Below, in pieces: positions 1 through 64,000 of a stretch of 64,000 nucleotides of DNA. A program made the translations under genes and the position numbers. Source of the stretch: Vicugna vicugna (Eukaryota); contig MU057576.1 of the NCBI GenBank assembly GCA_013265495.1, forward strand, positions 468,982 through 532,981. Reading direction: 5' to 3'. The notes beneath the pieces were generated by a model that made no database searches, was not told the DNA's origin, and saw only the letters and a list, made by a program, of their open reading frames with translations. Each line of letters begins with the position of its first letter. The stretch's first letter is position 1.

Positions 1-145
1 CAATTGTACTTTCCTCTCTCCCCTCCCAGCCGCTACTTGCCTGGTGAGGGCAGAATGTGTGGCAGGTGTTCTCTCTTAACCGTATATATAGCCTCAGGTT
101 ACCTGGGACAAACAGTCTCTCCCCCAGTACTGCTTTTCATTGCAG

Positions 146-3100
146 TGTGCCTGAAATGTGATCTCCAAGAGCGACTTCTCAGCCCGTCCCTGCTCCCTGG
201 CACAGCTGGTGGCTCCCTGCGAATGGATGACCCAAAAGGAGACTTCATCACACTCTACCAGATGGCTTCCCAGTCGTCAGCGTCTCGTTACAAGCTCCGG
301 GTGATCAAGTATGTTCCAGTCCATGCAAATGCTTATTCTTATGGGTTCCAGAACTAGGAAGTCCAGAGATAGAGGGCATCCCCAGGTGTCGGGCAACAGG
401 AGGTCAGTTCCAAAGCAGCAACGGCGGGTATGGGTATGAAAGAGCAAGGTCAGTCTGCTCAGTGTGTGGAGTTGAATGAGGAGATGGTGGGAGATGTGCC
501 TCAGTAGGACATTCTGAGGTCTGGATGAGGACTGAAAATCCAGAAAGTCTCTGAATGCAGAGAAAAACAAGATCAGCAGAAAGATGTTTATCCATTCAGT
601 AAGTGCTATTGAGTACCTACTTTGTTTAGACATCAGGACAGAGATCTGACCCTCAAGGAGCAAGTGGTACATAAGATCTACTCCACCTTCCCATTTCTTT
701 AAGTACTAGAATTCCTGCTTCCAAGAGAATAAATGCCAGGGTGGAATTAGCAAGGATGGCAAAGACCACTTTCACTGTTTCCTAGATCCTATCACATGCC
801 CATGTACAGGTACCTGAGTAAGCTTGACCATGAATGCTGCTGGGGAACCTTCTTAAGTGCATCCTTTTCTGAAATGCATCTTCTGTCAGCATTTTGCCAC
901 AAAAAAGCCAGGTCTGGGATGCAGATGGTTAACATACTGCTGTGTAATACGGTTGCTGCAGCAGGAGTGAATGGAACAGAATGAGCTCAGGAGAGGCAAC
1001 ACCCATCAGAGTCATGAAACCTCATGATGGCTGCGCCATTTAACAGACTCTGAGACCCTGCTGTGGGCCAGAGACCTTGCTAGGTCCTGGCCATACTATG
1101 AGTAATTCACAGGCCCCAACCTAAAGGACTTCACAGTAGGGTCTTGGACTTAAGCTGAATTTAAGTGGATCTGGGTCAAGGTTCTGGATATCACTGAGGA
1201 GACTTTCGCTGCCATTGTCTTTTCCCAGGGCTCTGAAATCCAGTGGGGTCTGCGAATCACTGACATATGGACTCCCATTCATCCTCAGACCCACCAGCTG
1301 TTGGCAGCTGGACTGGGATGAGCTGGAGACAAACCAGCAGCATTTCCATGCTCTGTGTCACAGCCTGCTGGTGAGTACCCATGTCACCAGGTGAGGAAGA
1401 GGGCGAGTGTTAAAGCACCACAGAAAAGCAGCTAACTCAAGCCTGCCCTGATCCCAAACCTGCCCCAGTCCACAAGAGGACAGGAAAATTGGACGTCCTC
1501 TGAAACGTGGACGAAATATGAGTTGCCTTTGTTGGTTTCACGCTACCATGAATAATTCCTGAAGTCAGTTATATGACACTAAACTTGAAAATCCCTAATT
1601 TTGTATATTTAAATGGCAACCAGAAATTTTCCATGAGTAACTATATTTTAAACTCTATTTTCTTCCTATCATCATGCTGGACATTATGGTTTATTTCAAT
1701 GAAGGGCACTTGGGCCAGACGTTGTGCCAAGCCCTAGATAGTCAGTCTATTATGATACACATTATCTACGGTCTCAAGAAATTTACTCTCTAATGGCAGA
1801 GGCGGGATTAAACATATATATTCTTAATCGTGAGAAGTTTATGAAGGAAAAAAAGAGGCTGCTATAAATAAGTGAAGGTGACATTGAAACTGAGATCTGC
1901 CAGGTGAAATGGGAATTAGAAAGGTGAAGGGCGGCAAGAAGAGCATCCCAGGTGCCGAGAAGGGCATGTGCAGAGACCCCGAGTCTGGAAAGAGCTGGTC
2001 CTCGAATCTAGAATGGGGAGGGCTGCTTGAAGCTCGTGTCTGACATCAGCCCTGGATGGTAGAGCTTCTTGCTGATCTTGACCTTGTATCCGAGTTAGCT
2101 CTTCCCTCGGTATATGTTTAATACCCTGTGCTTATCTTTGACTTAAACCCCTGTTTACATGTGGCTCTCACTTGTAGTGTCTGAGGTAAGAACAAGTTTG
2201 TGAAAGAGAAATCCATTGGCTTGATGCGAATCCTGGAGACCCCAAGTCTCTTGATCTGTGTAGGGTATTAACATGTAAGAGCCGCCGATTCCAGGATTTC
2301 TCTAGAAGCTGCAGGAGTCCTGAACCATTGTCATTTCTGTCTCGCCGGCCTGACGGGCTTGGGAAGGTCCGAGCCTTATGACCCACTTTCCTTTCTTACC
2401 CGATGTTTTCCCGCCAGGACACCGAGGGTTGTTACTTGCCTTGAGTTGGAAAACAGTTTACATTCACACATGTAAATTTATTCATCCTGTTAATTTATGT
2501 AAGGTTTCTGTACGCAATTCTCAATTCTTTAAGAGATGACAAACAGATTTTGGTTTTCTTTTGTCATGTGAGAACATGAGGCCTCAGCAACACGTCATTA
2601 TGAGGAAATAAGAGTGCTGCAGTAAATAGATCGGGAAAAAAAGAATGGGGAGGATTCTGGGGAGGGTATGGCTCAAGTGACAGAGCACACGCTTAACGTG
2701 CATGACGTTCTGTATTCGATCCCCAGTACTTCCCCTAAGAATAAATAAATAAATAAGTGAACCTAATTACCTCCCCCCACCAAAAAAAAATTCTAAAAGA
2801 AATAATAAAAAATTAAAAAAGAATGGAAGGACCATTGTGACTGAAACAAAAAAAGCCAGGAAAGAGAGCCAAAAGATGGGGAGCCAAAAGTGAGCAGGGG
2901 TCGAATCACACAAAGCTTTGTAGGCCACATTAAGGACTATTGGACATTAAGTACAGAAAGAAATCGTTAGAAAGGACATCATCCATTTAAGTTTTGAAGC
3001 TAGTAATTGTGCCAATATTTGGAAATGAACTTTCAGACGCAAGAATGAAAACAAGAAAAATGAGGTAGGAGGGCACTTACAGGAGTCTAGGCAAGAGATG

Positions 3101-6100
3101 GTTGTGGCTTGGACTTGGATGTGGGAAGTCAAGATGAGAAAAGTAAAACACACGTTTTAGAGAAAGAACTTGAAGGATTGGACGGTAGGGAGTGAGGAAG
3201 AGGAACGTATCAAATAATGGCCTGATTTCTGATTTAGCATTTCCTGAAATGGAAAAACTAAAAGAGCTTATACATGAAACAGAAAATTTACACTCCATCT
3301 AGCAGTGTATTAAAACACAAATGTTTATTAAAAATTTTTTTTAATTAAAAAAATATAAAAAATTAAAAATAAAAAATAAATAAAACACAAATGTTTAAAT
3401 GCGAAATAAAACACCTGCAAATACAATCCAAAGATTGTATAAGTGCTAACTGGGTGTGGAATAACAGTTTGACCCGGTAGGATATGGGAGATCAGGGCAG
3501 CACGGTAATGCATCTCTTTCACTATCAGAAACAGACTTCTTTTTTCCTGTTTCAAAGCCCACACTCCCTTTTAGCCCAGACGCCGCCCACTGAGTTCCTG
3601 TTTCCTATCTGAAGAACACGCATCTGTCTTTACAGAGCAGAGACCATAGATACCTCCTCACTGCTAAAGCCCAGCGGTTCCATTTCCTATGCCCAATTCT
3701 GCTTAATCCCTCAGGGTCTTGGGGAGCCCCTCGGGAGAAATTTCTCTCAAGGGACTTCAATACATTTTTAATTTATTTTTTCATTGAAGTATAGTCAGTT
3801 TGCAATGTTGTGTCAAAAAATACGGAACGCTTCACGAATCTGCCTGTCATCCTTGCTCAGGGGCCATGCTAATCTTCTCTGTGTCATTTCCATTTTAGTA
3901 CACGCACTGCTGAAGTAAGCACCAATACATTCTTATAGTACGTGATATTTTAAACACGTGCATTTTAATACGCTGCTAGATGGAGTGTAAATTTTCTGGA
4001 AAATGGCACCCTTCAACACTTCAATTCCAATGTTGAGAATATAACAGCCCAAGAAAACTATCAGAAACGGGAGCAAAGGTCTATATACCAGCATGCTTAT
4101 CTCAGTGTTATTTACAATGGTAAAAAAAAAAAATTGGAGGGTATGGTTAAATAGAGAAGTGGTAAAATTGAAATAGGGGAAAGGTAAAGGGAACAGTAAT
4201 TCAGCCAAACAATGAATACTGTGTAACCATAATAGTTCACAATAAGGATGGGCAAGAGTATTCTCTTCCGTCTGGCTTATGTTAGGTAAGATCAGAGTCT
4301 CTCTGCTTCTGAACTCGGGGTTTGAGAATCTATAGTTATTTATTCAACAAATATTTATTGAGCACTGTGTGCCAGGTACTGTGCTAGGGGCCAGAGAGAC
4401 CTCTTCTTGATCACTCCTCTCATGTGGAAACTCACAAGATGCAGTTGACCCATCACTAATAGATAACCCATTTTTTGTAGCACTTGCTAAGCGCTAGTCA
4501 CTCAACCAAGCTCTTTGAGTACTTTACCTCATTTAATCCTCGAGATAATTATGTGAGATAGAGATGGTTGTCCCCATTTTTACAGATGAAGAAGACTGAA
4601 GTCTGGAGAAATCAAGTAACTTGCAAAAGGTTACACAGCCACTGAAGTGGGCAAGTCAGAATTTGAGTGCAATTCAGTTGCCTGTATTAATTCATGCTTT
4701 GAACTCCTTGGCTAAATGCCCTTCTCCAGGTGTAGCCAGGTAAACACAGGCCACCACAGTGAGGGTCATTCTCCCTTCATGTACCACCCCACGCGTCTGT
4801 ACTTCCCTGGGCTCAAATTCACTTAAACTGATACTAGGTACTTGCTCCTTGCCCGTCTTGTGCTATTGTCTTCTCTACTCTGTGTTTGTTCCACCTCATT
4901 CAGATCCAAGACCAACACTCCTTTTCTGGGAAAGGGGGAGAAGCAAAATGGTGTTTGAATGGCTCTTCCTTCTTGCTTCTCACATGACATCTCTAAGCAC
5001 CAACATTATGGAGGGAAGCATTCTTCACAAGCTTCTGCTCATTCATTCAACAACAAATATTTTTGGAGTCCTTACTATGTGACAAGACTTATTTAGAGAC
5101 CTTCTTGGTCCTGTTATTACAAGTTTTCAGCACTTCCTTAACTCCCTCCTTGGTTCTGTATTCTTTCCTACACCTTTGTCATATGTCATCAGCTCCCCGC
5201 TTGAATCTCTTGACTTCTGTTCCTCTTCATGATGGTGTGATGTTCCCCTCCAGCTAATTTCTCATTCTGACTTCTGTCTTTCTGTTAATAGCAGCACCAC
5301 CATTGTCTACTCACCCAGGCTTGAAACCTCAGTCACTTTCAGCCTTCTCAGCCTTTACACCCACTTCATCACTAAGTCATATCAATTTTTTTCTCATGAT
5401 GTGAATTGTAACTGTCCTTTCCTTCCCATCCCCACTGCTTGTTCTTACCAAGACTTCTTCAGTAAACTCCCAACTGGCTTCCCTATCTCTGATCGCTCCC
5501 TCTTCTGACTTGCACTGCGCATTAGACCAGATTAACCCTGTTGGAGCATCCCCCATCACATATTGTTCTGTGACGCCAGAACTCCATGACTCAAGGCTTG
5601 CCTGCTCTAACCCCATAGCATCTACTGTGTATGTTTTGCCCTCTTCATTTTTATTATCACTCTCCTAGTTCAAGCCCCTTTTTACCTCTTTCCTTTAATA
5701 CTGCGATAATCTCGTAATTTGTCTTAGTCTCTTTAGTGTTTCCCCTTCCCAATCCACTTTCCATACTGCCACCAGACTAATCCTATTGAAACACAGCACT
5801 GAACCTGCCACTCTTCAGCTTAAACCTATTTTGTGACTTACTATTAATTATACTTTAAAGTCTATATTCCTTACTCAGGTATTCAGACTCCAGCCTTATC
5901 TCCCATTATTTCCCTCCCTGTATCATATAGTCCATCCAAATTAACATACAAACTTTAAATCGTCCTGTCTTTGAACTTACATTCAACTTGGCCTTTGTCC
6001 TATCTCCATCTGTTCAAATCCCACCCCGTTCTGAAAGACTCAGCTCAGATGGGGCTTCTACAATGAGGCCTTCCTGGATGCCTATATTTATCATTAGACC

Positions 6101-9100
6101 TTTGTATGTTCTATTTCTTTTGAGAGAAAAGCATATTTTAATTAGTTTTTTAAATATATATCCTATGATTTGAGTTAAAGTCTATGATATGAATTTGACT
6201 ACCCAGATTCCGGGATAACCTGGTTGCCTTTTCCTAGAGTTTCTACCATGTCTCCATTTTACCAGCTAATTCCTCCACCTTAGTCAAATTTAGGTTTAGA
6301 GTAGAAATTCTCCCTTTGTTATCTCTCTTTTTGGGGAGTCAAGGCAAGGCAGTTTTCTAATCTGTCTTGGTAAAGTATAATTTGTATTGTTCATGAAAAG
6401 CATCAGCTTCAGGCTTAGATGGCCCTAGATCCTGACAGCTTCACTATTTCCCAATTGTGTGAACTTTAGGCAACATACCTAACCTCTCTAAGCATCAGTG
6501 TATTTATCTATTTGTAACCCTAAGAAATCTAGTGGCTCCATGTGGTTTAGTCTCTGCATAAATAATGTATACAGAAGCACTACCTAAATGACAAAAAGTA
6601 ATTTTTAGCACATGAAAAAATGCTCAATATCACTAATTATCAGAGAAATGCAAATCAAAACTATAATGAGGTATCATCTCACACCAGTCAGAATGGCCGT
6701 CATTCAAAAGTCCACAAGTGACAAATGCTGGAGAGGCTGTGGAGGAAAGCGAACCCTCCTACACAGCTGGTGGGAAAGCATTTTGGTGCAGCCACTGTGG
6801 AGAACAGTATGGAGATTCCTCAAAAGACTAGGAATAGACTTACCGTATGACCCAGGAATCCCGCTCCTGGGCATATATCCAGAAGGAACCCTACTTCAAA
6901 ATGACACCTGCACCCCAATGTTCATAGCAGCACTATTTACAATAGCCAAGACATGGAAACAGCCTAAATGTCCATCGACAGATAACTGGATAAAGAAGAG
7001 GTGGTATATTTATACAATGGAATACTACTCAGCCGTAAAAACCGACAACATAACGCCATTTGCAGCAACTTGGATGCTCCTGGAGAATGTCATTCTAAGT
7101 GAAGTAAGCCAGAAAGAGAAAGAAAAATACCATATGAGATCGCTCATATGTGGAATCTAAAACAAAACAAAACATAAATACAAAACAGAAACAGACTCAT
7201 AGACATAGAATACAAACTTGTGGTTGCCAAGGGGGCGGGGGGGGGAAGGGACAGACTGGGATTTCAAAACATAGAATAGATCAACAAGATTATACTGCAT
7301 AGCACAGGGAAATATACACAAGATCTTGTGGTAGCTCACAGAGAAAAAAATGTGACAATGAATATATGTATGTTCATGTATAACTGAAAAATTGTGCTCT
7401 ACACTGGAATTTGACACAACATTGTAAAATGACTATAAAAAATATTTTTTAAAAGTAATTTTTAAATTAACTTATATGTGCTTCCAAAGAACACCAAAGA
7501 GGAAATGGTTCTTTACCCACAATGACAGATCTCAAATTTTCTTTCTCCCCTCCTCAATTATATCTAACCTGAGATGTTCCAAGAGCCTTTCGCACACACA
7601 TGCACACAGAAACTAAAGCTCTTTCTACATCCCCACTCCAGGGACACCACTGTCCTCGTCTCTCTCGTAGACTGACTGAGCCTCTCTGACACAGTCCCCT
7701 CCCTCTGAGGTCCTGTCTCTCTCTGCCTATATAAAGTATCCAAGAACAGAACCACAAAGCTTCTCCTTTCATGAGTAGACGTGGAGTGGGAGAGAAGGCA
7801 AAAAGGGAGATGTGTGACACACACATATTAGTGACCCTTGTCCCTCTCACGTGTGAAATAGAGACGGTAAAATATACCTCGTGTGGTTTTTAAAATGATT
7901 AAGTACTATTGCATGTGTGAAGCACCTAGCGTATGTCTGGCATGTGATTTGGACATAGTGGTTGGTTAGTAGGTCTGCAAATTCCATCTGTTGCTTTTTT
8001 ATGGATTCTAATTCTCTGGAGAAGTTCTCCATATTTTCATCTATTTTCTTGAACAAATTAATCATAGTTATTTTAAGGTACTTACCTGCTAACCTCAACA
8101 CCTGGATCGCCTGTGGCCTTGTGTCTATTCTTTTTCTTCATTTGGTTTTCAGACATGTTGGTCCTGCCTTTTGGCTCACCTGGTAGTATTTTAATGAAAG
8201 ATGCTGATTGTGCCTAAATAAATTGTAGAGGCTCCAGTTAGTGTTGGCTTCCTCTGGAGAGGGTTCATCCTGCCCTGCATGAAGCAGATAGAATGTTGGC
8301 AGATCACCCTTTTCCACCCAGGAGCTGTGCGGAGCCAAGACTGGACTGCAGTCCTGCTAAGGCTCAGTCTGCCCCTGGGTTGCTCCTGGCCCTGTGTATT
8401 GTGAGCGTCCCCTTCCCTTGAACGATCCCAACTCTAACCACTCTGTCCCAAGTCTGCTAGAACACTCCACTCCCAGAGGCTTTCTCTTTGGGTGTTTTTG
8501 CCCCCCTGCTCCATGCAGCCCCAGTATTTGGCAAATGTGCTGAGTGAGAAATCGGCCTGAGCACCCACCCAAGCCCTGCCAAGTCTCCACCAAAAGATTT
8601 GCTAGTTTTTTCTGTCCACTTGCAAGTGCCTTAGCAGGTGCAAATCCTAGATTCTCAGTTCCCACCCCACTCCCTCCAACTCAGAATCAACATATGCCCT
8701 CAGGACAAAAGAGGTTTCATTAACTCCCTCATCTCTCTGAGACTCAGCTACCTCTCCTTTTCATCGTCTCAGCACCTTCTCCCTGCATTCAGACAAATGT
8801 GTCTGTATATTATTCAGTGTTCCTGATGGTTCTAGGCAGGAGAACCAGTCTTCCTCTGGCCATTCCAACCCACTCAGATGTAGAAGTAGATGCTCATTAA
8901 ATGTTCATTTATTTATTCCCCCTTTGCATCCTTTATCTGATCAGACAGCCTATAGTACATTTTCTGGTCCACCCTCAGTTAGTTGGCTTGGCTCCACCAC
9001 GTTCTCATTTTCAGGTTCCTGCATCTCCTTACAAGTATAAGCATAGCTCAGCTCATTCAGTGCTATCTCCTCCTCCACCCTCCTTTCAGAGCAGTTCTTC

Positions 9101-12100
9101 TGAACAGAGTGCACACTGCCGTAATTAAATTCAAAGCGACAGCCCCACCAGACCTCATCAGCTCTAAATGTCGTGTGCCCTCTCAAAATGCACTTTAAGA
9201 AACTGCAGCCTTAAATGTCATTCCATTCTCTGGTTTTTCACTTGAAAATTGAAAGTTGGATTTTTATGTCCTCCTCACAAATTATTTTGTTTTATTTAAG
9301 TATTTTATATTTCAATTCCCTTTCCTCAGAAGAGTATCACTTTATCAGATAGCCAAGGCTCTTGATAATCCCATTTTCCTAGTCTTTTCCTGAAAAATAT
9401 GTATCTACCCATTTCTATAAATTTCACTTTTAGTTCAATCCAGATCACAAGAGAGCCATGTATTTTAACTGCATTCTTCAAATTTTCATGGACGTTTATC
9501 TAAGAATTATTAAATGATTTCAAATTTAACAAACATTATCTAATAATTATTAAATTTTAAAAGTTAACACTTCATGGTGCTTACTGTGTGCCTGAAACAG
9601 TTCTAAACACTTCATGAACATTAATTTATATTATCTCCATAACCATCCTATAAGGTAGGAATTATCTCTGTTTTACAGATGAGGTGGTTGAGGCCCAGAG
9701 AGGTTAAGTACTTTCCCAAGTTCACACAGCTAGTAATGGTAGAGCCAGGATTTAACCCAGAAAGATTGGCTGTAGGACCCAACTCTTAACTACTCTATAG
9801 CATAAGAAATTCATGATCATATTGACTGCAGGAGCTCTCTGAGATACATTCACTGCTCAGTAAGGACCCACAAGATAGCTTTTTCCAGACTTTATGCCTG
9901 GAAAAGCGGTGGGACTCCCTTCCAGGAAAAGTGGGTGGCTTACATTTTTATGATCTTGTCTAATCTTGGCTCTGTTATTGCCCTACCCTTATTTTTCCTT
10001 TGCCTGGATCACCTAAGCCCCCTAATTATTTTATATTTTTTTGTTGTTGCATTTTTCTAAACTTGGATTACTACTTTCTGGAATGTGGTAAGGAGTTTTA
10101 TGTATATGTAATTTTTCCAAGTATGTATTAGATGAATTTATTCATCACCAGGAAAACATCATTTCAATTACCAAATCATCCTGCATAGTCTCAGTTATGT
10201 AGCGAGTGACTCACTTTCCACATCCTCATTTCTCCTACAAAGTCATGTCTGTATGAACTAGAAAAAGAAATGAAAATACCACCTAGGTCTTTCAATTTCC
10301 TACTTAAAATGTCAGAGTCTCTGGACACACATTCCAGAGATTTACGGGCCATGTCTGCCCTAATTGGCCACAGAACTGACAGAATTCAAGCCAAGATGTG
10401 TCCAGCAGGAGTCTGAGTACACAGGCAATGACCTGGTTGGGCTGTAAATGGGTGGGGAAATGGAAAGTCCTTGGTTATATTAGGCAAATATTCAAGAGCA
10501 AGAATCCAAGCTGAGAGTGGGGTGATGGCAGGTCAGGAGACTTTAAAAAAATGATCAGAATGAAGTTAGAATGTACAGTCTGCAGGGCATATAGACAGGG
10601 GTTAGGAAAGCAGGAGGGCAGCGGGCTTCCTGTAACCTAGCCTTGTCTGTTTCCCTTGCTGCATCTCTCACCACGCCCCTTCCATCCTCCACTCCAGCCA
10701 CACTAATAAATTAGTAAATGTTTCCCAAATATGGTAAACTGTTTCATACTTCCACACTTTGTTTCATGCTGTTCTCTTCTCCTTCCCTCTATCCACCTGA
10801 CTAATTTCCAGTTTTTCCAGATTCTGCTTAAATACCTTCACTATGAAGTTTTTCCTGCTTCCATCACAGCCTGCCTGTCCCCAGTCATCATTTTTGCCCC
10901 TTCCCCACCCATGTACCTATTGCCGTATTTATTTTGACCTTCACAGAACTGATAAGCGGTATGAGTATGCACCTAGCTCTGTAAGAAATGTCACATCATT
11001 ATATTTTTCTAAACCAAATTTTTTAAATATTAGTCCCCAAGCACTAGGATGGTGAAACACTCAGTATCTTTATGAGTGCCTCTCTAGGGTCATGCTCAGA
11101 ATCCTAGTGGGGCTAACAGTCCAAAAAATGTGGCAAATGGCCCTTTGGTCTTCAGTACACCTCCAGTCCATCACTGAGTAGAAGCAACAGGGGCAGACAT
11201 CTTTGTCTTGTTCCTAATCTTAGGGAGAAATCACCCAGTCTTTGACCACTACCTGTAGGCTTTTTAAGAGGCCTTTGTTAGGTTGAGGAAGTTCCACTCT
11301 AATCCTAGTTTTTTTTAATGTTTTTAACCATGAATTTTATCAAATGCTTTTTCTGCATCTATTGAGATGATTATATAGTTTTGTCCTTTATTCTATTAAT
11401 GCAGTGTATCACATTGCTTGATTTTTGGATATTAAACCAACCTTGTATTCCTAGGATAAATCCCACTTGTAGTGTGTAATTCTTTTTATACATTGCTGGA
11501 TTTGGTTGGCTGGTATGTTGCTGAGAATTTTTACATCTATATTCATAAGGGGTATTGGCCTGTAATTTTCTTTTCTTGTGATGTCTTTGTCTGGTTTAGT
11601 ATCAGGGTAATACTGGCCTCATAGATGAGTTGCAAAGTTTTCCTTCATCTTCTATTTTTTGGGAAGAATTTGTGAAAGATTAATGTTTTTTTTTTAAAGG
11701 TTTGATAGAATTCTACAGTGAAACTATCTGGGCCTTGACTTTTTTGGTGGAAAATTTTCTGATTGCTAATTCTGTATCTTTACTTGTTGTGCAAAAAAAA
11801 AGTTAATATAGCAACCCTTAGATTCCTTTCCTTAGAAATTCCTGCTTGCAAGATGGACCCTTGGCTGGCATCTGGAAATTTGGATTTAGGGAGTGTTCCC
11901 CACCATTCCCTAAATAATGAGTGCCTAAACTGTGCAAAAATATGTGCTGACAACTGCTTTTCTTCTAGGAGTCTAGAATTTTGGTATGTACTAGTTACAG
12001 GGTGCCTACATGATCAGCCCTCCCAAAATGTTGGGCACTGAGTCTGTAATGACTTCTTCTGGGAGGCAGTATTTTACAGATGCTGTCACAATTCAATGCT

Positions 12101-15100
12101 AGAGGAATTAAGTACATTCTGTGTGACTCATAGGTAGAGGACTCTTAGAAGCTTGCACCTTGTTTCCTATGCTGATTTTCCCTTGTACCCTTTTGCTGTA
12201 ATTAGTCATATTTACGAGTATGACTATATGTTGAGTCCTGCTATTCCTCTCAGTGAATCACTGAACCTGGGAGTGGTCGTGGGGACCCCTGACACAGAAT
12301 TATCCAGACTTTCTATTTTCTTTTGAATCAGTCTCAGCAGTTTGTGCCTTTCTAGGAATATGTCCATTTCATCTAAGTTACCTAATTTGTTATCACATAA
12401 TTGTTTATAATATTCCCTTATAATCTTTTTAATTTCTGTTAGGTGAGTAGTGATGCCCCTCTTTTATTTTCATTTTAGTAACTTGGGTATTTTCTCTTTT
12501 TGCTTTGATCAGTCTAGCTACAAGTTTGTTGATTTAATTGATCTTTTCAAAGAATCAGCTTTTGGTTCCACTGATTTTCTCTATTATCTTTCTATTCTAT
12601 ATTTCACTTCTTTCTAATCCAGTATTTATTTTTTAATGGTGGTACTGGGGATTGAACCCAGGACCTTGTGCATGCTAAACACACTCTACCACTGAGCTAT
12701 ACCCTCCCTCCTGATCCAGTATTTTTTTTTCTTTCTTCTGTTTGCTTTAGGTTTAGTTTGGTCTTTTTCTAGCTTCTTAAGATGGAAGGTTAACTTATTG
12801 ATTTGAGATCTTTCTTCTTTTTATTTTAATAGAGGCACTATCAGCTATAAATTTCCCTCTGAGCACTGCTTTAGTTGTATTTCATAAGTTTTGGTATGTT
12901 GTGTTTTTACTTACCCTCATCTCAAATTATTTTCTTATTTTCCTGGTGATGCCTTCTTTGATCTCTTGATTATTTAGGAATTTATTATTTAATTTCCACA
13001 TATTTATTAATTTCCCAAACATCCTTTCCTTCTTGATTTCTAATTTCATTCCACTATGGTCAGAGAAGATGCTTTGGAAGATTTTAATCTTTCTAAATGT
13101 ATTGTAGCTTGTCTTATGGCCTATCACATGGTCTCTTCTGGAGACCGTCCATGTTCACTTGGGAAGAATGTAATATAATCTGATGTTTTGGAGTTTGAAG
13201 TCTCTTTTACCGCCTCCCCTTTGTCTCCTTCACGGAAGCCGGTGTGAGAGTAGTGCAGAAGAGGATGTTGCTGCTGCTTTTTCTTGCCCGGCCTTCTGGA
13301 GTGAGAGAATAAGCAAATAGTGCCGAGTTCACCTAATTGATTCCTGATGCCCTTCCAGTTTCCAAGACCCTCAGATACGCTTGGCTTCTCCATAACTAGC
13401 TGTGATTTCTCTTCCTAGATGCTTATGACAGTGAAATGTGTTTCTTCCCACAAGCGAAGCAAAGTGAGAGCTCTTGCTCTTCCCTACTCTGAGTGGTCCC
13501 CCCAGGAGCACTCCCACTTAGGAGCCGGTCAGAGCTTCTTTAATGGCTGAATTTGGTCCCAAGCCATCATACTGATGACAACCCAAAGGAGTGCTGGTTT
13601 GGTGAGATTAGAGCTTCTACCTGCTATAATAAATTCCCACTTGCCTTTCTGGCAAGGCCTACACCAACATCATTAAAGTTGTCCTTTCTACTCCTGTTTC
13701 CCCATATACCCGGAAGTAAGTTACCACATCCTCTTCCTTCTTTTTGAAATCTGTAAAGGATTCTTTTGGCTGCAGCTAACAGAAAACCATCCCAACCGTA
13801 CATTGAGTAATTAAGAGTTTATGTTCCTCATGTAACAAAGACTGTGGGGACAGACAGTTCTGGGGCTGGTGCAGTTGATCGCTGATCCGCCCCAGGACCC
13901 AGGCTGTTTGTATTTTCCCACTGCAGTATCCATAGCAAGTGTATTTCCTTCTTATGCCACATGGTCACAAGGTGGCTGCAGCACCTTAAGACCAAGTCTT
14001 GAACTAGGGAGAAATGGTAGGGAGCAGAGCCAAGCTAGCATATTACAAAGCTTTTCCAGAAGCCCCACCCAGCAACTTCCACTGATGTCTCATTATTTAA
14101 GCTTACATCACATATCACCCCAGGCCAACCACTGAAAGACTGAGAAAAGGGTAGAAAAAAGGGAGAAATGTAGGGGAGAGAGGGAGCAGTGGCCAGTCAA
14201 CCAGCAGTGTTAAAGTGGTAAGTGGTAAAGCCTTAAAAATCAGAAGTAAGGGCAGGGGTAGGGGAGGATGACTTTAGTCAGACTGAGCTTGAAGTATGAC
14301 ATGCCATTCAATTCTGTCCCTGTCACACCTGTTCTAGTAAGAGTCAACCCCTGCCTTCTAAAATCTAACCTCCCTGGCACCTTCTGTACCAAAGTCACTA
14401 GCCACAATGTAAATATAGACACCTTGCCACCTGCCTTCTGCTGAATTCAGCATCCAACTCATGCTCCTTTCTTTAGAATTAGCAGAAGCATATTCTAAAG
14501 TACTTAGCTGTCATCTCCAGTCATTAAACACTGTTCAATTTGAGGACCCCAAAGGTTAGTCTTCTGAGACATCCCCATGCCACTGCCTTTTCTCAGCCTC
14601 AGATACCTGCTTTGTCATTTACCCATTTCCATCGAGTACATTTTCCTCTCTTCCTTCCAGAGCCTTCTGCCAACCTCTCTGTAAATCAGCCCAGAAGTTT
14701 TAAAGCATTCTCTAAAAACCTTTCAACTCAGTCTCATCCTAGCCCTCTGACAGGTCCCACATCAGGAGTTACCTTTGAGAGACCACACCCCTTTCTGCGT
14801 ACCTGTTCTCTAACAGAATCTTAGCTATTGTCTCAAAATCAATAGACTCAAACTCCAGGGAATCATAATTTTTCTGTGTGTCACATTCAAAGTTTCTTAG
14901 TAATCCCAGGATGTAGCAGTTGTGAATTTGTCCCAAAACTCTGAAGTACAAGAAATGTCACATTGCCATAGTCTCAGCCCCCAGGGAGTTGCCACAGTGG
15001 CAAGATCCTCTGTTCTCTACTTTGTCTTAGGAAAGTGACCAACTGCCCCCGTTCGCCCAGGACTGAGGGGTTTTGGGGGATGCAGGACTTTCAGTGCTAA

Positions 15101-18100
15101 AAGTGGGCAAATTGGAACCACTGGTCATCCTAAGTCTTGGACAAACATTAGTTTACAAGCCTTCTGCTTATTATATAGTATAAGCTCTAAGAGGGCAAGG
15201 AACACGTCTAATGAATTTCTTTATATTCATGCCTAGTGCTTGGGACATAATAGGCATTCAATCAATTTTTAATAAACAATTTACAAACAAATGCATGAAC
15301 CAGGATAAAAATAGAAGATTAAAATAATAATAATCCAAAGCCTGTGCCACATCAGAAGTTACCTGTGCCAACTGAAATGGAGGGAGCTGCAACTTCCTAA
15401 TACCTCTTCCAGAGGCTTAAAGAGGCCACGTCCTCAGAGCAGGGGCAAATTCTCCCCACGCACACATACCCCAAGACTTCTCTATCATTTATTTCCGGTT
15501 TGATGTGTTTGAGAAGCATCAGGTAGCTCTCTCATACATTTTGGATCTGTTCTTCAGAAATCAGCGAATCTCCAGATATAAGCCACAATGTTAAGAAAGC
15601 ATGAATTTCTGAAAGTATCTACCCCCTGCCTGGCTTACCAGACCTTCTCAGAGTTCTGTGCTGCCCAGAATGATGACACTGCTCTAATTAAAGTGTCCAG
15701 AATCTTCCCCACCACCGCCACCCCAGCACGTGCGCTCTGGGGTATAATTCTGATGCCACAGCAGGTTTTTTCTGCTTCACGGTGTCGCTTTCCACTTGTC
15801 TTCCACAAGACACTGATACTTACTCTATCCCCTGAAGATTTCTTTCTCCTCTTTGCCTTTCCTCCTGTGTTATTTCTTCCAACTTTTCATGTAAGTCAGA
15901 GTGGGCAGAGCGAGTGTGCTTGCTTTCACCTTATGTAGCAAAGACGCTGTTATGTACCAGCTGTAACTGATGACCACCTCAAGCAAAAGGTAACAATTTA
16001 AAGATCATTGTAACAGTTCTGACGGGATAGCTCCTGGAGTTTTGAGATGTTCCTTGAAAAACAACCACAGAAAATTGCCTCATTTCTATGCCTGGCTTAA
16101 AAGGGGTGCAAAGTGTCACCCCTCTGTTCTGCAGTGCCCTTCACTCAGAGTTGCTACCCCCCCCCGAATTCTAACCCCTTTTTTCCTTCATCCTGTGACT
16201 GGCTGAGTTGATCTCAAGGGCCCTGTCCGTATCCACCTCCCTGTTGTACCAAAGCTTTCCTCTCCCTTCTGTCTCCTCCTGTCTTCACAAGTGACTTTGA
16301 CCACCTTCTTCATAAGCCCTCTCTGGGCGTTCCAGGGACATTGAGCAATCAGCCCACTCTAACCCTAGCTGTGCAACACAACCAGCCTTCATCACCAGCA
16401 AAATAAGACCTGAATTTTCACAACACTCCACAAAAGTCTCTGTTACAAGACTCTGCTTTTAAGAATTACAGTTCTTAAAACTCCATATTTACCATTGAGT
16501 AATGCCTTAGTGCCCTCTAGAGTGAACACCTGCTTCATTTCATCCCTGCATTGTTAACCCTTTTGTGTATATCCCCAACCTGGGAGTTAAGAGCTGGACC
16601 TTGGGGCACTGATGATTCAGAGACAAAGTCCCCCCGCCCCCCCCAGGGCCAGGGGGAAATGGGCCAGCCCTTCCCACTGCCCCTAGAGGGACGCTGGGAG
16701 CCTTGACTGGGGCCGATCTTCACATGTGCCAGAGACCAAAGATGAACCTGAGTTTACGTACGTCTGTTTCAGAAAAGAGAGTGGCTGCTGTTGGCCAAAG
16801 GGGAGCCCCCAAGCCGAGGCCACAGCCTGAGGGAGGCCGCCAGCACCTTCTACGTGATCCTGCCGTCCTGCTCTGCCACTCTGCTGGTGAGGGCGGTGGC
16901 CACCCGGGAGCTGCTGCTGCCCAGCTCTTTCCCCTTGCTGCCTGAGGACCTGCCTGCTGACAGCCTCAGGACTGTGGAGGCAAGTGGGCCCAGATCTCAT
17001 GGCTTAGAGGGGGAGAGAAGAAACAGGAGTTTGAGAAACAGATGAGGGAGAGGAGTGAGCCAGTGAGGGAAAGCACAGGGGAGCAGAGAGAAAAGTGGTT
17101 CCCCAGGGGAAGAGGGGCAGAGAAGAAAGCAAGGGTAGGAACTGAGGCCAGATGGAGGGAGGTAAGTGTGTTCTCACGGGTCTTTCTCTGCAATACGTGT
17201 GCGCATGTGAGTGTACCTTTGTTTGTGTGCATCTGTTTCTGTTTTGTAAAGAGGAAAAGGCAGCCAATGCAGGTGCCAAGAATAGGAAGGGCTTTAAAAT
17301 GAGACTCCGATGTAAAGGAGGGAACAGCTCTGAAGGCCATTTTCTCCTCCTCTTTCATGTTGGATCTGGATTCTGGATTTCCTCTGCCAGACTCCCCAGG
17401 CTGAGGATGGGTCGAGGGGTGCTCTGGGCAGGAAGAACTGGAACCAGGTCGTTGCTTCTGGGCTGCTGGCTTACAGGCAGAGAGGACAGAGCCTGGGATT
17501 GTGCTGTTGGCTTGGCGGCCGCAGGGATGCAGAGAGAGGTGGGCACGAGTAGCTATGGCTCACTCGGCGTCTCACTTCAGGGCCAGTGGTTCCTGGCACA
17601 GGATGTTGTGGCCGGAAAACCTGACAGCTCAGGAATGCTGTGCTCGCGTGTCCTCCAGTTACACTCACCTCACAGGCTGAGGACTCTGTGTACTTGCTCT
17701 GCAGATGTGAGCACCGGCACACCCTCCCTCACAGCCTTGCACACTGGATCCCTTGTAACCCTCACAGCACACTGGTCCCTCGTAGGATCCCGTGACACAG
17801 TTCCTGGGGCCAGAGTGTTCAGTGCTCCTAACCACCTGGAGTTGCTCCTGTTTCTTGTATCCTGCCTGACACTTACCGCACAAGCACTCAGACCTGGGGG
17901 CCAGAACACCCAGCAGGACACGCATCTGTTTTACAACCTTCAGTGAAGCCCTGGGTCATCACACCTCCCCTGGCTTCCCACACTCAGGGGTCTCCGCCGG
18001 GCATCTTGTTTTCTGTGACCTCAAGTTCCCCAGTGAGGCTCCTCCTCTCTCTTCCTCAGAGCATGCTGGACGACCTGGAGCTAGAACCCACCTACAACCC

Positions 18101-19385
18101 CTTGCAGGTTTGGAGCCACCTCTACCCACACCTGAGCAGCACGTTTGCCAAGCCTCAGGGCCAGCTCCACCCAAGCTGGGAGAGCCGGGGCCTGAGAAAG
18201 GTACTTCCCTCTCCCCTCTTTATGCCCAGAATCCCAGAGAGTCCTCCTCCCCTGTCTCCAAACCCTCCCTCCCCATCCCGGGGAGCATCGTCCCTGGATC
18301 TCCTCCTGCAGAGGGGAGAAGAATGAGGCCTGCAGGGAGGAGGAAAGAGCAGCGCTCTAACCTAGGCAAAGAAATTTATACCCCCACCTGGTAAAGGGGC
18401 TTCCTCTTGCTCGGATATTTACATATGGTAATGTTTAGGTATCTTAATTGCAGTGTTTATGATATCTCATTAGTCATTCAACAGACCATCCATTGTTCCA
18501 CTAAGCAAACTGGCTGCACTGGAACTAAAACCACAGGTCTCTGCTGAAAGAAAAGAGTGTAGGGAAGGTGGGGAAAGAAATGCCTGAGGAAAAGGAAATT
18601 AGCATTTGCTGAGCCCAATCATTTGCCAGGTTTTATGACACCTGCCCTCACATATATTTTTCTCATTTAATCCTCACAGCATCCCTGCAAGGTGAGTGTT
18701 ATGATCATTTTACCGATGAGGAAAGGGAAGCTGGCCAAGGTTCATAGCTTGGAGATAGGGCTCTAGTGACAAGGGATGAAGAGAGAGAAATGGAAGGAGG
18801 AATTTATTTTCCTGAAATCCGTGTTCTAAAATGTTTGGGCTTCCTTCTGCACCCTTATTAATCTTTTCCTTGTTTCTCAGTAACAGAGCCTATAGAAAAA
18901 CTCCCGCTTTGTCTTAGCTGAAGTTACAAGAGAAAAATGTCTCCAAACTGCAGTCGATTTAGCAATGGGAATAGAGCTTACCACAAGTTAGCTGATGGGC
19001 AAGCAAAGAGAGGGGGACACTCAGCCTGGAGACAGGCACTGGAGAGGCTGGAGCCCAGGGGACTCCACTGCCCTGGGCCTTTAAGCTGTCACTCTGGGGA
19101 TGGGACACATGAAGGAGTTAGGACAGGAGGTCTGGCAGGGAGGGGGACGGGAGGTCAGAAACTCTGTCTGGTCCGCAGACAAAGCTCTGCTTGCTTTCTC
19201 AGCAGGCTGGGCAGTTGCAGATAAATCGAGTTCGAGCCAGAGTCACCCCCCTGCCTATGACTCCAGCCCCTGGCAGAGCCCCCAAGATGCCAGCAGCCAG
19301 CAAAGCTTCCTCAGGAGTCTTCTTCCCGCCTTCCGCGGAGGAGGAGGACGAAATGGAGGAGGAGGAATGTCCCTCAGGGCCCTAA
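146..19385 (+). CDS. M1AP: Meiosis 1 associated protein, 3' part (last five coding exons; 5' end lies outside the window)
   Basis: Exons 146-308 ([11 protein letters not shown]...YKLRVIK), 1229-1370 ([47 protein letters not shown]), 16773-16979 ([12 protein letters not shown]...TVE), 18060-18200 ([15 protein letters not shown]...GLRK), 19203/19206-19385 (AGQLQINR...CPSGP*). Phases consistent; peptides match M1AP as I recall it; position next to DOK1 fits synteny. Confidence 0.93.
2022..2641 (+). pseudogene. Processed retrocopy of an mRNA 3'UTR (parent possibly EIF4H, unverified)
   Basis: Flanked by 12-bp direct repeat AGAATGGGGAGG (2010-2021, 2642-2653); degenerate poly(A) signal AATAAG at 2607-2612 followed by a short A tail. 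Confidence 0.6.
2659..2814 (+). mobile_element. tRNA-derived SINE (vic-1-like, camelid)
   Basis: GGGGAGGGTATGGCTCAAGTG...TTCGATCCCCAGTAC...AAATAAATAA..ACCTAATTACCTCC with A-rich tail; imperfect TSD AAAAAAGAATGG(G)A(G)GA. Confidence 0.85.
3767..3814 (-). mobile_element. L1 3'-terminal fragment fused to U6 copy
   Basis: Minus strand GACACAACATTGCAAACTGACTATAC...AAAAAATAAATTAAAAA matches the 3' end of the L1 at 7413-7440 (GACACAACATTGTAAAATGACTATA). Confidence 0.8.
3815..3922 (-). pseudogene. RNU6: U6 snRNA full-length retropseudogene
   Basis: Reverse complement GTGCTTACTTCAGCAGTGCGTGTACTAAAATGGAAATGACACAGAGAAGATTAGCATGGCCCCTGAGCAAGGATGACAGGCAGATTCGTGAAGCGTTCCGTATTTTTT is colinear with U6 (ACAGAGA box intact) but carries many substitutions and sits between TSDs. 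Confidence 0.95.
4500..4715 (-). mobile_element. MIR SINE remnant
   Basis: MIR core CTCATTTAATCCTC...CCCATTTTTACAGATGAAGAAGACTGAAG...AAGTAACTTGCAAAAGGTTACACAGC; boundaries approximate. Confidence 0.7.
6608..7450 (+). mobile_element. Young 5'-truncated LINE-1 (ORF2 C-terminus plus 3'UTR)
   Basis: Uninterrupted 182-aa ORF 6612-7160 is the L1 ORF2p C-terminal domain (CWRGCG...[11 protein letters not shown]); G-rich 3'UTR tract; perfect 14-bp TSD AAAAGTAATTTTTA at 6594-6607 and 7451-7464. Confidence 0.95.
9570..9800 (-). mobile_element. MIR SINE remnant
   Basis: TTTTACAGATGAGG...TGAGGCCCAGAGAGGTTAAGTACTTTCCCAAGTTCACACAGCTAGTAATGGTAGAGCCAGGATTTAACCCAG; boundaries approximate. Confidence 0.8.
11788..12296. 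mobile_element. Solo LTR, MER21-like
   Basis: TG...CA termini; AGTTAATATAGCA...CCTTAGAAA..CCTGCTTGCAAG..GGACCCTTGGCTGGCATCTGG at the start and GGGGACCCCTGACACA at the end resemble MER21-family LTRs (from memory). Confidence 0.7.
12628..12713 (-). mobile_element. tRNA-derived SINE (vic-1-like), short form
   Basis: Reverse complement of GGGAGGGTATAGCTCAGTGGTAGAG...GTCCTGGGTTCAATCCCCAGTAC; TSD ATCCAGTATTT at 12617-12627 and 12714-12724. Confidence 0.88.
15032..15132. mobile_element. MER81-like non-autonomous hAT DNA transposon
   Basis: Terminal inverted repeats GTGACCA.../...TGGTCAT and internal GGGACTGAGGGG..GGACTTTCAGTGCTAAAA as recalled for MER81. Confidence 0.6.
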
Positions 19386-20453
19386 GCCACCAGCACTAGA
19401 GCCCAGCTGCTCTGCTCAACCACATCCATGCCAAGGCTCACATAATGGCTTTCTGTGGCCAAACATGCTTCTTACCCACCTGGGCCTGTGAGCTCCAGGT
19501 GACTGGGAAACAGAGCGTTCCCCTCCTCTGTCCTCAGTGCCGCCACCACCCCGCTCCTCAGACCAGGAAGCTCCCCCACACCATGAGCTTTTTCTTTCTC
19601 CATGCAAGGATTCATTTTCTTTTGGATCATTTGATATCATTAACAACAAACGAAGATTAAATACCCAGTAAGCCTCCACCATTGTTAGGAGCGTTCCTGG
19701 CCCGAATTTCTCCTTGTATTCTGTGTGAGCAGGTGGGTAAAGTCAGGTCACCTTTAGGAATCTGGAGCTCAGGAGACAAGAATAACGTTTTCAGAGCTCA
19801 TGAAAAAGTAAGATTGAAAGCAAAGCTTCATTCCAAAGTCCATGCCCCTCCCAGTATACCCACCACGCTGCAGTTCCCTTCAGCCTCCAAACAAAAGGGG
19901 CTAGTCTTCAGTCCCTACAGGCCAAGTCTGTGTGTGTGGTCAGGTGCTGAGGGGAGTGGGGGACATCCTATAGCTGAGAACAGGGGAGAGGATGGTGTGA
20001 AAAAGACCTCTCCCCTTCCAAGCCCCCTCTGCTCACACCTGCCCAGTAGCGCTTCTCCATCCACAGAATAACTATCACTTATTTATAAAAAGCATACTCT
20101 GCACTTCAAATTGCATTAAGTACTCGAGAAATTTAATTCCTCTCATACAAACAACCCTGTGAGGTAAAACCAGTAATTAAATGTTCCCATTTTACAGAGG
20201 GGCAGTGGGGGAAACTGAGGGTTACGGATGATACACCCAGGGTCGCAGAGACAGGGTGGGCCTGACTGGACCACCCAGGCTCTGAGAGATCACACTGCTT
20301 GGCTCCCCTCCCAAGGGGCCCTTTCTTTCTTCAATGGCCCCCAACGCATTCCTGGTTCTCCTCCTGATCCCCTCCACAGCCACTCAGCATATCCTGCCAC
20401 TCTGTTCCCTCTGTGACTATTCACACACGTAGACCTCTTAAACCCAAACTGAC

Positions 20454-20459
20454 TTTAAT
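20454..20459 (-). terminator. Probable DOK1 poly(A) signal ATTAAA
   Basis: TTTAAT on the + strand about 460 nt after the DOK1 stop, followed on the minus strand by GT-rich sequence (GTTTGGGTTT, GTGTGTG). Confidence 0.6.
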
Positions 20460-20920
20460 GAGAATAAAACTTTTTTAAAAATATATATCTGGCAAACAAC
20501 AGTGCAGGGGAAAGGATCCAGTCACAGCCCAGTGTCTCCCTATAGCCTCTATTCAGGACCTTCAAACTGCACCTTTTCTGACCAAACACCTCTTTCCGTA
20601 GGCTGGTCCAGCAGCTATCCCTTCCTTTGGCGGGGATGACTTAGGGGTGCTGGCCTCCCCCATATCTCATCACTGAGCCTCTGCCAACTGTTCGACTTCC
20701 GTAACTTCTTGGACAGATCATCCTTCCCTTGACTCCCCTTGTTTCCTGGTCTCACGCAGGCCCTTCTGGTTACTGCTGGTTCTAATAGGTTTCTTTGTCC
20801 CCCAGTGCCACCTCCCCATGGTCCTCCAATCAGCAACCCCAGCCTTGCCCCTATGTCTCATGTGGAGCCCTCGAACTTGACCCCAGTCCTGTCAGTCGCT
20901 GCTCTAGAGAGCCCAGAGTC

Positions 20921-23234
20921 TCAGCTCCCTGAGGCCCCACTCTTCTGGACCTGGCTGTACAGGGCAGTGTCTGAGCTATCTTTGCTGCCATTGTCAGCTG
21001 CAGCACCAGATTCAGAGAAGGCCGGGCCCTGGGGCTTGGGGGCTGGGAAGGGCTTTGTGCTCCGAGGGGGTGGCACAGCATAGTCATCAGTGGCAGGGTT
21101 GTAGGGGAGCTCGTAGCCCTCCTCCTTCACCCGAGCCTGGCGCCACCATGCATCCTTGGGCTCCTGAGGCAGATCATAAAGGCCCCTGAGAGCAGCTGAG
21201 GCCAGACCCTCAGGTTCATCATAGATGGGGTCTTCTTTGGGGTCTGTTAGCTTGGCTTTCAGCAACTGCTGCTGCACATGCTCATACAAGTCCCAGTAGA
21301 GCGGTTTCTTTAATTGTACCCCCTCCTGAGCAGCAGTGCTGTCCAGGGGGTCTGAGTACAGGGAATCCTGGGAAGGGCCCGGAGGAACACGCAGGGAGTC
21401 TAAGGGTTCAGCATACAGCACTGGAGGGCTGCCTGGGAGCTTCTGGGGGCCAGGGTGGGAAGCCACCTTCCCCTCTGCCACTTCTTCATGGGAATCGGTT
21501 CTGAGAACACCCTGCCCCTGGCCAGCCTTTCCTTGGGCCTTCTGCCGGTGGATAGCAGTCTCAACCGCCTGAAAGATGTCATTTCCCTGTGCTGTCTGGA
21601 AGGTGAAGGTTCCAGGGCCGGAGGGGCAGCGGCGGCCAGCCTCAAAAGAGAACATGACCTAAAGAGGGTGTGGAGGGAAACACATTACCAGGAGCCACCA
21701 GAGGTGAGTCACGGGGCCTCAACCAGTTAGGGGGATCTACAAAGACAAGACCATCTGGGGAGGGAGGCTGGGGTCATGGGCTGGCAAGAAAGGGTTATCC
21801 AGAGGGCAGATCTTCCTACCTTCCTGTCCTGCCCAACCCATCCCACAGCTGCCCAACCCAGGGAGCCTGCCCTCCTTGACAACACCGCACCTTGTCGCGG
21901 CCATAGCGTCGCAACAGAGTGTAGGGCCAGTAAAGGAGCGGCTCCAGTATCTGGCTCTGGGCCCCCACAGTCAGGAGAGTCAGCCTCTCAGCCTCCACTC
22001 TCAGCACAAAGGAGCCATGCAAGCCACAGCGCTCGGCGGCTTCAGTCCTCTGCACGGTCACCCAGAACTGGGATCCTGGAAGGAATACACCATCAGACTG
22101 GCACCTGGCCGGGTCTGGGGTGGGGAAAGGGAGCAGGTTGTCCGAGCACACGCTTGAAAGCCAGTGCTCAGGAACTTCCTACTTCCCCTTGTAGCTATCA
22201 CCGCCTTCCCGAGGACACCCTTCCCCACCCCCCTCCCTGCTGGGGCTTCTCAGGCATCTACCTTCCCACGTGGGGCTATACAGCGAGTTCTCCAGCATCT
22301 CCAGGGCGGAAAGATTGGGTGGGTTCTCGGCGGGCGCCAGAGCCCAGCTGCCTTTCTGGTGTCAAGAGAGAGAGTACGGAGGAGACTGTCATTCCCTCAA
22401 CGCTGTTCCCGGGGTCTGAGCCATCCCAGTTCCTCTGCCGCTGTAACAGCTCCCACCCCACACATCTCCTCTTGGGCCCAGTGCGGCACGCCCCCAGCCC
22501 CTCGCCGGCAGTCCCGGTCCCCCTCACCGGAAAGGCGTTTCTGCACAGCGTCTGCACCCAGGCGGCGCTGGACGGCGCGTCGGCCGCCAGCAGGTGGGAG
22601 CGCTGGGCGGTGTCCAGGCGGAAGGCTGCGGCGCCAGGCTCCGGGGGACTCTCCACCGACACGGGGGCCACGCTCACGCACTCCGCCAGGCGGATCACCT
22701 TACAATCCAGGCGGCGCGAGCCCCCTCGACCCCCTCCGGAGCTCGACCCCTTGTGGTCAAAGAACTCCAGCCGCGCGACGCCGTGGGGGCTGGCCGGGTA
22801 GAGCACCGCCCAGGTCTTCCTCCACCGCTGGGGAGAGAGAGCGAAGAGACTCGGGAGGGAGCGGGCAACCACCGGCGGCCCGGGCCCCGACGGGGAAGGA
22901 GAGACCGGCGCGGCCGATTTCAGGTTGAGGCCTCCCGACAGCGGGCGAAGTTTCCCAAGGCGGATGCCGCTCAGCTCCCCTGGACCAGAAAGGGAGCACC
23001 CGGAGGCCGGCAGACGCTTCTCCGGAGTGTGAGCAAACGACCTCAGCGGGAACGTCACGGGGCGCTCCAGCCCCGGGCGACGCGCTCCAACCCGCTGCCC
23101 GCCCCCTCCCTCCTTCTGGGCTCTACCGCCCACCCGTAGCTCTGATGGGGTTCGGCAACCCCTGCCCAGACTACCTTAGTACCGAAACGGTGACTCTGTA
23201 AGAAGAGCGGCCCTTCCATCACGGCCCCGTCCAT
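20921..23234 (-). CDS. DOK1: Docking protein 1 (p62dok; PH and PTB domains, tyrosine-rich tail), 458 aa
   Basis: Exons 23234-23175 (MDGAVMEGPLFLQSHRFGTK), 22827-22528, 22355-22262, 22075-21891, 21658-20921; all GT-AG, 1377 nt in total; FSFEAGRRC PTB motif and YxxP sites present. Confidence 0.97.
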
Positions 23235-23900
23235 GGCCCCCGGCGGTTCCTTCCGCGCTTCCTGGCCCGGCGGGCCCGAGGCGGGGCGGGGCCGGGAGGA
23301 GGCGTTCCGGTCCCTCCCCGACCCCCACCCCTCCAACCCCGACCGCGAAAAGAGTGGAAGGAGAGTAGTGAGAAGGAAGAGGGGGGCGGTACCCAGATAA
23401 GCTGGGTGGTGCACCACCTTCAGGCCCCCACGCCCAGCCCTGTGGCTCCACCAAGAGAAATCTCGTGGTTTCAGTCAGAGAACTCAGGCGCCCGGGCTTG
23501 GGGCTGCGTGCGACATCAGATGCTCAACGTGACTTAAGAGTGAAGGCCGTGACGTCACCTCAAAAATGCTGACGGGCACCCTCGGGCCCCGGAGGGACCA
23601 CGTGGCCCTCGTGGCCTCAGTTCCCCCGACCAGACCCGCCCCCAGCCGGGCCTGAGCTGGGCTGTTTACGATCCGCGGAGCCGGGGACGAGGGGGAAGGG
23701 CTGGGGGCTGGGGACTGGAAGCCTTCCCGGGGCCCAGAGTCCAGCTGCCACACGGGCCTCAGCCCGGTATGGTGTGTAGCCCCGGGGCCTCTTGCGTGCC
23801 GGGCTCTTTGGCCGCAGCTGCCCGGCATCCAAGCCGCGGGAAAAGAAAGCTTTATTAAGCAAGCTAGGAGGGGCGGGGAGAGGGGCGGGAGGAAGGTGGA
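23235..23900. promoter_or_regulatory. CpG-island bidirectional promoter DOK1/LOXL3
   Basis: GC box GGGGCGGGG 23283-23291, E2F-type TTTCGCGG (minus, 23343-23350), palindromic CRE GTGACGTCAC 23549-23558, E-box CACGTG 23599-23604; candidate LOXL3 non-coding exon 1 donor CCG|GTATGG after 23766 and acceptor before 25553. Confidence 0.8.
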
Positions 23901-25565
23901 GCGGCGGCCGCGGCCAGCTCCGAGCAGGAGGGGAGGAGAAAAGGAGGGAACTGGCCGGGGAGGGATCGAGGGAGCAGGCGGAATGTGGGAGGGCTCAAAG
24001 GGACGTGGGAGGAACGAAAGGAGAGGGGGGAGGGAGGTAGGGGTCCAGTCTCTGTTGGCCGAGCACTTTTTTTGGAAGTCCTAGGACTGATCTCCAGGAC
24101 CAGAACTCTTCTCCCAGCCCCTAGGGCCCCACTCAGCCAAAGGTAGGGAGGGGGTGGGGCGGTGGTCACGCTGCCGGCAGCGAGAGGAAGGGGAGTTATG
24201 GATGGAGAGGATGGTGGAGGGACCAGGGAAAAGGGGTGATGTGGGATAGGGTCAAAGGGAAGCCAACCTACTGAGGGTTTAATTATTGTCAAGAGTGAGA
24301 CATGAGAACGGTAGAGAAAGGAAGCAGATATTGAGGGTTGGGGGCTGCAGGGTATTACAAATCGGGCAGCTGAGAAGGCCCTGAGGCTGAGGGCTCCTCT
24401 GTGAGGCCGTACCCCTGGGTCCCCAAGCCAAAATGTTCCCAGAACAAAGCTGTTCTGTTGGTTTGTTTGTCTGAGTTGGGGGAAGCATGTTGGGGGTGGG
24501 GTAGCTCACTGTAGAGGGGCTGTTCTCCGCCCCAGACAGTGGGAAGGCCTTGGCTAAGGAACTGATTGGTGCCCTGGCCTCCGGTAGCTCCGTGACAGTG
24601 ATGGCGGTGTCGGCAGGAGGCTTGGACAGCCCCCCTTCCCCACTTGAAGCCCGGCCCTCCTGGGCCCCTTGACCCTACAGGGCATGTAGGGTGTGCAGCG
24701 AGCTCCCCAATGCATTCCAGTCTCTGCCTTCTTTGCCTGGAATCTACCCACAAAGGACTCTTGGCTTAGCTCCCATTAAGGGGAACCAAGATCCGAGGGG
24801 CTCCCTAAGTCCCTCCTTGCCCGCTTCTCTCCACAATCAGTAGCTATCTTTCCCCTTACTGGCTGAATGGGGTCATCTGGGTCCCTCCTGCCTCTGCCCC
24901 CTCTCTCCTGTCAGCCCCTCTCCTCACCTATTGTCTGCCTGTCTCAGTTGCTCCCCAATTCTGTGTGCAGGCTCTCTCCTGATCCCTTTCTATCCATCTT
25001 CAAATTGTCTCTCTCTCCACTGTCTCTATGTGGTCCCTTTCATTCCCACAGTTTCCCTTCCTCTCACATCCTGTCTGTCTGGGTCTTCCTCTCCGTGCCT
25101 CTTGCTCAGTCTCTATCTCTTTATCTTAACCATTGTCTGACTCTTGGTCTCTAATCCCTGTCTTTTGATCACTGGGTCTTCCAGACTGGTGAGTGGGGAT
25201 TTGGTGGTGATGATGGCAGAACTAGGGGAGGACACTGTGAGGCATAACAGCTAATAATCTGAGTTTATTCTTTGCAAAAGGGAGGGAGAGCCTCTCTATC
25301 TCTGTCTCTGTCTCCTCTTCCCCCCTCCCTAATCTGGGTCTCTCAGGCTGTGCCTCTTTGATTCTGCATTTCTGCTCTTATTTAGTGTGTGTTTCTTTCT
25401 CACTGTGTCTCTTAGTCCCTGGGTCCCTCTCTTTTTCCTCTGGTCTTAACCACTGTCCTTTTTCCTCTTGTGACCTCTCTCTCTCTCTCTCAGACCTGGG
25501 CCTGGCTCGATTCCAGCATCCCTCACATACTCTCTCTCTCTGGGGCACCCAGCCCGTCCCCTGCC

Positions 25566-28500
25566 ATGTGGCCTGTCAGTGTCTGGCAGTGGAGCCCGTG
25601 GGGGCTGCTCCTCTTCCTGCTGTACAGCTTGTGTGTGGGATCTCCATCCCCATCCACGGCCCCCGAGAAGAAGGACGGGAGCCAGGGGCTGCGGTTCCGG
25701 CTGGCCGGCTTCCCCAGGAAGCCCTTCGAGGGCCGCGTGGAGATACAGCGAGCTGGCGAATGGGGCACCGTCTGCGATGATGACTTCACGCTGCAGGCTG
25801 CCCATGTCCTGTGCCGGGAGCTGGGCTTCACCGAGGCCACAGGCTGGACCCACAGCGCCAAATATGGCCCTGGAACAGGTGAGTGATGCTCCAGGCACAG
25901 CCTAGGTATTGCCGAATCGTAGCGAGAGGGGACACCAGGATAGCACAGCCACAGGGACACAGAACGCCAAGATCAGCCAGTGTCAAGTACACCCACGGAG
26001 GACAAACCAACCAGCAGTCACTTCTCAGAGCTCTATGAACTGAGGCTGTTCGGTGCCTTCTTCTGGACCTCAGATGCCCCACGTAGAAAATGACTAGATG
26101 ATCTCTAAGTTCCTTTCTGCTGCAACAGCATGACTCCATAAAGTCACGTGTAAGGACAGCCCTGACACAGGTGATCCCTGTATGATTAAAGTACAGCTGG
26201 TTTCATGGGCAGCTGAAAGGGGGTAAATGATGTCTGGATGTCCCAAAGCCAGAACGGATCACAGACACTACAACCAACAAAAATCAGATTACAAGCCAGG
26301 GCTGAAACCTCAGGCTGGAACTTATGAAAGACAAGTGCAAACTCTAGAACAAATATGAATGTCAGAGGAGGAAAGGTATAGCTCAGTGGTAGAGTGCATG
26401 TCTAGCATGCACAGGGTCCTGGGTTCAGTCCCCAGTACTCCTGTTTAAATAAATAAACCTAATTACCTGCCACCCTCCCCAAAAAAACAAATATGAATGT
26501 CAGTAGCAGGGGCATGGGGCAATTCTAACTGAGATTTCAGGGTGTACTATACTATATGAGCTCACAGTGGGACTGAAGGGCAGAAGCTGGTGCAGTCTGC
26601 AGATGATCCTCCGAACCCACTGTCTAGGCCACTTCTAGAATGAGGTTTAGATGCCAGATTTTAAAAGAGACAGTAGAAAACGGAAAAACACTTTCAGAAG
26701 GGAGCTGCCCAGATGTGAAAGGTTGGAAATCAAGTTTCAGGGAGGAAAAGCTGGAAAAACCAGGAATATTTGGCATGAAAAGAAAAAGCTCTGGATAACA
26801 AGTACATGATAGTTGTCTTCAAATGTGAGGACAGTCATTCGACTGAGGGATTTTTCTGCATGGCATCAAAAGACTGAATCAGACCTGGTGGGGGAAAGTC
26901 ATAGAGTCACAAGGACTTTGCAATGGTTCCAGCAGCCTGGTGGGGCAGGAGTAGGTGTCCCAGCAGATGCTGGATAAGTTCTGTCAGGATGTACATGAAG
27001 GGTCCCTGCATATTGGCTGGGACCAGCATTTAAGGGGCAACATGGTGGCACAGACAGGGCAGGCGCATGGGAGAATGTGAGGCTGAGGTGAAAGGATCTT
27101 AGATTTCCAAATCTCACAAATGGCTCAAACCCCTAAGACCCCATGTATTGGCTGTGTGGTCTTAGGCAAGTTATTTAACTTCTCTGAACCCCAATTTCTT
27201 TATACAAAATGGTGATAATACCTTCTGACACTTCTGTTCTAAGGATGATCATGTATGGGTAGACCCTGGCAGAGCACCTAACACACAGTAGGTACTCAAT
27301 TAATTGCAGCTATCATTGAATGGGTATGGACTGATCATAACTTCAGTGTTGACTCTTGGCTTTTTATTCACCCTATCAAATTCTTGAGTATCCCCCGATC
27401 ACTACCAACCCTCCCTCAATCCTTATGCTCCCTTTCCTATTCCTTCTAGGGTCCCCTGTCCCTTCTCCACCCATTATCTCACCAGAAAAAAATGGGATCA
27501 TCATGGCCAGGTGTGAGGCCTCGGTACTCACGGTCACCAACATCCATATCACTTCCCTCATGCTACCTCCCCAAGCCTCTATCCCCTCATCTGCCCCCTC
27601 CACAGGCCGCATCTGGCTGGACAACCTGAGCTGCAGTGGGACTGAGCGGAGTGTGACTGAATGTGCCTCCCGGGGCTGGGGGAACAGTGACTGTACCCAC
27701 GATGAGGACGCCGGGGTCATTTGCAAGGACGAGCGCCTCCCCGGCTTCTCGGATTCCAATGTCATTGAGGTCTGTAACTCACAAACACACACACCACCCA
27801 GGGTGGTGAGACAAAGAGGGCTGTGGGGTGGTTATATGTGGTTAGATGAGATAGTAGAAGGTAGGGGGTCATCACATATGCCCAGTGGGGTCATTTGGGT
27901 TGATGGGATGCTTGCAGGGGCAAAATGATGGAGCTCCAAGACACCGTAAAGCTCAGTTCTGTTTTAGCATTAGTGTTCAAGTTGCAAGGCTTGGCGTAAG
28001 CCTCTGCAACTTCATCTCTGGTCTCCAGGGCATCCTGTGCCCTCCCTCACCTCAGATGTTCCTGCTCTCCTGGAACACCTCCCTTCTTACTTTTCCCCCT
28101 GCCTTCAATGCCACTTCCTCTGTGAAGTGCTCCCTCAGGCTCCCAGGCAGAGTTAGATGCTCCTTCCTCAGCTTCTTCAGGACCCTTAGTTATTTCTCAG
28201 AGCACAGCATGTCCTTCCACTCTCCTGACTGCAGGAGAGTTCACACACCCACACACCCCAATCAATACCTCTTAGAGGGCAGGCATGCCTCTCAGCCCCC
28301 TCTCAGCCTGGACCGCTGGCTTTACAGCAAGCATACTCAATCAGGGTTCTTTAAGGGTGGCAGGATATATGAAAGGTGCTACTGGGGATTCCTTCCTTTG
28401 CTTGTGGTCCCATCCCCAGGTAGAGCATCACCTGCAAGTGGAGGAGGTGCGACTTCGACCAGCGGTAGGGCGGGGCAGACGGCCCCTGCCCGTGACTGAG

Positions 28501-31500
28501 GGACTGGTCGAAGTCAGGCTTCCAGACGGCTGGTCCCAAGTGTGTGACAAAGGCTGGAGTGCCCACAACAGCCACGTGGTCTGCGGGATGCTGGGCTTCC
28601 CTAACGAAAAGAGAGTCAACGTGGCCTTCTACAGGTGAAGGACACGGGCGCTGAGTGGAGCGGACTGGGGTTGAAGGGTGCTTACTAAGGAATGGGGTTG
28701 AGAGACCTCCGAGAGGATTTGGGGCACTGGGAGAACCCGGGGCTGTGGAATAGTGGGAAGATACGGAGGCCTCTGCGAAACTGGAAAGTTGAGAAACCTT
28801 GTAGGACCATGAAGAGGTCCCCGAGGCAGGTCTAACACGGGACCAGTAAAGCTCTTGTGGCCGGAGCCAGGGCGGGGCGAGCGGCGGCTGGTGGCGCGCC
28901 AGTGTCCTAGACGCCAACGATCGGCAGGCGGCGTCTCGGGCGAGCGCGGGTCCTTGCCAGGCCCCGCCCGGCCCCGCCAGACCCCGCCCAGCCCCGCCAG
29001 GCCGCGCCCGGTAGCCGGCCGGCTGGAGATTGAGGTTGAGGCTGCGGCGCCGGCGCAGCCCGGGAGCCTGTGGGTTGGAGTTGGGGGAGGTCCGGCGCGG
29101 CTGGGCTCCGGGAGTCCGACAGTGACAGGCTGGGGGCGCACGCGGGGCGGCGTGTCCCCGCCGGAGCGCCAAAACCTGAAAGGCCGGAGGGCGCCGGCAG
29201 AGGCCGCGCCCCGCCCTGGGTTCAGGCCGCCCACGAGGCGCGTTGGTGAGCGCGCGAGCCCTCAGGACTCCTAGGATACTTCGGCCCAGGCCCTCTCCAC
29301 CTGCCCTGGAGCCCTGGTGTACGCGCCGGCTTCGGCTTCGGGGGAAGGAATCACACTGCTGAACGGCCCTGTGCTTACAGCGTCTTGCTTCCCTGGAGAA
29401 TCTAACTTGGTCATTTTGAGAAAATCGGAAATCTCTCTGTAATCTAAACACTTATTTTCTTCAGCTCTTCCTTAAATCAGTTCCTCAGAAAGACCTCTTG
29501 ACATCCGGGTAGCCTTCCACTGGGCACACTACTTAAGATGGGTCTGATCAGGGCAGGGTACAGCGAAAACAGTCATCTTTAATGACAGCATGTCTAGACT
29601 TTGCATTGCCTTTCTGTTGAGGCAGCAGCCCACTCATGTTGACCTTGTGACCACCTAAATCCAAGTCTTTCCTCATTCTTGATGCTGATGGAGCAGCCTG
29701 TCTGAACCTAAATCTGTTGAGTTTAACCTATTAAATTAGTTTGATATATCATTTAAAAGCCACTAAAACACCATGATGATCCCATGAGATTATCTTGAAT
29801 CTTGACCTCGTTTTTACATTTTGTCATCCCTCCCGGCCTCCTCTGTTCAATAGATGTGATAGCTATGCCTTCTGATCCAAAGGACTATTAAAATTTTTGA
29901 AATGTTTGGAACCAAAGTCCAACTCTTTCTATGAATCCTGCAGATTTACATCAAACCTTCAAGCATTAGTTGTGAAACTTTTTTTTCCAACCAGTTGGGA
30001 ACAAACTGAACACTACAATGAGGTAGCCAAAATTTCACCATCTTATCTATAATTATGTATAGAAATCATGGGAGCTTTTGTTAGTCTTTGCCAAAATCCA
30101 GTTACACTATGTTCACAGCCATTCTGCCACCTTCTAATTTAGTAATCTTATCAAAAAAGGAAATCATGGTGGTATGACTGAGCTAATTTTTACTGAAATG
30201 CTTTTAGATTTCTAAGGATCACCATATTTTTTTTCTTCGATGCTCACAAACTTTCTACTTAATAACTTATTCTAGAATTAGTAATTATCTGTAGATTGAG
30301 AGATCCTTTTCCTTCTTTTTAGAAGTCAGTATATTATCCAACCTCTAGTCTTCTCCATACTTGCTTACATTTTCCTTGCCTTATCTGTGAGACACATGTG
30401 AAAGTTCTTTGAGTCCCAGGGAACATACTTTATCTGGTATAGAGACTCAAACGGCTTTTAAATATCTCTCTGCTCTGTTCCTTTACTGTTATCTATCTTG
30501 GGGCTATATTTCTTCCCCTGTCTATGTTCTTTACCTTTTCTAATCCAGACACCAGGTTCTGAAAGATGAGTATGATTTAAATAGAAGGCATTTCAAGTGA
30601 AAAGAGTAGCATGAACAAAAGTGTGGAGATTCACTTATTCTCTGTTTATTTACTGAGTGCCTACTGTGTGCCAGGGATTATTGTAGACACTAGGGATTCA
30701 ACAATGAACAAAGCAAACGAAAAGCCCTGATCTCATGGACTAGAGAAGAATCAAAATAAGTAAAATCACAAAATGTAAAGATGGCAAAGAATGTAATAGA
30801 CAGAAATAAAGCAGGAAGGGGATGGGAAGTGGGGCCAGCATTACACAGGTTTAAATAGGTCAGAGGAGGCTGCTTTGAGAAGGCATCATTTGAGAAAAGA
30901 TTTAAGGAGGTGAGGGGCACAAGCTTTGCAAAAACCTAGAGGAGCATTTCTAGGAAGAGGCACCAGAAATGAGAAGCCCCTGAAGAGTGTGGTGTGTGTG
31001 TGTGTGTGTGTGTGTGTATCAGGGCAGTGGGGTGAGGAGGTGGGGAGGGATGATTTTTATCATGCTCCAGGAGGCCGTTGGGGCTGGAGCTGAGTGAATA
31101 AGGGAAAAAATGATAGGAGATGTGATGTAGGAGGAGACAGGAAAAGAATGGGGAGCCAGACCCTGTAGGGCCACTTGAGAGACTGGTTTTTCACTCTGTG
31201 CTAAATAAGGTTTTGAGCAGAGGTGTGACATCTGACTTACCCTTTTTTAAAGTATTATTTGGGCTGGTTTGTTAAGAATGGCTTCAAGGGATGCCATATA
31301 ATCAAGGAGGCAGGGAGATAGTGAGGAGGTTACTGTCTCCTGAAGGCCAAGTAAAGAAAGTGACAGGTGATGGTGACCAGTGAAAGTGGTGAAAAATGAT
31401 CCAATTCTGTGTCAAAGGTAGAGTTAAAGGTAGCGTCAACAGGACTTGCTGATGGATTCAGTGTGGTGTGATGGAAGAAGAGGAATTAAGGATCATTCCA

Positions 31501-34500
31501 AGGGTTTTGGCCCGAGCTAGGTACAGAGGTGGCTTCATTTGATAAGGAAGACAGTAAGTGGGGAGGGTGTAGCTCAAGTGGTAGGTTGCATGCTTAGCAT
31601 GCACAAGGTCCTGGGTTCAATCCCTACTACCTATTCCAAAAATTAATAAACCTAATTACCTCCCCTCACCAAAAAAAAAAGAATAATAAGTTGAAAAAGA
31701 TAAGGAAGACAATGTGTGGGGATGGGAGAGTGGGGGTTAAATTTGAGGTTCTTTACGACATTGAAACGGTGAGGCTGAGTAGGCAGTTGGGTATATGACT
31801 CTAGAATTCAGTTGAATACAAGTATTTAAAGCTCAGAAACTGGACAACATCACCAACGGAGTGAGTGTAAATAGGAAAAAAGAGGTCCAGGCACTGGACC
31901 TTGGGGAGCTTAAATATTATGAGGTCAGGAAGATAAGGCAAAATGCAAGCAGTGAGGTGAAGTAGAAAGAAGAGTGTGGTGGCCTGGAAGCCAAGTAAAG
32001 TGCTTCATGGAGGAGAGGGCTGACCTGAGTCAGCACCGCTGATCGGTCTAAACATATGAGGACTGAAAAACCAGCACTGGATGTAGCAACATGGAAGTCA
32101 TTTTTGACCCCGACAGAGATGAAAATGGATATATTTGAAAGACAGGTGACTAGAGTAGGTTTGTGCTGAGGAATAATGGAAGATCTGAATGGATAAAGTA
32201 AGGCTACAAAATGGGACAGTTTTAATGCCAGATTGGAGAGTTTTACCTTTATTTTGTGGAAAATTTTAAAAATCAAAATATTTGTATGGGACAGTGATAA
32301 AATAAGGCCAGTGTTTTCTAAAGTTTTCCTGATGGTAGTGAATTAGAAGAGGTGCTTGATGCAGTGAGACTACTTAGGAGTTATCAAAATGAAGCCGATT
32401 AGGAGGGTGACAACAAGGAGAGAGGGAAATGAAGAGATGCAGGATGACTGATGGAATACAGGAAATAAGAGAAGCGATAACTCAAATGATTCTGAAGGCA
32501 GAGGGGAGGATGGTGCCCATCAAGCATCTCTGGACTTCAAGTTCATACAAATTAACTTTAGAATTGGGCCATCCCTGGGAATTCTGAGACCCAGGAATTG
32601 TCCCTAAGTATGCACAGCTTTGAGTAATTTTCAGGAATCAGGAACATTTGTGTACATACTGGAATCTCTTACTGAGTCTGGGATATGAAGGCTGGAGAAG
32701 GGGATAAACTAAATCCACAGGTCTTTCTTAGTGGGGAAGGAGATTACAGGAGTCCTGGGAGATTCTGTGATGAGGAATGACATAGAGACTCTTTCACAGG
32801 TCAGGTCAGACAGGGAGAATCCTCACAGCTAATACAATGATAAAGGCTAGGCAAGATCGTTAAAAAAAAAACAGCTCCATATGCCTTAGAGAAAGAAGAC
32901 GCGTGTGCTAGCTTTTAGAGAAGTTGATAGGATTTGGGGAATAAGGAAATCTGAATATGATACATTTACCATTTTTAAATTTGGTTTGGTGGTTCCACCC
33001 TAGAATATGTGAAAGTTGTAGAATTTTACAAGAGGAAAAGAATGTGTAGATAATTGAACCATTTACTGCCCTTTTGCTGGCAAAGAAATTGGGGTATGAG
33101 GAGCTTAAGGGCTGTTTAAGAGGTCACTCTTCTAGTTCATTTCCGTTTGACAGATATTTATTGAACTCCTACTATTTGCCAAGTACTGTGCAAGGTGCTG
33201 AGAATACAGAGGTGATGAGAGAGGTAATTAGGCACCAGATCATAGAAGACCTTATAGGCTATGGTAAGGATTTAGATCTTTATGATACAAGAAATTGGAA
33301 ATCATTGAGGTGTTTTTATGAGAGGACATGACCAGGCTTGTAGCTCCAAGAGATCACTTTGTCTGCATTTCTGATAATGGTTTAGAGGAGAGCAAGAGTG
33401 AATGGATTAGACAGACCTTTAGGAAGTAACACTGACAGGACTTGGTTATGGATTGACTTTGGGAGCCAAAGAAGAGAGAAGTGTTAAGGTTGACTCCTTG
33501 GTTTCTGGAGTAGATTTTGCTGAATTATGAGGTTTTTTTTTTTGGACCCACATTACATTTTAGATAACTTTAAGATATCTAAGTAGAAACATCAAGAAGC
33601 AATGGAATATACAAGGTTAGTTGTGAATGAAAACATATAGAGAGGCTATGGAATGAGAAGAGAAGAAAGCCTCAGACAGCGCTCCCAAAATTTAAATGAC
33701 TAGACAGAGGAGGAGCCTGCAAAGAAGACCAAGAAAGAACAACCAGAATTAGAAATCAAACCAGGCTTGTAGGGTTGTGACAGCCCAGGAGGGAGAGAGA
33801 GAGAACAGGAGTGTCAGATGCCACCAAGAATCAATAGGATGAGGTGGGGAGGGTATAGCTCAAGTGGTAGAGCACATGCTTAGCATGCATGAGGTCCTGG
33901 GTTCAATTCCCAGTACTTCTATTGAAAAACCAAATAAATAAATAAACCTAATTATCTTCCCTCTGCGGAAAAGAAGAAAAAAAAAGAATCAATAGGATGA
34001 AGACTAAAAAAGTGTCTATCTGATGTATTGTTGCAGAGTGAAGGGTGGGGAAAAACCAGAAAGGAGATGGTTAAAGAATGAGTGGGGAGAGAAGGTATTG
34101 AAATGATGAGTGTTGACAACCACTGAAAAGTTTCTCTATGAAGAGGGAGAAAGATGTGGTGTGTGTGCGAAAGAGAGAGGGAGACTTGAACTTGTTTAAA
34201 AGTATTCAATTGAGTAGGAGGGGTTATGTGCAACTTCTCGATTGAGGAGAGAAAGGATCATAGCGGAAGGAATTCAGAAGTGTTTGGAGGCTGTGGCCTT
34301 GGATTAGAGAATGTGGAATGTAGGCAGGTTTTTATGTTTGATGGTTGAAGGAATAAATGATAGGGAAAACAAACACATCTGTGAATGAAGAAATGTGAGT
34401 CAAGACAAACATAAGTACTGGTCCTAGGTAAGTACCAGGTCCTTAATATAATCTATATTATATCTTATAATATGTATATAATTATATATACCATATAATA

Positions 34501-37500
34501 TATAATATAAAGACATTATAAGATCCTTAAATAACTAGAGGAGTACCACTTCTAAGTTTCGAGATCACACTGCATTTTTCTGAGTACTACTCTGCAGATC
34601 AAGAGGACCTCTCTGGGTTACTGGTGGAAGAAAGTTCCAAGTATATTTCATTTTAGACATGTTCGAGAAAAAGACGTTTGGAGAAAAAGTTTCACACTAT
34701 GCTTATGGTGAAAGGGTCTAAAGTTTCAGTAGTGCCTCAGGAAAGGGACCTGAGAGTTATGTAGACTCTTTACTGGGACTGCTGGACATGTTGCATGTTT
34801 TTGCGAAAAACCAACTAAGCATATCGTCAGGAAGAAGCCAGGGCGGGAAATGCCAAGCAGCTTCAGCCCCGTTTAAAGTCTATATGTTAAAATCCTAGCC
34901 CATCTGCACGTAGTATACTCAGTCCAAAGGTGACTCTTCAGGAGAAACAGCAGGGCAGGAAAGTGTTCAAAGAAAGGATAACTCAGAGAATAACAGGGAA
35001 TTCCCTAAGTTTATGAGGACAGACAGGCAAGACCTGCATTCATCCATGCATAGTTGAACAGGGAAACTAGGGAGCAAAATTGAAGCCTTTGAAATCAAAG
35101 GGAGGGGGAGGGTGTAGCTCAAGTGGTAGAGCGCATGTTTAGCAATAACAAGGTCCTGGGTTCAATCCCCAGTCCCTCCTCCAAAAATAAATAAACCTAA
35201 TTACCTCCCCTCCCCCACCAAAAAAGTTAATAATGCAATAATACATACATAAAATATTTTTAAAAATAAAAAAATATGAAGTCAAAAGGAGAATGAGAGG
35301 AGAAACAGACCCAGGTTCCATACATTAGACTTAAGGCAACCTCTTGAGGAATAAAATAAGTCAAATATTAAGGCCAATTAAAAATAAATAAGGCTTAGAA
35401 TTTATTTCCCCGGAAGTAAGTTGGGGAGATGAGCTCAGCTTAGAATGACTAAAGCATATGGGGTTTAACTTAGGCAAGAAGGGTGCTGTCATCCTGGGCA
35501 GGCTGGCCTCATGCTCCCCAGCCAGGCCAAGTTAGCGTCCCTTGGTCCTGGTTCCCTGGCCCCAGGCCTGGACATGCCAGAAGCCGAAGAACATCCAAGA
35601 GAAAAAGACACAGTCAGCCTCCCTGGGCGTTACCAGGCCAGTTCTCTTTCCTCGCCTGGTCGGTCTGGTGATCCCAACACCCTTCTGCTACGCCCTTCCC
35701 CCTGCCCTCCCCTCGGGTTTAGATCAGCCCTTATTCCCCATCTGCCTTGGCCTGATTTCTGTGGGTCCTGATATAGTGTCTTTATCGGTCTGAGGCCACG
35801 TTCTTCACTGCTGCTCACCCGGCTGGCCGTGTGCTTATAAGGCCAAACAGCTGTGCAGGGTGGAGCCTTGGGTGGATCTCGTGTCATCCTGCCACAAGGA
35901 ACCCTTCTGACCGTTTGAAAAGAAATCTTGCCCCTGGTCCCAGTGGCACCAGTTCCTTCCACTTGGTTCTAGACTGACCCTGTCTCTGCTATTGTCTTAT
36001 CCTCACAGAAAGTTGAGGAAGCGAGCGGCCAAAACCTCGGCCCGACGCTCCAAGCCCCTTGGAAGGTAATGGGGCAAGAGCCCCGGGACCTCCTGCTCAC
36101 CACGGTGGCCCCAGGAGGTGGATGGATGGATGGAAGGCAGCCTATCCATGTCCATCCCAGAACCCAAGCCCATGAATTAGGGCTACGACTGGGAAATGGC
36201 CATTCCAGCGGGGAGGGGAGGGGAGGCAGGCATGGGGATGGGTAAGCTTTGATCTTAGGAAGCACAAGGAGGAAATAATGTCGGAATGTCTGAGGAGGAG
36301 CCCCTGCATCTTTATACTTCCCCCAGATAGCTTGGACTCCAGCCTCAGCCACCTGCATGCTTCCTCCTTCGCCCGCCTACTCCTGACCTCCCTTAATTCA
36401 CCTACGTTCCCATTCTTTCTCCTCCCACTACTATTTCTCTATCTCGTTTCCCCTCATCACCTGGATTGACATACTAGACTTCTCATCACTGTTGCTAAAT
36501 CCAGAGAGCGGCACAAGTTCCCAAAATACACTCAAGTGGTATGCAGCATCAGTGTCTGTGGACACCCTGACCACCTTCGCTTTACCGCTTCCCATGCTCT
36601 GCATGAAGGGGCCTTCCTAGAAACAGAGAAAAAGAAAGAAAGAACCCCCTACCTTTCCTGGTAGTGTAACTGACCGCTGCCTCCACTAACTTCTTTCTCC
36701 TTTTTTCAGACAAGTCACCAAGCTTAAAGTCAAACCCAAACCCCGAGTGGGCAGGGGGCCAGTCAAGAGGTAAACAAAGTTCAGGCTGGGTGGAGAGGAG
36801 AGGGGTGCCAAGTGGTGAGTCGGGGGCATCGGGCTGTGGTGAGGAAGGGGTCCAGAGAGGCCTCTGCCAAGGGGTGGGGGAGCAGCAGCAAGGATTACAA
36901 GCCACCTTCCAGATGGTTCCCTGAAATGTAAAGTAAAGCTGGCTCTCATGTCGTTCTCTGAGGAGTTAAGCTTGTCACGGGAATTTTTGAAATCTCAACA
37001 GAAGCTCATCCACTGACTGCCCTTGTTCCACGTGCTTATTTATCTTTCCGCAGTGGATTTTAGCAGGTACTCTGGCCCTTTGGTCTTTCACATGCCATGC
37101 TTGCCTCTCCCCTAAGAAGTCACGTTTGCCTAAGGGACCAGTGTTCCCATCCTACATTTATTTGATTAATTTTTTTTTAAATAAGTGCTACCGACTTGGA
37201 AGTAAGACTCGGGATCCCCTCTGGAACCTTTGCCAGGGATGGAGTCAGATGACAGTCCTGTCTCTCTGGCCCAGTTTCCACAATGAGGCTCCCAGTTCCA
37301 TAATTTTCCTCCTGGGTTCCTTCAGAGCCCCAGGGAGTGGAAAGCTTCCAGTCCCAGTGATTACGTCTCACTTGGCTTCCAAAGGCAGTTTGAACATGAA
37401 AATCTCCCTGATAGCTTCTTCAGCCGTGGCTGAGATGTAGAGAACCCATCCCTTTCTCTTGTCTCCTCCTCCCTGCAGAGCATCCCAGGATCACTCAGTG

Positions 37501-40500
37501 GTCCCTCCTCCAGTACCCCTCATTCCCCAGCTCCTCCTTCTGTGGCTTCAGAGGGGCTTGGAATTTGGGGGTATTCTTGTCCTGCCCTTCTAGCTTAGGG
37601 TCGTGTTGTCCAACATGGCCATACTCTGGCCTTCCCTAACCCCTAAACTAAAGTTCACAGTGTCGTTTTTACTTTGTTAGCTGGGGGGAAGGGCTTTGTT
37701 AGTTGCAGGGAAGGGGAGGAGGGAGTTTAGAAGACAGATGCCTTTTTCCTATGATGGCCTCTTTGATTTTATTTTCAGGCAGACAGGGCTTTGGGAGACA
37801 ACCTGGGCTCTTTGAGCTTCAGAATCCACTTATTGTGAGCTTCTAAAGGTATTCTGTAAAGTCTCCAGGCTTCCTTTGTCTGTTTTGTTGATAACCTTTC
37901 CATCTCTCTGTGTCTTACCAGCCAATGACTTCAAATTGTCATATTCCCTCCTTCCTCTGACATTAAGTCGTGGAGCACGTTACTGCAGTAGCTCACCACC
38001 TAACCAGCCTCCCAGGCCAACTCTGCCAACACCAGGCCTCCTCTGGTTCCTTCCCAGCTGTTCTGGGAAGAAAGTACTTCTCTCATTCCAGGCTTCACTG
38101 CAGTATCTCATTCTGTTGGTGTCGATAAACAAGTCCCCTCGTTCTTCCTAGCGTCTCTCTGCAGTGTTTCCAGGTCTTAAAACCTCTAGTTTAGTCCCGT
38201 TTTCCTGCTCCATGGCTACAGAACATTCTCTCTGTTACGTTTGAGTTGCAGAAGCGTGGACTACTTCATTAAAGATGCATACAGTTCAGCTCAGGTCTGG
38301 GGCTACGTCTACCCTTCTGTGTTCATATTCGCTCTCCTTCTCCGGTCGTGTGGGCCCTGTAACTTTTGGCTGTCTTGCATTTATACATTTTCATCCCTCC
38401 ATACGCCATCTCCAGACTTTCCTGTGTCCACCACCCGGTCTGTTCTTCACGTAACTGCCCAGCATCCTCTGGCCTCTAGGAAGCCACGTAGACCCAGACT
38501 TACTCCTTTGCATCCGGACTCATTCAGTCATTTCAGTCTCAGTGTAACAGAAGGATCTGCTCGCTCTGGCTACTTAGGCTTCCTGTTTGTGTCAGCTGCT
38601 CCTTCCTGCCTGTCTCCTCCAGCTGGGCAGCCCTGGCTTCCTTTTCTTTTTACACAGCAGCCTCAGCCTCCATTAGGGCCAGCATCCTGAAACCATATGG
38701 GACAAGGTTTTGTCTGGCAAGTCAAGACCCATAGGGTTCTTCTGCTGCACAAGGTCCCCAGCAAATCCCACCCACCCCCATCCCCGCTGTCCGGTTAACC
38801 TAGGCTCTTTCAGCCTAGAACTACTCACCGTTACCTTTGTCTCTTTGCAGAGAAGAGGGGAAGAAGGCCAATGTGGCCACGAAGGGTCAGGGGTGGTGGA
38901 GGGATGGAGTGGGAGGAGGGATGTGGGCGAAGAGGCAGGAGCATTGTTTTACCGTACTGCACCCTACTCCTGTCCCCCCAGGCTGCTGGCCCAGCGGCAG
39001 CAACACTCCTTTGGTCTGCATGGGGTGGACTGCGTGGGCACGGAAGCCCACCTCTCCCTCTGCTCCTTGGAGTTCTATCGTGCCAATGACACCGCCAGGT
39101 GCCCTGGGGGGTCCCCTGCGGTGGTGAGCTGTGTGCCAAGCCCTCTCTATGCAGCAGCGTCCAGTGGCCAGAAGAAGCAACAGTCGAAGCCTCAGGGGGA
39201 GGTGTGTGAGACAGTGACTCTGACCTTCCCCATCCCAGGTGGAGAACCCCCTAGCCTGGCCACACCCTGTCTAAGCACAGCCCTGACCTTTGAGGACAGA
39301 GAGGAGCCTTCCAGGGGGTGGGCCACAGAACTGAGACTGCCCCCTCCCTCCCAGCAGAATCTCATTTATCTCCCAGGTCTGTTAGCCCTCTCTGTGCTGA
39401 GGTCCCCATTCACGGCTGGTGGGTACCTCTCTCTCCTCTACAGGCCCGAGTGCGTCTAAAGGGCGGAGCCCACCCAGGAGAGGGCCGGGTAGAAGTCCTG
39501 AAGGCTGGCACGTGGGGTACAGTCTGTGACCGCAAGTGGGACCTGCAGGCAGCCAGCGTGGTGTGTCGGGAGCTGGGCTTCGGGAGCGCCCGAGAGGCGC
39601 TGAGTGGTGCCCGCATGGGGCAGGGTAAGGGGTGCAGGTGGGAGGGGGAAGGAGGAGGTACACACTTCCGGTGGGTACATTCCTTGGGAAGGAGACCCCT
39701 GGGCAGACAACGAAGGTCTAGCTACAACCTCCTGGTCTTTGACCTGTGACCTTAGGCATGGGTGCCATCCACTTGAGTGAAGTTCGATGCTCTGGACAGG
39801 AACCCTCCCTCTGGAACTGCCCCCACAAGAACATCACAGCTGAGGACTGTTCCCATAGCCGGGATGCTGGAGTCCGATGTAACCTGCCCTACACTGGGGT
39901 AGAGACCAAGGTCAGTCCCTCTTTGCACCTTGGTTCAGGTGTTTCACGTCCTATCCAGTCTTGGTCATGATCCACCAGTCTGATGGCCCTGCTGCCCACT
40001 GCCCCACTATCCAGTAGCTCTCACCTGATGCCACCACTTGCTGGCCCTTTAAGTGCCTCAGGCTCGCTGTTCAGCCCAGGTCTGCTGCAGGCTCCCTCCA
40101 CTCCACCCCAAAAGCTTTCCCAGCACTTCTGTTGTGTCACTACAGATCCGACTCAGTGGGGGCCGCAGCCGACATGAGGGACGAGTCGAGGTGCAAATAG
40201 GGGGACCTGGGTCCGTTCGCTGGGGCCTCATCTGTGGGGATGACTGGGGGACACTGGAGGCCATGGTGGCCTGTAGGCAGCTTGGACTGGGCTATGCCAG
40301 CCATGGCCTGCAGGTGAGTGCGAAGGAGAGGGGAACCAAGGCCCTTGCCTCCCAGGGCTGTTTGGGGCAGAAGACTGTGGAAATGAGTCCCTTGGTCCGG
40401 GAGGCTAATGGGGGGACCTCACATAAACACCTCGATATGTCCCCAGGAGACCTGGTACTGGGACTCAGGGAATATAACAGAGGTGGTGATGAGTGGAGTG

Positions 40501-41926
40501 CGCTGCGCAGGGACTGAGCTGTCCCTGGACCAGTGTGCTCATCATGGCACCCACGTCACCTGCAAGAGGACAGGAACCCGCTTCACTGCTGGAGTCATTT
40601 GTTCTGAGAGTGAGTGAAGGGCGGGGTGACGCAAGCCTGGGAAGGGAGGCCCTGGGCCACCCTTTTGCAGGGAAAGAGGGCTGTCATCTGCAGGGGTATG
40701 CCTTCCAGGTGGAAAACCAGAGCTCTGCGGGAGGGGGGTGCAGCGGTCCTGTCTGGCCCCGCCCCTCAGCTGTAACTAACACTCTCCGTTCTTTCTGGGG
40801 TGCAGCCGCGTCAGACCTGCTGCTGCACTCAGCGCTGGTGCAGGAGACGGCCTACATCGAGGACCGGCCCCTGCACATGCTGTACTGCGCTGCCGAGGAG
40901 AACTGCCTGGCCAGCTCGGCCCGCTCAGCCAACTGGCCTTACGGCCACCGGCGTCTGCTCCGATTCTCCTCCCAGATCCACAACCTGGGACGTGCTGACT
41001 TCAGGCCCAAGGCGGGGCGCCACTCCTGGGTGTGGCATGAGTGTCATGGGTGAGAGGGGCGAGTAGAAGGGCAAGGCCACCGGGGTTAGGGCAGGCTTGC
41101 TGGGGGGCAGGGAAGGAAACAGGGGTTCCTTTATCCCCACAGGCATTACCACAGCATGGACATCTTCACTCACTACGATATCCTGACCCCCAACGGCACC
41201 AAGGTGGCTGAGGGCCACAAAGCTAGTTTCTGTCTAGAAGACACAGAGTGTCAGGAGGGTGAGTTGGGGCTTAGACGACAGTATCCCCATCCCGCAGACT
41301 TGCCTCACACTGACATATGCTGATCTCTTCAGATGTCTCCAAGAGGTATGAGTGTGCCAACTTTGGAGAGCAGGGCATCACCGTGGGTTGCTGGGATCTC
41401 TACCGGCATGACATTGACTGTCAGTGGATTGACATCACAGATGTGAAGCCAGGAAACTACATTCTACAGGTGCCTGGGGTCTGAGATTTCCAGCTGTCAA
41501 GTGGGAGGAGCTTTTATTAAAGCACCTTTGATCTGATTTGAAGGCTGCAGCTGGCTGACTTCCTTCCACTCACAGGTGGTCATCAACCCTAACTTTGAAG
41601 TGGCAGAGAGTGACTTCACCAACAACGCAATGAAATGTAACTGCAAATATGATGGACATCGCATCTGGGTGCACAACTGTCACATTGGTATTTGGTGGGA
41701 AGAGTAGCCAGAAAGACTGGGGGATGGGAGGGAGAAGAATGAATTCTCTGCTCCCTAAGTTGTTCCTCTGGATCTCCCAGTCTCTCCACTTCTACCTGCC
41801 CTTCCCCACAGTGGGTCTGTTTTCCTGCCCAAACCACCCGTTCACCTTGCAGGTGATGCCTTCAGTGAAGAGGCCAACCAGAGGTTTGAACGCTACCCTG
41901 GCCAGACCAGCAACCAGATCATCTAA
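25566..41926 (+). CDS. LOXL3: Lysyl oxidase-like 3 (signal peptide, four SRCR domains, LOX catalytic domain), 753 aa
   Basis: Exons 25566-25878, 27606-27769, 28420-28634, 38982-39201, 39444-39624, 39756-39910, 40146-40313, 40447-40609, 40806-41049, 41143-41258, 41333-41469, 41576-41687, 41853-41926; 2262 nt; copper site [21 protein letters not shown], ends QTSNQII*. Confidence 0.97.
26366..26485 (+). mobile_element. tRNA-derived SINE (vic-1-like)
   Basis: GGTATAGCTCAGTGGTAGAG...GGTTCAGTCCCCAGTAC..AAATAAATAAACCTAATTACC; 18-bp TSD AACAAATATGAATGTCAG at 26348-26365 and 26486-26503. Confidence 0.9.
28850..29350. promoter_or_regulatory. Intragenic CpG island in LOXL3 intron 4 (candidate alternative promoter)
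   Basis: Very CpG-rich, four tandem CCCCGCC GC boxes at about 28960-29000; abrupt change to AT-rich sequence after about 29400. Confidence 0.7.
30992..31017. repeat. (GT)13 microsatellite
   Basis: Perfect GT run. Confidence 0.95.
31560..31698 (+). mobile_element. tRNA-derived SINE (vic-1-like)
   Basis: Same consensus; TSD GATAAGGAAGACA at 31541-31553 and 31699-31711. Confidence 0.9.
33843..33983 (+). mobile_element. tRNA-derived SINE (vic-1-like)
   Basis: Same consensus; 17-bp TSD AAGAATCAATAGGATGA at 33826-33842 and 33984-34000. Confidence 0.9.
35105..35276 (+). mobile_element. tRNA-derived SINE (vic-1-like)
   Basis: Same consensus; imperfect TSD TGAA(A/G)TCAAA(G/A)GGAG. Confidence 0.88.
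36009..36065 (+). CDS. LOXL3: Candidate 57-nt in-frame cassette exon of LOXL3 ([19 protein letters not shown])
   Basis: Branch-like CTGAC and pyrimidine tract ending CACAG| before 36009, AAG|GTAATG after 36065; phase 2-2 matching intron 4; no stop codon. Confidence 0.7.
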
Positions 41927-42377
41927 GGTGCCACCACCCTCCTCTGCACACCACCACTGGCCCCCAGTGGCAGGGGTCTGAGGCTGCCATTACCTCAGGA
42001 GCTTACCAAGGAAGAATCCCTGACGTCAGCAGGCCCACAGCACTCATCCAGTGTGCGCTGTGGGTGTGGAACTGTCAAGCGGAAGTGATCGCCCTTCTTA
42101 GGCCAGCTGTCCGGATCTATGGCCACACAGGGGGCACTTTTGCTCCCAGGCCCAGCACCAAGCCAAGTACGCCACAAAGAGGAGCACCTGATTAACTGCC
42201 CAGAACAAAAGACAGCCAGCAGCTCGTTTTCTTCAAGAGGGAGGTCAGAATGGTCAACTCCAGTATCTCCCCTCAGTTCAAGGAGATACAGCTTTACCTC
42301 TAACCTTTTAGTGGGGGGACAGAGCAGTGTGCTACCCTCCCCCTCATTTTTGAGTATAACATGTTGCTAGGTATAAT

Positions 42378-42392
42378 TTTATTTTATATAAA
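42378..42392. terminator. Adjacent opposite-strand poly(A) signals of HTRA2 (AATAAA, minus) and LOXL3 (TATAAA, plus)
   Basis: TTTATT 42378-42383 and TATAAA 42387-42392, between the two stop codons. Confidence 0.65.
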
Positions 42393-42558
42393 AAGTGTTT
42401 TTGTGATTCGTTAGAGCTCAGGCATTGGTGCTGGTGGTTGGAGGGACCTGCCTCCAACTGGTTCATTTAATCCTCTGTCCAGGTGCCCTCAGAGCCTAAG
42501 CCAGGAAAGCCAGGTGGAAATCAGAGCAGAAAGAAGCCTCCTACTCTTGCTGATCCAT

Positions 42559-45518
<2,960 letters not shown>

Positions 45519-45896
45519 CAGCTCCGCCTTGGTTGCCTCCTCGCCCGCCCTACACAGAGGAGGCGCTCTGGACGCGAGCGGGAGGACTGCAGGACGCGGG
45601 GCACGCCGGTACCTGAAGTCTCCAGAAGTGCACGCCGGGACCCAGGATTCCGGGAGGCCGACTCCGCCCCCGCCCTGCGAATGCCGGGAATTGTGGTCCC
45701 CGCGGGACGCGAGTTCTGAGGTGGCCCAAGGGCCCGCAAGGCATGCTGGGACCGCTAGCCCTTCCGGGGCGCATCAGGGTTTCGGCTCCCGGCACCCTGG
45801 GCGGATGCCCAGAGACTCCGCCTTCCCAGGAGGCCCTGCGACGGGGAGCGAAGATGGCGGCGGAGGCTGTGGCCCGACAGCCCTAAAGCAGCAGTT
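45519..45896. promoter_or_regulatory. Compact CpG bidirectional promoter HTRA2/AUP1
   Basis: Only 378 bp between the divergent ATGs; GC boxes near 45665; YY1-type AAGATGGCGGC 45851-45861. Confidence 0.85.
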
Positions 45897-48686
45897 ATGG
45901 AGCCTCCCCCGGTGCCGGGGCCGGAGCGGCTCTTTGATTCGCACCGGTAAGAGCCCCGGCGGGAAGAGGCCAGTTCCCGCGTCCGCTTGGCCTTCTGCGC
46001 GCGATCATCCCGCCTCTCGCCCCCAGGCTCCCGGGTGACGGCTTCCTACTCTTCGCGCTGCTGCTCTACGCTCCAGTAGGGTTCTGCCTTCTCGTCCTGC
46101 GCCTCTTTCTTGGGATCCACGTCTTCCTGGTCAGCTGCGCGCTACCGGACAGCGTTCTTCGCAGGTTCCGACCCGGGCGCTAGAGGAGGGTCAGGGCTGG
46201 ACCCGGCCCGAGGCCGCGCAGTCACCGCTGCCTGCATCCCTAGGTTCGTGGTGCGGACCATGTGTGCAGTGCTGGGACTCGTGGCCCGGCAGGAGGACTC
46301 TGGACTCCGGGATCACCGCGTCAGGGTCCTCATTTCCAACCACGTGACACCTTTCGACCACAACATAGTCAACCTGCTCACCAGCTGTAGCACCGTGAGT
46401 TGGGGACGAAGTCGAGAGCGCCGCGGGGTGGTTCCCGGGGCCCAGCTCAAGGCTCCCTTCTCCACGTCCGGGTTTCCTCTGGGGACTCAAGATACCGACC
46501 CTTACCCCAGACCCCGCCTTTCTACTCCATATGTTAATTTTTCTCCCTTCACAACATTCTTTTCTTCTTACTTTCTCTCCTCCCCCACCCCAGCCTCTAC
46601 TCAATAGTCCCCCAAGCTTCGTGTGCTGGTCTCGGGGCTTCATGGAGATGGATGGGCGGGAGGAGTTGGTGGAGTCACTCAAGAGATTCTGTGCTTCCAC
46701 GAGGCTTCCCCCTACCCCTCTGCTGCTGTTCCCCGAAGAAGAGGCCACCAATGGCCGGGAGGGGCTCCTGCGCTTCAGGTGGGTGAGCACAGGTATCTGT
46801 CTCCAAACTGGGTAGGTGGTCAGGCTTGGGGGCCCTTGGGTTTTCACAGCCTTTTTCCACCCTGCTCCTTCCATTCCTAGCTCATGACCTTTTTAGTTCT
46901 TTTCCTTGAATCCCTATATTCCCCACTTTTCTACGGTCCAGTTTGACAGTGTTCTGTTCAAAGTCAGGTATGAGCTGCTGACTGGGCTGGCTGAAATCCC
47001 ATACTCTCTCTTCCCCTTTCTAGTTCCTGGCCATTTTCTATCCAGGATGTGGTACAGCCTCTTACCCTGCGAGTCCAGAGACCCCTAGTCTCTGTGGTGA
47101 GTGTGTGCTGGACGGAGATTCTCTGGGCTTGGAGGGGACATTTCCCAGTCCTGGCCCTGGCTTAGACCTCACTCATGCCCTCCCTTCAGACGGTGTCAGA
47201 TGCCTCCTGGGTCTCAGAACTGCTGTGGTCACTTTTCGTCCCTTTCACGATGTATCAAGTAAGGTATTAACTGTCCTCACTTTTTGGTGGCTGGGAGAAA
47301 CTCACCTCAAGGTCAAGGAAGTAGCTGTCTCTGCCCTGTCCATTTGCAGATCTTTTAATGTCAAGTTCCCACCACAGAGGCAATATGAAGTATTGAGTAT
47401 CTCCCCACTGTCACCACCACTGTTCCAAGAAAAGAGGTATCGGAGTGGAGAGAGGGTACCCCCAACATGGTCCTGGATTGTTTTTGCAGGTGGCTCCGTC
47501 CTGTTCATCGCCAGCTAGGGGAGGGGAATGAGGAGTTTGCCCTCCGTGTACAACAGGTGACAGGGGACCCGGGCAGGATGGAGGTGGGGGTCTTCCCTCA
47601 GGGGGAAGGAGACGAAGGCTTGAGAACCTTCCAATCTTCCAATTCTCCCTAGTTGGTGGCCAAAGAATTGGGCCAGACAGGGACACGACTCACTCCAGCA
47701 GACAAAGCAGAGCACATGAAGCGACAGAGACACCCCAGGTTGCGTCCCCAGTCAGGTGTGTAGTCCCTGTACACAAAGCTTCACAGCCATTTTTTTCAGC
47801 CTGTTGTGGTTTCCTCCCTGTTCCTGTACTAGTCAGCCTCTTCTTCCGCCTAGTTCTCCACTCACCATATTTCGGATTTCTTTTTTGCAGCCCAGTCTTC
47901 TTTCCCTCCCGCCCCCGGCCCTTCTCCTGATGTGCAGCTGGCAGCTCTGGCTCAGAGAGTCAAGGAGGTTTTACCCCACGTGCCACTGGGCGTCATCCAG
48001 AGAGACCTGGGTATGGGGAAGGGTGGCCTCACGCAAGGAGACAGGCACAGGGAAGAAAAGTGGGTGGTGAAGGGAGAAGGTGAACAAAGAAACAGACTCT
48101 CCTCTCCTCTCTTCCCTTCTCCCCAGCCAGGACTGGCTGTGTAGACTTGACCATCACTAATTTGCTTGAGGGGGCCGTAGCTTTCATGCCTGAAGACGTC
48201 ACTGAAGAGACCCAGTCCCTTCCCACAGCCTCCACCCCCAAGGTGAGACCCCAGAAATGGTCAGGTCCAAGACTTGGGGTGGGATGGGGCAGTCTGCACA
48301 TTCTCTGTCCCTGACATCTCTTTTTTTGATCCTGAGACCCTAGCATAGTGCCTCTCTTGCAAAGTAGGCATTCGATGGGTGTTTAATGATGACTTCGCAA
48401 GCCCTCTGACATTGTGATCACCTCAGTTCCCCAGCTCTGGCCCAGCGACCCCTCAGCCCACAGCCCTAACATTTGCCAAGTCCTCCTGGGCCCGGCAGGA
48501 GAGTCTACAAGAGCGCAAGCAGGCGCTGTATGAGTACGCGAGAAGGTGAGGGGTTTGGAGAACGATGAAAGGGACAGGTTGGAAAAGGGAGCTCTTCATG
48601 GAAATAATACAGCAAAGCCCGTTCAATGTCTTCTCCTTATGTCCTGCAGGAGATTCACAGAGAGGCAGGCCCAGGAGGCTGACTGA
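45897..48686 (+). CDS. AUP1: AUP1 lipid droplet/ERAD regulator (acyltransferase-like, CUE and G2BR domains), 410 aa
   Basis: Exons 45897-45946, 46027-46164, 46244-46394, 46594-46778, 47024-47096, 47190-47263, 47490-47556, 47653-47755, 47891-48010, 48127-48242, 48427-48545, 48650-48686; 1233 nt; NHVTPFDH, FPEE, CUE VKEVLPHVP; ATTAAA at 48804-48809. Confidence 0.97.
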
Positions 48687-49699
48687 GTACAGGATGGCGC
48701 CCAGAGCCGCAGGACGGAGACTGGGGGCAGCTCTCACCCAACTCACAACAGGCCGGATGGGTGGGTGGTAAAAAGGGAGGCATGGGGCTCCCCCCAATAT
48801 CACATTAAATTCAGGGTTTTCACTCAAGGTCTCTGTTGCCTCTCTGGGTCTCAAAATCCCCCTAGCAGTTTCCTTTTCCCCTGGTTGTGGGGCTCAGGGA
48901 TCAGGGCCTCCTTGTGGGTTTGTGGGATTGGTCAGAATGGAACTGTCTGCAGTCACCTCCGCATGCCAGGAGATGAGCAATATGGAAGGTGTAACTGAAC
49001 TGAAGACCCAGCAGCAACTGGATCCTAGCTAGGGTGTTCAGCCAAGGTATGTGAAGAAACAGCTGCAAAACTACAAGTCCCAGGATGCCTTTCGGTAATG
49101 AGTACAGTGCACAGAGTTCACACATGATGGGTGTGGTGGCTGGAGCCTGTGAAGCAGAGCAAATGGCCCCACCCCCAAACCAGTCTATAGAGTTTGTGTT
49201 TGAGCCAAGCCCTAGGGTGGAACCGGAATTTACCTTTGTACTTGACACTGGTCAGGGTTAGTGGTGACTGGCTGGGTGGGTCTGGAACTGGCTGCCATCC
49301 TGACAACATCTCAGAGCTGCAAGCAGGTTTGAATCCAGGATTCTTGTGGCCCTTCCCCTGGATTCCTAACCCCCGCTCCTCCTCTTACTCTTTATTCTTT
49401 TCCCCTGGAAACCTTCCCACAGGTTACCAGGTCTCATACAAATTCTGCTGCCCCTGAGGGCCCCTGTGTCAGTCACAGGATTTTTACTACCTGACTACAG
49501 GGTAATAGTCCGCTTTTGATAGTCCCTTACTTGGAGACTCAACTACTGTTTCCCGGCAGGCAAGAAATACTGGGAAGAAGGGACCCCAGGGCATTATCAC
49601 CTGAGGGTACAGGTTAGGGATTGGGAAGATGGTGTCAGTCACCAAATACGAAGCCTTGATGGCGGCCCTGCCTTCTATAGGTCCTGCCAGACAGCCACC

Positions 49700-52600
49700 A
49701 TGGCCTCTCAGCTTCTCGGGCTGGAAGAAGAGTCTGGCCCAAACCCTGGGGAGTCTGAACTGGCTGTGAACCCCTTTGACGGGCTCCCCTTCTCTTCCCG
49801 CTACTACGAGCTGCTTGAGCAGCGCAGAGCCTTGCCTATCTGGGCTGCTCGCTTTATCTTCTTGGAGCAGTTGGAGAGTAGCCCCAGCGGAGTGGTGCTG
49901 GTGTCTGGAGAGCCTGGCTCTGGCAAGAGCACCCAGGTGGGGAGAGATTCTGGGAGTGAACAAAGGGAGGGGCTGGGGAACTGGCTTTTCCCTGGACGAG
50001 TTGGGGGGAGTGGGAGGGGCGCTACGTGAAGTAATAGAAAATGTGGGCAAAGGGAGATTGGTTAGGCTGGCCCCAGGGTGGCTGGTGAAGGACCGGGAGA
50101 CTCCCCAAATAGAGATTAAATTGGCTGCAGCTTCCCCTATGTCTCGCTGACTGGTTTTCCTTCCTTACCCCTACCCCAGATCCCACAGTGGTGTGCAGAG
50201 TTTGCACTGGCCAGGGGGTTCCAGAAGGGCTGGGTAACTGTGACTCAGCCCTACCCTCTGGCAGCCCTGAGCTTGGCCCTGAGAGTTGCTGATGAGATGG
50301 ACTTGACCCTGGGTCATGAGGTTGGATACAGCATCCCCCAGGAGGACTGCACTGGGCCTGACACGCTGCTCAGGTGTGGTCTCCTGCAGGCCTGACCCAA
50401 ATCTAACTCCCCTCACTGGGTAGAAATAAGCCCAGTCTTCTGACATCTCACCATACCCTCCCTCAGCCCAGCTCACTCTTTAAATTAGGAATAATGAAAC
50501 TGCTGAATTAAGCCCTTTAACCCCAACTGGGGACATTCAGACATTCAGCCTCCCCACCCCCATCACAAAAAGTCTCACTCTCCTAACTGCAGTACAGCTT
50601 GTGAACAGTGTCATCAGTGGGGTTGTGGGTCCATGGGCTCAGAAGTCAGTCACAGGGTCTTTTACTGAACTTCACTATTAAAATCTAAGCCCTGGGGAGA
50701 ATTCTGGACTTCTGGGGCTGGGCAGTGTCCACATGGACTCCTCTGCCCACTGCCAATGTCAACAGGTTCTGCTGGGACAGGCTGCTCCTGCAGGAGTTGG
50801 CCTCCACCCGGGGCACCGGAGGCTGGGGCGTGCTGGTGCTGGATGAGGCTCAGGAGCGGTCAGTGGCCTCAGATCTGCTCCAGGGGCTTCTGCGAGATGC
50901 CAGGCTTGGAAACCTTCCAGGGGACCCCAGACTGGTTGTAGTTACTGACCCAGCCCTTGAACCTAAGCTCCAAGCTTTCTGGGGCAACCCTCCCATTGTG
51001 CACGTGCCCAGAGAGCCTGGCAGGTGTCCCACTCCCGTCTACAGGGACACTGTCCCTACTGACCGAGTGGAAGCTGCCTGCCAAGCTGTGCTTGAATTGT
51101 GTCGGAAGGAGGCTCCGGGAGATGTGCTAGTGTACCTGCCCAGTGAGGAGGTAAAAAAATGGGATGCAAAAGGAGGTGTTCCGGGAGGAATGGGAGCGAT
51201 GCTTGGTAGGGACATTGGAGTTGTGGTATTTACTCTCCTTAGGGGTCCTGAGGAAAAACTCCGGGTTTTCATGGTAAAGAGGTCTACCAATCTCTTTTTG
51301 ATTCCATACAATATAGAGGTTTGTGGTTCAACGAACTCCTGAAATGATAGCACCCCGACTTTATGAGTATGTGCATTTTTTCAGAGTGAAGGGCCATAGC
51401 TTTCGTCAGGTTTTCAAAGGGGTCTGTGACCCCAAAAGGTGAGAACTGCCCTAATGCCCCACCCGTCTCCCCAGGAAATTTCCCTGTGCTGTGAGTCATT
51501 GTCCAGGGAGGTGGGGCCCTTGGTTCCCCAAGGGCCCCCACTACGGGTGCTGCCCCTTCACCCAGGCCGTGGACAAGCTGTGCAGGCAGTGTACCAGGAC
51601 ACAGACTTGGGTGCCCGGAAGGTGATAGTCACTCACTGGCTGGCTGACTTCTCCTTCTCCCTCCCTTCCATCCGACATGTCATTGACTCAGGACTGGAGC
51701 TTCGAAGTGTGAGTGAAAGAGAAATGAGGGCATATGGGGGCTAAAGACAGAAATAGCCCACTCTCGGTGGGGAGGGTATAGTTCAAATGGTAGAGTGCAT
51801 GCTTAACATGCACAAGGTCCTAGGTTCGATCCCCAGTAAATCGATCCATTTTAAAAAAATAATAAATAAATCTAATCACCCCACCACTACCCCTCCGAAA
51901 AAAGAAATAGCCCACTCTCATCTGTCTTGGCCTTGGCTGGGGAGCGGTGGCAGGTTTACAATCCTCAGATCCGAGCAGAATCTCAAGTGTTGAGACCAAT
52001 CAGCAAGTGTCAGGCAGAGGCAAGACGACTGCGGGCAGGAGGGGTCCCACCAGGTAAGAGCCTTTGCCCTCAGTGAGATCCAACATGAAAAGAGTCTCCA
52101 GCACGTGAGCCCTGAGGAATCTACAGTGGTCTTCTTCCCCAGGTCTTTCTCCCCTCAGGATCCTGTCTCTGCCTGTATCCTAAGTCCTTCCTAGAACTAG
52201 AGGCTCCCCCACTGCCCCAACCCAGGGTGTGTGAGGAGAATCTGAGCCCCCTGGTCTTACTACTCAAGAGGAGACAGATTGCAGAGCCAGGGGAGTGTCA
52301 CTTCCTGGACCGGCCTGGTGAGCACCCCTCCTGCCCAAGTCCTGCTGTCCGACCACCAGGCTCTGAGAACCCCTGCCCTGTAAGCCTTGTGCCATCCCCA
52401 GCTCCAGAGGCGCTGATGCAGGCCTTGGAGGACTTAGACTATCTGGCAGCGCTGGATGATGATGGGGACCTGTCAGACCTGGGAGTCATCCTGTCAGAGT
52501 TCCCTCTGGCCCCTGAGCTTGCCAAAGCCCTGCTGGCCTCATGCGAATTCGACTGTGTGGACGAGATGCTCACCCTGGCTGCCATGCTCACTGGTAAAAT

Positions 52601-55255
52601 CATCTTCTCTCTCTGACTCTTACGGCCACTTCAGCCCTTCCGTTTGGTGTTCTGGTGCCCCTGAAGCTTGCCCATTCCCCCATGCTCCAGTTCCCAGCTG
52701 TACCCTGTGTAAAGAACGAGGCTTCATCATTTAGCCCTCTCCTGTCTCTCTGTTGGGTCTTGTCCCTTAACATGCTTAAATATCTTCTACTTGTTATTTC
52801 TAAAACTTTACAGCCCTCTTCCTCAACCCTATACTCAGCTGTACAGAATACTCTCTATCCTGTTCAATCCAGGGTATTTCTGGCCCACTGCATTCCAGCG
52901 TCAGGCCCACCACAACCCTGATGCAGCCTTCTGCTCACCAGTGACCTCCTAGAGACCTAATCCAGTGAATGCTTGTGAGCCCTTATTCGTGACTTTCTTT
53001 TGACACTTGAGAATGCCCACCGCTCTCACCTTGAAACTGCCCCCTCGTTTAGCTTCTGTGACCCACCCCTCGTGGTTTACATCCTACCTCTCTGACCATT
53101 CCTTCATCTCTTGCTTGAGCTGCTCTTCCTCTGCTTCATCCTCTGCTCCTCCACTGTAAGTTGGACTTCAGGATTTTATCGTTGCCCCTTTCATCTTCTC
53201 ACTCCCCGAATTCTAAGCAAGTTCGTTCACACCCACGGTCTGAACTGGCACACCACCATCCTCCTGAATCTTAGACTTACCCACCTGACTCCTGAGGGGT
53301 GTTTCCTCGGAATGGTCCACAGGACTTCAACGCTCCCCATCACGGCTCAGGTGGATTCCCTTTGTGGCCTAACTAGTCATGTGAACTTTTTCCAGACACG
53401 TGGACTCTCTTACTTAAAAAACTCTTCTTTACCAGCTATTCTTTACCTTTCAAGCAGAATGTAAATTCATTTGTACATCACATCTGGTCTCTCTTAACCT
53501 GGCCCATACCTACCTCTCCGGCTTTACCTCCTGCCACCCTACCACACCCGCTGTTCCCCCCACTCATAATCCTAGGTGCTTGCAGTTCTCAAAATATGCC
53601 ATCCCCATAGTCTAGAATACTCCTCCCGCCCCTTCTCCACTGCACTGATTCCTACTCAAAGTTCAAATATTGGCCCCCACACCTACTGAGTTTATTAAGT
53701 TTGCTTATCTGGTGGTCTCTCCCACCAGACTCTGTGCTTCTTGAGAGCAGAGACTTTTACACTGATTCATCTTCAATGCCTAATAAAGGGCATAGTGTCT
53801 AGAAGTCATTTGAATAAAGTTCCCAAAGTGACAGTCCTACCTTTTCGGTATACCACTATCCTTTCTCATTCTCCAAAACAAACTTCCTCTCTTCTGCCTC
53901 CAGCTGCCCCTGGGTTTACTCGTCCTCCCGTCTGCGCAGAAGAAGCTGCCCTGCGTCGGGCCCTAGAACACGTGGATGGTGATCACAGCTCTCTGATACA
54001 GGTGTATGAAGCCTTTATACAGAGTGAGTGGCCCACTCGGCATCCTCTTACAGAATCCCAGATTTGCCAGAGGGATGCGGTGTGCAACCAGCTGACAGAT
54101 CTCTGTTCTGAAGAAGAGGAGGGGTTGGGTTCTCTTGGGGGATTCAAGGACTTTAGGTGCAGATGGTCCCTTTCCTCTCCTAGGTGGAGCAGACAAGGCG
54201 TGGTGCCAGGCTCGGGGTCTAAATTGGGCAGCATTGTGCCAAGCCCGTAAACTTCGGGGAGAACTCCTAGAACTCATGCAACGGATTGAACTTCCCTTAT
54301 CCCAGCCAGCCTTTGGCTCTGAGCAGAATCGCAGAGACCTCCAGAAAGCACTGGTGTCGGGTTACTTCCTTAAGGTTAGGGGAAGGAGCTGGGGTGAGGG
54401 TCATACAAGGAGCAGAAGGTAGAGGGAGCAAAGATTGGTATGTGTCACGTCTGAAATTGGGGTCCAGGTGACCATTCAAAGGATTCTTTAGAACCAGGAG
54501 AAACTTCTCCTTTGAGGAATGTGTGGCTGTGGAAATGCCATACTGTATGGTCGTAAGGTAGGGCTATGACAGTCTGCTAATTCTCATCACCCTTGCTAAT
54601 TCTTTCTCAACCTCCTTTTCTTTCTTCTACTGACCCTTCACTCTCACTTATTCCTTCAATATCTTTGCCTTTCAATGAGGTGGCCCGAGACACAGATGGG
54701 ACTGGAAATTACCTGCTCCTGACCCATAAGCATGTGGCCCAGCTCTCCCCAAACTGCTGCTACCGAAGCCGCAGGGCTCCCGCCAGACCGCCACCGTGGG
54801 TGATTTACTATAATTTCTCCATTTCCAAAGACAACTGCCTCTCCATTGTTTCTGAGATTCAACCACAAATGTGAGTTCCCTGACACCACACCCCAAACAG
54901 CACTGCCCATTCCTCTTCCTGGGGTCAAAATTACAGCTGGGGAGTTAGAGAGCCTTACAAAGAGAAAGGGATCTTACTGTTTGTAGTAACATATGATTTG
55001 AGGAGACAGGGTTTGTAGAAGGGGCAGTGAGAAATTTAACAAACTGCATTATAAGAGAAGATACAGAAAAATCATCTAATTATGACTCTCTCTGTCAGAC
55101 TGGTGGAATTGGCCCCTCCATACTTCCTGAGTAACTTGCCCGCTAGTGAGAGCAGAGACCTCCTGAACCAGCTGAGGGAAGAAATGGCAGATTCTTCAAC
55201 AGGACATGAATCTCCCTCCACCCAAGAACTTGGAGATGCCTGTGTCCTGCAGTGA
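49700..55255 (+). CDS. DQX1: DEAQ-box RNA-dependent ATPase 1, 719 aa
   Basis: Exons 49700-49936, 50180-50373, 50766-51150, 51475-51708, 51954-52053, 52159-52317, 52402-52593, 53904-54023, 54184-54374, 54680-54870, 55099-55255; 2160 nt, open; Walker [14 protein letters not shown] at 50842-50853, ends CVLQ*. Confidence 0.95.
51766..51902 (+). mobile_element. tRNA-derived SINE (vic-1-like) in a DQX1 intron
   Basis: Same consensus; 17-bp TSD AGAAATAGCCCACTCTC at 51749-51765 and 51903-51919. Confidence 0.9.
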
Positions 55256-56889
55256 CCTGTCTACGGAGTGAAGCTGAGCTCATCTCATCACACTAGATCC
55301 TCCCTCAGGCTAGCACCTAGGCAGCCAGTCAGATTTAAAAGCCCAGAGTTAAGGGTCAAATGTAAATACTGGAACCTGAGTCCCAAGAAATGGTAGGCCA
55401 GGAGTAGAGAGAATTGGGTAAGCCACAGTCTGTACAGGGTAGGACCACTTCCTTAGCCTTCTATTTATTTGAGAGGAACTGATATGCCTCCATATCCCCA
55501 ACTTATGCCAAACCCATCCTATGCTCCCTTTTGGTCTATAAAAGTTCTTTTTCTATGGTGCCCAACTTGAGTTTGGTTTTGCAGCAGCATTTATAATATC
55601 TATGAGTTAGAGATGACACAGTACAAAAGACTTAGGGTCAACTGCAACAGTGATGTCCTCTTGCCTGGTTCCCATCTCTGGTTAAGCCTTTGTGCTATGA
55701 CTGACCTAGCTGTCATTAACATGGAACATGAGTAGTTTGACTACAGTTGGCCTCTGACCCTACCTAAAGCTCACTCCCCTCTATCATACTGCTCTTGCCT
55801 ACAGGGGAGGCAGACAAAATCTTCCCTCTTGTCTTCATACAACTTCAGTCCTCTCCTTCCTAAACCTCAGGGCTATGGCAACTATACCCAGCCTCTCAAC
55901 TTTCCATCAACAGGCTTCCCGGCAGCGCCTGGCCCACCGAACCAGCTCAAGTTTTTCTAGCAACTCCAGGCACATCATGCTTTTCTCTTTCCAGCTGGGT
56001 TATTCCTTTCCCTTTTCTTCCCTCGGACTAGTGACTTTGATATCCTCAATCATCTTGCATGTTGTAAATGTGTTTATAAAAATTGGTGGAAAGAAACATT
56101 TAATCCTTAGAACTCTGCTTTTCTTCTCAGAATTTCCTCCCTTAGACATTCTGTCTGTTCTCATCATTCCATCTAACTATGCCTCTATGTGGATGTCGGC
56201 ATTTTTCCAGAATTTACTCTCTAGGTCTAACATTTAGTTTTGCCTGCAGAGTTCATCTTGATCCTATCTTCCCAATTTCCCCTTCATCATACACAACATC
56301 GTTGATTTCTTGATCCTTTACATTTCCAACCTTGTAATTATCTTTGATTATTTTTAGGCCTGTCACTTCCTAATTACTTGCCGAATTCGGCTCACCCTAA
56401 CACCACTGGGCCCATTAACTTTGTCCATTGCTTTCCGCCCCGCCTTCCCTCTCTGTCTCCGAGGGACACCAGAGCCAGATTAGTGTTCCTAGATTTTCTC
56501 TTCATTGGGTGTTTAAGTATCCGTCTCGCCTGCCACCCAGGCGCACTGTTAGGCCCAAGTGGGAGGACATAGTCAGCAGGTTAAACACACATGGACAACA
56601 TGAGGCTCAAAGTCCAGAAGGAATCCTTAGCGATTATTTAACAGTTGATGGATGGATGCCCAGCGTGGATAACTCTCTGGTTCCTGTCAGTCAGTCAGAC
56701 TGTCGGTCTCCAGCACCTCCTCCATTACTCTGCTGTTGTTGGCGTCTTCCTTCCTTCCTTTACGATCTGGTACAGTCCCAGCCCGCGGGGGCTGCAGCCG
56801 CCCCATCCCAGCGGTGCGTGTAACCTGCTCCAGCCCTCCGAACTCCAGCTCCGACCCACCCACAGAAGGAGCCGGAGTCCCTCGAGAGA

Positions 56890-57038
56890 GAGCAGCCATT
56901 GGCCAGCCTACCCCACCTCCCCGCACCTCATTGGCTGCCGTACTTCAGGTCCCGCCCCCTCAGCGGGTTCCAGCAGCCGGGCCAACAGTGGAAGTGAAAA
57001 ATGGCGGGAAAGGCCGCGTTTCTGCGCTCCAGGTAACG
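56890..57038 (+). promoter_or_regulatory. Candidate antisense promoter and first exon downstream of the TLX2 stop
   Basis: ATTGG x2 (56898, 56930), CCCGCCCC 56951, GGAAGTG 56990, AAAATGGCGG about 56998, GGCGGGAAA 57003, donor CAG|GTAACG at 57032/57033. Confidence 0.5.
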
Positions 57039-57235
57039 GCTCAATGCTGGCCTGGGAGCCCGCGGTGGCTGAGGAGCCCTCGACGGTAGCCTCAAGGCCA
57101 GCTCCTCCTCACACGCTCCACTGCCGCGGGACCGCCACGTGGGCGGCCGTGCGCTCCAAGGCCCTGGGCCCGGCGCTCCACGCCGCGCCTCGGTCCGGAA
57201 AAGAGCGCTCGGCCGGTCAGTCAGTCAGGCGTCGC

Positions 57236-58642
57236 TCACACCACCGAGGCGAGCCCGGACACGGAAGCCACCTTGTTGTCCTCGGCCCAGGGCTGCAGGT
57301 TCTGCAGCGCGAAGAGCGACGAGTTGTGCAGGCAGAGCGGGTCCGGGGGCAGCGGCGGCCGCAGCGGTCGCGGTAGCGCGTCCTGCTGCAGGTGCAGAAG
57401 CAGCCGGCCCGCGCGGTGCCGCTCCGCCTCGCGCTCCTCGGCCGTCTGGCGCCTGGGCGGGCGGAGACGCGGGGTCAGCGAGGCCGGCCCTCGCCCGCCC
57501 CGCGCCGCGCCTCACCGCCACTTGGCCCGGCCCGGTCCCTCGCCCACCCCGCGCCTCACCGCCACTTGGTGCGCCGGTTCTGGAACCACGTCTTGACCTG
57601 CGCGTCAGTCATGCGCAAGGCCTTGGCCAGCGCCGCCCTCTCGGCCGAGGCCAGGTACTTCTGGCGCAGGAAGCGCCGCTCCAGCTCCAGCACCTGCGAG
57701 CGGGAGAAAGACGTGCGCGGCTTCTTCCGCTTCGGGGGCGTCCGGTTTTGGTAGGGGTGACCTATACGGCGCGTCCCGGAGAAGGGCGAGAGCGCGGCTA
57801 CAGGGAGGAAGAAAGCAAGGCAGGGTTTTCGGGGCGGCCCGAGGTGTCACTGAGACGAGAGCATGGCTGCGCAGGCCGCAGAGCTCCCGCACCGCGTCCC
57901 TACCCCTGCCCCAAGCTCGGCCCCCCGAATCAGTAGAGGCTTCCAGATGAGAAAGGGCCTCGGAAACGCCCCCCACCTTGGGTGAGGGAGAGACGTCCCG
58001 GTAACTTCACCCTGCCCTCCCGGCGGTGTGGACAGCGGACTGCAGAGGAGGGCGCGGGTGTCGACGGCAGCTACCTCCCCAGCGCCTCTCAGCAGTGGGA
58101 CCAAGAGATACAAGTTGAGGGAAGATCCCCTGGGATGAGGAGCGGAGGGTATGAAAGGGGACCTTGAGTTGGAGCAGAAGGATCAAAGATGAGGAAACCG
58201 GGTCAGTGTGGGCAGGATGCTGGAGGGATTGGGCAACCTTACCCGTGAGCCGGTCCTTGGCATAGCGGCGGCCGCTGTCCATCCAAGGAAAGGTGAGTCC
58301 CGCTAGGCCCCCGGCGCCGCCCAAGCCTGAGGGCCCAGGAACCGCAGGCGCGCCTCCCGCGGGCGGCTGCACTGGCAGCGGGCGGTGCGCTGGGACGCGG
58401 ATCACGCCTCCCGGGCCCACACCAGAGCTGCCTGGTAGCGGGGTCAGCGAGCCCGCGGGGCCGTAGCTCGAGGCTCCGTGAAATCCACCCGAGAACGCCG
58501 CACTCTCCCCATGGCCCTGGCCGGCGCGACCCAGGCCTAGGCCGCTCCCGGGGGGTTCCGGGCAGCTCAGGATCTGATCGATGCCGAAGCTGATTGGCTC
58601 GTGGTGAGGGAGGTTGTGCGATGCCAGCACCGCCGGCTCCAT
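57236..58642 (-). CDS. TLX2: T-cell leukemia homeobox 2 (Ncx/Hox11L1), 284 aa
   Basis: Exons 58642-58243 (eh1 FGIDQIL, FPWM hexapeptide), 57797-57560 (homeodomain RKKPRTSFS...[12 protein letters not shown]), 57452-57236 (ends GLASVV*); 855 nt. Confidence 0.97.
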
Positions 58643-60260
58643 GGGTCCGGGTCAAGGAGGACTGCAAGAGGTTTGGCGGTTGGGGACTGCGCCCAAACAG
58701 CTCTGGTGCCCAGCAGCGGAGCTCTCCGGGCGGTGGCCTCAGGGGCCCGCGGGGCTGGCCGCGGAGAGGCGCCGGGGCCCCCAGGACATCTTCATCCCTG
58801 TGTGCTGGGAGTTACCGCGCCCGTGCCGGCCTCTGCCGGGCGTCGGCTGAGGAACTCGCATCCCGGGGGAGCGCGACTGACCGGGGCCCCAGGAGCGCCC
58901 TTCCTAGCTTTGAAGTGAAGGTGGACGCTGGGCTGCTGGGGCCTCTGCCTGAGTCCGAGGTGGAGAGGGTTAGCCGGCTCCGGCTGGGGCTGTGACTGAC
59001 AGATCAGCCTTGGGTGGGCAGTCGGGGCTGGGGGTAGGGCAGGGGCGGGGCCGGTCCCGTTAAAGGGGAAGAGACTCCTGTTTGCGCCCAGCGCGGGGAA
59101 GACTGGCCCGCGGGAACGGTGGGAGTGTTGTGGGGGGGAGGTGGCGATGGTGTTTTGAACCAGGCTATGCACGGGAGGGGCCCGAGCTTGGGCCATTGAG
59201 CGCTGAGTCAGCCGAGATGCGCAAGGCAACTCCATCCTCGCTGGCTTCTGTCTTTGGGCTTCCTCGGCCTCACCGACTTCAGCAGGTGCCTCGTCCCACT
59301 GCCCCCACTCTTCGCCTCCCGATGGGTCCTGCCTGACGACTCTCAGATTCGTTGTGGCCCCCGCCTAAACGCTCTTGGAGACTAAATCTCGTTGTGACTT
59401 TCTGGCTGCGATGGAAAGTGGCTAGGGAACGGCACCGGCGAGTTGGAGGCCCGGAAAGAGGACAAGTGTGGGAAGGCGGTGGCAGAGCGTCTGGTGGGCT
59501 AGGGCGGGGAACAACTGCTCTGAGCCAGTGATCCTGGTGCACATCCCGGCCTCTCCCGTAGGGCCCCTAGCTCCTTACGGGAGCGTCAGTAATGGGTGCC
59601 CAGTGTTTCTTAGAATTTTGATTTTCTGAAATCGGTGTAAAAAGGACCAGTGGCTGAACCGGGTCAACTCATGTCGGTGAGGACTTGGGGCTGGCGTTCA
59701 GCCCCCGAATGGGGACGACCAACGCAAGACTCTGCCCCTGTGCCTAGGAAGTCTATTCTCACACACTCTGGCCCCTCCAAAGACGGGAGGACGAAATCGC
59801 CACAGGCGACATGTGGGACCTCACCGAAGTCTTCAGAGGATCCCAACCGCCTCATTTAGCATAGATGCTTCACCCCACCCAAGCCCAGGAAACCGTGCCT
59901 GGAGCGTGTCAGAGAAGGGAGGTAGGGAAAGACGAAGCCGCTCGGTGACCTTGTGACCTCTGGCTGCGGACCCAGGAGCTGAGAGTGTGTGAACTCTGCA
60001 TCCTTCCCCGGAATGGGACCCCGGGCCGGCCGGGCCCCTGCGCCTTAGACCCGCCCCTGCCGCCACCCGGCCCGGTGCAGGCCGCCATAATCGGGTTAGC
60101 TGGGTCGGAATTACATTACCTTCCCCGGCCCGCCCCGGCCCTGGGATGGGGGGTTGGGGGGGCTGGCGCCTCCGAGCCGGTGAGACTGGGCGCCTGGAGG
60201 GGGATGTTCCTACCATCCCTTGGAGGGTGGGCACCGAGGAGCAGCTTGGCCTGCGTCAGA
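58643..60260 (-). promoter_or_regulatory. TLX2 5'UTR/promoter CpG island and upstream element
   Basis: CpG-rich; TGACTGACAG 58993-59002 (PBX-MEIS/PREP-type), GC box 59042-59050, TAAT cluster 60088-60118. Confidence 0.65.
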
Positions 60261-63200
60261 CACGTGGTTCCCAAAGGACCCCCGCCCCTGTGCCAGCCCT
60301 AGCCCCTCAACCCCAACCCACTCTGGTGCCGTGGTCCAGGCTGCCCGATACCCTTGTGAGCCAAAATGCCTTCTGAGGCTAGTGGATAGGTCTCCCTGGG
60401 AGCACGGATCTTCCGGTTCATTCTCCAGGGTTTCCCAGGAAAAACTCTGCCCCTCCTTTCTCCCCAGCAGATGGGCTGGCAGCCTGGCGCCTAGGGCAGT
60501 GTAAGGGGTCTTTTCTCTCCAGGGAACCAAGAATGATATTTGGGCATCTGGGCAGGAAGAAAGAGAAGAGAAAGAAGGCAGTGGGGTTTCTCCCCACACA
60601 AAGCCAGCAGTCCCTCAGTGTTCTCAAAGCTTCAGTTTGAAGGGGGTGAATGATGGGGGAGGGAGGGGTGAACATTAATAATATGTGACATCCTCCCCCA
60701 ACCTTGTCCACCTCCATCATCCAGTTTCTCCAGCCCTTTCCCCTTCCTACCAACAGCCACCTTCTGAAAGGGGTGGGGGTCCTACCACGTTGGCAGCTGT
60801 TTCTGGTGAAGAAGATGTCTCCTCCCCTAAGCCTTCACAGAACTCCAAGCACCTTTTCTTTGCAGCAGTGGAGGGGCTGAGGCTACTAGGGAGCATGAGT
60901 CCCCTGCCGCTCAGGTAAACACTTCGGAGGTATCATGGGCTAGATTCCCCCAGATGAGACCAGAGAGCCTAGGAAGACAGTGAAGTAAATAAAGTATCCG
61001 AAGAGGGGCTGGCCTGCATGTTAGGAGTTTGCCATTCCCTTTTCCCACTCTAGCGGTGGGCCTCTGGTTAGACAGATTGGAGGCACTCATGTGTCTCCAA
61101 TCAAGCTGAATAAATCCTTCTCAAATGAATCAGTGACTGAACCAATGAAGGGGAAAAAGGCAGCATCGTGCAGACCTGTATGTCTGCTTACTGTACATCC
61201 TACCTTTCGAGGTCAGCACAGATGGCACTGCCACCCAGAGATTGCCCAAATGATTGATTCCTGGAGGAGAATGGTCACAAACCCAGTAATACACATCTTC
61301 TGAGGAATATATATATATATACATTGCTCCACTTCAAGGCCAAAAGGTATCCAGTTCTGTCAACCACAGTCCTAGGAATTTCTCTGCTTGCCTCTTCCTT
61401 GCTGATTTCCTGATTCTCTGAAAAGGATGGTTCCTGCTAGTTTATGTTGATGATGGAGGCTCTGGGGTCAGCACCATTACCTCCCATACACACTGCCTTG
61501 GATCCATCTCACTATATCCTTCCTACATGCACATGGCCACTCAAGTCGTCAAGTTTTCATGCCTTCAAACCGCAGCTTCACAGGGAGAGGCCATGTTCCC
61601 AGCCTGTGCTCCCGCATCTTCTCTTCCTTTCTGCTCTTGGTCTGGTGTCTTTCCCTCGAGATGGTCCCAATTCTTGTATCATCATTTCTTTCATCAACTT
61701 AGTCCTTCCTACCCACAACTGTTTTAGGTCTATATTATCTGAACAAAGTCTTTGCCTAACTCTTTAAGAGAAATTATTTTTTTCTTTTTCCCTTTTACTG
61801 CCCATACCCACGGCCTCCCTTTCCTCATTATTTATTCTTTTCACCCACTGCAAGCTGGCTTCACTACGTGGACCCTTTCTCAGAGAGCTCCAGTGTCCGG
61901 TGTCTATTATCCGGAACTTCTCTGAAACAGTTTTTGTTGTTGCTGACCATCAACTATTTCTTAAAATGTCCCTTCTTTTAGCTTCTGTAATATTTGTCTT
62001 ATTCTACATCTTTAGACATTTACAGTCAATGCTTATGTTTTCCCTCCAGTGACTTTTCTTCTTCCACTGAAGACTGTGAACATTCTTCAGAGCTCAGACT
62101 TCAGCTTTACCCATCTCTACATCCGTTCAGGTTTCACCCACTCCAATAGTTCCATCTATTACATTTACCCACAAAACTCTCAGACCTCTGTCCCTGGTTC
62201 TGACATTTGCTGTACTCCACCCCACCATTCTTGTTTTCAGGCCAGCTCCATCTGCTTTTGCTGTAGCCACCTTAAGTGCAAAAGGCTGGAGGACATGCTT
62301 CCCCTCAAGCTCCTTATTCACTTCCTCTTATTATTCTTTTCTTTGAAATGTTTCATCTGTAGCCCTTCCTTTCCATTTCCAGAGATAAAAAGGCTAATGT
62401 AGGCCATCATTACCACCATCACCTACATGCATATATTCATCCAGAAAATTTTGATTGAACACCTACTTTGTGCCTGGCACTGGAGATACAGCTGTAAATG
62501 CAACAACAATCACTGCCATTGAGCAGTTTACATTCTAGTGGGGAAGGCAGGTGAAAAACAAGAAAATATATAAAACATGCTTAATAATAAAAATGCTAAT
62601 AAAAAATAAAGCAAGGAAGGGGAAGAAGAAGTGTAAGAGTGGGGAATTATGATTTATCTAGACTGATCACAGAAGGCCTCATGGAGTAAAAACCAAAAGG
62701 AAGAAAATGACCATTTGGATATCTGAGCATTTCAAGTTGGAGACACAGTGGGAATATATCCTAGTGTATCTGTGGGACAAACAGTGAGGGATCCAGTGTG
62801 GCTGGAGAGACGCAGTGACTGCAAGAGACCATGAAAGGCCTTGACCGCTGTAAGGAGTTGGGTTTTTATTCTAATTGAAAAGGGAAGCTATTGCAAGGTT
62901 TTAAACAGAAAAGTAAGGCAACTTATTTTCAAATTTTATTTTAAACAGCTTCCTTAAGGTAAAATACATACAATAATCTATATATATTTAAAGTGTACAG
63001 TTTGATAAGTTGACATGTTTACACCCATGAAGTCATCAACATAATCAAGATAATAAATATCCATCAACTGAAAAGCTTTCCTTGTATCCTTTTTTATATG
63101 TTTTTACCAGAATCACTCTGAGCTGCTACGTTGAGTATAAGCTAAAGAGGGGTAAAAAAGGAGGCAAGATGCCACTGTAATTATCCAGAAGAGAGGTGAT

Positions 63201-64000
63201 GGCATCTCGGACCAGGGAGATAAGCAGTGGCTATAGTGAGAAGTAGCTGATTAAAAACTCACTAAACTTGTAACTTCCTGCTGCTTATCCACTCTAATTC
63301 ACTCTGAAGACAAACGAACAAATATGTTTCTTTCATAGGATAACTCCCTCCCTACAAAAACGTATTTTAGTTACATAGTGCCCTGAGGCTATAGTCCCAA
63401 TTCCGTTAGGCCCTGCTGCTTCGATCCCTACTCTCAAATCTACATCTTGGCCTCCTTATATTCCCGCTCCTTTCATTCCCCTCCACTTTGCCTTTCTTTT
63501 CTATTCCCACCACACTTCTCACCCCTACCCGCACCCCTAGTCTCTAAATTTTACCCACACAAATCCCACTTCCTCCTGAAAGTCTTTCAGGGTCTCTACT
63601 GGGATCTCTCCTTTCTTGAGTCTCCAATTGCACTTGATGTTAATACTTCATAGTAATCTTACCTCTTTTTTTTTTTTGACTCATAGTAATCTTACCCTTG
63701 TTTTGTTTTGTCTCGTTTTCTAATCTCTCTTTTGCCCAGGGACATCGATGTACCAGCTCTAGGGCCCCGACGTCCTCCCCAAGTACAAGACTGGGCCTAT
63801 GCTACTGCAGAAGCTCTCTGCCTCAGCGTGTCTGTGTGCGGTAGTGTCCTAGCCGCCCTCCCCTCCTTCTTGGGCATCTGCTCTGCATTAGTCTGTCCCA
63901 GGCCTCCGCAGGCGCCGGTGATTGAATCATCATCATTAACCAGGGCCTGCCCCCCCTGCCCCAATTCTCGGCGGCAGCGGGGAGGAAGGGGCGGGGGTAA

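Follow-up and report, generated by a model that had tools for sequence, protein, structure and literature searches.

At homeobox genes, CpG-island promoters located within the gene or at its 3' end form a known class that gives rise to antisense non-coding RNAs, and housekeeping promoters in which a YY1 motif overlaps the start codon are another class. TLX2 is a homeobox gene of the enteric and autonomic nervous system, and we know of no annotated gene start at the element in its 3' UTR that is described here. In human cells TLX2 is a strong PRC1 target (PMC4109945), and LBX2-AS1, a nearby antisense example, is named in PMC10533500. CCAAT boxes are described as lying 40-100 bp upstream of transcription starts in either orientation, and NF-Y as able to bind Polycomb-repressed chromatin (PMC3730095). 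Promoters co-occupied by NF-Y and E2F are reported in PMC4889920. Germline promoters silenced by E2F6/PRC1.6 carry a TCCCGC site (PMC8195999).

The stretch of camelid DNA analysed here (64,000 nucleotides, hereafter the window) contains a compact cluster of such sites beyond the TLX2 stop codon. Judged by its conservation, this promoter-type element is real. With modest confidence, we read it as an NF-Y/NF-Y/(Sp)/E2F element at the island edge, within the TLX2 3' UTR, that would drive a non-coding antisense RNA.

The TLX2 locus and its motif cluster

TLX2 occupies 58642-57236 of the - strand and is intact, its three exons encoding 284 aa (Table 1). The element lies 200-340 bp beyond its stop and, because it precedes the closest - strand hexamers of poly(A) type (56213, 56099 and 56073), is probably part of the TLX2 3' UTR. 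The CpG observed/expected ratio rises into the island, from 0.50 at 56300-56700 through 0.64 over the element to 0.91 at 57040-57235.

Table 1. Coordinates, within the window, of TLX2 and of the features of the element beyond its stop codon.
Feature	Position	Strand	Remarks
TLX2 coding exon 1	58243..58642	-	855-nt CDS in all, GT-AG introns
TLX2 exon 2 (homeodomain)	57560..57797	-	Pfam PF00046, E 7.5e-21; PDB 3a03_A (TLX2), E 7.9e-28
TLX2 coding exon 3	57236..57452	-	Stop at 57236-57238
CpG island over TLX2	56700..60300	.	Element at low-coordinate edge
CCAAT box 1 (predicted NF-Y site)	56894..56906	-	ATTGG on + at 56898-56902
CCAAT box 2 (predicted NF-Y site)	56926..56938	-	ATTGG on + at 56930-56934
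GC box (Sp/KLF type)	56951..56958	.	CCCGCCCC at 56951
ETS core, lineage-restricted	56990..56996	+	GGAAGTG at 56990
YY1-type motif AAAATGGCGG	56998..57007	+	Contains ATG (57001); retained by only some lineages
Predicted E2F site	57003..57013	.	GGCGGGAAA at 57003; TTTCCCGC on -
Candidate splice donor	57030..57038	+	CAG/GTAACG, cut 57032/33; plausible in the camelid genome, not conserved
11-codon mini-ORF (unspliced)	57001..57036	+	No sign of coding constraint
Putative + strand transcription start zone	56970..57030	+	40-100 bp from box 2; placed from NF-Y position in PMC3730095

All seven motifs on which the original prediction of a promoter and first exon was built were found by a sequence check where it had placed them. 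The two ATTGG boxes (56898 and 56930) are 32 bp apart, both match the extended RRCCAATSR on the - strand, and they form the sole same-orientation pair spaced by 29-35 bp within the 64 kb. Using motif patterns that were written to fit the element and chosen post hoc, which inflates the result, six motif classes within a 200-bp stretch were obtained in 0 of 20,000 dinucleotide shuffles and five classes in 3; since the patterns were fitted in this way, the shuffle test shows an unusual cluster and not a working one. When every 200-bp segment of the window was scanned in both orientations, five or six classes were found only over the element, and the CpG-rich gene starts in the window reached a maximum of three with identical patterns. 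A CHR element of the TT[C/T]GAA or TT[C/T]AAA type had no match in 56700-57300.

On the + strand, the ATG within the YY1-type motif has a purine at -3, a G at +4 and a splice donor downstream, the ATG-to-donor distance being 32 nt. Read unspliced, the mini-ORF encodes 11 aa (MAGKAAFLRSR) and ends in a TAA within the donor, with an in-frame TGA (56995) just 5' of its ATG. The donor scores 7.8 bits, ranking fourth among the 200 + strand GT sites of 56400-60500 and falling within the 6.1-11.4 range of seven DQX1 and TLX2 donors, as scored with a frequency matrix against comparison donors chosen by eye.

The window also holds one family of tRNA-type short repeats, which we take to be a camelid family. 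Fragments of three neighbouring genes gave no match when tried against Pfam, and these genes, presumably DQX1, HTRA2 and AUP1, are named here in line with the synteny given in PMC2446394. Downstream of the DQX1 stop (~55253), no AATAAA or ATTAAA occurs on the + strand as far as 57300, where the only related hexamers are TATAAA at 55537 and 56075, making DQX1 read-through toward the element possible. An inverted repeat of 48 nt (3280-3327 and 3951-3998; 90% complementary, 623 nt apart) possibly marks the two termini of an ancient DNA transposon. The shared promoter region that we take to be that of AUP1/HTRA2 likewise combines a YY1-type motif with GGCGGGAA on the + strand (45851 and 45958).

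Conservation of the element among mammals

Conservation was read from chance gene calls (ORFs) on the contigs of other mammals in protein collections. A search with one + strand frame returned three matches, one of which (P0009, an unrelated repeat protein) was removed from the ortholog set, and a four-sequence profile search returned 11 matches among the 8,000 candidates scored. Eleven ORF clusters were colinear with 56550-57500; one sequence per cluster (P0015 standing for the P0010 cluster) was aligned to the window DNA with frameshifts allowed, and the bases fixed or excluded by each ortholog residue were counted. As the orthologs are known via their translations, third codon positions are mostly not fixed. 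Divergence between the orthologs and the camelid amounts to 16-25% of fixed bases, and divergence among the orthologs themselves to 8-37%; because some are clearly related to each other, the 11 do not amount to 11 independent trials. Baselines were provided by the whole UTR, where 2055 of 3034 fixed bases matched, and by a TLX2 coding control (309/327). A metagenome scan with TLX2 exon 3 gave 24 loci, with best identities of 34-73% over part of the query, which were taken as non-mammalian Tlx relatives and left unused.

Both CCAAT boxes and the E2F site are conserved at the level of the TLX2 coding sequence. Over the 11 orthologs, box 1 matches at 41 of 42 fixed bases and box 2 at 37 of 38, each being compatible in 10 of the 11. 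The E2F site matches at 43 of 44 fixed bases. The 10-mer at 57004-57013, within the E2F site, is the most conserved of the whole UTR, with a forced mismatch in none of nine orthologs, and the second is the G-rich stretch beside box 2 (56919-56928). The YY1-type 10-mer matches at 48 of 53 fixed bases; the GC box matches at 38 of 41 in its core hexamer and 47 of 58 over the full 8-mer, and taken alone is not beyond chance. The proportion of same-length UTR segments that are as conserved is 0.9% for the E2F site, 3.5% and 3.9% for boxes 1 and 2, 5.7% for the YY1-type motif, 22.6% for the GC box, 70% for the ETS site and 97% for the donor, so that three of the seven motifs (both CCAAT boxes and the E2F site) stand at or below the 5% level (binomial p 0.004).

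Spacing has been kept as well. The two boxes are 30-32 bp apart in 10 of 11 orthologs, and in 8 of 9 the distance between box 2 and the E2F site is 75-82 bp, although indels are frequent nearby. The spacing of exactly 32 bp that had been singled out is thus not special, given this range and the peaks for double CCAAT boxes in PMC4889920 (24-27 and 36 bp genome-wide, 26-30 bp at cell-cycle promoters). When all motif blocks were pooled as originally named, 234 of 301 bases matched, a value equalled by 1,398 of 20,000 random placements (p 0.07, borderline); the four best cores, a post hoc selection, gave 152 of 157, equalled by none of 20,000. On these alignments, the two CCAAT boxes and the predicted E2F site, at kept distances, are shown to be under selection across mammals.

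The UTR also contains conserved blocks with no assignment at 56657-56760 and 57056-57110 (e.g., 56744, 56709, 56677 and 57101), of which those at 56744, 57101 and 56709 nearly match the motif blocks in conservation.

The ETS site and the features that would define a coding first exon fared differently. The ETS site matches at only 20 of 34 fixed bases and is compatible in two of nine orthologs. Among the nine orthologs that reach the ATG, five are compatible with it and four have lost it, together with the YY1 core: in P0011, P0019 and P0021 the loss reads as Trp to Arg in one frame, and in P0024 it is seen directly as Met to Thr within the mini-ORF frame. A further cluster member, P0031, has also lost the ATG. 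The mini-exon body (57014-57032) matches at 44 of 98 fixed bases, below the UTR average, and has deletions in P0024 and P0026. The donor matches at 22 of 57 and is lost in at least three of nine orthologs, since P0020 has a change at +1, P0023 carries an altered version and P0024 a deletion; that of P0026 could not be aligned. Since P0031 fixes the donor GT to GC, loss is likely in P0011 and P0019 too, and for the same reason the idea of a donor kept through -1/+5 compensation in the S-K lineages, to which P0031 is related, was dropped. P0015, P0018 and P0021 remain compatible with the donor, their residues leaving the +2 base unfixed.

The alignments thus give neither a micro-peptide nor an exon end that mammals have in common, and against the UTR and coding baselines a conserved coding mini-exon is not supported. 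With the ATG, donor, exon body and ETS site not kept, the conserved object is the NF-Y/NF-Y/(Sp)/E2F element and not a coding first exon. The multi-species comparison that the original prediction had suggested, run here on translated ORFs, therefore upholds that prediction in part: the CCAAT boxes and E2F site are conserved in other mammals, whereas the ETS site, the ATG/YY1 motif and the donor are not.

A probable antisense promoter and its alternatives

Under the antisense-promoter reading, two NF-Y trimers bound three helical turns apart would open the chromatin, as knowledge of this protein family suggests. Judging from the geometry, polymerase would initiate chiefly in the + direction around 56970-57030, a start that would coincide with the E2F site or slightly precede it, and the product would be a non-coding RNA running antisense into TLX2 and tuned by E2F factors. 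Selection keeps the factor sites but neither a peptide nor a set exon boundary. The camelid ATG would be a by-product of the meeting of an A-rich run with the E2F site, whereas the donor of this genome may be used while being optional. The camelid YY1-type motif and the usable-looking + strand donor point the same way, fitting a + strand promoter direction. Against this reading, the two features that give direction (ATG/YY1 and donor) are the unconserved ones, and the pooled motif blocks reach only the borderline value given above. Read in the orientation of the boxes, the E2F site is found on their 5' side, and on the sign convention that we infer it is not at the offsets of +6/+7, +31, +55 and +72 given in PMC3730095.

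A TLX2 3' UTR promoter or antisense RNA was not described in the titles and abstract openings of the literature searched, and the element may possibly be marked already in genome-browser annotation (CAGE, cCRE or lncRNA models) of human or mouse tracks. Two files of PMC10760527 and seven of PMC8256860 (file 1 left out), both testis antisense catalogues, had no entry for Tlx2, Pcgf1 or Dqx1, and three supplementary files of PMC4994865 (file 1 left out), consulted on NF-Y, E2F or DREAM binding and cell-cycle-regulated RNA, gave no match.

A sequencing-run index queried with 111 bases over the element (eight sampled words) returned 24 rows. Fourteen were RNA or RNA-guess contig rows from seven studies, holding five of the eight words in ten rows, four in four rows and all eight in none; four rows of ~2,000 million letters, from one study, held all eight, and six raw-read rows were entered by label only. 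An RNA spliced at 57032 would be expected to hold ~65% of words (53/81). The only partial-word holder recorded as RNA was X10, a reproductive-tract sample. A related species with one changed base would fit equally, and the rows with four or five words were not counted as evidence; the partial-word holders carry an organism code unlike that of the full matches.

A second reading, to which we give limited credence, is that the element is an enhancer or island-border element, bound by NF-Y, Sp and E2F factors, that keeps the CpG-island edge open or unmethylated or limits the Polycomb domain, and yields only short unstable bidirectional RNA. Its position exactly at the island edge would suit this role, as would the fact that only orientation-free factor sites are conserved. 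NF-Y sites are, moreover, mostly away from annotated promoters (only 22% fall in the 1 kb that precedes a RefSeq start, and as many as 25% are enhancers), and the factor binds repressed chromatin (PMC3730095). The compact layout of two boxes, GC box and E2F site with a fixed 75-82 bp gap is nevertheless that of a proximal promoter, and the YY1-type motif found in five of nine orthologs as well as in the camelid also speaks for a promoter.

The option raised in the original prediction, that the element provides PCGF1 with a distal first exon, and thus with an alternative promoter, is unlikely. The RNA would in that case cross TLX2, be spliced to PCGF1 and thereby gain a longer leader with a small uORF. 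By the synteny in PMC2446394, PCGF1 lies beyond TLX2 and outside the window, and the 7.8-bit donor could be joined to candidate + strand acceptors at 60468 and 63740, while other lineages could rely on the consensus + strand donor at 58292. Nine candidate acceptors passed a simple filter, the best-looking being that at 63740, whose frame is open to the window end. The donor and ATG are, however, unconserved. The frame ending at the donor found no match among 86 candidates, a weak test for a 10-residue match, and the frame opened by acceptor 63740 found four, all colinear chance ORFs with frameshifts and none with the mini-exon peptide, one having Met where the acceptor AG would be expected. 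No protein joining the mini-exon to downstream sequence was obtained in a search that is weak for ten residues, only colinear chance ORFs.

Two downstream features are recorded here in their own right. A full-consensus + strand donor at 58290-58298, antisense in TLX2 coding exon 1, scores 12.0 bits, the best of the 200 GT sites in 56400-60500, and could be used by an antisense RNA. The segment at 63741-63965, where the next GC-rich region starts, has 72-85% translated identity in other mammals; it follows a good-looking + strand acceptor (63740), contains an AT-rich homeodomain-like motif near 63920-63940, appears non-coding because of frameshifts in the orthologs, and is probably upstream of PCGF1.

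A more speculative and improbable reading is that the promoter responds to proliferation or to the germline state and sends its RNA across the Polycomb-silenced TLX2 island into PCGF1, which encodes a PRC1.1 subunit. PCGF1 would then owe a share of its expression to a site within a PRC1 target domain, forming a local feedback loop, and the tumour 'TLX2' signal would be partly antisense RNA counted in unstranded sequencing. According to PMC10533500, that signal is raised in many tumour types, whereas in testicular tumours it is lower than in normal testis.

That the motifs cluster by chance because the UTR is GC-rich, or that they are elements of the TLX2 3' UTR acting at the RNA level and merely resembling factor sites, would accord with the pooled p value, the near-equal UTR blocks and the fitted shuffle patterns, but is very improbable given that the conserved blocks coincide exactly with the pair of CCAAT boxes plus the E2F site, with spacing kept, and that Rfam gave zero matches across 55600-64000.

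Significance and comparison with known promoter classes

At present, the locus adds one more conserved promoter-type element within a developmental CpG island. If it is an antisense promoter, TLX2 would have a conserved regulator in its own tail, through which Tlx2 alleles or UTR variants could act, and TLX2 values from unstranded RNA-seq or qPCR could mix in opposite-strand RNA. If it also feeds PCGF1, a Polycomb subunit would be tied to its Polycomb-silenced neighbour.

The camelid element resembles the YY1/ATG housekeeping promoters in its AAAATGGCGG motif, with purine at -3, G at +4 and a donor following. In those promoters the ATG opens a conserved protein, whereas here it is lost in four of nine orthologs and the exon body is unconstrained.

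The TCCCGC site on a CpG island, with an E-box 125 bp away, is reminiscent of the E2F6/PRC1.6-silenced germline promoters. The E-box (CACGTG, 57136-57141) was lost in all four orthologs checked by eye. Among the 2,533 E2F6 peaks of mouse ES cells in the tables of PMC8195999, searched with coordinate prefixes, none is assigned to Tlx2, Pcgf1, Dqx1, Aup1, Htra2 or Lbx2, and Tlx2, Pcgf1 and Dqx1 are not up in its E2F6 knockout tables, outside which an unannotated antisense RNA would fall. An E2F6-silenced germline promoter was set aside, as these mouse ES-cell tables give it no support.

Growth and cell-cycle genes have NF-Y/E2F promoters with several CCAAT boxes, as described in PMC4889920 and PMC3730095. 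These share with the element two same-orientation boxes about three turns apart, a nearby GC box and an E2F site, all of them conserved, and a CpG island. Unlike them, the element lies in the 3' UTR of another gene, has no CHR and has an E2F offset outside those listed there.

The promoters of homeobox antisense RNAs offer a further likeness, as the element belongs to the CpG island of a homeobox gene targeted by Polycomb and would face into that gene. It also shares with them the combination of conserved promoter-type sites and a poorly conserved body of the putative transcript.
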